In this document: positions 1-37,490 of the stretch, in pieces
Position numbering within the stretch: the first letter of the stretch is position 1
Layout of the letters: each line of letters starts with the position of its first letter
Source of the DNA: a virus
Virus record (IMG/VR): IMGVR_UViG_3300010400_000020
Location: 1 to 37,490 of that record
Length of the DNA: 37,490 nucleotides
Direction: 5' to 3' (one strand)
Translations under genes and position numbers: made by a program
Notes under the pieces: model-generated
Told to the model about the DNA's origin: nothing
Databases searched by the model: none
The model's input: only the letters and a program-made list of their open reading frames with translations

Positions 1-123
1 AGCCATAGCAATATTAGCTGTGGCTTTAGACATTAATTCTTTTAGTTTAGCCTCTTCAAATGCATGCTGAATTCCTACTTGTTCTTGCTGTACAGCTTGA
101 GCTTGTTCTTCTTGTTGTTGTAG
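1..123. repeat. Exact 123-bp terminal overlap, identical to 37368..37490 (circular closure or terminal redundancy signature)
   Basis: Read directly: bases 1-123 (agccatagcaatattagctg...cttcttgttgttgtag) recur verbatim as the last 123 bases. Unique genome length is therefore 37,367 bp. Confidence 0.95.
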
Positions 124-1755
124 GAATGGAACGATTTGGCCTTTTCCGGTGATATTTAGCTTTGGAATGATCATAGAAGGAGGAAATACTTCTCTTCCAA
201 AGGCTGCGTTGATATCCAGCATATTTTGAGCTTGTAAATTTTGCTGAGTAGGCGTCAATTCCCCTTCCTCAACTACAGTTTTATACTTAGCAAATATTTT
301 AGAGTAAAAATGGGGACTAGGATCTTCTCCAATTAATAAGGAAACTTTTTCAGCATTCCAGTTATTGATAGCGATTTGCAAAAGCCTTTCCCCAAGTAAT
401 TTCAAAGATGTATCCCATTGATCAAAATACTTTTGGAATGGGAGAAGATTGGCAGCTTGCTTCATCATTAATGTTAAAGAAGAAATTTGCTTGTCTTGCT
501 GTCCAGACCAGTTTTCAATATCAATCCCGGATGTTTTAAAGATAAGATCAGCCATTTGTTGTGCTAAAGCTAAATCAGATTCCGGAACAGCACTAGGAAT
601 GATCTTTTCGACATCTCCTAGCTCATACCCTTCATTGATAATCACATCCCAGCCTTGGCCTGCTTTTTTGAGATTATCTTCATTAGCAACGGCTCCAATC
701 TTTCTCTTCCATCCAGCATTGATCGTCGCAGCGGCGATATCATTGTTTTGGATCACTTTGTAGTTGAATAAGAACTGAGGTGATCTCATCGTATAAATTA
801 GGCTTCTGGAACGCAGCTCGTATTGATTTATATGAGGATCATAATTCCAAAAGGAAGGAATAAATGGACATTCAGGACCATCCCAAAGAGGATTATCGCC
901 TTGAAACATCAGTTGATCATTAAGAACTACTGCAACTTTCCAACATGGAGCATCTACAGTCACTTCTTCCATGTCATCTATGCTATAAAGAATTTTCTCT
1001 AATTGGTCATCGCCACCCGCATAATCGAAGAATTGGTTTCTCTTACGAGAATAAAGGCGCTTTTTCTTCTTTTTCCATTTGTACCATATGTAAGAAAGAA
1101 CCATTAGGTCATTTCTAGACATATTATAGTTTTCAGGAAGGAAATAGAAATTACCATATCGTTGAGGAGTTCCAGACATCGGACGAACATTTTGTATCTT
1201 ATCTGGGAAACGTGTTTCAGCCTCTTGTTTGCTGATATATTCCTGACACCAAACAAATTGTGCATCTGACATATCAGGCTGTCTGAAGAATGGGTCTACT
1301 AGAAAGCTATTGTATTCCCAAACCTTCAATTTAAGCTGGCCTTGAGCAGGATCATCTCCTGTGAAGTCTAGATATGGCTGCATTAAATTCATTCCTGCAA
1401 CGCTAGCTAGCTCGCAACTCTTTGAAAACTGCTCGTGAATCCCCTCTTTTTGGCATACATTCATTATGAGCTTCGTGTACTGGTCGATCGTATGGGGATC
1501 TGCTCCGTCTATGTCTTGGTAAATTATCGATTTTCTGTGCTGTCTTTGGTATCCAGTCACCATATTCACTGGCTGCTGGACTAGATTGAAATAGTACTGT
1601 TGGTAATTCATTCCAGGAGAGAAGTTGAAGTATCTATTAACAAAGCTTTGTGAACCGGCATAGAAAAGCGTATCGATATTCGCTTGATTCCACCTTGCTT
1701 GTTCAATGGGTTGGAACCTAGAATAGAGATTATCCATCCATGAACGGATGTTCAT
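1..1755 (-). CDS. Portal protein, N-terminal 585 codons. The ORF leaves the left edge and continues in frame at 37367..37038 (694 aa in total across the circular junction).
   Basis: ATG at 1755 (MNIRSWMDNLYSRFQPIEQARWNQANIDTLFYAGSQ...). Hand translation of the minus strand shows no stop down to base 1. 1755-33 is divisible by 3, so it is in frame with the MSKATANIAMA... ORF listed at 37038..37400. It is absent from the ORF track, presumably because it has no stop inside the window edge. An approx 700-aa gene directly downstream of terL is the canonical portal position. Confidence 0.75.
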   Translation of the reverse strand, partial: MNIRSWMDNLYSRFQPIEQARWNQANIDTLFYAGSQSFVNRYFNFSPGMNYQQYYFNLVQQPVNMVTGYQRQHRKSIIYQDIDGADPHTIDQYTKLIMNVCQKEGIHEQFSKSCELASVAGMNLMQPYLDFTGDDPAQGQLKLKVWEYNSFLVDPFFRQPDMSDAQFVWCQEYISKQEAETRFPDKIQNVRPMSGTPQRYGNFYFLPENYNMSRNDLMVLSYIWYKWKKKKKRLYSRKRNQFFDYAGGDDQLEKILYSIDDMEEVTVDAPCWKVAVVLNDQLMFQGDNPLWDGPECPFIPSFWNYDPHINQYELRSRSLIYTMRSPQFLFNYKVIQNNDIAAATINAGWKRKIGAVANEDNLKKAGQGWDVIINEGYELGDVEKIIPSAVPESDLALAQQMADLIFKTSGIDIENWSGQQDKQISSLTLMMKQAANLLPFQKYFDQWDTSLKLLGERLLQIAINNWNAEKVSLLIGEDPSPHFYSKIFAKYKTVVEEGELTPTQQNLQAQNMLDINAAFGREVFPPSMIIPKLNITGKGQIVPFLQQQEEQAQAVQQEQVGIQHAFEEAKLKELMSKATANIAMA

Positions 1756-1862
1756 TTCTGATGGCTCTAAATTATTGTTAAATGGGGGTGAATAGAAAGA
1801 CGTAAAAACCTCTGATTTAATAATTGATACCTTAGCATTAAATATTTTATTATTGCAATACC

Positions 1863-3167
1863 CTAAAATCTCCTTGTGGGTTCGAACCTATTCCGCTGAA
1901 AATCCTGTGACATTTGCTGCTGCTTATAAGGATCATATTTAGCAATTTTATGGGTATAAACACAATATCTTGCTGCATCTATGCAGTGATCGTCCCTCTT
2001 TAATGGCCTATCCTCTCCTTTTTCGCTCGCTTTTGGATCCCAGGAATAAGATTCTAATTCTTTAATCATAGTGGGACAGTCTTCGCATATGAAGATATTG
2101 CCTTTTCGCATCTCAGATGTAAAAAAGGTTATGCCACTAAGTACATCATTATCCGCATCAATGACGTGTATTCCACGTCTTTGTAGCTCAACTTTGAAGG
2201 ATGCAGCACTAGGATCGACATAAACTCCCTTTAAACCATAAGGCTCTAAGAACTCCTGTACGTCATCAGCATATTCGCTATTGGTTTTTTGCCTGCCTTT
2301 CTCCTTTGAATTCCAAACATATTCTTTTTCAAACCATCTACATACACCTGTTTGCGTTGTTATCCCTGTATTCACTCCCATTAGAACACACGCAAAGTTA
2401 TTGGATGTGCCGTAATCGATGCCAGCTACCCAGTACTCAGCAGCACGGGGAGGCCTTTTCACTACATAAATTTTTCTATCAAAAAAATCAAATATGGCTC
2501 CCTCAGCGAGGCACCATAAGCCCAAATAATTCCTTTTGTAGAACAGTCCTGATAAACTGTCTCTAATACGTTGCTTGTAGCTATTATCAACGTAAGGATT
2601 GTCGTCCAAAGAAAAATGAAGCGCATAATAATTTTTATCTCCTTCTTCAGCTTTATCTATCCATTTTTTTATTTTATGTCCAGGATGACTAGGGTTCATA
2701 GAAGCAAATCCCATAGAGTGAGGATTGCTTAAACGAGTGTCTATCATATCTATTATTGATTCTGGATACAAAGTCATTTCATCGCAATAGACTAAGGACA
2801 TAGTTTTTCCTTGAAACTGACCAATGGCCCCCTCGTCCTTTGCTCCTAATGTCTGTATAGTTTTATCTCGGAATTTGAGTTGCCTCTTTCCAGAAAACCA
2901 TGAACAAAACGGCCTGAATATGGCCAGTTGTTCGCTCTCAAGTAGTAGTCTAACTGCGTTTTGGTATATGGTGTCTGAGCTATGGCCGACCATGAATATT
3001 TGGCTATCAGGACAAGAATTTACGGCTTCCATAAATCGAAAGAGCGTTCCAACTGTTTTCCCGCTTCTAACGCTCCCATGGGCTAAATTCCAGTGTCTTG
3101 TTGAATGAACAATAAATTCTATTTGCTTATTTGATAATGGTTTCTGCATATCTTGCAATATATACAA
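1863..3167 (-). CDS. terL: Terminase large subunit (PBSX/Terminase_3-type)
   Basis: 434-aa ORF with Walker A GSVRSGKT and Walker B-like LVYCDE. Nuclease-domain motifs AGIDYG and DHCIDAARY are typical of large terminases. The track start at 3167 is TTG; the first ATG is at 3149. Confidence 0.9.
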   Translation of the reverse strand: MYILQDMQKPLSNKQIEFIVHSTRHWNLAHGSVRSGKTVGTLFRFMEAVNSCPDSQIFMVGHSSDTIYQNAVRLLLESEQLAIFRPFCSWFSGKRQLKFRDKTIQTLGAKDEGAIGQFQGKTMSLVYCDEMTLYPESIIDMIDTRLSNPHSMGFASMNPSHPGHKIKKWIDKAEEGDKNYYALHFSLDDNPYVDNSYKQRIRDSLSGLFYKRNYLGLWCLAEGAIFDFFDRKIYVVKRPPRAAEYWVAGIDYGTSNNFACVLMGVNTGITTQTGVCRWFEKEYVWNSKEKGRQKTNSEYADDVQEFLEPYGLKGVYVDPSAASFKVELQRRGIHVIDADNDVLSGITFFTSEMRKGNIFICEDCPTMIKELESYSWDPKASEKGEDRPLKRDDHCIDAARYCVYTHKIAKYDPYKQQQMSQDFQRNRFEPTRRF

Positions 3168-3203
3168 TAAATTTATTATATTCGAAGCAAAAAAAGAGAG
3201 AAA

Positions 3204-3443
3204 ATGCGTAGAAATCTTACATTTAAAGAAAGAATATTTATTTTAAAACTAGTTGAAAATGGAATGGCTGCTCTAGAAATAGCGGAATATTTCGGTGTCA
3301 ATCCTGCAACTATATTCCGATTCCTAAAAAATGAAGGCTTGAAAGTCAGTAAAAAAACCAATAGACAGATCATTGAAGAATACAAAGAAATGAAAAAACA
3401 AGAACTTAGAAAAATAGTCGAGGAATATGAAAAACAGAGCTAA
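3204..3443 (+). CDS. Small helix-turn-helix DNA-binding protein (resolvase/IS30-type HTH)
   Basis: 79-aa ORF with a purine-rich stretch upstream. HTH-like segment LVENGMAALEIAEYFGVNPATIFRFLK. Lies on the opposite strand to the flanking terS and terL. Confidence 0.6.
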   Translation: MRRNLTFKERIFILKLVENGMAALEIAEYFGVNPATIFRFLKNEGLKVSKKTNRQIIEEYKEMKKQELRKIVEEYEKQS

Positions 3444-3795
3444 ATGTAAATTATGCAAAAGTATTATCGAAAGCTTCCACGATACAGATTATGTTAGATG
3501 CTCTTGTGGGGAGATCTACGTAGATGGGGGCAATGCTTTCAGATGTGGGGCGACGGACTGGGATAATTTTCTAAGAGTCGATGAAAAGGGAAATGAAATC
3601 GCCATAAAAGTTGAGAAAAATATCAGCTCAAAACCAACCAAACATGATTTATTGAAAATGCTTGATGAAATGATAACTTCCTATGAAGGACTACCTCCTC
3701 AAGCTATGATAAACCCAATAACACACTACGACTTTTTGTCTGCTTTGTTATTGCTTTCATCTATACTCAAAGGCTCTCTCAAAGAGGATAACTGA
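3427..3795 (+). CDS. Zinc-ribbon protein of unknown function
   Basis: 122-aa ORF with GAGGA SD upstream; overlaps the previous ORF by 17 nt. N-terminus has CKLC...CSCG...C cysteine pairs. The last 70 nt overlap the 3' end of terS convergently. Confidence 0.55.
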   Translation: MKNRAKCKLCKSIIESFHDTDYVRCSCGEIYVDGGNAFRCGATDWDNFLRVDEKGNEIAIKVEKNISSKPTKHDLLKMLDEMITSYEGLPPQAMINPITHYDFLSALLLLSSILKGSLKEDN

Positions 3796-4181
3796 TTCAT
3801 TACAGCTTCATAATTTTCGAGCGTTTTTTCAGCTATAGCAGTATCGACTGGTGATTCGGACTGTTTTAATCTATTTTTCCCAAGCCAAATTAAAAGAGTA
3901 TTATCTCCTTTATCAGTTAAACCAAGTGCTTTAGCATATTGGTGTGCTCGTATTAAAGCCTCACCTTTTGATCTTTTTTCTTGAGAAAACTCAGAATACT
4001 TTATTCCAAGATCAGTTTCGCATCTAGCATATAATGTTCTATCACTACATCCAAAATAACCAGCTATTTCAGGAGCGGAACAACCTGCTATTAAAAGTTC
4101 CTCGATTTTTTTCCAATCTATATTTGCTTTAGGTCTTCCACCTAGATCTACAGTTTCTTCTGTGGTTGTATTTTCTTCCAT
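3726..4181 (-). CDS. terS: Terminase small subunit
   Basis: Track ORF is 3726..4217; the likely start is ATG 4181 (MEENTTTEETVDLGGRPKANIDWKKIEELLIAGCSAPEIAGYFGCSDRTLY). GRP followed by an HTH is the usual small-terminase N-terminus. Same strand as terL. Confidence 0.7.
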   Translation of the reverse strand: MEENTTTEETVDLGGRPKANIDWKKIEELLIAGCSAPEIAGYFGCSDRTLYARCETDLGIKYSEFSQEKRSKGEALIRAHQYAKALGLTDKGDNTLLIWLGKNRLKQSESPVDTAIAEKTLENYEAVMNQLSSLREPLSIDESNNKADKKS

Positions 4182-4349
4182 GATTGACAATATACACATA
4201 GACTTTTTTTGACACAAATATAAGTCAAAATTTACATGACATGAATTTGTTACGACTTTTTCTTTCTATATAATCTTAGGTGGCCAAACTTCTTTTTTCA
4301 CTTCACATTCCGAACACATTTTAATCCTATTAAGAGTAAAAACTTCTTT

Positions 4350-4562
4350 TTAAACTTTTTCTTCTTCTCGTGCTTCTTCTACTAAAATCCATTTTTTAGC
4401 GACTTTATTGGTTTTTTTTTCAGTGTCCATACACAAAACCCTATTTCTCATGTTTATTCTTTTCACATACCCAAGAAAAATGTTCTCTTCTTCGTCTAAG
4501 AACATATATTTATATTTTTCACCTACACAAGGTCTTTCATTTCTAACATCAATCCAATCCAT
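4350..4562 (-). CDS. Hypothetical small phage protein (DUF551-like N-terminus)
   Basis: 70-aa ORF. MDWIDVRNERP resembles the W-I-x-V-x-x-x-x-P start of DUF551-type proteins. This is weak, recall-based evidence. Confidence 0.4.
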   Translation of the reverse strand: MDWIDVRNERPCVGEKYKYMFLDEEENIFLGYVKRINMRNRVLCMDTEKKTNKVAKKWILVEEAREEEKV

Positions 4563-4564
4563 AT

Positions 4565-4660
4565 TTATCCCATATCTTCAACAAATTCATAATATATCCA
4601 AATCCAAATCCAAATCAAAATGTTCAGGAAAACACCAAAGAGAAATTGTCCTCTACTCAT
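4565..4660 (-). CDS. Candidate 31-codon hydrophobic micro-ORF
   Basis: MSRGQFLFGVFLNILIWIWIWIYYEFVEDMG, below the track cutoff. AGGGA lies 5-6 nt upstream and the stop is 2 nt before the next ATG. A (tccaaa)x3 tandem repeat on the plus strand encodes IWIWIW. Confidence 0.3.
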   Translation of the reverse strand: MSRGQFLFGVFLNILIWIWIWIYYEFVEDMG

Positions 4661-4732
4661 AAAATCCCTATACTACATTTTTCCAATATATAATAACCTC
4701 ATTTGTATAGTGAAATATTTAATCAATTATCA

Positions 4733-4927
4733 TCATTTCCGATTCTCTTCTATTTTGCATAATCTATTATGAAAATCTTTCATTTCATCGTGAATCGCCC
4801 TTACAAGTTCTCTTGTAGACTCTAATTTGTTATCCATATGCCTTATATCAGCTCTTGATTCTGTTCTATTCCATATGAACAGTCCAAAAACTCCAATAAA
4901 AAATATTGCAAATTGTGTCCATTCCAT
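4733..4927 (-). CDS. Small bitopic membrane protein, paralog A of the TM plus coiled-coil family
   Basis: Track ORF is 4733..4972; the likely start is ATG 4927 (MEWTQFAIFFIGVFGLFIW...), 2 nt after the upstream stop. C-terminal AIHDEMKDFHNRLCKIEEN is near-identical to AIHNEMKDFHGRLCAIEER in ORF 20589..20813. Confidence 0.7.
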   Translation of the reverse strand: MEWTQFAIFFIGVFGLFIWNRTESRADIRHMDNKLESTRELVRAIHDEMKDFHNRLCKIEENRK

Positions 4928-4929
4928 GT

Positions 4930-5151
4930 TTATTCTCCTTTTAATTTTTGTTGTATCGTCTGCAAAATCCAACCTGTCTTTGAAATTCCGACAGTATTTT
5001 CCATAAATTCATCAATTTCCCTCGACATCTTTTTGGGCAGGCGCAAAGTAAATCTGACGAATTCTTCATTAGATTCCACATCAGATTTAACATTTCCCCC
5101 TTTTTCAATAATTCGATCAATTTCTCTTGGTTTAAGTTGTTTTATCGTCAT
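4930..5151 (-). CDS. Ribbon-helix-helix protein, ParG/CopG-like partner of ParA
   Basis: 73-aa ORF directly downstream of parA. RFTLRLPKKMSREIDEF...SKTGWILQTIQQKL fits the beta-strand/helix/helix RHH pattern. Confidence 0.65.
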   Translation of the reverse strand: MTIKQLKPREIDRIIEKGGNVKSDVESNEEFVRFTLRLPKKMSREIDEFMENTVGISKTGWILQTIQQKLKGE

Positions 5152-5173
5152 TTATGCGTCTCCTTCTCGTCTT

Positions 5174-5833
5174 TTATGATAATAAACTACATACTTTAGG
5201 TGTATAAATGTAGTCATATAGACATGTCATTTCAGTAATGGATTTCATATCTTTCGTTTTTAATTCTGAAACTCCAAGACCCTCAGAAGCTGCGTTGCCG
5301 AATGCTTTTCTATATCCTATCGTACAAGGAACGCACTCTAAGTCTTCAAATTCTTTTAGCACTTCCATTGTTGACTGATTATCTTCTCCTCTGGAATCTG
5401 CTTGGTTTATTACAGCTATGCATCTCAGATCAGAATTTACACTCTTTATTTCGGCTATCATATTTCTGAGAGGTCCAACAGTCCAAATATCAAGAGATCT
5501 AGGCTTGAATGGAATTACGAATATATCGGCTATCGTGAGAGCTGATCGTTGGCTAGTAGTATCCCTTCCACCAACATCTATTATAATATCGTCATAATCT
5601 TTCACCATTTTCTGAATCTGATTATTTACTGCTTTCCCAGAAAGTTCAATGGTTGTGAATTTTGTCTGAGTTTCGGAATCTTCTCTTTGTTGTGCCCAAT
5701 CACAAGAAGACTTCTGCTCGTCTGCATCAACTAGTAAGACTTTCTTACCAGCTGAAGATCTCATTACGGTTAAATTTGTGGCTAACGTTGTTTTCCCGCT
5801 TCCGCCTTTAATTCCCCCAAATACTATAATCAT
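5174..5833 (-). CDS. parA: ParA-family partition ATPase (small, type Ib-like)
   Basis: 219 aa. Deviant Walker A GGIKGGSGKTT, then LLVDADEQ and a Walker B-like IIIDVGG. Confidence 0.9.
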   Translation of the reverse strand: MIIVFGGIKGGSGKTTLATNLTVMRSSAGKKVLLVDADEQKSSCDWAQQREDSETQTKFTTIELSGKAVNNQIQKMVKDYDDIIIDVGGRDTTSQRSALTIADIFVIPFKPRSLDIWTVGPLRNMIAEIKSVNSDLRCIAVINQADSRGEDNQSTMEVLKEFEDLECVPCTIGYRKAFGNAASEGLGVSELKTKDMKSITEMTCLYDYIYTPKVCSLLS

Positions 5834-5878
5834 GTGTCATACCTATGCTTTTTTTATGCATACACTGTGTTAAAATTA

Positions 5879-5891
5879 CGCCAATTTGGCG
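5879..5891. promoter_or_regulatory. Palindrome CGCCAA-T-TTGGCG upstream of parA (candidate operator or centromere-like site)
   Basis: Perfect 6+1+6 palindrome, GC-rich in AT-rich DNA, flanked by imperfect AATT arms. Lies 46 bp upstream of the parA ATG. Confidence 0.4.
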
Positions 5892-5936
5892 AATTATGTG
5901 CGTATAGTATAGGTCAATGTGACATTCAAATCAAGT

Positions 5937-6158
5937 CTATTTGAAGCAAAGATGGCATTTCCATTTCCTTTCTGAAAAGTCATAGTTGCACTCTTCGCAT
6001 TTCCTAAGGCAATCGTCGCAAACAACATATGTTACTAGTGAATTTCTTCCATAAAAGTACTCTCTCTTTATGGTGACATTCGGGGGATCTACTTTCATCA
6101 GCATAGAAAATAGCTTGAGTTTGATCCACTCAAGAATGGTGTACTTAGGTTGCTTCAT
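5937..6158 (-). CDS. Cysteine-rich (zinc-binding-like) hypothetical protein
   Basis: 73-aa ORF. C-terminal CDDC..KCEEC.......KCHLC cysteine pairs. Confidence 0.5.
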   Translation of the reverse strand: MKQPKYTILEWIKLKLFSMLMKVDPPNVTIKREYFYGRNSLVTYVVCDDCLRKCEECNYDFSERKWKCHLCFK

Positions 6159-6175
6159 AATTTTTTGATAAATTA

Positions 6176-6424
6176 CTATTTATTTTCTCTGTCATATGGT
6201 GGTTCTTTTCTTTCAAACTTAACTGTGAAATGTTTCTCAAGTATTTCAATGACTGCTTGTGCGAAGTCATTGGGTTTAGCGTCGGGATATTGTTCTACGT
6301 TAAATAGGATACCTTTTCCTTTGACAATTTTCATAACCCATTTCCCTGGCTCTGCCGAGAAAACTATTTCGCTTGGTGCATTCCGTTCTATGTTTATAGA
6401 TTCATCACACGTCAAATTTTCCAT
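6176..6424 (-). CDS. Hypothetical protein
   Basis: 82-aa ATG-initiated ORF, co-oriented with its neighbours. No motif recognised. Confidence 0.5.
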   Translation of the reverse strand: MENLTCDESINIERNAPSEIVFSAEPGKWVMKIVKGKGILFNVEQYPDAKPNDFAQAVIEILEKHFTVKFERKEPPYDRENK

Positions 6425-6655
6425 ATTTATTCCTTTAAATTTTAGGATTCATCAATATATTCTCAAAAAATTCCTTTCTCTTACTTTTTTTTGCCATTAT
6501 TCACCTTGATTTTAAATTCATTCTAGTAGCAATAAATTTTAGGTCTGATAATATATGTTCTGTTCCTTTTCAACCGTACGAAACTATCGTACACTTATGT
6601 GTGAACTATTGTGGAAAATCCGTACGCATTTTACAAAATCTATGAACATCAAATT

Positions 6656-7054
6656 TCACTCATTTTTCAATGAATTCTCAAAATCTTCATCTAATTTGCA
6701 TAAAGAACTTTCCATGGCCTTAAAAAAATCGTCAAGGAAGGCCTTTCTTTTGCTAATGGGAAGGTTTTCGTATATATCGAAGGTTAAGATGTTGACTAAA
6801 GCCATATGAAAGCAAACGGGATTGTCGTATTCTTCCGCCACATCCAATATCCTATTCGAGATATCTAATAGCACTCTTCTATCCATCATGTTAGAATTTG
6901 TCACATTTTTTCCATCAATTATGTACCGCCCTCGTCTGAAAAAGCATTCTTCGTGTTCTTTTTCCATACATCCTTCGTCTTTTAGACGTATTTTATGCGT
7001 AAAATATCCGTCACTATTTTTTACGATCACACATTCACTAAAATAATGGATCAT
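6656..7054 (-). CDS. Hypothetical protein
   Basis: 132-aa ATG-initiated ORF in AT-rich DNA. No motif recognised. Confidence 0.55.
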   Translation of the reverse strand: MIHYFSECVIVKNSDGYFTHKIRLKDEGCMEKEHEECFFRRGRYIIDGKNVTNSNMMDRRVLLDISNRILDVAEEYDNPVCFHMALVNILTFDIYENLPISKRKAFLDDFFKAMESSLCKLDEDFENSLKNE

Positions 7055-7123
7055 AACGATGAATAATCTTCTGGCTAAATTTTTTTAGAATCTGGTAGAT
7101 TGAATTAGTCATCGTTTTCCCAT

Positions 7124-7158
7124 AGTGGGCGCTACTGTTCATAGCGCCTACTTCTTTC
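7124..7158. terminator. GC-rich 11-bp hairpin (AGTGGGCGCTA-ctgttca-TAGCGCCTACT) followed by TCTTTC on the plus strand
   Basis: Stem read directly. The U-rich tail is on the plus strand only. Lies in the 250-bp gap downstream of rep. Confidence 0.4.
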
Positions 7159-7266
7159 ACACCTAGTCTATACGAAATTTACTTTTATCCAAGCCATAAA
7201 AATATCTCTATGTTAAATTTTCTGTTTATGGTATTTCTTGTACTCAGAAAACACCATTTAAAGAGG

Positions 7267-7301
7267 GCGCGGCGCTACACAGGGTAGCGTTCGTGCTTTT
7301 T
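7267..7301. terminator. Strong hairpin abutting the rep stop codon (probable bidirectional terminator)
   Basis: GCGCGGCGCTAC-acagg-GTAGCG(t)TCGTGC, 12 bp with one bulge. TTTTT follows on the plus strand. On the minus strand an A-tract precedes it and CCTCTTT follows. Confidence 0.55.
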
Positions 7302-7303
7302 CT

Positions 7304-8212
7304 TTATCCTCCCTCTCTTTCGTGAAGAGAAATAACTTTTCTTTGAAACTCTTCTGGATTTAAATTATAAGGCAATTCTTCCTCATACCCATTATGCATA
7401 GTAATTTTGGCGTATCTTTCTAAAATCACAATTCCTGACCAAGAATTGGTTTCAAGAAATTTTTCAAGGAATTCTTTGTTTGCCTCAGACTTTTCATTGG
7501 GAACAACTACGCCTTTGTACAACATTCTGTTGATATAACCACCCAAATTCGTTTTGCACTTTTTCTTAGCATATTCGATTACCTCAAACAAACGATCTAC
7601 GCTGTAGGTTTTTGACCACAAACATAGGATTCTATCCTCACTGTTTATATTTTGATCCTTGAGCCATTCGTAGATTATTTCCTGATCTGGAGTCAACCTC
7701 CAACGCTTAGCCGGAGAAACATTATCTTTTTGCTTACCCTCTGTCGATAAGGGCAATATCTTTTTCAATGGTCGTATATTGTCCTTATCAATATCTGAGT
7801 AAGATAATGTGTTAGATAATGTAAGATTGGCCCGTTTGGGCCGCTCGATTGGCCCGTTTGGTCCGACGTAAGAATTTTTTGAAAACCCAAATTCTTCTTC
7901 ATTTGCGAAAGCATAAAAATTCTTCTTGTTCCATGAATGAGCCCCTTCTGTCCTTTTTATTAATATTCCTTTTTTTACTAGATTATCTAGCCTAGTTCGG
8001 ACTTCTTTTTCACTCCAAAATGCAAATTGCATGGCAAGCTCTCTTCGACTGCAGTAATTCCATGTACGGTCTTGATAGCAATTTCTATTCATTCGCTTGT
8101 GTTGTGAAATCATGTTCAATAGAAATTGGATAATAATTGATTCATCCAATCCATACTTCACAGCTAGAGAGAAATTTACGACGAGGGTTTCTAAAGATGA
8201 AGATTGATCCAT
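7304..8212 (-). CDS. Replication initiator / replisome organiser (N-terminal winged-helix, C-terminal DnaD/DnaB_2-like motif)
   Basis: 302 aa with GGGAGA SD upstream. The N-terminus (RRELAMQFAFWSEKEVRTRLDNLVKKGILIKR) looks like a wHTH. C-terminal NLGGYINRMLYKG resembles the YIxxIL motif of DnaD-like domains. Contains internal GC-rich direct repeats. Confidence 0.5.
   Translation of the reverse strand: MDQSSSLETLVVNFSLAVKYGLDESIIIQFLLNMISQHKRMNRNCYQDRTWNYCSRRELAMQFAFWSEKEVRTRLDNLVKKGILIKRTEGAHSWNKKNFYAFANEEEFGFSKNSYVGPNGPIERPKRANLTLSNTLSYSDIDKDNIRPLKKILPLSTEGKQKDNVSPAKRWRLTPDQEIIYEWLKDQNINSEDRILCLWSKTYSVDRLFEVIEYAKKKCKTNLGGYINRMLYKGVVVPNEKSEANKEFLEKFLETNSWSGIVILERYAKITMHNGYEEELPYNLNPEEFQRKVISLHEREGG
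7826..7865. repeat. Two 18-bp direct repeats (ATTGGCCCGTTTGG[G/T]CCG), 22 bp apart, inside rep; candidate ori iterons
   Basis: Read directly at 7826..7843 and 7848..7865 (17/18 identical). Strongly GC-rich relative to the surroundings. They encode the linker GPNGPIERPKRAN. Confidence 0.45.
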
Positions 8213-8239
8213 AATTTTTCTCCCTTTTTATTTTTTCTG

Positions 8240-8269
8240 TTGCAAGAAAATCAACAAGGGATTTATATT
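8240..8269 (+). promoter_or_regulatory. Candidate sigma70-like plus-strand promoter (TTGCAA-18 nt-TATATT)
   Basis: Hexamers read directly. Points away from rep into a region with no listed plus-strand ORF. Confidence 0.3.
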
Positions 8270-8281
8270 ATGGTCACAATT

Positions 8282-8304
8282 TTGTTATGTTATGAAGATA
8301 ACAA
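8282..8304. promoter_or_regulatory. Operator-like inverted repeat TTGTTAT-gttatgaag-ATAACAA (box 1)
   Basis: Shares TGTTATGTTA...AAGA[T/C]ATAAC[A/G]AAA with the box at 8944..8962. The two boxes flank the Cro/CI-like gene region. Confidence 0.45.
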
Positions 8305-8394
8305 AACTTTGGCATAAAAATGAAAGATTGTTTTGAGGTCAAGCTTTCATTTATGGTTACCACAACTTTTTTCGCAAGTTGGTTTTCTATCAGA

Positions 8395-8427
8395 GGGCTC
8401 GGTTTCTTAACCGGGCCCTTACTTTTT
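8395..8427 (+). terminator. Plus-strand intrinsic terminator-like hairpin
   Basis: GGGCTCGG-tttcttaa-CCGGGCCC (8 bp, one G-U) followed by TTACTTTTT. Confidence 0.5.
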
Positions 8428-8564
8428 CAAAGTTTCAGTCTAAAGTAAACATATAAGTCATTATTTTCAACGAAATTCAAATTTTCCTTCCAACTTTCTG
8501 GACTTCAATGCTATGCTCTCTGTCGTCATAAGCAATATTGTCCTTTTGTGTGGATTCAATATGG

Positions 8565-8593
8565 GTGCCCTCTGAAAGGAGGGCACTTTTTTT
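8565..8593. terminator. Strong intrinsic terminator (plus strand), abutting the stop of the minus-strand regulator gene
   Basis: GTGCCCTC-tgaaag-GAGGGCAC followed by seven T. The T-run overlaps the TAA of ORF 8592..8858. Confidence 0.7.
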
Positions 8594-8858
8594 AACTACT
8601 CGATTTCTTTTTTCTTTTTTCTAACCAAATAGACATTTTTTTTTCAAAGCTAAACCTTACTAAGGATTCTGCTGAAATTACTCCATTTGTAGCTTCTTCA
8701 AGAATTTCTGCAGTCTTGTGTTTTGGAATAGTTTTTCCATTGCAGAAATTTCCAATCATGGAAGCATTCATTCCACATTTCTGAGCAAATGCTTGATATG
8801 TAATTTGGTTAAAGTATAAATAGTCTTTAAGGGTTGTTATCTTTTTTGTAATTTGCAT
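8592..8858 (-). CDS. Cro/CI (XRE)-type helix-turn-helix transcriptional regulator
   Basis: 88 aa. ITYQAFAQKCGMNASMIGNFCNGKTIP fits the HTH_XRE/Cro-like pattern. Sits at the divergent junction of the leftward and rightward blocks. Confidence 0.7.
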   Translation of the reverse strand: MQITKKITTLKDYLYFNQITYQAFAQKCGMNASMIGNFCNGKTIPKHKTAEILEEATNGVISAESLVRFSFEKKMSIWLEKRKKKSSS

Positions 8859-8943
8859 CGTTATACCTACGTTGCGATATTATGCATGAAGTGGCAATTT
8901 TGAAAAAAGGAAAAAAAACGATTGTATTTAAATATGCAGTTCT

Positions 8944-8962
8944 GTTATGTTAAAGACATAAC
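8944..8962. promoter_or_regulatory. Operator-like inverted repeat GTTATGT-taaag-ACATAAC (box 2), overlapping a possible extended -10 (TGtTATGTT)
   Basis: Read directly, 56 bp upstream of ORF 9018. Related to box 1 at 8282..8304. Confidence 0.45.
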
Positions 8963-9017
8963 GAAAGTTAAACGGTAACGTAAAGACAATTGTTTACACA
9001 CACAAAAAAGGAAATAT

Positions 9018-9488
9018 ATGGCTTCATTACAACACTTTCAATCTCAATGGGATAACTTAGACCCATCAGACTTCGATAACAATTACTCAGAATCTCTTGA
9101 TGAAGAAGTGAAAGATCCTGAGATTGCCGTTAAAAATTTAAAGAATGTTCTATTCGAAGAAGGCGGTTATATCGACGAGGGAAAGCTATGGGAGTCCATA
9201 AGATGTTTATCAGATTACGTAGGATCTCCTATTAAGGGTAACTGTCCAAAAACTGGCGTTACCGTAGTAAAAACAGAAACATTGAATAATGCATATCAAA
9301 TGATGGAGCGGTCAAAAAAAGAGGTTAGAGATTCTGTAGAAAGACATTTGATCACTATAAAAGAAGCTCTTTACGGGTCAGAGAAGGTAAATGAGTACTC
9401 AGTGAATATGGCCATAAAAAATTTAGAGTACATGTTTTATGGATACCCTATAGAATCTAAAAAAATTACTATAACAAGAAAAGGATAA
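9018..9488 (+). CDS. Hypothetical protein (first gene of the rightward block)
   Basis: 156-aa ORF with AAGGAA upstream. Acidic N-terminus. No motif recognised. Confidence 0.6.
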   Translation: MASLQHFQSQWDNLDPSDFDNNYSESLDEEVKDPEIAVKNLKNVLFEEGGYIDEGKLWESIRCLSDYVGSPIKGNCPKTGVTVVKTETLNNAYQMMERSKKEVRDSVERHLITIKEALYGSEKVNEYSVNMAIKNLEYMFYGYPIESKKITITRKG

Positions 9489-9492
9489 GTTT

Positions 9493-10314
9493 ATGACAGT
9501 AGTATTAAGAGAAGAACAAAATTTCGATCTGATTTTGCAGGATGTAGAGACCATGCAAAAGATGTGTTCTACACTGATGAAAACAAAACACTATCAAAGA
9601 ATGGGTGAAGAAGGAGTTTTTGCAGTTATTCAGAAAGCAAAATCTATAGGAATGCACCCATTAGAAGCTTTAAATGGCGGCTTATATATCGTAAGCGGCA
9701 AAGTTGGAATGTCTGCGGAGAGTATGGCTGCTTTAATTAGAATGAAAGGCCATAGCGTTGTGCAGGATGAACGATCGAATGATAAAGTTTGCATCCTCAA
9801 AGGAAAAAGAGCCGACAATGGTGATACATGGAGGGTTTCATTCGGGATAGAAGATGCTAGACGAGCAGGTCTTTTGAAGAATCCGTCTTATGAAAAGTAT
9901 CCTTCGATCATGTTGTACAATAGGGCTATGTCAATTTTAGCCCGTCAATTGTTTCCAGACGTCATCAAAGGAGCTGGTTATACCATGGACGAGCTCAAAG
10001 AGATCTCTGAAAGCAAGCAAATTCCCTTAAAACAAGAAGTTGTTAAGCCTGAATCTATGGAATATGCCCAATTTGAAGAAGTTGATGCAAAGATATCAGA
10101 AGAACAGTATTTGACGCTTCGTGATTATTTTGATGGTTGTAGCTCTGAAAACCAGGAGAAGTTCAACGAATGGATGTTGAAGACTCTAAATATAACCTCA
10201 GTAGCTTTATTGAATTCTAAAGACTACGAAAGGGTTGAGAGAATCTTGAAAACTAAATCTGAGGAAAACCAAAAGTCTTCCCCAGTTCAGGAGTTACAAC
10301 ATGCAACAGCCTAA
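9493..10314 (+). CDS. recT: RecT-family single-strand annealing recombinase
   Basis: 273 aa. Segment MSAESMAALIRMKGH...WRVSFGIEDARRAGLL...YPSIMLYNRAMSILARQLFPDVIKG matches the RecT core as I recall it. Followed by the YqaJ exonuclease partner. Confidence 0.75.
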   Translation: MTVVLREEQNFDLILQDVETMQKMCSTLMKTKHYQRMGEEGVFAVIQKAKSIGMHPLEALNGGLYIVSGKVGMSAESMAALIRMKGHSVVQDERSNDKVCILKGKRADNGDTWRVSFGIEDARRAGLLKNPSYEKYPSIMLYNRAMSILARQLFPDVIKGAGYTMDELKEISESKQIPLKQEVVKPESMEYAQFEEVDAKISEEQYLTLRDYFDGCSSENQEKFNEWMLKTLNITSVALLNSKDYERVERILKTKSEENQKSSPVQELQHATA

Positions 10315-11152
10315 CTTAAGACAAAGAAGTCCTGAGTGGCACGAGTTTAGACAAAAACATATAGGTGGTAGCGATGCTATCACCTGTATGGGTGATTATA
10401 GATATGCCACTCCCTATCAACTTTATCTAGAGAAATTGGGGCTATCTTCACCTAGGAGGATAACTTCTGCTATGCAGAATGGTATCGATAACGAAGAGCC
10501 TGCTAGACGAGCATTTGAGAATCTCATGGGAATCTCTGTCTTTCCAGTTGTCCGGAAATCCCGGACAGTTGACTTTATGATGTCTAGTCTAGATGGTTTA
10601 GATATGGATGAAAAGATAGCTGTGGAGATAAAGTGCCCTTCAGATATGACCTATCATCAAATGGCTCTGGATGGAAAAGTCCCTGATCATCATATGCCTC
10701 AATTACAGCATCAAATTTCTGTTTTAGGTCTTGATGGTATTTACTTTTTTAGTTATACTGCTACGTCAAGCGCCGTTGTAGAAGTTAAAAGAGACGAAAA
10801 CTACATCAGGAATTTGATTGAGAAAGAGAGGATTTTTTGGGAGTACGTTACCAAAGAAGAAGCTCCCCCACTCACAGATAAAGACTATGTTTATTGTGAA
10901 TCAAATGAGTGGAAGGAATTGACTGAAGAATGGAAGAGGCTTAGCGATCTGGAAGAAAGAAAGGAGATTGTTAGGAAACAACTCATTGCCATTGCGGGAG
11001 ATAAAAATGCGAAAGGGAATGGGTGTACTTTAACTAAAGTATATAGAAAAGGAAATATTCCCTATTCCAAGATCCCAGAAGTGAAAAAATTAGATTTGGA
11101 AGCGCATAGAGGACCTCCTATTGAAAGCTGGAGGTTATCTATAAATGCTTAA
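10301..11152 (+). CDS. YqaJ/lambda-exonuclease-like PD-(D/E)XK recombination exonuclease
   Basis: 283 aa. RSPEWHEFRQKHIGGSDA N-terminus and LDGLDMDEKIAVEIKCP (D...E-x-K). Overlaps recT by 14 nt. Confidence 0.8.
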   Translation: MQQPNLRQRSPEWHEFRQKHIGGSDAITCMGDYRYATPYQLYLEKLGLSSPRRITSAMQNGIDNEEPARRAFENLMGISVFPVVRKSRTVDFMMSSLDGLDMDEKIAVEIKCPSDMTYHQMALDGKVPDHHMPQLQHQISVLGLDGIYFFSYTATSSAVVEVKRDENYIRNLIEKERIFWEYVTKEEAPPLTDKDYVYCESNEWKELTEEWKRLSDLEERKEIVRKQLIAIAGDKNAKGNGCTLTKVYRKGNIPYSKIPEVKKLDLEAHRGPPIESWRLSINA

Positions 11153-11179
11153 ATAATATGTCATAAATGAGGATAACAT

Positions 11180-11419
11180 ATGTCAATAGCAACTCAGCTA
11201 GATTTTTTTGAAAATTTGGATGAATACAATTTTTTAAGAAAAATGGTTTTAGAAGATAGGGAAACTGTGCATAAAACAAGGAAAAAGCTATTTGCAATGC
11301 AATCCGAATTAAAATCAAAAGTAGACACGGAGCTATTGATTTTTAGAGCCGAGCTTGAGCAATTGAAAAGTCAATTAAATAGGAAGGCAGAGATATTGTC
11401 CTTCTGCATAGAAAAATAA
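11180..11419 (+). CDS. Hypothetical coiled-coil protein
   Basis: 79-aa ORF with GAGGA SD upstream. Confidence 0.55.
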   Translation: MSIATQLDFFENLDEYNFLRKMVLEDRETVHKTRKKLFAMQSELKSKVDTELLIFRAELEQLKSQLNRKAEILSFCIEK

Positions 11420-11435
11420 TATATAAATACATTAC

Positions 11436-11467
11436 AGACCATTTTGGTGATATCGCCAAAATGGTCT
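11436..11467. promoter_or_regulatory. 32-bp near-perfect palindrome/hairpin AGACCATTTTGG-tgatatcg-CCAAAATGGTCT
   Basis: 12-bp arms read directly. Lies between ORF 11180..11419 and ORF 11481. No clear U-tract, so it may be a terminator or a protein-binding site. Confidence 0.45.
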
Positions 11468-11480
11468 TAATAGGAGAGTT

Positions 11481-11735
11481 ATGAAACAAGAAAACGAAAC
11501 GAATTACCTTGGAAAATACGGACAAACAATAGCAATCATATGCACCATTTTATCTACGGTTTGTGGATCTTTGATATGGATGAATGGAAAATTTAATGAC
11601 ATTGACGCAAAATTTGCAATTGTTGATAAGGAAATGGAAATTCGATTTGCAAATATGGAAAAAGATATGGCCATAATCAAAACAGTACTCTTAATGAAGA
11701 AAATATTACCTTCAGAACTGGCTAAAGACCAGTAA
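11481..11735 (+). CDS. Small bitopic membrane protein, paralog B (TM plus coiled coil)
   Basis: 84 aa with AGGAG SD upstream. TM segment TIAIICTILSTVCGSLIW, then a coiled-coil-like tail. Same architecture as ORFs 4733, 20589 and 20892. Confidence 0.6.
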   Translation: MKQENETNYLGKYGQTIAIICTILSTVCGSLIWMNGKFNDIDAKFAIVDKEMEIRFANMEKDMAIIKTVLLMKKILPSELAKDQ

Positions 11736-11854
11736 TGCAATTACTTTACTTGTTATGTACATTTTTCATAATATATCTTCTTATTTCAATACTATGGGAG
11801 TTGAGTGAGATACGATGTTCCATTGAGAAATCAAAAGATCAAGAAAAAAAGTAA
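11735..11854 (+). CDS. Candidate 39-codon hydrophobic micro-ORF overlapping the previous stop (TAATG)
   Basis: MQLLYLLCTFFIIYLLISILWELSEIRCSIEKSKDQEKK, below the track cutoff. Its start overlaps the stop of ORF 11481..11735. Confidence 0.35.
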   Translation: MQLLYLLCTFFIIYLLISILWELSEIRCSIEKSKDQEKK

Positions 11855-11892
11855 ATATTGACCTTTTTTTACTTTTCCTTAAACTCACATGG

Positions 11893-12090
11893 ATGCAAGA
11901 AAACATACAACACGACCACAATTTTTGCTGCCAATGTAAAAGAGAAAGGCATATAAAATACTTCTACAAGGGAAAATCTTCCCCCTGTAAAGAATGCCAT
12001 ATACTAATCGTAAAGAGATGGCAGAAAAGAAATCCCGACAAAGTAGCTGAATACAAAGAACGTCAATTAGAGAAGTTGAGGAAGAAATGA
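11893..12090 (+). CDS. Small zinc-finger protein
   Basis: 65 aa. CCQC...CKEC cysteine pairs and a basic C-terminus. ATGA overlap with the downstream nuclease gene. Confidence 0.5.
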   Translation: MQENIQHDHNFCCQCKRERHIKYFYKGKSSPCKECHILIVKRWQKRNPDKVAEYKERQLEKLRKK

Positions 12091-12521
12091 CTTCTCAAGA
12101 CTGGCGTGAAATAGGCGGAAAGAAATGCTTCTTTCGAAGCTGTTGGGAGGCCAATTATGCGCGATATCTTGAATTTCTAAAACAACACAAAAAGATCTTA
12201 GACTGGGAACACGAACCGAAAACATTCTGGTTCGATGGAATAAAACGCGGATGCGTAAGCTACAAGCCGGATTTTCAAGTATTTGATCTAGATGGGACTT
12301 GGGTTTGGCATGAGGTAAAAGGATATTACGATGCAAAAAGTATAACAAAACACAAAAGATTTGCTAAATATTTCCCTGATGAAAAATTAATTGTAATAGA
12401 TAAAAAGTGGTTTTCACGCAATAACAAGCAGCTTTCTGGACTTATTCCAGGATGGGAAAAAGGTTCTAGTCGACAAAATATATACAAACAAAGTAAAAAA
12501 ATATTTATATGTCAGAAATAG
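12087..12521 (+). CDS. PD-(D/E)XK nuclease, TnsA-N/Hjc/DUF1064-like (possible Holliday-junction resolvase)
   Basis: 144 aa. SCWEANYARYLE...YKPDFQV...WHEVKG gives the E...D...E-x-K arrangement seen in TnsA N-terminal-type endonucleases. Confidence 0.6.
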   Translation: MTSQDWREIGGKKCFFRSCWEANYARYLEFLKQHKKILDWEHEPKTFWFDGIKRGCVSYKPDFQVFDLDGTWVWHEVKGYYDAKSITKHKRFAKYFPDEKLIVIDKKWFSRNNKQLSGLIPGWEKGSSRQNIYKQSKKIFICQK

Positions 12522-12814
12522 AAAATTTGCAAAAAGAAGCAATGAAAATATTAGATGCTGTAAATGTGAAAGAGATCTTAGACATATCTAGTGATCTTTT
12601 TCTAGTTGCAGAGTGGATTGAATCTTCGGAAAAGGGTTTGCCTGACGAAGTATTCAACGAAATAAAATTGGAAACAGCTTTTATTTTGAGCCTATTTGCT
12701 GAAAAGCATTCTCCTAGCTTGAACAAAATCATAAATCAATTTCCTGATTTTTGGCTGAGAGTTCAAAATTATAGGAAGCATAAAAAAGAATATGAGGAAC
12801 TCATCGATGGATGA
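12509..12814 (+). CDS. Hypothetical acidic protein
   Basis: 101-aa ORF; overlaps the previous gene by 13 nt. Confidence 0.55.
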   Translation: MSEIENLQKEAMKILDAVNVKEILDISSDLFLVAEWIESSEKGLPDEVFNEIKLETAFILSLFAEKHSPSLNKIINQFPDFWLRVQNYRKHKKEYEELIDG

Positions 12815-13031
12815 GGAGGAAAAAATTCAAAAATATATTATTGTTTCTGCTCTCATTTCCGCTTTATTGATAGCTATTTTTTCTACTATTTTCTTGAGTT
12901 GTACAATTTCTTTTCAGAACATTTCCACGAATGGAAAGGCTGAAGATGTTGTCGACGAAAATCAGGATGCTTCTCCAAATGTTTCTCCTGACATAACTAT
13001 CCCATTAACAAAACTAAAGGAATATGTATGA
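12792..13031 (+). CDS. Small membrane protein (single TM). The start may be ATG 12807.
   Basis: TM segment YIIVSALISALLIAIFSTIFLSC. The Cys after the TM is only a weak lipobox match. Confidence 0.5.
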   Translation: MRNSSMDEEEKIQKYIIVSALISALLIAIFSTIFLSCTISFQNISTNGKAEDVVDENQDASPNVSPDITIPLTKLKEYV

Positions 13032-13207
13032 AAGAATCACCTAAAGCTAAAAAGAAAATAAAAAAAGTAATGCATGAGTTCAAAGAACACAAGCTGCATA
13101 GCGGGTCAAAAAAAGGACCTGTGGTTACCAATCCTAAACAAGGCATAGCAATTGCTTTATCCGAAGCTAGAAAAGCAGGCGCAAAGGTACCTAAGAAGAA
13201 AAAATGA
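13028..13207 (+). CDS. 59-aa basic protein with MHEFK..KLHSGSKKGP...KQGIAIALSEARKAG motif (conserved small bacterial/phage family)
   Basis: Below the track cutoff; found by hand. ATGA overlaps at both ends (13028 and 13204). The motif resembles a widespread DUF family whose number I am unsure of. Confidence 0.6.
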   Translation: MKESPKAKKKIKKVMHEFKEHKLHSGSKKGPVVTNPKQGIAIALSEARKAGAKVPKKKK

Positions 13208-13455
13208 AAGAGATACTCTACGTAACATTGCCCATATTGCTAATTATATTTTTCGTTGTGATGACTTTTTATGTCAATCAAGCAGAAAAAGAAACAATTG
13301 AACCCACACAGGAGCCAGAAATGGACAAGAAAATAAAAAAAGTAATTTCCAAAGAGAAAGCTGCGGTTAAGGAAACCAAAGAGCTTCTTAAAATGGATAA
13401 AAAGCATGACAAAAAACTTGAAAAGCTTAAAATTGTGAAGAAAAAAAAGAAATAA
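13204..13455 (+). CDS. Small membrane protein with a lysine-rich tail
   Basis: 83 aa. N-terminal TM ILYVTLPILLIIFFVVMTFYV, then a K/E-rich region. Confidence 0.55.
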   Translation: MKEILYVTLPILLIIFFVVMTFYVNQAEKETIEPTQEPEMDKKIKKVISKEKAAVKETKELLKMDKKHDKKLEKLKIVKKKKK

Positions 13456-13459
13456 CTTT

Positions 13460-13529
13460 TCGAGTCTTAAGGAATTTTTGAATGTTTAAAAAAGGTCAAT
13501 ACTCCTTTAATTGGTTCCTTGAGACTCGA
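13460..13529. repeat. Long-range inverted repeat (15-nt arms TCGAGTCTTAAGGAA / TTCCTTGAGACTCGA, 40-nt spacer)
   Basis: Arms read directly, with one mismatch. Lies between ORF 13204..13455 and ORF 13541. Confidence 0.4.
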
Positions 13530-13540
13530 TTTATAACCCT

Positions 13541-13798
13541 ATGAAAATCCTTTTTACGATACTATTATGTATCCATCTACACATTTTCTGCAATGATATT
13601 GCTGACTTCTATATAAAGTATGAACCCCTATTTGGATTGCCTCTCTATGATTTCATTCAGGGTGAAAAATTACATTCCGAATTCTTCTTGAGAACCGCAA
13701 AAGAAGAAGAAAAATATTATTGGCAGGGATATATAGATGGACTGTTATTTGTTCAGTATAAATTGATTTGCGATAAGAAATGTGGGATAGGTGGTTAA
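13541..13798 (+). CDS. Hypothetical protein with a signal-peptide-like N-terminus
   Basis: 85 aa; MKILFTILLCIHLHIFC... Last gene of the rightward block, convergent with the fibre genes. Confidence 0.5.
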   Translation: MKILFTILLCIHLHIFCNDIADFYIKYEPLFGLPLYDFIQGEKLHSEFFLRTAKEEEKYYWQGYIDGLLFVQYKLICDKKCGIGG

Positions 13799-13801
13799 CA
13801 A

Positions 13802-14602
13802 CTATCTGGAAACTGCTAAAACATATTTCAGAGTAACTATATCTACATCAACTTTTGTGTTCAAGTTCTGTGTTACAAAGGTAAGACCAATAGCAGCAGA
13901 AGGTATATTGGTAGATAGAGGGCTATTGGTTATTTCGGTCCCATTTACAAAAAAACTAACGCTTGTTCCTGCTGAATTTACGACTATTTTTAGTCTATCC
14001 CATTGATTCAACACCACAGTGTTATTTGAATTAGCAGAACTTCTAGAAGATGCGGAAGATGTTTTACCAACCCATTTCCCAGAATTCGTTCCGCTAGCAT
14101 AATTGAAATACACTCCATTAACAGGTTCAGCAACAGAACTAACTGCATTATCTGCTAATCCAATCCATATATTTCCGGTTCCTAAAGTAGAAACTCTAAC
14201 TATCATTTCTACCGTCACTTGTCCGGATCCCAGAAGCAGAATAGACGTAGAAGCCCCATTTTTTGTTACTGTATTTCCTCCAGTAGAATTTGATAATCTA
14301 ATAATTCCTGGATGGTTAGCTTCTCCACTTATAAAAATATCTGTATTATTAATTAACCAGTTAGTGTCTCCCATTTGTGTTGAATCTAAGCAGCCAAAAT
14401 CTTCAACTAAGGTATAGGTGCCAAAAGCTGTATCGGGAGGAGAACTTGTAGCTGATATGGTTGGATTCCCACCAGTTCCATCTTGATTGGTAATACTTAT
14501 TCCTGTGCCTGGAGTTAAAGTTCTTCCGTTCCAAACACCTGTTGAGGTATTTAAAGATTGAAAACCTTGCGTTTGAGCATTTACTGCATTATTTAATGCC
14601 AT
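13802..14602 (-). CDS. Tail fibre / receptor-binding protein with a C-terminal lectin (LamG/ConA-like) jelly-roll
   Basis: Track ORF is 13802..14644. The likely start is ATG 14602 (MALNNAVNAQ), a TAATG overlap with the upstream fibre gene. C-terminal pattern: IWIGLADN...GVYFNY...KWVGK...WDRLKIVVN...VSFFVNG. Confidence 0.6.
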   Translation of the reverse strand: MALNNAVNAQTQGFQSLNTSTGVWNGRTLTPGTGISITNQDGTGGNPTISATSSPPDTAFGTYTLVEDFGCLDSTQMGDTNWLINNTDIFISGEANHPGIIRLSNSTGGNTVTKNGASTSILLLGSGQVTVEMIVRVSTLGTGNIWIGLADNAVSSVAEPVNGVYFNYASGTNSGKWVGKTSSASSRSSANSNNTVVLNQWDRLKIVVNSAGTSVSFFVNGTEITNSPLSTNIPSAAIGLTFVTQNLNTKVDVDIVTLKYVLAVSR

Positions 14603-15453
14603 TATCCTACCCTTGTTCCTGATATTCTTGCGTTTGTTGGACAAGTTGTAGATGAATAAGTATTATTCACTACACAATAATAAGTTGTGCTGCCAGATAA
14701 AGTAACTCTAAATGCTGGAACACATCCAGATGCAGCGCCTAACGTAAGTTGATTAATTATAGTTTTTTGATCTCCAAAATTTCCTTCAACTGTATTGTCT
14801 GTAGTAGAAATACTCACTACCTGTTGTTGCATTACTACTGTTCCGCCCGCTGGCAATGAGGTCGCTATAGCTGTTACATCCCAAATTCCTGCGGTTAACG
14901 TAATACTAGCTATTGTTTTTGCAGCTCCAGAAGTAGTTGCGACACTTGTAGCAGCAGATGATATTGTTTGACCAATGAATCCAGCTGGAGGTGCTGTATT
15001 GGTATTGTTCCCTTTCATCTGAACGCCAGTAGTCAACACACTAAAATTAGTAGTATCAATTGATGGCACACCAGAAGAACTTGTTGTTAGAACACCGCTA
15101 TTGGCTGTAGCTAGGGCAGCCATCACGTTAGCAGAAGAAGCATAAAGAAGAGTACTTACAGCATTAGTGTTGGGATAAGTAGAAGTAGTAGCAACCCAGT
15201 TTGTTCCGTCTGCTCTCAAAAGAGTTCCAGTGCTTGTAGCAGTGGACGGAAAAGTAGATGTTGAATAAGTAGGGTCTGCTCCAGTATTTGCTTGTAAAAC
15301 TTGTCCTGTGGATCCTACAGATGTCGAAGCAACTGCATTGGCAGCCCCTCCAACTAATACCCCATGTTGGGTAACAGTAGATCCAGTAAAAGCAGTACCC
15401 GTGAACGTTTGTATGCCTGTTGATGTAGCATTGACTGCATTTCCTGCTGGCAT
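14602..15453 (-). CDS. Tail fibre protein
   Basis: 283 aa with AGGAG SD upstream. T/S/G/A/N-rich with fibre-type motifs (GQVLQANTGADPTYST, LLRADGTNWVATT). Confidence 0.6.
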   Translation of the reverse strand: MPAGNAVNATSTGIQTFTGTAFTGSTVTQHGVLVGGAANAVASTSVGSTGQVLQANTGADPTYSTSTFPSTATSTGTLLRADGTNWVATTSTYPNTNAVSTLLYASSANVMAALATANSGVLTTSSSGVPSIDTTNFSVLTTGVQMKGNNTNTAPPAGFIGQTISSAATSVATTSGAAKTIASITLTAGIWDVTAIATSLPAGGTVVMQQQVVSISTTDNTVEGNFGDQKTIINQLTLGAASGCVPAFRVTLSGSTTYYCVVNNTYSSTTCPTNARISGTRVG

Positions 15454-15471
15454 TTTTTATTCTCCTAATTT

Positions 15472-16434
15472 TTACGCAAGAGTCCAGTTTCCCACAACAG
15501 ACACGGCTCTCCAAGATACTGCTGTAGCATCGAATCTAAGAGTCAAAGAATCTCCAATAGCGGTACTAGTCGCTGTTCCAGCGGATGAACTTACGGCAGA
15601 TCCTATACGTATTGTTTGCCCTGTATTTCCAGTAACTACAAGAGCTCCGGCGGTGGTACAATAGTATATTACAAGATCTCCATCTGTTACGCCACCTGTA
15701 GCCGGTAAAGTCCTGGTTACTGCAGCCGTTACAAATTCACCACTATTTAAAACGCTAGTTGCACTCGCTCCAACTTGTGAAAATGGAGGACTTTTAACAG
15801 TAAGAGTTGATCCAGATCCAGAAGTTTTGCTTCCAGATCTTCCTAAAATATTCCAATTCCCAGCTGTAGGGCTTAAAGCGCCTCCGGAGTCACCAGTTAT
15901 TGTGTTGCCTATCCCTGTACCGCTAGTAGATACAAAACCGTTTGCATCGACCGTAAACTGCGTTGAATTGAAATTTGCTAGTCCAGTCTTTGTGATATCT
16001 GTTGCTGCAAGAGCTGAAGCTACTTGAACATCAATTGAAAAGCTACTTGCGCCATTTTTATTTGTGAATACAGATTTGGAGTGTGTGGCATTAGCAACAG
16101 TATTTCCGGTAGCGGTGATATTTTCAGGAGAGCCAGAAGGAACAATAGTTTGTGCTCCATCTAATGTTACTTGCTCAACAGCTACTGAACCACCAGCAAG
16201 ATCTAGGGTTATATTTGGAGCAGAATATCCAATGGAAATTGTTCCTAACGGAGAGGTTAATGTACCAACGCGAATTCTTGGAGTTGAGGCAGAACCAATT
16301 AGCAACTGACCATTAGAAACCATTTGTGGAGTACCAGAAACTAAAGAACTCCCAGTGAAATCCACATTTGTTGCATAAAGTGTACCTCCTCCTGATCCAC
16401 CTTGCGATGGAGGATCACTATCAAAACCTGGCAT
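15472..16434 (-). CDS. Tail fibre protein
   Basis: 320 aa. GQLLIGSASTPRIRVGTLTS and GLANFNSTQFTVDANGFVS are motifs common in phage fibre shafts. Confidence 0.6.
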   Translation of the reverse strand: MPGFDSDPPSQGGSGGGTLYATNVDFTGSSLVSGTPQMVSNGQLLIGSASTPRIRVGTLTSPLGTISIGYSAPNITLDLAGGSVAVEQVTLDGAQTIVPSGSPENITATGNTVANATHSKSVFTNKNGASSFSIDVQVASALAATDITKTGLANFNSTQFTVDANGFVSTSGTGIGNTITGDSGGALSPTAGNWNILGRSGSKTSGSGSTLTVKSPPFSQVGASATSVLNSGEFVTAAVTRTLPATGGVTDGDLVIYYCTTAGALVVTGNTGQTIRIGSAVSSSAGTATSTAIGDSLTLRFDATAVSWRAVSVVGNWTLA

Positions 16435-16441
16435 AATTTAC

Positions 16442-17008
16442 CTATGATGCGAATGTATAAACTAAAAATCCTGTCCAATCTATAACAAAACCGGCTGCTC
16501 CATCCGATTTACCAGTAACTTGTACTATAGCATTATTTGCACTAACTATTATTGCAGCATCTACAGTGGGCACTGTATCCAATCCTGCTTCTTCGAAATG
16601 GTCAATTTGTTGATTGGGTATTAAAGTAGCAGTAGCTCCATCTGTTCTAACTGAACCTACAATCGTAAAACCACAACCTAATGGTGATCCAATACCTGTT
16701 TTAGCAAAACCTGCAACGGTGACATCAAAAGTATATACGCCTGGAGTTGCGCCTAAAGGAAAAGAAATCAAAGTGGCATTTACTGCTCCTGTAGTTGTTA
16801 CCGCACCGCTTACTTCTTTGGGATTTACCGTAATTGTAATTGTGCTACCAGCGCCGGATGTCATTATACCCTGTGTACCACCACCTGGGGTTACAACATT
16901 TAAAACATTGGCTGCTGGAACCGCTGTTCCAGAGTCTGTAACAAATGATGTAGGAACTGTTGGTGGAACTGGACCCGAAGTTGAAGAAACTATTCCTGCT
17001 TGGCTCAT
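16442..17008 (-). CDS. Tail fibre-like protein
   Basis: 188 aa; T/G/V-rich, beta-rich composition. Overlapping stop/start with the upstream gene. Confidence 0.5.
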   Translation of the reverse strand: MSQAGIVSSTSGPVPPTVPTSFVTDSGTAVPAANVLNVVTPGGGTQGIMTSGAGSTITITVNPKEVSGAVTTTGAVNATLISFPLGATPGVYTFDVTVAGFAKTGIGSPLGCGFTIVGSVRTDGATATLIPNQQIDHFEEAGLDTVPTVDAAIIVSANNAIVQVTGKSDGAAGFVIDWTGFLVYTFAS

Positions 17009-17340
17009 TAACTTACCACCAGATATTGAACAACTAAATACACACTACCAGTTCCTGCGCTACCTTTTACTTGTATTTGAGTTCCTTGTGGCAATGCCGG
17101 CATCGCGCTAACTTGTCCTACTTTACCTTCATCATAAAGCCAGAATGAACCCGCTGGTGCTACATCCATGTCGTTTATACCATCTGTGGAGATGGTCACT
17201 AAAACTGTTGAATTATTAACAAGTTTAACAATATAGCCAGCATGAGCTAAAGGAGTCCCTAAATTCTGATAACTTCCAGTGAAAGTAGCAGAATCTATGC
17301 TTCTGAGAGTTTCCCAGGCTATTCTTTGCGTATAACCCAT
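17008..17340 (-). CDS. Small beta-rich virion or fibre-associated protein
   Basis: 110 aa with AAGGAG SD upstream. Lies within the fibre cluster. Confidence 0.45.
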   Translation of the reverse strand: MGYTQRIAWETLRSIDSATFTGSYQNLGTPLAHAGYIVKLVNNSTVLVTISTDGINDMDVAPAGSFWLYDEGKVGQVSAMPALPQGTQIQVKGSAGTGSVYLVVQYLVVS

Positions 17341-17348
17341 ATAGCTCC

Positions 17349-17567
17349 TTATTCGGGTTTATTTTCCTCTACCACTTCAGAACAATTTTTTTCTTCAGAA
17401 GCTTTTAGTTCAGCTGCCTTTAAAACTGCTTCTTCAACCTGTTCTAGATGTTTTATAAACACGTTCAAGCAATCTTTTGCTTCAGTGATAGGAGAATCAC
17501 AGTCACATAAAAAGTGATATGTTCTTTCTCCTATTACACACTCCATTCTGGAGATGTTTTTTATCAT
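17349..17567 (-). CDS. Small acidic protein (possible fibre assembly chaperone)
   Basis: 72 aa. Directly downstream of the 895-aa fibre gene. Acidic C-terminus. The chaperone call is inferred from position only. Confidence 0.35.
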   Translation of the reverse strand: MIKNISRMECVIGERTYHFLCDCDSPITEAKDCLNVFIKHLEQVEEAVLKAAELKASEEKNCSEVVEENKPE

Positions 17568-17580
17568 ATTAATAATTCCT

Positions 17581-20268
17581 TTAACTTATCACCCAGAATG
17601 TAATTAATACGTTATCACCAGCACCTAAAGCTCCAGATCCATTGTTCTTAGTATTAACGATGAACGAACCTGCTGCTTGTGTTACTCCTACTAATGACAT
17701 CTGAGCATTATTTGTAGATGCATTCAAGTTTGATACAGTACAAATAATTCCTGAAGTTGTCAACACTGTACTATTGGTAACAGTGAAGGCTTGTGTTCCT
17801 GCAGCAGCAGTTGTAAATCCAGTAAAGGTTGCAACCCCTGCACGATTATTCATGGTTACTGAAGCAGTTGGGCTAGCAGTTGAGCTTGTAGCTGGCACCA
17901 TTTGAACGTTACCAGCAGCATTTAATTTAAGACCTGTAGCACCTGTCCCTGCTTGTAGAGTTAAACTTGCAGCTCCTGTTGTAGAACCAAGAGTGACTAC
18001 GTTTGCAACAGCTCCATCAGCAATGTGAACTGTTTTAACTCCAGTTCCACCAGTTGCTAAGTTAACGGTTTGAGCACCCGTACCACCACCAATAGTGATT
18101 GTTCCAGTTTGTAAGCCAGAACCACCAATAGTGATTGTTCCAGTTGTCATTGCGTCACCGATAGTCACACTACCAGCAGTTTGTGTATTACCAATTGCGA
18201 TTACGTTAGCGCCAGTACCACCGATAGAAATTGTTTTAACAACTGCTGCTCCAGTACCAATGCTAATAGTTGTAGCAGAAGCATCTGTTGAGATACCCAA
18301 GGCGCCTGTTCCAGAGTTGATTGTTAATGCACCGTTTGTGGCGGTTACATTCAATGCTCCCGAACCGGATTGAACAGTAGTAGCAGAGGTAGTATTGGTC
18401 GATCCAAGTGTTACGGCCTTCACACCAGCACCAGTACCTAGATTTACAGTATTGTTCGTTGCATCACTACTTACAGAAACAGTTCCTGTTCCAGAATTTG
18501 CAGTAATTGCACCGTTAGTAGCTGTAATTGCTAAAGTTCCAGATCCGCTTTGCACGGTTGTGGATGAAGTTGTGTTAGTAGATCCTAAAGTTACTACTTT
18601 AACTCCAGCACCAGTACCTAAGTTCACTGTGTTATTTGTTGCATCAGTTGAAACCCCTACAGTTCCGGTTCCTGAATTGATAGTCAAAGCACCGTTGGTA
18701 GAAGTTATGTTTAATGCTCCGCTACCAGACTGAACAGTTGTAGCAGATGTTGTGTTAGTTGATCCAAATGTCGCTGTTTTTGCTCCGGCACCTGTTGCTA
18801 AGTTAACTGTAGTCGCAGCTGCATCTGTAGAAATTCCGATAGTTCCTGTTCCGGAATTCAAAGTGAATGCAGCATTCGTTGCAGTAAATGTTAAACCACC
18901 AGAACCAGATTGAATTGTAGTTGCAGATGTTGTGTTGGTAGAACCTATTGTTAGTATGTTAGCTCCAGCACCTGTAGCGATATTTACGGTCTTGCCACCT
19001 GTAGAATTAGCTACGTTGATAGTTTGAGCGCCAGTTCCTCCTGCAATTGTCATTAATCCTGTATTAGCACCCGTACCACCGAAATTGATAGTTCCGGAAG
19101 TAGTTGAAGGAGCGAATGTATATGCAGAAGTAGCCGCACCATCCAAACTGAAGTTACCAGTACCTACAAGCATAGATATGGAAGCTGCACCAGTTACAGA
19201 ACCAATTGTTGTTACATGAGCTGCAGCACCAGTTGCTAAATTTAATGCCCCTGCTCTAGTACCAGTCAATACGTTTAATGTTTGTGTTCCTGCAGTACCA
19301 TTTCCAGAAAGGATATTAACTGTGGAATTTGCTCCAGAAGCTCCGGCATTGATGTTAGTTACGTTGGCAGCAGCATTAGCACCGTTATTTATCGATACTG
19401 TATTTCCGCCAGCTGTTCCGTTAGCAACGTTAACAGTCGTGGTTCCTGCTCCAGCACCAATTGCAACAATGTTCGTTCCAGAAGAACTTCCTAAAGTGAT
19501 TGTTCCAGTTTGAGCTGTACCACCAATTGTAATAGTTCCTGTTGTGGTAGAAGCACCAACTGCATAAGTAGATGCTGTCGCACCATCTAAGCTAAAGTTT
19601 CCGGTTCCTACCTTTAAAGTCATTGCTGCAGCACCAGTTGTAGATCCAATATTCACAAGATGTCCCGCTGCAGAATCAGCAATATGAACTGTTCTAGCAG
19701 AAGTTCCGGTAGCGAGGCTAACGGCATCTGGTGAGTTATCAGTTCCTAAATTAAGAGCAGTTCCTGCTGTGTTAATTGTCGCACTAGCACTTCCAGTATA
19801 CAATCCACTTGAAGAAAGTGTTGTAAAGGCACCAGAACCAGCAACTGTATTACCAATTGACGGAGGAGAAGAAAACACAGCTGGTAAGTTCGAAGGAATT
19901 ATGAATGTGTTTGTGCTTACAAGTCCTGCAATTGCCTGAGCATTCGTTGCTAAGAACCCAATACCTTTTACTACTGTCGTAGCATCAGGAGCGCCTGCAA
20001 TAGCTAAATTGTCAGCATAGAATTTTGTGGCAACTGGCTGGTTGTTATCCGTTAAAATTACAGTTCCATAAGTTGTAGTAGTTGCGGGATCTGCTCCAGC
20101 TACTGCCCAACTCGATCCATTATAAACATATCCATTAGGAGGTGAAGTCGAGGTATCGAAATATTGTTGTCCCAATTGTCCTATAAAAGATGCTGGTGGG
20201 GGACCATTTCCAGAGACTGCTGCTTGTGGTACTGAAACTAATCCGCCTATTCCGTAAGCTAGAGGCAT
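17581..20268 (-). CDS. Large tail fibre with an internally repetitive beta-helix-like shaft
   Basis: 895 aa with AGGAG SD upstream. Extreme T/G/A/S/N composition. Four tandem 60-aa repeats plus three copies of a longer ...LATG...V..IGS.TGAAS..L..GTGNFSLDGA... unit. Confidence 0.75.
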   Translation of the reverse strand: MPLAYGIGGLVSVPQAAVSGNGPPPASFIGQLGQQYFDTSTSPPNGYVYNGSSWAVAGADPATTTTYGTVILTDNNQPVATKFYADNLAIAGAPDATTVVKGIGFLATNAQAIAGLVSTNTFIIPSNLPAVFSSPPSIGNTVAGSGAFTTLSSSGLYTGSASATINTAGTALNLGTDNSPDAVSLATGTSARTVHIADSAAGHLVNIGSTTGAAAMTLKVGTGNFSLDGATASTYAVGASTTTGTITIGGTAQTGTITLGSSSGTNIVAIGAGAGTTTVNVANGTAGGNTVSINNGANAAANVTNINAGASGANSTVNILSGNGTAGTQTLNVLTGTRAGALNLATGAAAHVTTIGSVTGAASISMLVGTGNFSLDGAATSAYTFAPSTTSGTINFGGTGANTGLMTIAGGTGAQTINVANSTGGKTVNIATGAGANILTIGSTNTTSATTIQSGSGGLTFTATNAAFTLNSGTGTIGISTDAAATTVNLATGAGAKTATFGSTNTTSATTVQSGSGALNITSTNGALTINSGTGTVGVSTDATNNTVNLGTGAGVKVVTLGSTNTTSSTTVQSGSGTLAITATNGAITANSGTGTVSVSSDATNNTVNLGTGAGVKAVTLGSTNTTSATTVQSGSGALNVTATNGALTINSGTGALGISTDASATTISIGTGAAVVKTISIGGTGANVIAIGNTQTAGSVTIGDAMTTGTITIGGSGLQTGTITIGGGTGAQTVNLATGGTGVKTVHIADGAVANVVTLGSTTGAASLTLQAGTGATGLKLNAAGNVQMVPATSSTASPTASVTMNNRAGVATFTGFTTAAAGTQAFTVTNSTVLTTSGIICTVSNLNASTNNAQMSLVGVTQAAGSFIVNTKNNGSGALGAGDNVLITFWVIS
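18271..18990 (-). repeat. 4 x 180-bp in-frame tandem repeat inside the 895-aa fibre gene (aa 427-666)
   Basis: Protein units of the form TVN[IL][AG]TGAG.K..T.GSTNTTS.TT[IV]QSGSG.L..T.TN.A.T.NSGTG..G.S.DA...T occur four times, each 60 aa long. Coordinates were computed from residue numbers. Confidence 0.8.
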
Positions 20269-20287
20269 ATGAACTCCTGTTAAAATT

Positions 20288-20322
20288 AAATTTCACATTA
20301 AATTAAAATTTTAAATTTCACA
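20288..20322. repeat. Direct repeat AAATTTCACA x2 (25-bp spacing) in the divergent fibre / plus-strand intergenic region
   Basis: Read directly at 20288..20297 and 20313..20322, each preceded by TTAAAATT. Confidence 0.35.
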
Positions 20323-20346
20323 AAGGAAATTTTATAAGCGTGATAA

Positions 20347-20592
20347 ATGTTGAACTTTTCTAAGTTTCTGTGGTATTCTATGATCATGAAAGATGAGATT
20401 TTGACCGTTGATCAATTTGCTCTACGCATAAATTCCACGCGAAAAACCGTGATTAGATTGATAAAAGAAGGTAAAATACTAGCGTTTAGACTATCAGATG
20501 GATCTAGAAGCCCATACAGGATAAAAGAATCTGAAATAGAGAGACTTATTTGTTTTGAGCTTCAGAAAGATTACGAAAGAAAGGAGAAATGA
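20347..20592 (+). CDS. Excisionase/MerR-family HTH DNA-binding protein. The true start may be ATG 20386.
   Basis: LTVDQFALRINSTRKTVIRLIKEGKILAFRL...YRIKESEIERLI fits the excisionase-family HTH_17 pattern. I recognise no integrase anywhere in the genome. Confidence 0.6.
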   Translation: MLNFSKFLWYSMIMKDEILTVDQFALRINSTRKTVIRLIKEGKILAFRLSDGSRSPYRIKESEIERLICFELQKDYERKEK

Positions 20593-20813
20593 TGGGATGG
20601 GAACAGATATTAACTGTTTTTGCAGTTATAGCTACAAATTTGGGAACAGTAATCGCTCTATACATACATACAGATAAGAAGTTGGATGAATATAGAAAAG
20701 AAACTAATGATATTTTGAAAGGAATTCAAAATCAAATCATTGCTATTCACAATGAGATGAAAGATTTTCATGGAAGATTGTGTGCTATAGAAGAAAGAAA
20801 TAAAAAACAATGA
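20589..20813 (+). CDS. Small bitopic membrane protein, paralog C (TM plus coiled coil)
   Basis: 74 aa. MMGWEQILTVFAVIATNLGTVIALYI TM segment. C-terminal IAIHNEMKDFHGRLCAIEERNK is near-identical to paralog A. Confidence 0.7.
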   Translation: MMGWEQILTVFAVIATNLGTVIALYIHTDKKLDEYRKETNDILKGIQNQIIAIHNEMKDFHGRLCAIEERNKKQ

Positions 20814-20875
20814 TTTCAGGAATTTTCTCAGGCATATTAGCTGCTATTTTAATGATGCTTGTTATAGATGAATGA
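20810..20875 (+). CDS. 21-codon hydrophobic micro-ORF MISGIFSGILAAILMMLVIDE (ATGA overlap with the upstream stop)
   Basis: Found by hand. Same length and same MISG...IDE termini as the micro-ORF at 21053. Confidence 0.45.
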   Translation: MISGIFSGILAAILMMLVIDE

Positions 20876-20891
20876 TTATAGGAGTGAAAAA

Positions 20892-21053
20892 ATGAATGAA
20901 ACATGGATACAAACAATTTCAATCATAGTAACAGTATTGGCTTCTGCTTACTATATTCATAGAGACCTCTCAAATGACATGAAAGTGCAAAGCTCTAGGA
21001 CTGATAAATTATATGAAATGTTTATCGATTTATTGAAAGAAGGAAGAAAGTAA
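20892..21053 (+). CDS. Small bitopic membrane protein, paralog D
   Basis: Track ORF is 20868..21053. The likely start is ATG 20892 (MNETWIQTISIIVTVLASAYYI), preceded by AGGAG. The W-x-Q plus TM N-terminus resembles paralogs A and C. Confidence 0.6.
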   Translation: MNETWIQTISIIVTVLASAYYIHRDLSNDMKVQSSRTDKLYEMFIDLLKEGRK

Positions 21054-21118
21054 TGATATCAGGATTTTTTATAGGGTTTTTTGGAAGCATTGGATTGTTA
21101 TTTTTTATTGACGAATGA
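21053..21118 (+). CDS. 21-codon hydrophobic micro-ORF MISGFFIGFFGSIGLLFFIDE (TAATG overlap with the upstream stop)
   Basis: Found by hand. Paralog of the micro-ORF at 20810. Confidence 0.45.
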   Translation: MISGFFIGFFGSIGLLFFIDE

Positions 21119-21134
21119 TTGTTAGGAGGGACAA

Positions 21135-21197
21135 ATGATAGAGAAAATATTTATAGGTTTATTTTTTGCAATAGTGGTAAAATTAATAACTGACTAG
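21135..21197 (+). CDS. 20-codon hydrophobic micro-ORF MIEKIFIGLFFAIVVKLITD
   Basis: Found by hand. A strong AGGAGG SD lies 6-7 nt upstream. Confidence 0.4.
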   Translation: MIEKIFIGLFFAIVVKLITD

Positions 21198-21200
21198 AAA

Positions 21201-21290
21201 ATGCTTCAGTTTTTAATTGTTTCAGCCATTATATTTTTCGTTTCAGTTATTTTGTTTCCTATTCAAGAAGATCATCCTTGGGCAGGATAG
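21201..21290 (+). CDS. Possible 29-codon hydrophobic micro-ORF MLQFLIVSAIIFFVSVILFPIQEDHPWAG
   Basis: Found by hand. No SD, and it overlaps the 3' end of the convergent ORF 21259..22545 by 32 nt. Confidence 0.2.
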   Translation: MLQFLIVSAIIFFVSVILFPIQEDHPWAG

Positions 21291-22545
21291 CCTTATCTAA
21301 GGCTTTTAAATTCTTAGTCGTAGAAGAAACATTTCCTGCAGATGCGTCTTTAAGAACATTTAAATAATACTTCCTAAGTGTAGGGCTATTCATAACCCTA
21401 TTTAATATTTTTATCCCTTGATAAATTCCAATTCCTCCTGTGGCAGCAGCGGCAGATAGTGGACTTAAAGACCCTAAAGATCCCACAGCTACCATAGGAG
21501 CATAAGAAAAAAGCGCCTGTACTGCTTTGCTTTGAGGGCTATACGGAATTTTATCCTTAACAAAATTGGCAATCAAATTGCTTTTTTGCATAGCTGCGTA
21601 AGCTTCATTTGCGGACCTATTAAATTTTAGAAACTCTGGATTAAATTTTTCTCCATATTGGTCTAATGTCTTAATTACTTCCGATTTAACTTGATTTAGG
21701 TTCCTAATAGCCTGAGGTTTCAATTTTTTTGGAACTTCCAATTGGAACCCACCTAACTCTTCAATTGCTTCGTTTATAGATGGCCTATAAGCTGCTAAAC
21801 GCTTAACGTCTACTTTTCCATTTTTAATCTCATTTCGTATTTCACTTATCTTTTCCAAAGATTTTTTTGTAGTAGATCTAGCGCCACCTGCAGATAAGTT
21901 GTGTTCTAAATTGTTTAAGGCGGCTTCCAAACTAGATGCAGGTACAGAAACTCCTTTAGGCAAAGATTCATCGGCTTTCTTAAATAAAGACTCCACAAAT
22001 TTTTTCGAACCACCTGATCTTCTAGAAATCAAGTCTAAAGCAATCATAGACCCTATTTTCCCGTATGCTTGAGACTTTTCAGAACCATTTTTATACTTTA
22101 TTCCTTCTTTTATCAAACTTCCTACAACTGGAATTCCAATATTTCTTGCAAAACTATAATGCCCTGATCCTGGAATTGCCATTGAAGCTACATCAGAAGC
22201 TATTTCTCCTATAGATTCTTCAAATTCTGTTTTAGGTTTTGTGTATCCTAAGGATGCCTTTTCACTAAGATTTCTTAATTTTTGTGATGTGGGTAAAACG
22301 TTTTGTTCTTTTCCAAATAATCCACTGACTACTGAAGCAATATCGCCTGGAGCGCCTGCAACAGCTTCTAACATTCTAGAAGTAATCTGCGCTTGAGCTC
22401 TTTCGATTTCTCTTTCATCTTCCTCAAGACTAGAAAATTCTTTTTCTTCAGAACGATTAGGTTGAGATTTTAATTTCAAACTTTTTGGTAGTTCTGAATT
22501 AATGCTTTGAGCAGGCTTTAATCTCAAGCTAGATGGAAGAGTCAT
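21259..22545 (-). CDS. Internal virion / ejection-type protein (assigned by position)
   Basis: 428 aa. Last gene of the late block before the fibre region. ATGA overlap with the upstream gene. Helical, K/S/A-rich, with a hydrophobic C-terminal segment (APMVAVGSLGSLSPLSAAAATGGIGIY). Confidence 0.4.
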   Translation of the reverse strand: MTLPSSLRLKPAQSINSELPKSLKLKSQPNRSEEKEFSSLEEDEREIERAQAQITSRMLEAVAGAPGDIASVVSGLFGKEQNVLPTSQKLRNLSEKASLGYTKPKTEFEESIGEIASDVASMAIPGSGHYSFARNIGIPVVGSLIKEGIKYKNGSEKSQAYGKIGSMIALDLISRRSGGSKKFVESLFKKADESLPKGVSVPASSLEAALNNLEHNLSAGGARSTTKKSLEKISEIRNEIKNGKVDVKRLAAYRPSINEAIEELGGFQLEVPKKLKPQAIRNLNQVKSEVIKTLDQYGEKFNPEFLKFNRSANEAYAAMQKSNLIANFVKDKIPYSPQSKAVQALFSYAPMVAVGSLGSLSPLSAAAATGGIGIYQGIKILNRVMNSPTLRKYYLNVLKDASAGNVSSTTKNLKALDKAILPKDDLLE

Positions 22546-23741
22546 ATAATTCTATACCCTTCAGGAAGTTGTTGAATTTCACTTTCATCTACTTCATAAA
22601 TTTGACCATCTGGACCAACTACATCTACAATTCTTCCTGAAAGATGTTCAGGCTCAGATTCTATGTTTTCTTCATCTAATTTTGTAAAATCGTTTTCTAA
22701 TTTTTCTGTTTCCTTACCAATTAAACCTCTTGCAATTTCATCCGCTTTTTCTTGAGGAATTCCAGCTAAACCATACTTTTGATATACTTTTTGGAGTGTA
22801 TTTTCATATAAACCATCCAATTTATTATTGATGGTCATCATCTTCAGAATTCTTTTTCTGCCTTCTTTTGTATTCATTAGCCCAGGAAATTGCTTCATAT
22901 AAGATTGCAAGTCAAAATTTGTAACCCTAGATCCAAAAGCATCTTTCGCTCTATTTTGGAATCTAGCAATCTCTTTTGCCCATTCTTGTGCTTCTGGAGA
23001 TACCATTTCGGAAATTTGAGCTAAACCATAAAAATCCCCTGTCTCAGGATTTATTAGATATCTTTCAAAACCTTCTGGTAATTTTTTAGAATTGTTTAAC
23101 TTTGAAAGTTTGCTTATTCCTAATTCATCTCTTTTTATTGACTTAACTTGAGTCCTATTCTTGTCAAAAATTGGAGCATTTTCCTTTCTCCATTGCTTTC
23201 TTTCGTCATTCCATTCCTTAGGAGAATAACCTTTTGGCCTTTTTGAAAAATCCGGCCATTTGAATGTTTTAGGAATGCTTCCATCTTTCATCTTAACTTG
23301 AGGAATTTCTACGTTTTTTTCGGCGAATTCATCTGAGTCTGAAAAGTTGCTTAAAAGTTCATTAACATTATGTCCTCGTGAAGAAGCTTCTAAGGCTTTA
23401 GACAATAATTCTGTTTTTCCACCAACAGGAGAAGCTTTCCATACATCAGCAAATTTTTTACCAAAGGCATCTGATATTGTTTTATACTGCTCTTTTTCTA
23501 ACTCCAGATCCCCTTGCAATTTTTCAGATTCATTCTTTTGTCTTAATCCTTGTTGTAGAGCAATTTTTTGGAAATCTTCAGGCAAATCAGAAAATTCAGG
23601 CCCCAAAACATTTGAAATTGCTTGTTTTTGAGCATTTTGTTGCATTAATTGAGAACCCATTTCAAGGCCTCTGCCAACGCCTTGGCTCAGTCTTTGACCT
23701 AAACTAGGCTTTCTTTCACGACCTTCTAGAACTTGAATCAT
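22542..23741 (-). CDS. Internal virion / ejection-type protein (assigned by position)
   Basis: 399 aa; charged and helical. Occupies the T7 gp15/16-like or P22 gp20/16-like position. Confidence 0.4.
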   Translation of the reverse strand: MIQVLEGRERKPSLGQRLSQGVGRGLEMGSQLMQQNAQKQAISNVLGPEFSDLPEDFQKIALQQGLRQKNESEKLQGDLELEKEQYKTISDAFGKKFADVWKASPVGGKTELLSKALEASSRGHNVNELLSNFSDSDEFAEKNVEIPQVKMKDGSIPKTFKWPDFSKRPKGYSPKEWNDERKQWRKENAPIFDKNRTQVKSIKRDELGISKLSKLNNSKKLPEGFERYLINPETGDFYGLAQISEMVSPEAQEWAKEIARFQNRAKDAFGSRVTNFDLQSYMKQFPGLMNTKEGRKRILKMMTINNKLDGLYENTLQKVYQKYGLAGIPQEKADEIARGLIGKETEKLENDFTKLDEENIESEPEHLSGRIVDVVGPDGQIYEVDESEIQQLPEGYRII

Positions 23742-23751
23742 AATTACCTAC

Positions 23752-24306
23752 TTAAAATGATGAGCCAACATTATAACCCAAAGAAGCTCCCGTAAGAGCG
23801 CCAGCAGGACCTCCGGCTAAAAATCCACCTATGCCTCCTAAAGCACCCCCAGCAAGTCCTCCCCATCCACTACCTTGTTTTTGTTGTTTTTTGACAAAAC
23901 CATAAGGTTCTTGACCGAGTAAACTATCGCTAATCCCCATTAAATCCATTAGTGCTTGTCTTTGTAGTTGCTGTCTTTGTGATTGTAGTTGCTGCGCAAA
24001 ATCTTGAGAGGCTTGATTCGTAGTATTTTGAAATCCACTACTTCTTCTAGATCCCATTCCCATTCCACTAAACCTGGAAGCTAAGTTCCCCTGTAAAGCA
24101 TTAAATTGCTTCATTGCTGGAGCTTCCACTTGATTGAATATTTCTTCATCTCCACCAGCTAATCTAGACAAATAACTATCAGGGGCAACACGAGAAAACA
24201 TTTGCTGAAACAATTGCATTTGTTCAGGACTAAATTGTTGAAATGCTTTATATCCCGAAGGGGCTTTCATTTTCGTCATTCCCATATTTCCTTGCATCGA
24301 TGTCAT
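23752..24306 (-). CDS. Q-rich internal virion protein with a C-terminal glycine-zipper membrane segment
   Basis: 184 aa with GAGGT SD upstream. C-terminus GSGWGGLAGGALGGIGGFLAGGPAGALTGASLGYNVG. Confidence 0.45.
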   Translation of the reverse strand: MTSMQGNMGMTKMKAPSGYKAFQQFSPEQMQLFQQMFSRVAPDSYLSRLAGGDEEIFNQVEAPAMKQFNALQGNLASRFSGMGMGSRRSSGFQNTTNQASQDFAQQLQSQRQQLQRQALMDLMGISDSLLGQEPYGFVKKQQKQGSGWGGLAGGALGGIGGFLAGGPAGALTGASLGYNVGSSF

Positions 24307-24349
24307 AAAAACCTCACTTTTTCACAATATCAATTCGATAATTATTTTA

Positions 24350-24841
24350 CTAAACATTAGACAACCATTCAATTATTGCCAAACCTGAGTTTATGACAGG
24401 AGAAGCAGCTCCAGACGTGATAACTATGTTACCTGTAGTGTTACTTGTTGGAACCACTTTGATTTCTATATTGGCATTAGCAGTTACAGAGGCAAAAGGA
24501 ATTGGCCTGTAATCTGGTACGGCTGTTATACATGTTCCGTAAATTCTACTAAATTGCGTTAACCCATCCGTTCTGTAAGGAATGCTAATTGGCACTCCAG
24601 GGTTTATAGTGCTAAATGTGTAAATCTGCCTGAGACTTTGTTGCCTCGAAGATGTTAAAAACCAGGATTCCCCGGTCAAAACAAAGGTATTTTTAGGGAA
24701 AACCCCAATTGTTCTTAAATTTACAGCATTTGCTATATCAATATAGGATTTTGAGATTTGAACCGACAAAAGATGTATATCTTCAGGAAATTCCCTAGAA
24801 CTTCTTAGATATGAAACTTGTGTAAGATTATTGCTACTCAT
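24350..24841 (-). CDS. Virion structural protein
   Basis: 163 aa. ATGA overlap with the 1010-aa gene. Confidence 0.45.
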   Translation of the reverse strand: MSSNNLTQVSYLRSSREFPEDIHLLSVQISKSYIDIANAVNLRTIGVFPKNTFVLTGESWFLTSSRQQSLRQIYTFSTINPGVPISIPYRTDGLTQFSRIYGTCITAVPDYRPIPFASVTANANIEIKVVPTSNTTGNIVITSGAASPVINSGLAIIEWLSNV

Positions 24842-27800
24842 ACTAGTAATTGTGATGGTGAAACATCTAAAATAAATCCATGCAATTCCACTTCTGCAAA
24901 TTGGATCAATGGAGCTACTTCCGTTGCAGTTCCTCCTGAAACGTATGTATCAAAAGAAGTAGAATTCACATTGATTGTCACTGTCGTTGCATCCGAAGCG
25001 GTTACATAATAAATATGATTGTTCAATTGCACCATTCCAACGACATTTTGAATCAAAATCAAAGTCCCTACTGAAAATTGACCCGCACATGTTAGAACAC
25101 AAGGATTTGCCTTTGTGGCGCCCGTAATTGGGAAAATGGTAGCTGTAGGCGATAAAGTTCTCATTTGATCGTTGGAGATGGTGAATCCTAATTGCACTGT
25201 ATCGCCTAACAAGGACGTGTTTATTCTATGCCAAATTTGATTCTGTGCAGAAGCCGTTGGTGTATTTAGATTGATATTTGCTGGAGTTAAACCCAAATTG
25301 GTGCTTTCTGGACAAGTATAAAGAGTAGTGCTGTAGATCAGTGAATCATTGACCGAACTAGGATCAGGTAAAATAGGACCTTCATTATAAGCAGCAGCGT
25401 CATTTTGACTTAAGAAAATTAAAAGTTGTATTTGCCCTAAAGAAGTTGTGCTTAAGAGATACTGTTGAACCCCAATTCTAGTTTTTCTTCCTGTAGACCA
25501 ATTCAAAGGGAATTGTTTTGTCTGAATATATGGAACATACATTCTAGTGATTACTCCACCTCCAAGATATGTTCCTGAACCTATTAATGGATTCAATCTG
25601 AATGTATTTGCATCTGGATTGGCCACAGAAAATATTTGATTATTTACAAATGGCGCTATGGTTCCCAAACATCCGCTTATGATAATGTAATCCCCTTCAT
25701 TTAAATTATGATTAGGAGAAGTAATCGTATTTCCTGAAAAGCTTTGAATATATAAAGAAGTGCCTTCTGATGTTCCTGTTTCTCTAAGCATTACGAAACC
25801 TTGCTGATTTCCTGCTATTACCTCTGGCTGTAGGAGTGTGGATTCTCCAGCATCCCATGGATCATTCCAATCTTCCCAAGTTGAATATTTATCTCCTATG
25901 GTAGCCCAAGTATCGCCTGTTACCTTCTTAAATTGGCCATAAGTAGTATAAGACTCATTGAAAATTCCCCAAGAATTATCTCTAAAATTATATTGTAAAG
26001 TTTGATTAGGAAATACCCATGGTTGTTCATTGCTGGGATAAGTAAAATAGATCCATTCGTTGATGAAATCCCTTTGCGAAGTGAATCTTTCGTTCCCATT
26101 ATCGGTTAATTTAACCTCAAAAATTTGATCAGGAATTTCCAAGTCGATTCTTTGACAAGCTGTTTGACCCGTAATCAAATAACCTCTATTTCCCTTTGTT
26201 AACACGCCTTGATCAGTATTTACTGAAGAAAATGTACTTGAAGTGCCATATTCAGAATTTATTGCGAAAAAGTTAAATGGAACGATGTCATTTCCACTAT
26301 ATACTAATCGAGCTTGAAGATTATTCCCGAAACCTGTGATTAGAACATCCTCATTAAATTGAGAGGTTATGATCGGTTGTTGTGTTCCTGCGGTTAAAAA
26401 CCCTCCAAAACCAGTTATATCTGAAAAATAAGCAGAAGGAGTAGCTGTTTGATTTACTGGCAACAAAATAGAAGCATATCCAGGAGGTGTTGTTGGAGAT
26501 AAAGGATAATTAGTGCTTGGATCTGTGAAGGATGTCGTATAGTACGGAGTTCCGTTTTGGCTATAAACAATTGTATCTTGCAGGTAAATTGGATTGCCTG
26601 ACGAAGCTTGCACCACAACTCCCATGAACAACAATCTATCTTTGAAAGGAACTATTAGTCGAGCTCCTACTAAGTAATAAATTTTTGCAGGGAGATCTGC
26701 TATTGAAAACGCACTTTGCGATATAGGGGGCATGAAATTTACCCATCCAAAATGCCCATTTAACACAGGACTTGTAGCACTTCCATTTGTAGGATCTCCA
26801 TCATACCATCTGATACAGTCTTTTGTGGTGTCCACACGAGTTGTTAGATACTGGATGATTCCACCACTAGCCCAAGCGCCTCCAATTGTTGCATTTGGAA
26901 ATTCTACAGTAATACTAACTCCAGGATTAACAGCAGTCACATAACCCGTCTGAAAATTTATACCTGTCATTCCGACGATTTCATTGATAAAAACAAAATC
27001 TCCTATCACAGCAGGACTTCCCGCAGTATTTAAAGTAACGATGGCAGGTGGGCCACCAGCTCCAATTGCGGCGCCCGTTACAGTGGTAAATTGCATGCCG
27101 ATATTTGCTGTTGTGAAAGGAATATTTATGCCATTTGTAGCCCAAAAGGCTCCTTGATAATTTACAGTCCAAAATTGTTGGTAATCCTGACCATTCCAGG
27201 TAACAGGAGTTGGAGTTGCTTTTGGAACATACCCGGGTAAATTTACCGGATCAGCAACAGGATTTTTATAAAAACTTACACTATATGATGGATAAGTAGC
27301 CGTCGTTAAAATATTGTAAGCATATTTCGTATCAAATGCGATTGTACCTGGAAATAGAGTGGAGTCTAAAATAAGATCTTCTAGACCCATTACAGGAAAT
27401 GATGGGTAATACAAAAAATTGGCGTTTACTGTGTTTCCTGCTCCGCCAGCTATTACAAATGCACCTGTTATATAGTTTATGGTACTTCCAAGATCTACTA
27501 AACCATCTTTTCTTAGAGTTCCGTTTTTATCCGGGTCAGTATATACAGATCCATTAGTAACATCATTTATGATTATACTTCCCATGACTAAAGAAGCATT
27601 TGTTTCTAGAGCTGTAAATCCAGTAAGCAAATTTCCGGCTCCAGAACCATTAAGCACAATTGTTGTAGAACCTGGATTATAGGAAGAAATTAAAGAATTG
27701 AAAAATCTTGTTAGTCTATTGAGAAGAGAGGTTCCCCTTTTTCTCTTTACCCTTGCTCTCCATTGGTAAGCATTTACCAAAAAAGGGAAAGAATCATTAT

Positions 27801-27870
27801 CTATGTTAAAAGGTAGAACGTTAGTTTTAAGACCCTTTCCAATCGGTCCTACGACAAGTTTTTCTCCCAT
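24838..27870 (-). CDS. Large tail (nozzle / tubular-B-like) structural protein carrying SH3-like (E1_FCCH-like) beta-barrel inserts
   Basis: 1010 aa. Its position relative to MCP and the ejection proteins resembles T7 gp12. It has at least three copies of the ...G[DQ].V.I..V.GM..LN...Y.V...... module, e.g. GTLILIQNVVGMVQLNNHIYYVTASDATTVTINVNSTSFDTYVSGG. Confidence 0.5.
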   Translation of the reverse strand: MGEKLVVGPIGKGLKTNVLPFNIDNDSFPFLVNAYQWRARVKRKRGTSLLNRLTRFFNSLISSYNPGSTTIVLNGSGAGNLLTGFTALETNASLVMGSIIINDVTNGSVYTDPDKNGTLRKDGLVDLGSTINYITGAFVIAGGAGNTVNANFLYYPSFPVMGLEDLILDSTLFPGTIAFDTKYAYNILTTATYPSYSVSFYKNPVADPVNLPGYVPKATPTPVTWNGQDYQQFWTVNYQGAFWATNGINIPFTTANIGMQFTTVTGAAIGAGGPPAIVTLNTAGSPAVIGDFVFINEIVGMTGINFQTGYVTAVNPGVSITVEFPNATIGGAWASGGIIQYLTTRVDTTKDCIRWYDGDPTNGSATSPVLNGHFGWVNFMPPISQSAFSIADLPAKIYYLVGARLIVPFKDRLLFMGVVVQASSGNPIYLQDTIVYSQNGTPYYTTSFTDPSTNYPLSPTTPPGYASILLPVNQTATPSAYFSDITGFGGFLTAGTQQPIITSQFNEDVLITGFGNNLQARLVYSGNDIVPFNFFAINSEYGTSSTFSSVNTDQGVLTKGNRGYLITGQTACQRIDLEIPDQIFEVKLTDNGNERFTSQRDFINEWIYFTYPSNEQPWVFPNQTLQYNFRDNSWGIFNESYTTYGQFKKVTGDTWATIGDKYSTWEDWNDPWDAGESTLLQPEVIAGNQQGFVMLRETGTSEGTSLYIQSFSGNTITSPNHNLNEGDYIIISGCLGTIAPFVNNQIFSVANPDANTFRLNPLIGSGTYLGGGVITRMYVPYIQTKQFPLNWSTGRKTRIGVQQYLLSTTSLGQIQLLIFLSQNDAAAYNEGPILPDPSSVNDSLIYSTTLYTCPESTNLGLTPANINLNTPTASAQNQIWHRINTSLLGDTVQLGFTISNDQMRTLSPTATIFPITGATKANPCVLTCAGQFSVGTLILIQNVVGMVQLNNHIYYVTASDATTVTINVNSTSFDTYVSGGTATEVAPLIQFAEVELHGFILDVSPSQLLV

Positions 27871-28449
27871 TTAGTTGCCTATTGCCATCCATGAAAATGT
27901 ATTCGATTCATCATTTCCACCTGCATCTCTAGAAGCTACCGTGAATTGGTTTAGTGCTATAGTTTTAACTTGTATAAAGTGTCTGTTGTCATTATTTTCC
28001 AAAATGGAAACGGTTACTGAAAATACGGCATTTGGAAAAGCATTTAAAAACGTAACAGCACCATTAGTTGATTTCGTAGCTCTGCCCCATTGAATCAATA
28101 TACCCCCTGGAAGCCAGCTCGCACCATTAGTAGCAGCTGATGCATTTCCAATTTTTGATGTGGTCAACGCAACTTCAGTTCCTGCATTTCCGTCACGGAT
28201 CATAAATAATTCGCTAGAAACAGCGCCTGTTTTTGAATAAATAGCTACTTGACCAGCAACTGTAGTGGGAGCTGTTTGAACAGGATAAGTGCTTTGTTTG
28301 TGCCAACCATCACTATTTGTTTCAAAACTGTAATGATCAACAGCAATAATGCTATCGATTGAATTTGTATTCGTCTGCATATTTGGCTGGTCAACAGAAG
28401 GATTATGAGTTCTGAAAGGAATATTATCGAAATAATCGAAAAAAGGCAT
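27871..28449 (-). CDS. Tail-associated beta-rich protein
   Basis: 192 aa with AGGAG SD upstream. The C-terminal ...NTFSWMAIGN resembles the endings of some short-fibre or collar proteins. This is a weak recall. Confidence 0.4.
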   Translation of the reverse strand: MPFFDYFDNIPFRTHNPSVDQPNMQTNTNSIDSIIAVDHYSFETNSDGWHKQSTYPVQTAPTTVAGQVAIYSKTGAVSSELFMIRDGNAGTEVALTTSKIGNASAATNGASWLPGGILIQWGRATKSTNGAVTFLNAFPNAVFSVTVSILENNDNRHFIQVKTIALNQFTVASRDAGGNDESNTFSWMAIGN

Positions 28450-28463
28450 ATTTACATCTCCTA

Positions 28464-29873
28464 TTATTGAACTTGACCGCCATAATTACTTGTCATACCT
28501 TGCCATGGGCCCGTAGAATAAATCGTTTGAGTTCTAGTTGCTGTCCATTGTCTTTGACTTCGTATACGAACAAGGTTTTCTTGTTCTTTAAATAAAGGCT
28601 CGTAAAACAAAAACTGCTCTACATCGCCTGTATCCGAAAGAATCTTTCTAGCTGCTCCTCTCGCTACATATTCAGCCATATATCCAAAAGGAATAGCTGA
28701 CCCAGTATTTAAAAATGCTGCAGGAGTTAAATAAGCATCTAGCTCAACAAGATATTGTCTATCGGGAGGTGCCCGTAAAGTCAAAGTATTATTGTAAAAT
28801 AAGATAGATCTTGGGAGGCCAGATTGGAAGTACAGCCCTTGGAAATTAATATTTGCTCCTTGAGGTATTGCGGCTGGGAAGAATACATTCGTTACAACAC
28901 CGGTTATGTAATTTATAACGTTCTGGATGCTATCTATTGTTCCGCCTGAAATATAAGGAGTAAACCCTGTTGAATTCACATTGATTGTCACTGTCGTTGC
29001 ATTTGCAGAGACTACGGTATATGTGTTTCCATTTAATTCGACCATACCGGTTACGTTATTAATAATAACTGTTTGACCAGCCACCAATGTATTGTTCGCT
29101 GTAATCACAGCTTGAGATGCTTGGGTCACGTTAGTTATGGAGAATGAAGAAACATATCCATTGGGCAAAGCAGTATTTCCATAAGGAGCTTTTCCAGGTT
29201 TCATGAGAAGGCCATAATTAACGTTATTCGATAAGAATTGACCGCTATCTTGAATAACAACACTATTTCCTTCAGCATCTATTGAGGTAAAGAATACTGC
29301 AGAATCGACACTTGTCACTGGAATACTTGTATTCAGCGTAGTACCTATTGGAGGATCCACATTATTGCCTGTTGCAATAATTCCAGTGATATCAACATGT
29401 CCTCTTATGAGCCCATTCAATGGAGGATTCAATGGGGAAACTGCAGTATTAGAGATTATCGGAATATTAAATGTGTAAGGGCCAGAAGTTCCATCTCCTA
29501 TTCCGATTGTAGTCAAATTTTGTGTAACGTTTGGGTAATTATTAAAGAAATATTGCTTCTGTGTTTCAAAACCTACTTGAACCCCATTTATGTAAGCAGG
29601 CCCTAAAAACCCTTGGTACACCGGAAAACTTGCTATTGTTTGATTTCCTGGTTGTACCTGAGGGTCGTATAAAGGCATGTTATATTTATCGACTCCTGGA
29701 ACGGTTTGGAATTGATACTTTGTCTTTAGATCGAACAATTGCATGCGGGCATCGACATCCATCAACCAGAATCTATTGATGTAATCAATGATTAGGTTGT
29801 CTGTTATAGCTGCATTAGAAGGAGTTTTTATAATCCTTCTTACGTAAGTTATGATGTCGTTAAGTAAATTCAT
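28464..29873 (-). CDS. Virion structural protein with an SH3-like (FCCH-like) domain
   Basis: 469 aa. AGQTVIINNVTGMVELNGNTYTVVSANATTVTINVNSTGFTPYISGG. Shares a 31-nt identical DNA stretch with the 1010-aa gene. Confidence 0.5.
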   Translation of the reverse strand: MNLLNDIITYVRRIIKTPSNAAITDNLIIDYINRFWLMDVDARMQLFDLKTKYQFQTVPGVDKYNMPLYDPQVQPGNQTIASFPVYQGFLGPAYINGVQVGFETQKQYFFNNYPNVTQNLTTIGIGDGTSGPYTFNIPIISNTAVSPLNPPLNGLIRGHVDITGIIATGNNVDPPIGTTLNTSIPVTSVDSAVFFTSIDAEGNSVVIQDSGQFLSNNVNYGLLMKPGKAPYGNTALPNGYVSSFSITNVTQASQAVITANNTLVAGQTVIINNVTGMVELNGNTYTVVSANATTVTINVNSTGFTPYISGGTIDSIQNVINYITGVVTNVFFPAAIPQGANINFQGLYFQSGLPRSILFYNNTLTLRAPPDRQYLVELDAYLTPAAFLNTGSAIPFGYMAEYVARGAARKILSDTGDVEQFLFYEPLFKEQENLVRIRSQRQWTATRTQTIYSTGPWQGMTSNYGGQVQ

Positions 29874-30463
29874 TAAACCCCAGCTCCCATAAATATGGAT
29901 TTACGAGTGCTTACAGGAAGAGCGTCTAATCTTTGAATAGTTGTATCTGCAACCATTGAACCGTAATATTGACCCATTCCGTCACTACCCATTTGAGAGT
30001 TTTGCTGCATTACGAATCTGTGATATTTGCATCCAGCGATCCTTTCCGCTAAATATCTAGGGCCCCAAACTGGTTTCCCAGTAGGCACTTGCCAGAATTC
30101 ACATGGCATTCCCGCAAAAGGCTTTGTCCAAAGCTCTATCGTCTCTCCAATAATTTCTTTATTTTCAGGTATAAATCGTACATATTCCTTAGAAAATTCA
30201 TAATCTTTCCTATAATCTTCATTAAATTTTTCTCTGGCTGCTATAGCTCGTGCAGGTTTTAGATATAGATCTTTTGAATTAGAAATTTCGTGCTGTGAAA
30301 GTTTATTTTGTTGTTCTACTTCTTTTTGAGGAGCCTGATCAAGTCTGTCTTTCGTCATTGATTTGATATTCTCATCAAATTCTTTAAATTGCTGCTCTGC
30401 CTTATCTAATTCTTGATTTCCTAATCCTGAAGCTAGTTTGGGCTTAGATTTTAACTCTGACAT
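29873..30463 (-). CDS. Virion structural protein (tubular-A/adaptor position)
   Basis: 196 aa with GAGG SD upstream. TAATG overlap with the downstream gene. Confidence 0.4.
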   Translation of the reverse strand: MSELKSKPKLASGLGNQELDKAEQQFKEFDENIKSMTKDRLDQAPQKEVEQQNKLSQHEISNSKDLYLKPARAIAAREKFNEDYRKDYEFSKEYVRFIPENKEIIGETIELWTKPFAGMPCEFWQVPTGKPVWGPRYLAERIAGCKYHRFVMQQNSQMGSDGMGQYYGSMVADTTIQRLDALPVSTRKSIFMGAGV

Positions 30464-30473
30464 GCCATACCTC

Positions 30474-30899
30474 TCATTGGGGCGATATATTTATAAAACT
30501 ACCAGGAATAAATGTTCCTGTATTTGTTATTCCAAAATTGTTTATAGCACCTTGGTTAATATCTCCAATAGCAATTATTTGAGCTGGGGTTGATGCTGAA
30601 GAAGCTATATAGGAATTAAATCCAATTGAACTTATTCCTAACACAACTTGATTTGCCGCGGGAATAGAAACCACATATGCGGTTTTTTCATTTAATTCAA
30701 TAATTCCAAAAGATGGTGGAATCAAAAGTCTAACTTGTTGGTTTATTACGTAATTGTGGTCGACTGAGGTTGTTACGGTTGTTGTATATCCCTTAGAAAT
30801 AGCAGAAATAACGAATCTAGACGGTTCATAGAATTGTGGCTGAATAGCAACATTTGCATATGCAGGAACTGGTCCAGGTATAATTGGGAAATACGTCAT
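30474..30899 (-). CDS. Small structural protein consisting mostly of one SH3-like (FCCH-like) domain
   Basis: 141 aa. HNYVINQQVRLLIPPSFGIIELNEKTAYVVSIPAANQVVLGISSIGFNSY. Confidence 0.5.
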   Translation of the reverse strand: MTYFPIIPGPVPAYANVAIQPQFYEPSRFVISAISKGYTTTVTTSVDHNYVINQQVRLLIPPSFGIIELNEKTAYVVSIPAANQVVLGISSIGFNSYIASSASTPAQIIAIGDINQGAINNFGITNTGTFIPGSFINISPQ

Positions 30900-30911
30900 T
30901 CTTAACCTATA

Positions 30912-30938
30912 AGGGAGGAGACAAAATGTCCCCTCCCT
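30912..30938 (-). terminator. GC-rich hairpin between the 389-aa and 141-aa structural genes (attenuator or partial terminator candidate)
   Basis: GGGAGG(a)G-acaaaatgt-C(c)CCTCCC read directly. The U-tract is weak. Coordinates are approximate (+/-2). Confidence 0.35.
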
Positions 30939-30974
30939 AGATATATCTCTATCAAGTAAAAATTACAATAACAA

Positions 30975-32144
30975 TCAAGGTATTGAAATGTCATGCGCAT
31001 AAGCACGCCATTCCATTATATCTCCATTGGAACCCCCTACCCAGCTAGATGTATCGGTTCTGCTTGCCGCATTACCAATGATAAAGCCTTGGCTAGTGTT
31101 GTTCACAAAAGCACCTCTAATTGCCGGACCATTAATCGTAGCAACACGATTAGATGAAGTCGGGAATGAAGGAGGTGGATATAACGCTGAAGTACTAGTA
31201 ATAAGATTACCACCAGTATTTACATCACCTACAGCTACCACTTGTGGGAAAGTCAACCCAGGAACAGCGGATACAGCAATATTTGTCGTAAATGCTGTGT
31301 AAGCTGAAGAGTTGATATTAACCACAAATGTCCAGTTGTCCGTAATAGATACAACATATCCATAAATCGGCTGTCCTGGAATTAGAACGTTTGGCAAGGA
31401 ATTCAACTGAGTTGTACCCCAAGCATTAGGAATTCTAAATGCAACTTGCTGTCCAACTTCAAAGTTATGATACATCGAAGTTGTGATAGTTGTTGTATTT
31501 CCTAATGTGATCGCAGTAACTACATTGTCTTCTGGAACATACAAGAAAGGATATAACACTTTCTGTACGAATGCAGAAGCTGGCGATGCGCTTAAGTTAG
31601 TATAAGCAGCATTGTTAGAGTTATAGTTAACTACAAAGTTATTAGCATCTGTGATGGTTGTGATAGTAAATGGAATTCCATTCATTTGAGGCATACCAGT
31701 AGTTGAAGACTGGAATAGACCCCTAAAGATCACAGTATCCCCTACAGAATAACCATGTCCAGTTACCTGGAAGGATGTTGTTGTACCTTTAGTAGATGCA
31801 ACGACTTGTTGAGCTGCACCGAATTGTTGTGACAATCCAGCAGAAAATACACTAATACCACCACCAACTCTAACCATGTCTGTGGTTAAAACAGGAGTAG
31901 CATTAAACACTTGCACTACAGTGTCATAATTAACACTAGAAAATGTAAGTGGAGTCACACTAGAATCCCAAAAAGCAAATGGAATACCATGTTGCGCTGG
32001 AGTTGCCGCTTGTGTGTAGTTGATAAGTTGTACAAAGTCTGGTTTAAAAGGAAGGTTAATAACCTTTACGCTAGGAGCAGATACCCCTAAAGTACCACCA
32101 GAAACAGTATAACTACCTTTCGCCATTCTAGAATATTCAGTCAT
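30975..32144 (-). CDS. Capsid-associated structural protein (decoration or head-fibre candidate) with two SH3-like (FCCH-like) domains
   Basis: 389 aa. Starts 2 nt after the MCP stop. Domains around HGYSVGDTVIFRGL...MNGIPFTITTITDANNFVV and HNFEVGQQVAFRIP...YGYVVSITDNWTFVV. Confidence 0.45.
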   Translation of the reverse strand: MTEYSRMAKGSYTVSGGTLGVSAPSVKVINLPFKPDFVQLINYTQAATPAQHGIPFAFWDSSVTPLTFSSVNYDTVVQVFNATPVLTTDMVRVGGGISVFSAGLSQQFGAAQQVVASTKGTTTSFQVTGHGYSVGDTVIFRGLFQSSTTGMPQMNGIPFTITTITDANNFVVNYNSNNAAYTNLSASPASAFVQKVLYPFLYVPEDNVVTAITLGNTTTITTSMYHNFEVGQQVAFRIPNAWGTTQLNSLPNVLIPGQPIYGYVVSITDNWTFVVNINSSAYTAFTTNIAVSAVPGLTFPQVVAVGDVNTGGNLITSTSALYPPPSFPTSSNRVATINGPAIRGAFVNNTSQGFIIGNAASRTDTSSWVGGSNGDIMEWRAYAHDISIP

Positions 32145-32145
32145 A

Positions 32146-32583
32146 TTACACCCCCAAATTGCTTAAGCGTGTTGACATTAAATTTCTTATAGCTGTGTCT
32201 TGCGTTAAAGCTTGTGCTTGGGCAAATTTAACTGCCAAAGTAGCGTTTTGTGCAAGCATACCAGAATAATAAGGGTCACGATAAATCAGGTTCATGCTAT
32301 AGCCGTCCTGATTGATATGCGTAACTGCCTGTTTGCCTACAACAGTGTTGTAGTACAAATCATTTAATGTACCCGAGCTATTTGCTACAGCGTTTCTAGC
32401 GACTGGAGCTTCTGAACTAGTCAGAACTCTAATGTTAAATGCAGAACCATATTCAGATGGCAAAGCACTAGCATTAGTTGGATAATTCCATTGGTTTAGG
32501 AATCCACTACCTACGAGTGTATCGAAATCAGATTGTAACTCTGTTGAAGATAGCATAAAATATGCTGATCTTACAGGGCCTGT
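32146..32583 (-). CDS. Major capsid protein, exon 2 (aa 182-326 of the spliced product)
   Basis: Track ORF 32146..32586 (MTGPVRSAYFMLSS...); the listed M is the intron's last three bases. TGPVRSAYF... continues the HK97-fold/N4-gp56-like MCP begun in exon 1. Confidence 0.8.
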   Translation of the reverse strand, partial: TGPVRSAYFMLSSTELQSDFDTLVGSGFLNQWNYPTNASALPSEYGSAFNIRVLTSSEAPVARNAVANSSGTLNDLYYNTVVGKQAVTHINQDGYSMNLIYRDPYYSGMLAQNATLAVKFAQAQALTQDTAIRNLMSTRLSNLGV

Positions 32584-32958
32584 CATTCTGTTACTTATTA
32601 ACCAACAAAGTTGGCGGCCATCTCATTTCTGGATGACTCTCTACCTTTATTTATTCGTAGAGTTCGGACTATCGCATACGTTATCACTAACGTCTTCTGG
32701 ATTTAGTCTCTCACGGTAGCTTACGCCTTCCGCCTTGTTAACCTTCTGCATTAGATATTTCAAAAAATTCATGATGCACACCTTTAACATTAGACTGACA
32801 TTTTACACATGTCCAATCGCCTGTTATGCAACTTACTTCTTCTTCTTTTTTTAAGTGTTTGCAGGTTTCGCATCTCCAAATTCTTTCAAGAACAATCTGT
32901 GTCATGCAGCAAGGCACTCCAAGTCAATTACCAAAAGTTTTAATTCGGCACACACTTT
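32584..32958 (-). ncRNA. Group I self-splicing intron (375 nt) in the major capsid gene
   Basis: - P1: exon end UUCGGU pairs with guide GCCGAA, giving a U-G wobble at the splice site.
- P2 AAUUA/UAAUU; P3 UUGGA/UCCAG.
- The GCCUUG/CAAGGC helix encloses the ORF loop.
- A stem is capped by a GUAA tetraloop.
- P7 GACUA/UAGUC lies within R-like GAGAGACUAAA and S-like GAUAGUCC elements.
- P8 ACGUUA/UAACGU; P9 CUCUAC/GUAGAG.
- A terminal G precedes ACA GGC, and excision restores the reading frame. Confidence 0.8.
32738..32905 (-). CDS. Intron-encoded 55-aa zinc-ribbon protein
   Basis: MTQIVLERIWRCETCKHLKKEEEVSCITGDWTCVKCQSNVKGVHHEFFEISNAEG (CxxC...CxxC). Its ATG overlaps the TGA that ends the exon-1 read-through frame (ATGA). 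It lies wholly inside the loop closed by GCCUUG/CAAGGC. Confidence 0.5.
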   Translation of the reverse strand: MTQIVLERIWRCETCKHLKKEEEVSCITGDWTCVKCQSNVKGVHHEFFEISNAEG

Positions 32959-33501
32959 ACCGAATCGATCCATACCTTCAATACCTGACATGAATTTGTA
33001 GGCATTGTTGGTATCCAAAGTAGTTGCAACTAGGCTAAAATCGCTCATCCCAAGGTTAGTTGGGTTGAAACCATTTGAGCCACCTGCAGCGTTAATTTGG
33101 CTAGCTGCTGAGACAATGTAGTCTCTTAAGATCAAGTCTTCTGCTTGTCTCATAGCAACTGCAAGTCTTTCAGAAACCCAGGCTAAAACGCCTTCTTGGT
33201 CTTGAAGAATAACTTGTTCGTTGATGATACATCCTGTACCGAAGAATGCCATTTGGGCATCAATAATATCTCTTTGTGGAACTTGAGCTGGGGGATCTAT
33301 CCCTGAGTTACCAAGTTGCACAGTAGGAGGAGTAAGCGCTCTTGGACGCATAAACCTCATTGTTGTTCCACCATTAGGAGGCATTGAAACCTTATCACAA
33401 ATGGTGATGTAGTTCATTGTAGGCGTAGGAACATATAACATCGCAGGCGCAAGCGACTGCAAGATCATAGGACCTAAATTGCCAGTAGTTGTAATAGACA
33501 T
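32959..33501 (-). CDS. Major capsid protein, exon 1 (aa 1-181)
   Basis: Track ORF 32902..33501. MSITTTGNLGPM...MRFMRPRALTPP...IIDAQMAFFGTGCIINEQV...GMDRFG matches the N-terminal half of HK97-fold MCPs of the N4 gp56-like family as I recall them. The last 18 listed codons (KVCAELKLLVIDLECLAA) are intron read-through. Confidence 0.8.
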
Positions 33502-33518
33502 ATCAACCTGTAGTTGAT
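33502..33518 (-). promoter_or_regulatory. Hairpin ATCAAC-tacag-GTTGAT immediately 5' of the MCP start codon (covers the weak AGG SD)
   Basis: Perfect 6-bp stem read directly. It ends at the base preceding the ATG. Confidence 0.35.
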
Positions 33519-33640
33519 GTTTATCTGATATGATGATCGGTAGACGAGCCTAACTTACGTCCGTTCTCGACCATATCTTTATTCGTAGGTTGCGAAACTA
33601 CTTACGCGAAATGTCCATAACGCAGGACTGGCGAAATTTC

Positions 33641-33669
33641 AATATCAATATAAACTATTTATTTGTCAA
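33641..33669 (-). promoter_or_regulatory. Candidate MCP promoter TTGACA-17 nt-GATATT
   Basis: Perfect -35 hexamer and a 4/6 -10 on the minus strand. Implies an approx 130-nt structured leader. Confidence 0.35.
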
Positions 33670-33797
33670 TGCCCACCAGTTAATTATTTTTGGTCGGCAT
33701 AGGCTAAATCTTTGATTAGTAAATACTTCTCAAAATGCTTGATAACAATCTTCCAGATATACAACATGAAAAATGTACCTTAACAAGGAGAGTATCT

Positions 33798-34292
33798 ATG
33801 ACAGTTAGAATGAAAAAAGATGTAAGACTTGAAATTAAAAACTTAAATTGTTTATCCGATTTAGAACAATTAGCTAAAAAAGCGCGCCAAAATATAACTT
33901 TTTTTGGTCACAGGTATACAAGATTCGATGGATATAAAGGTACGGTTTCTATATATAAACTTCATGAAAAACTAAATCATTTGGTAGATAATTATCCTGC
34001 CACAGAGGATCCAGAGAGATTAATAGAAAAAGGTCATATTTTTGAAGTAAAAAAGATAATTATGGATCTTTATGATGCAAATTTCAACCGAAAAACAAAC
34101 ATTATTACTAGAATATGTGCGGCTGTGCTTGATTTCTTTTGGAGACTAACAGCTGTCGGATATGAAGCTAGCTTTATAATCGAAGAATTTAGAAAGAAAC
34201 CAAAAATTCAGGCATTAACTCCTGTTCCTCAAGGTGAACCAGATTCTCCTAGAAGCAATTCTCCGGCACCAGAAGGAAATACTCTTCCATAA
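33798..34292 (+). CDS. Hypothetical protein with a Pro/Ser-rich C-terminal tail (opposite-strand island between scaffold and MCP)
   Basis: Track ORF is 33735..34292. The ATG at 33798 (MTVRMKKDV...) is preceded by a strong AAGGAG SD. The tail reads PVPQGEPDSPRSNSPAPEGNTLP. Confidence 0.6.
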   Translation: MTVRMKKDVRLEIKNLNCLSDLEQLAKKARQNITFFGHRYTRFDGYKGTVSIYKLHEKLNHLVDNYPATEDPERLIEKGHIFEVKKIIMDLYDANFNRKTNIITRICAAVLDFFWRLTAVGYEASFIIEEFRKKPKIQALTPVPQGEPDSPRSNSPAPEGNTLP

Positions 34293-34296
34293 AAAC

Positions 34297-34319
34297 ACGG
34301 GCCATTCAGTATGGCCCGT
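34297..34319. terminator. Bidirectional intrinsic terminator ACGGGCCAT-tcagt-ATGGCCCGT
   Basis: 9-bp perfect stem, with ATCCTTTT following on the plus strand and GTGTTTTT on the minus strand. Lies between the convergent ORFs ending at 34292 and 34332. Confidence 0.7.
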
Positions 34320-34331
34320 ATCCTTTTAAGA

Positions 34332-35009
34332 CTATCCGAGCCTCATCATTTGTTTAAGCTGTTGAAGCTTTTCATATGCTTGCTTTTGACCCTGTGGGCT
34401 GAAATCTCCTTGGGAAGAGTAAGGAGCGGTTCCAACTCCACTAGGTTGATAATAGGGGCCTCTTCGATTGGCATCTATTTTTTGTTGAACTGAAGATTCC
34501 TTTTGTGCAGGCTTATCAATCCCTAGCTCTTTAATGTTTTGGTATACGAGTTTTTGCCTTTCAAAACCTTCTGGCATTTTCAGTATAGCTTCTGCTAATT
34601 TTGGAGCTTTTTGCGCGAATTTTTCAGCATGTTGCAACGTATCGTAAAAATCTGGGTTTTGCTCAAGCCATAACTCTTGTTTTAACTCTTCCTTGGCAGC
34701 ATGTTTAGCCATTTCCATAGCTTTTTGGATTTCAGATTGAGTGCTTTGACCAAATTTATTAAATTTCTTGTCTAACTTTTTACGGTCCACATAAACTTCA
34801 TCGTCATCATCTTCGTCATCTTCAGGTGCTTGAAACTTTTTAGATTTTTGCTCAAGTTCCCTAGATAGACGCTCTCTTTCCTCTCTCTCTTTTTGCAATT
34901 CTCTTTGGTATTTAGCCTCCAGAGCTCTGAAATTCAGTTCCTTATCAGTAGCTTTTGGAGCTTCATTTACTTGTTCTTGACTTGATTGTGGTTGATTTTG
35001 TGCGCTCAT
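34332..35009 (-). CDS. Scaffolding-like protein
   Basis: Track ORF is 34332..35087. The likely start is ATG 35009 (MSAQNQPQSSQ...) with AAGGAT upstream. Acidic, coiled-coil-rich (EREERERLSRELEQ, DDEDDDDE). Lies between portal and MCP. Confidence 0.5.
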   Translation of the reverse strand: MSAQNQPQSSQEQVNEAPKATDKELNFRALEAKYQRELQKEREERERLSRELEQKSKKFQAPEDDEDDDDEVYVDRKKLDKKFNKFGQSTQSEIQKAMEMAKHAAKEELKQELWLEQNPDFYDTLQHAEKFAQKAPKLAEAILKMPEGFERQKLVYQNIKELGIDKPAQKESSVQQKIDANRRGPYYQPSGVGTAPYSSQGDFSPQGQKQAYEKLQQLKQMMRLG

Positions 35010-35089
35010 GTAATATATCCTTTGCCTTTGACGCTGGCATGCGTTTGGATTTGAAGTCATTAAACTAAATATTTTGATTAAGGACAAGA

Positions 35090-35590
35090 ATGAAAAATCC
35101 TTTTGACCCTATAAAAGAAGAATCCAAATTTTTATTTTTTGATCAAATGGTTCAAGGAATTGATAATTGGATCACAAATAAATATCCTGATTTTGATAGA
35201 AAATTATTAGATAAGATATCTGAGATATCACGGTTACAAAATGAATTTAAATTAGTTATAAATGACTATGAAAAGGATTCTAGAAATTCCAAGAAAAAAG
35301 AAATAGAATCGTTCAAGGATGATTTAAACTCATTCATGAAACAAAACTATCCAGATATATCATCTGAATTGATTAAAAAATATGATCAATTAAACAAAAC
35401 AATAAGAAATTTCAAAAAGAAAGAACAAGAGATTGATAAGAAGATGAAAGAGCTTGCTGAAAGAGAAAAAAATCTTGTCAAATCGGAATCAATATATGAA
35501 GATGTCTATAAAATGAGAGATGAATTTAAAAAAATGAAAGAAATGGTAGAAAAAATGTCCAAAAACATCAAAAAGGCATTCGAATTATGA
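35090..35590 (+). CDS. Hypothetical K/E-rich coiled-coil protein (opposite-strand island)
   Basis: 166-aa ORF with AAGGA SD upstream. Confidence 0.55.
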   Translation: MKNPFDPIKEESKFLFFDQMVQGIDNWITNKYPDFDRKLLDKISEISRLQNEFKLVINDYEKDSRNSKKKEIESFKDDLNSFMKQNYPDISSELIKKYDQLNKTIRNFKKKEQEIDKKMKELAEREKNLVKSESIYEDVYKMRDEFKKMKEMVEKMSKNIKKAFEL

Positions 35591-36129
35591 AAGTAAACAT
35601 TTTTGAAGCCCATGATAGACTTCTTCATTTCAAGAAAGATCAGGAAATAAACATATTTTTAGGTGCTGAAGAGTGTATTAAAAAAAATCCACTATCTCTA
35701 GCAATTCAAGAAAAATCTCCTTATGTGTATATATTCGCGCATGCGAGAACTGACGATGATGGGGTAACAAAACGTATGATTTGGGATCCAAGATTATCTA
35801 TCCCTAAACCACAGACAAACTCTTATCTTTTTCGAGCTACCTCTAATTCCGATATTGTTCAAGTGATATGGTTATTGCCTCCAAGAGAGATGTGGGGTCA
35901 ATATAAAGAGGGAAATGTTACCGAGAGCAATGAAGTGTCGTGGTCGATTAACCAGTTCATAAACAACAGAAAAGAACTAGAAAAACCCCATCCAGATGAT
36001 ATGCCTGAAGAGCGAGCCAAATTGATTCTAAAATCGATTGTAGATGAAAAACTCCAGGAAGTCAGAATCAAGAATTCCAATAAGAACTTGATGGATAATT
36101 TATATCTCGATTTGCATACAAATGAGTAG
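35587..36129 (+). CDS. Hypothetical protein (opposite-strand island)
   Basis: 180-aa ORF. ATGA overlap with the previous gene. Confidence 0.55.
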   Translation: MKVNIFEAHDRLLHFKKDQEINIFLGAEECIKKNPLSLAIQEKSPYVYIFAHARTDDDGVTKRMIWDPRLSIPKPQTNSYLFRATSNSDIVQVIWLLPPREMWGQYKEGNVTESNEVSWSINQFINNRKELEKPHPDDMPEERAKLILKSIVDEKLQEVRIKNSNKNLMDNLYLDLHTNE

Positions 36130-36133
36130 AAAA

Positions 36134-36304
36134 TCAAGCAAGAGATCTAGGAGGTTTACCTAATTTCTTAGCGGTCATTTCGGTTTGTATATAGCTCCTA
36201 ATGACTTTACCAATCGGATTCTTTACCCCTTGGCCATAAAAATCACCAGATCCCTTTGGAGACCTTGGAGCATGCCATTCAGGAGTTATACGTTCTTTTT
36301 TCAT
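36134..36304 (-). CDS. 56-aa basic protein with a GDFYGQGVKNPIGK motif
   Basis: Below the track cutoff; found by hand (MKKERITPEWHAPRSPKGSGDFYGQGVKNPIGKVIRSYIQTEMTAKKLGKPPRSLA). ATGA overlap with the upstream ORF. The motif is shared with ORF 36301..36627. Confidence 0.5.
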   Translation of the reverse strand: MKKERITPEWHAPRSPKGSGDFYGQGVKNPIGKVIRSYIQTEMTAKKLGKPPRSLA

Positions 36305-36627
36305 CCTAAATCATCATCTTGTAAAGTATTGTGTCTAGTCTGAGGTAATACATCTACAACACGCTTAGGATTGCCTTTATGACCGATTGGCTGTCTATGA
36401 CCAACACCATAGTGAGTGCCAGCATTTACAAAGTTGCTTGATCTTTCATCATACTGAGGACATCTGAAATCCCATGGAGATTTAATCCCGTCGATGGGTT
36501 TATCTTTAGGGTTTTGATTTTTAATACGTATAGGATCAGCAAAGTTAGATTTCTCTGTTTCAAGAGTAGATCTATTCTTTTGCGCTGCTGTATTTTTGTA
36601 ACCCTGAACTGTTTTTGTGCTTTTCAT
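36301..36627 (-). CDS. Small basic protein with a THYGVGHRQPIGHKG motif
   Basis: 108-aa ORF. [FH]YG.G...PIG[KH] is shared with the downstream 56-aa ORF. Confidence 0.55.
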   Translation of the reverse strand: MKSTKTVQGYKNTAAQKNRSTLETEKSNFADPIRIKNQNPKDKPIDGIKSPWDFRCPQYDERSSNFVNAGTHYGVGHRQPIGHKGNPKRVVDVLPQTRHNTLQDDDLG

Positions 36628-36714
36628 GGCTTAATCTTTTTGTGAAAACGCTTTAAATGTCTAAGCATTCTATTTATGTTGTAATTTGGCATTAAAAATC
36701 CTAATAAGTAAAAG

Positions 36715-36768
36715 ATATAGAACCCCAAAAAGGCAAGTTTTCTTATGCCTACCCCAACGGTTCTATAT
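36715..36768 (-). terminator. Nested hairpin: outer arms ATATAGAACC/GGTTCTATAT; inner AGGCA/TGCCT followed by TTTTT on the minus strand
   Basis: Read directly. Lies between ORFs 36775..37035 and 36301..37627's neighbour 36301..36627. Possible attenuator. Confidence 0.35.
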
Positions 36769-36774
36769 CTAGAA

Positions 36775-37035
36775 TTAATTTCTAAACTCAGGTAATTTCC
36801 CTTGATGGCCTTTTACCTTTTTCTCAGCCATCACTTGAGCTTTTCTAATTTCTTCGGTCGTGTCAATATATCTCATGACACTCCCAGCTCCTTCTGCTGA
36901 GCTTTCATCTTTTGTTTTATGCGGTCCATCAGGAAATACAGAGTCTTTGCCTCTTTTTCCTGCCCAGAAAGAGTGATCATCAATGCGTTGTCCGCCTGAT
37001 TGAACACGTGAACCCATCTTTTGACTATCTGCCAT
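36775..37035 (-). CDS. Small basic hypothetical protein downstream of portal
   Basis: 86-aa ORF starting 2 nt after the portal stop. Confidence 0.5.
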   Translation of the reverse strand: MADSQKMGSRVQSGGQRIDDHSFWAGKRGKDSVFPDGPHKTKDESSAEGAGSVMRYIDTTEEIRKAQVMAEKKVKGHQGKLPEFRN

Positions 37036-37037
37036 AT

Positions 37038-37490
37038 TTACCTCATCGCCATTTGTGGCTGTTGTTGTTGCAATTGTTGCCCTTGTTGATTAGAACCCAT
37101 TATACTCTGCATAAATTGATTTGCAAGAGCCGTCGATTTAGCATCTAACTTCTCCGCATTCTCTTTATGTTCTTGTTCGTAGTCAAAGCTTTGTATTTGA
37201 GATAATTTCAGAGCTGCTTCAATTTCCCCATACTTAGCTATTACATCTACAAGTTTTTCTAAGGATTCCATCTTAGCTTTGGTTGCCATCGCGCGATTCT
37301 GTGTTATTTCACTCAAGCGTTCTTCGAATAATCCTATATCAGCTTCTGCTCTTCCATGTCTTTCACGAGCCATAGCAATATTAGCTGTGGCTTTAGACAT
37401 TAATTCTTTTAGTTTAGCCTCTTCAAATGCATGCTGAATTCCTACTTGTTCTTGCTGTACAGCTTGAGCTTGTTCTTCTTGTTGTTGTAG
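37038..37490 (-). CDS. Portal protein, C-terminal segment (continuation of 1755..1 across the circular junction; 37368..37490 duplicates 1..123)
   Basis: The frame is open from the right edge to the stop at 37038. The track lists only the internal-Met ORF 37038..37400. Helical, with a Q-rich tail (QQGQQLQQQQPQ), consistent with a portal barrel/tail. Confidence 0.7.
   Translation of the reverse strand, partial: LQQQEEQAQAVQQEQVGIQHAFEEAKLKELMSKATANIAMARERHGRAEADIGLFEERLSEITQNRAMATKAKMESLEKLVDVIAKYGEIEAALKLSQIQSFDYEQEHKENAEKLDAKSTALANQFMQSIMGSNQQGQQLQQQQPQMAMR
37368..37490. repeat. Second copy of the 123-bp terminal overlap
   Basis: Identical to 1..123. Confidence 0.95.

Follow-up and report, generated by a model that had tools for sequence, protein, structure and literature searches.

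A probable group I self-splicing intron in the N4-gp56-family capsid gene of an uncultured tailed phage

The minus-strand segment running from position 32958 to 32584 is very probably a group I self-splicing intron that interrupts the major capsid gene, a member of the N4-gp56 family, in an uncultured tailed phage of about 37.5 kb. The window is the whole stretch of DNA analysed, 37,490 nucleotides long, and splicing is predicted here from the comparison of sequences. The group I reading is adopted because P1, the P3/P7 pseudoknot, the P4-P5-P6 domain, the bulge in P7, and the terminal G with P10 are all supported by covariation in a family of related introns. Group I introns are already known in phages, and the window copy is a member of a large family that Rfam misses and that has spread to many sites within the same capsid gene.

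The interrupted gene is made up of two exons and one insert:

32959..33501, minus strand: major capsid protein exon 1, codons 1-181, ending GMDRFG (open reading frame list, TIGR04387 and PHROG 1357 matches across the junction, homologue alignment)
32584..32958, minus strand: predicted intron, 375 nt, phase 0, between Gly181 and Thr182 (15 empty-site alleles, family covariation, family model R1)
32146..32583, minus strand: major capsid protein exon 2, codons 182-326 and the stop, beginning TGPVRS

Exon 1 (33501..32959) finishes with ...GAU CGA UUC GGU, the 375-nt insert (32958..32584) with ...ACAGAAUG, and exon 2 runs from ACA GGC at 32583 to its stop at 32146. Removal of the insert places 181 and 145 codons in one frame and yields a 326-aa protein. 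The predicted spliced junction is ...GAUUCGGU joined to ACAGGCCC..., and in a longer form the ligated exons would read ...GGUAUGGAUCGAUUCGGU / ACAGGCCCUGUAAGA....

This conceptually spliced protein scores 76.3 bits against TIGR04387 (N4-gp56 family major capsid protein; NCBIfam curated cut-off 60) over residues 20-307, and it matches PHROG 1357 (major head protein) over residues 19-310 with E = 2e-13. The Pfam family Phage_capsid_4 gives 21.4 bits, under its cut-off of 27. Hundreds of continuous homologues match the 326-aa product, the best 120 database matches being 315-342 aa long with 86-92% identity and 97-100% coverage, and the alignment to continuous homologues is gap-free at the GMDRFG/TGPVRS junction. 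At 15 related loci the site is empty and the DNA passes uninterrupted across the junction. Exact joining of the exons restores the capsid reading frame in silico, as seen in the colinear homologues, the passing TIGR04387 score and the empty-site alleles. The sequence-only reading had placed a group I intron in the major capsid gene, and the exact insertion, the family covariation and the continuous homologues bear it out. Its coordinates, the 375-nt length, the 181 + 145 codons and the 326-aa product are all exact. The two open reading frames that it took for halves of one N4 gp56-like capsid protein are indeed such halves by TIGR04387, PHROG 1357 and the gap-free homologues, and the homology check that it had suggested for the spliced protein finds capsid families matched across the junction. 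From family membership alone, we infer an HK97 fold for this protein. An AlphaFold2 model of it from a shallow alignment (A1) has a mean pLDDT of 30, and a PDB profile search found no sequence-level match.

The phage lineage is widespread and uncultured, with members in bog, fen, soil and groundwater metagenomes. INPHARED returned no match to the region or to the intron by blastn, nor to the spliced capsid protein by tblastn, and thus holds no annotated cultured relative. A host was sought from genome bins and the attempt was rejected: the bins in which relatives lie are labelled Nitrosopumilaceae, Bacteroidota, Chlamydiia, Patescibacteria, Methanobacterium and others, and several of these are contigs of 30-41 kb, which we take for mis-binned phages. 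A suspected second split gene in the window, terL, was also discarded, as the 434-aa open reading frame has its Walker A motif (GKT) near the N-terminus.

Homologous introns, more than 100 in all, are present in viral and metagenomic contigs, and they were collected by motif scans, which found 75 viral loci and 77 metagenomic DNA stretches. Tallies for P1, P7, P8 and P9 refer to 63 family copies, and core pair statistics to 30 pairs in 35 sequences. In that core 99.5% of the cells are paired, against 36-45% in slid-partner controls. Compensatory changes are seen in 15 of the 30 pairs, with P3, P5, P6, P7 and P8 all covarying, and the covariation score is 0.347 as compared to 0.108 for shuffles, none of 500 shuffles reaching 0.347. 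Within the window, family model R1 has its sole match at the intron (67 bits for the 3' core, E = 6e-15; 21 bits for the 5' part). No second family copy is found elsewhere in the window, the next best R1 match being at 12.7 bits (E = 0.23). Some 50 distinct capsid genes from metagenomes have an intron at the site used in the window, (R/K)FG/T, and sibling capsid genes hold up to three or four family copies each. Introns found by motif lay almost all in capsid genes of roughly 40-kb phages; since the scans followed the family motifs wherever these were present, this concentration is an observation about the family. The literature that we searched describes neither this intron family nor any intron from this phage lineage.

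An Rfam match is a diagnostic and not a defining feature of a group I intron. The check with the Intron_gpI model (RF00028) that had been suggested gives no hit: neither this model nor any other Rfam family matches the window at the gathering threshold, nor the 32400-33150 region at E <= 10. The compact siblings and sibling loci likewise match no family, with only noise-level snoRNA and miRNA scores. As a control, RF00028 scores the T4 nrdB intron at 35.7 bits (threshold 50) and misses the proven T4 td intron. The null result in the window therefore says little, as the sensitivity of the model for phage introns is low.

From the 5' splice site to P6, the following elements are assigned:

32944..32964, minus strand: P1 hairpin, exon UUCGGU (32964-32959) with guide GCCGAA (32949-32944); from sequence and family
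32931..32937, minus strand: 5' strand of P3, CUUUUGG, with its partner at 32700-32694; from RNAalifold and pair counts
32920..32930, minus strand: J3/4, UAAUUGA (32930-32924), and 5' strand of P4, CUUG (32923-32920); from 35 sequences
32906..32915, minus strand: 5' strand of P5, GCCUU, and 5' strand of P5a, GCUGC; from P5 covariation
32713..32733, minus strand: P6, GCGG-AA-GGC / GUAA tetraloop / GCU-A-CCGU; from covariation and single-sequence fold
32694..32700, minus strand: 3' strand of P3, CCAGAAG; from RNAalifold, pair counts and helix swaps

Loop L1 of the P1 hairpin is AAAGUGUGU (32958-32950), and U32959 forms a wobble pair with G32949 at the 5' splice site. In 61 of the 63 copies P1 is a perfect 6-bp helix with this U-G, built on 29 different guides, while shuffles expect 1.8. 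J1/3 (UUAAAA, 32943-32938) lies directly before P3, a helix that is swapped as a whole among introns at the same site (UCUUCUC/GAGAAGA, for example). The CUUG strand of P4 is paired with CAAG (32737-32734), and the J3/4-P4 positions are either invariant or vary on one side, with 100% pairing in the 35 sequences. P5 is formed by GCCUU and AAGGU (32745-32741), P5a by GCUGC and GCAG (32749-32746). P5a is the closing helix of the ORF-bearing loop; in sibling L147 an identical P5a closes a loop of 8 nt that has no open reading frame. In P6, compensatory changes affect four of the six pairs. P2 is absent from the window intron, as are P7.1 and P7.2, while P9.1 and P9.2 are present.

The 3' half of the core and the 3' splice site contain these elements:

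32704..32710, minus strand: 5' strand of P7, made of G32710, bulged A32709 and GACUA (32708-32704); from family comparison
32678..32693, minus strand: P8 hairpin, ACGUUA-GUGA-UAACGU; from family comparison
32666..32671, minus strand: 3' strand of P7, UAGUCC; from family comparison and covariation
32639..32662, minus strand: P9 hairpin, CUCUAC-GAAUAAAUAAAG-GUAGAG; from family comparison
32601..32637, minus strand: P9.1, GUCAUC-CAGAAAUGA-GAUGGC (32637-32617), and P9.2, GCCAAC-UUU-GUUGGU (32615-32601); from single-sequence fold
32584..32600, minus strand: 3' tail UAAUAAGUAACAGAAUG, with the terminal G at 32584; from the conserved family 3' end
32581..32583, minus strand: candidate P10, exon-2 ACA with UGU (32952-32950); UGU lies directly 5' of the guide

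The outer pair of P7 is Watson-Crick in all 63 copies (G-C in 33, A-U in 22, U-A in six and C-G in two). There is one double swap, GAUCA/UGAUC, and L066 has GAACA/UGUUC. In all 63 copies the bulged nucleotide is A or C. The G-C pair beside it never varies, and four-way covariation is seen in the flanking pair; bulge and G-C pair together are predicted to be the guanosine-binding site. The 5' strand of P7 is followed by J7/3 (AAU, 32703-32701), and P8 by J8/7 (AUGCGA, 32677-32672). Virtually every copy forms P8, for which 46 different sequences occur, and all four of its counted pairs covary. At the position of P9, every copy has a stem of 5-8 bp, with 55 different sequences and some covariation as well. 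P9.1 and P9.2 hairpins are also found in siblings, where the stems differ and the loop CAGAAAUGA is conserved. The family 3' end, GUAACA-N-UG, is conserved directly upstream of exon 2. P10 abuts P1 in the family with 2-7 bp, and the 3 bp of the window copy are weak alone.

All the strings once listed as hallmarks of this RNA are present, and most of them keep their assignment. P1 (UUCGGU/GCCGAA, with U-G at the splice site) is among these, and so is the GUAA-capped stem, which family comparison identifies as P6. The same comparison upholds P7 (GACUA/UAGUC), P8 (ACGUUA/UAACGU), P9 (CUCUAC/GUAGAG) and the terminal G. Three helices had been mis-assigned, as they lack conservation or covariation among the family members. 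The proposed P2 (AAUUA/UAAUU) has its 5' half in variable sequence and does not covary. For P3, UUGGA/UCCAG gives way to CUUUUGG (32937-32931) with CCAGAAG (32700-32694). The GCCUUG/CAAGGC helix thought to shut off the ORF loop is divided instead between P4 (CAAG-CUUG) and P5 (GCCUU-AAGGU), and it is P5a that closes the loop.

A splicing pathway can be proposed on the standard group I model. The last six bases of exon 1, UUCGGU, would pair with the guide GCCGAA to form P1, with the U-G wobble at the point of cleavage. The core would fold without P2, P3-P8 being pseudoknotted with P7 beside the P4-P5-P6 domain. An external guanosine would then attack after U32959, and the terminal G32584 would subsequently take the place of this guanosine in the binding site. 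With exon 2 positioned by the short P10 (ACA/UGU), the exons would be joined, and the outcome would be a continuous mRNA for the 326-aa capsid protein. If the RNA stays unspliced, read-through from exon 1 meets a stop 18 codons into the intron and gives a truncated product of 199 aa. As unspliced RNA gives only this product, it is a reasonable inference that virion production should depend on splicing. Translation of exon 1 that runs these 18 codons in, from P3 through P5a, could interfere with folding.

The loop closed by P5a contains one small open reading frame:

32738..32905, minus strand: 55-aa open reading frame (MTQIVLERIWRCETCKH...CVKCQ...NAEG*) with a CxxC...CxxC pattern; from the open reading frame list

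Its AUG overlaps the UGA that ends the exon-1 read-through (AUGA), and J5/4 supplies the UAA at which it stops. A search of 5.8 billion protein clusters found this open reading frame and nothing else, local tblastn of the fetched loci found no relative, and no Pfam, PHROG or NCBIfam family matches it significantly. It contains no recognisable homing endonuclease, and the window copy is therefore probably not autonomously mobile. The idea of an HNH remnant was rejected, as the H-N-H spacing is absent and there is no Pfam match. The product may be zinc-ribbon-like, and its stop may be borrowed from J5/4 in the way that mini-ORFs of the siblings borrow core sequence. Thirteen of the 21 siblings with a long P8 have an open reading frame of 60-160 aa that starts in L6, continues in frame through the core (...QPERLNPED...CDSPNS...) and stops in the conserved L9 loop. 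Siblings also encode LAGLIDADG_1 endonucleases at or above the Pfam cut-off.

The insert might also be group I by descent and still be a copy with poor or lost splicing, so that the contig would come from a defective phage whose capsid gene is broken. We consider this improbable. The 168-nt insertion in P5a that carries the open reading frame is a possible cause, the exon-1 read-through enters the core, and splicing of this particular copy is deduced from its sequence. In addition, the open reading frame is unique to the contig, and the arrangement therefore has no track record. Against such a defect, all helices and family-invariant positions are intact, the window copy agreeing with the family at every invariant column. 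L146 and L132 also hold open reading frames in the P5a loop, and copies often have insertions in L6, P8 and P9. The exons are undamaged, with about 90% identity to intact homologues. For a neighbouring gene, the look-up read three contigs that carry it.

It is less probable still, and indeed very doubtful, that the halves are separate proteins or are joined in some other way, by an intein, a group II intron or translational bypassing. Gene callers do annotate the capsid gene as three separate genes, of 199, 55 and 146 aa. However, none of the listed homologue matches is split at Gly181/Thr182 without a family intron, and the second half begins exactly after the terminal G of the intron. An in-frame protein insertion such as an intein is contradicted by the stop 18 codons in, and 375 nt with a covarying group I core are a poor fit to a group II intron. 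Finally, that the complementary segments arose by chance in AT-rich DNA, the insert being an unstructured mobile ORF cassette, is hardly credible: the single-sequence fold is modest against shuffles (z = -2.8) and three of the helices first proposed were chance matches, but the covariation, the P1 statistics, the slid controls and the P3 swaps contradict it, and compact siblings of 200-240 nt without an open reading frame retain the same core.

The core presumably resembles that of the Tetrahymena LSU rRNA intron in J6/7-P7-J7/3 (...AGACUAAAU...), J8/7-P7' (...GAUAGUC...) and J3/4-P4 (AAUUG), which we take to be the R, S and P elements, and presumably also in the bulged A beside the G-binding G-C pair. 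Unlike the Tetrahymena intron, the window copy is without P2/P2.1 or the P5abc extension and is much smaller. Introns of group IA2 have the extra helices P7.1/P7.2 and P2. In contrast to the T4 members of this group, the window family places just one hairpin, P8, between P3' and P7' and lacks P7.1/P7.2 and P2. Family model R1 detects neither td nor nrdB, with 9.9 bits as the best score. The T4 introns td, nrdB and nrdD likewise include copies with defective or missing endonucleases, I-TevIII being annotated as defective. The introns of Staphylococcus phage Twort probably belong to a different subgroup. Twort orf142 is reported as one gene with three group I introns (Landthaler & Shub 1999, cited in PMC6669764), comparable to the three to four copies per capsid gene of the siblings; the window itself has one.

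In lactococcal phage Tuc2009 and mycobacteriophage LittleE, both tailed, an intron likewise breaks the major capsid gene, which is highly expressed (PMC3706429). For LittleE, RT-PCR and N-terminal protein sequencing demonstrated splicing; this 819-bp intron carries an antisense LAGLIDADG-like ORF and is "most likely" group I according to its authors (PMC3706429). As in the window, exon 1 of LittleE ends in U and the intron in G (PMC3706429). Compared by description with these two, the window intron differs in its 375 nt, its orphan 55-aa open reading frame, its unrelated capsid family and its many-site family. The "Jug" jumbo phages of the gut contain compact group I introns, averaging about 206 nt, and essential genes such as terL are interrupted by them (PMC12880540). 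These were found through fragmented genes in metagenomic genomes, and about half were confirmed as spliced by metatranscriptome reads (PMC12880540). Published subtype covariance models served to detect them, in genomes of 360-402 kb, at about 18 per genome and in many genes (PMC12880540). Like the window family, they are compact, numerous and located in essential genes, whereas nearly all copies found of the window family interrupt the capsid gene, in phages of roughly 40 kb.

With three "hypothetical" genes called and Rfam silent, capsid genes of this lineage are expected to be systematically mis-annotated, and capsid-based phylogenies and abundance counts would be distorted as a result. RNA catalysis would be needed to make the most abundant protein of the virion. 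The family is also a natural series in which one ribozyme core has been retargeted to at least 29 exon sequences, and it should be useful for site-change studies. Because mini-ORFs overlap the ribozyme core, it can be tested whether translation and splicing are coupled. A bolder proposal, which we hold only tentatively and think unlikely as a whole, is that of an uncatalogued compact group I family specialised on one capsid lineage at dozens of sites, with the P5a, L6 and P8 loops serving as landing pads for non-endonuclease mini-proteins. If these mini-proteins were made and had a function, for instance in competition between phages, in assisting splicing or in taking over the host, such introns would form a new cargo system and not a set of decayed homing introns.

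The capsid gene is read from the minus strand in two pieces. The first ORF starts at 33501 (MSITTT...GIEGMDRFG), gains 18 extra codons (KVCAELKLLVIDLECLAA) and stops at 32902, and the second (M-TGPVRSAYFML...) runs from 32586 to 32146. Excision of 32958..32584 (375 nt) fuses GGU (Gly181) to ACA (Thr182), giving a 326-aa protein that scores 76.3 bits against the NCBIfam model TIGR04387 (N4-gp56 family major capsid protein; residues 20-307, cut-off 60 bits) and whose residues 19-310 match PHROG 1357 (major head protein); with Pfam Phage_capsid_4 its score is under the Pfam cut-off. Among 5.8 billion protein clusters it has 1025 matches, the best 120 of which are 315-342 aa long, with 86-92% identity and 97-100% query coverage. 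The junction falls without a gap in a 14-sequence capsid alignment in which Gly181 and Pro184 are invariant. These comparisons show that the spliced product is one capsid protein. In the DNA of 15 related loci nothing interrupts the junction, and the DNA of the fetched locus L073 is identical to the window exons over GGTATTGAAGGTATGGATCGATTCGGT followed by ACAGG. Since the gene is normally continuous in homologues and the site is empty in these loci, the window carries an exact 375-bp insertion. The sequence-only reading had placed the junction at this very position, which the ungapped alignment and the 15 uninterrupted loci confirm, and of the capsid families, against which it had proposed to compare the spliced protein, TIGR04387 and PHROG 1357 match across the junction.

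The insert belongs to a family. Searching viral contigs for exact matches to the P7/P3' string GAGAGACTAAATCCAG returned 11 loci, and the 5' motif TTTGGTAATYGACTTGGA gave 75; almost every locus with a motif is a homologous capsid gene (identity 26-96%). Duplicate removal left 64 copies, including one (L027) rejected as a chance match, hence 63. Their 5' halves share the order exon, L1, guide, J1/3 (WUWAAA), P3, UAAUYGA, P4, and their 3' halves the order GA-N-N-GACUA-AAY-P3', P8, AUGCGA, UAGUC-N, P9, P9.1, P9.2, GUAACA-N-UG, exon. R1, our own covariance model of the family, was run unfiltered over the whole window and matched the intron locus alone. There the 3' core scored 67 bits (E = 6e-15) and the 5' part 21 bits, a loop insertion dividing the two; no second family copy was found, the next best score being just 12.7 bits.

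The family's architecture is that of a group I intron. The last six exon bases form a perfect 6-bp P1 with a guide at fixed spacing upstream of P3 in 61/63 copies, against 1.8 copies with shuffled upstream sequence; the final exon base U always faces G, and there are 29 different guides, each complementary to its own exon. At the other splice site, pairing is possible between the opening 2-7 bases of exon 2 and the bases directly 5' of the guide (P10), and the 3' end GUAACA-N-UG is conserved. RNAalifold predicted P3, P4, P5, P6, P8 and P9 from 22 compact copies. When 30 pairs, including the P7 pseudoknot, were counted on our 35-sequence alignment A3, 99.5% of the core cells were paired, and both-sided changes occurred in 15 pairs (115 cells). 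The covariation score was 0.347 versus 0.108 ± 0.008 in shuffles and was reached by 0/500 of them; sliding the 3' partners by 1-3 columns left just 36-45% of cells paired. The P7 pair beside the bulged nucleotide, on which the script imposed no complementarity, is paired in 63/63 copies (G-C 33, A-U 22, U-A 6, C-G 2). P7 itself, GACUA/UAGUC, has compensated variants GAUCA/UGAUC (L040) and GAACA/UGUUC (L066). Introns at the same capsid site carry wholly replaced P3 helices (CCUUGGG/CCUGAGG, UCUUCUC/GAGAAGA, UCUCUUC/GAAGAGA), and P8 (46 different sequences) and P9 (55) each keep a fixed place. The fold is thus conserved and covarying, and the original proposal of a group I intron stands on this covariation, the P1 statistics, the P3 swaps and the conserved 3' end.

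The core is intact in the window copy, which has no P2. Family comparison upholds the P1, GUAA-capped stem, P7, P8, P9 and terminal G that had been read from the sequence; the P2, P3 and GCCUUG/CAAGGC helix of that reading find no support, UUGGA being in reality the P4 strand.

Elements of the window intron (all minus strand)
32964-32959 / 32949-32944: P1, UUCGGU / GCCGAA
32958-32950: L1, AAAGUGUGU
32943-32938: J1/3, UUAAAA
32937-32931 / 32700-32694: P3, CUUUUGG / CCAGAAG
32930-32924: J3/4, UAAUUGA
32923-32920 / 32737-32734: P4, CUUG / CAAG
32915-32911 / 32745-32741: P5, GCCUU / AAGGU
32910-32906 / 32749-32746: P5a, GCUGC / GCAG
32905..32738: 55-aa ORF (CxxC...CxxC) in the P5a loop
32733-32713: P6 with GUAA loop, GCGG-AA-GGC ... 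GCU-A-CCGU
32710-32704 / 32671-32666: P7, G, bulged A32709, GACUA / UAGUCC
32693-32678: P8, ACGUUA-GUGA-UAACGU
32662-32639: P9, CUCUAC ... GUAGAG
32637-32617: P9.1, GUCAUC-CAGAAAUGA-GAUGGC
32615-32601: P9.2, GCCAAC-UUU-GUUGGU
32584: terminal G
32583-32581 / 32952-32950: P10, ACA / UGU

An Rfam group I match had also been suggested as a check. Rfam 15 gave no match in the window at gathering thresholds, no group I match in 32400-33150 even at E <= 10, and none in compact relatives of the intron. Phage T4 135-150 kb (L081, AF158101 135000-150000), where the nrdB and td introns are proven, served as the positive control: with RF00028 the nrdB intron reached 35.7 bits, under that model's 50-bit gathering threshold, and td was unreported at E <= 1. 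The Rfam negative is therefore uninformative for phage introns, and Rfam-based screens under-count them.

Family introns interrupt capsid genes at numerous points, such as near residues 69/70, 88/89, 104/105, 117/118, 163/164, 180-182, 215/216 and 278-285. R1 has 132 matches across 60 loci, with at least three strong copies in single capsid genes such as those of L063 (2949-3815), L060 (1505-2489), L016 (1962-3374) and L049 (750-1730); L070 is another multi-copy locus. Among loci L001-L079, capsid genes of this lineage hold three to four family introns at different codons, and one strong copy lies outside a capsid gene (L055 2697-2843). A metagenome scan for the window's exact site (TTYGGT followed by AAA-N6-GCCGAAWTAAAA) gave 77 stretches, 67 of them distinct, and about 50 of these 67 are capsid genes with an intron between (R/K)FG and T. 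In L066 (6386-6723) and L043 (3183-3638), a family intron sits 4 nt upstream of this site, between the second and third bases of the Phe180 codon, and its guide GACCUGU matches ACAGGUU; the same core has thus been retargeted to adjacent positions.

The AUG of the 55-aa ORF overlaps the UGA ending the exon-1 read-through (minus-strand GCAUGA, 32902-32907; AUGA), which suggests termination-reinitiation coupling on unspliced RNA, and the ribozyme's J5/4 supplies the UAA at which the ORF ends. Neither the fetched loci nor the 5.8 billion protein clusters hold a homologue besides itself, and Pfam, PHROG and NCBIfam give no significant family. The sibling L147 has the same P5a capped by an 8-nt loop, and in L146 and L132 this spot is taken by unrelated ORFs whose starts and stops are placed alike. 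The loop therefore tolerates insertions, and the 55-aa ORF is one of them. By sequence it is not recognisable as a homing endonuclease. LAGLIDADG endonucleases do occur in other family members (Pfam PF00961, above cut-off). Such ORFs, of 150-415 aa and some of them antisense, lie in many sibling introns (L011 4758-5829, L073 11508-12578, L001 3565-4728, L006, L036, L078, L034, L038, L079), and L062 has an HNH-like ORF scoring under the Pfam cut-off.

Other sibling ORFs (60-160 aa) start in an L6 insertion and stay in frame across the ribozyme core; overlap between ORFs and intron core sequence is a known arrangement (PMC3984707, Figure 2). J6/7-P7-J7/3-P3' encodes ..QPERLNPED.., a P8 insertion follows, J8/7-P7' encodes ..CDSPNS.., and the reading frame closes at the UAA in the conserved L9 loop. 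They are found at the window's capsid site (L099, L109, L112, L117, L132, L134, L137, L143, L153, L156) and in L022, L069 and L071. Where P8 is at least 30 nt, 13/21 copies are in frame and open, with about one expected by chance on a rough, uncomputed guess. They are diverse towards the N-terminus, where Cys is often abundant; one type, MKEELI.YVMGKA..YSDDFPIY..WI.EFFDQYQPERLNPE, is shared by L119, L132 and L153. In the window, a 47-aa ORF (MLKVCIMNFLKYLMQKVNKAEGVSYRERLNPEDVSDNVCDSPNSTNK, 32647-32790, minus strand) shares this frame and spans P5'-P4'-P6-P7-P3'-P8-P7'-P9; since neither L6 nor P8 carries an insertion here, it may be a mere by-product of conserved core sequence.

As a phage-like contig (ENA ERZ27256644, k141_5940800, 37,508 bp), the window is close to complete. 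Its genes include terS, terL and those for tail fibres, and it also encodes proteins resembling RecT, RecE and ParA and a replication initiation protein. The ParA-like partition protein, replication initiation protein and RecT/RecE-like pair lie within 5174-5833, 7304-8212 and 9493-11152, a combination suggestive of a plasmid-like or temperate way of life. Between minus-strand terS (3726-4217) and terL (1863-3167), two small plus-strand ORFs (3204-3795) have the look of an inserted cassette; one encodes a 79-aa helix-turn-helix protein, the other a 122-aa protein whose N-terminus is a zinc-ribbon-like DUF7695 domain. The INPHARED phage collection has no match to the window DNA or capsid protein. 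Capsid relatives lie in genome bins of incompatible taxa, several on 30-41 kb contigs, and 3/13 bins of close relatives are labelled Chlamydiia-related; we read these contigs as mis-binned phage genomes.

By what is established for group I introns, the insert would leave by guanosine-initiated two-step transesterification, splicing would be efficient in vivo, and capsid production would depend on it. The family may have spread by homing mediated by the siblings' endonucleases or by reverse splicing. Phage genes are a classical setting for group I introns. Capsid-gene introns are known from Tuc2009 (cited in PMC3706429) and LittleE, where splicing was demonstrated by RT-PCR and protein sequencing (PMC3706429), and small group I introns densely populate essential genes of Jug phages (PMC12880540). 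Our literature search found no report of the window's intron family or phage lineage. The insert is a real group I intron, of a kind already known from phages, and the interest it adds is moderate and comes from the family-level picture.
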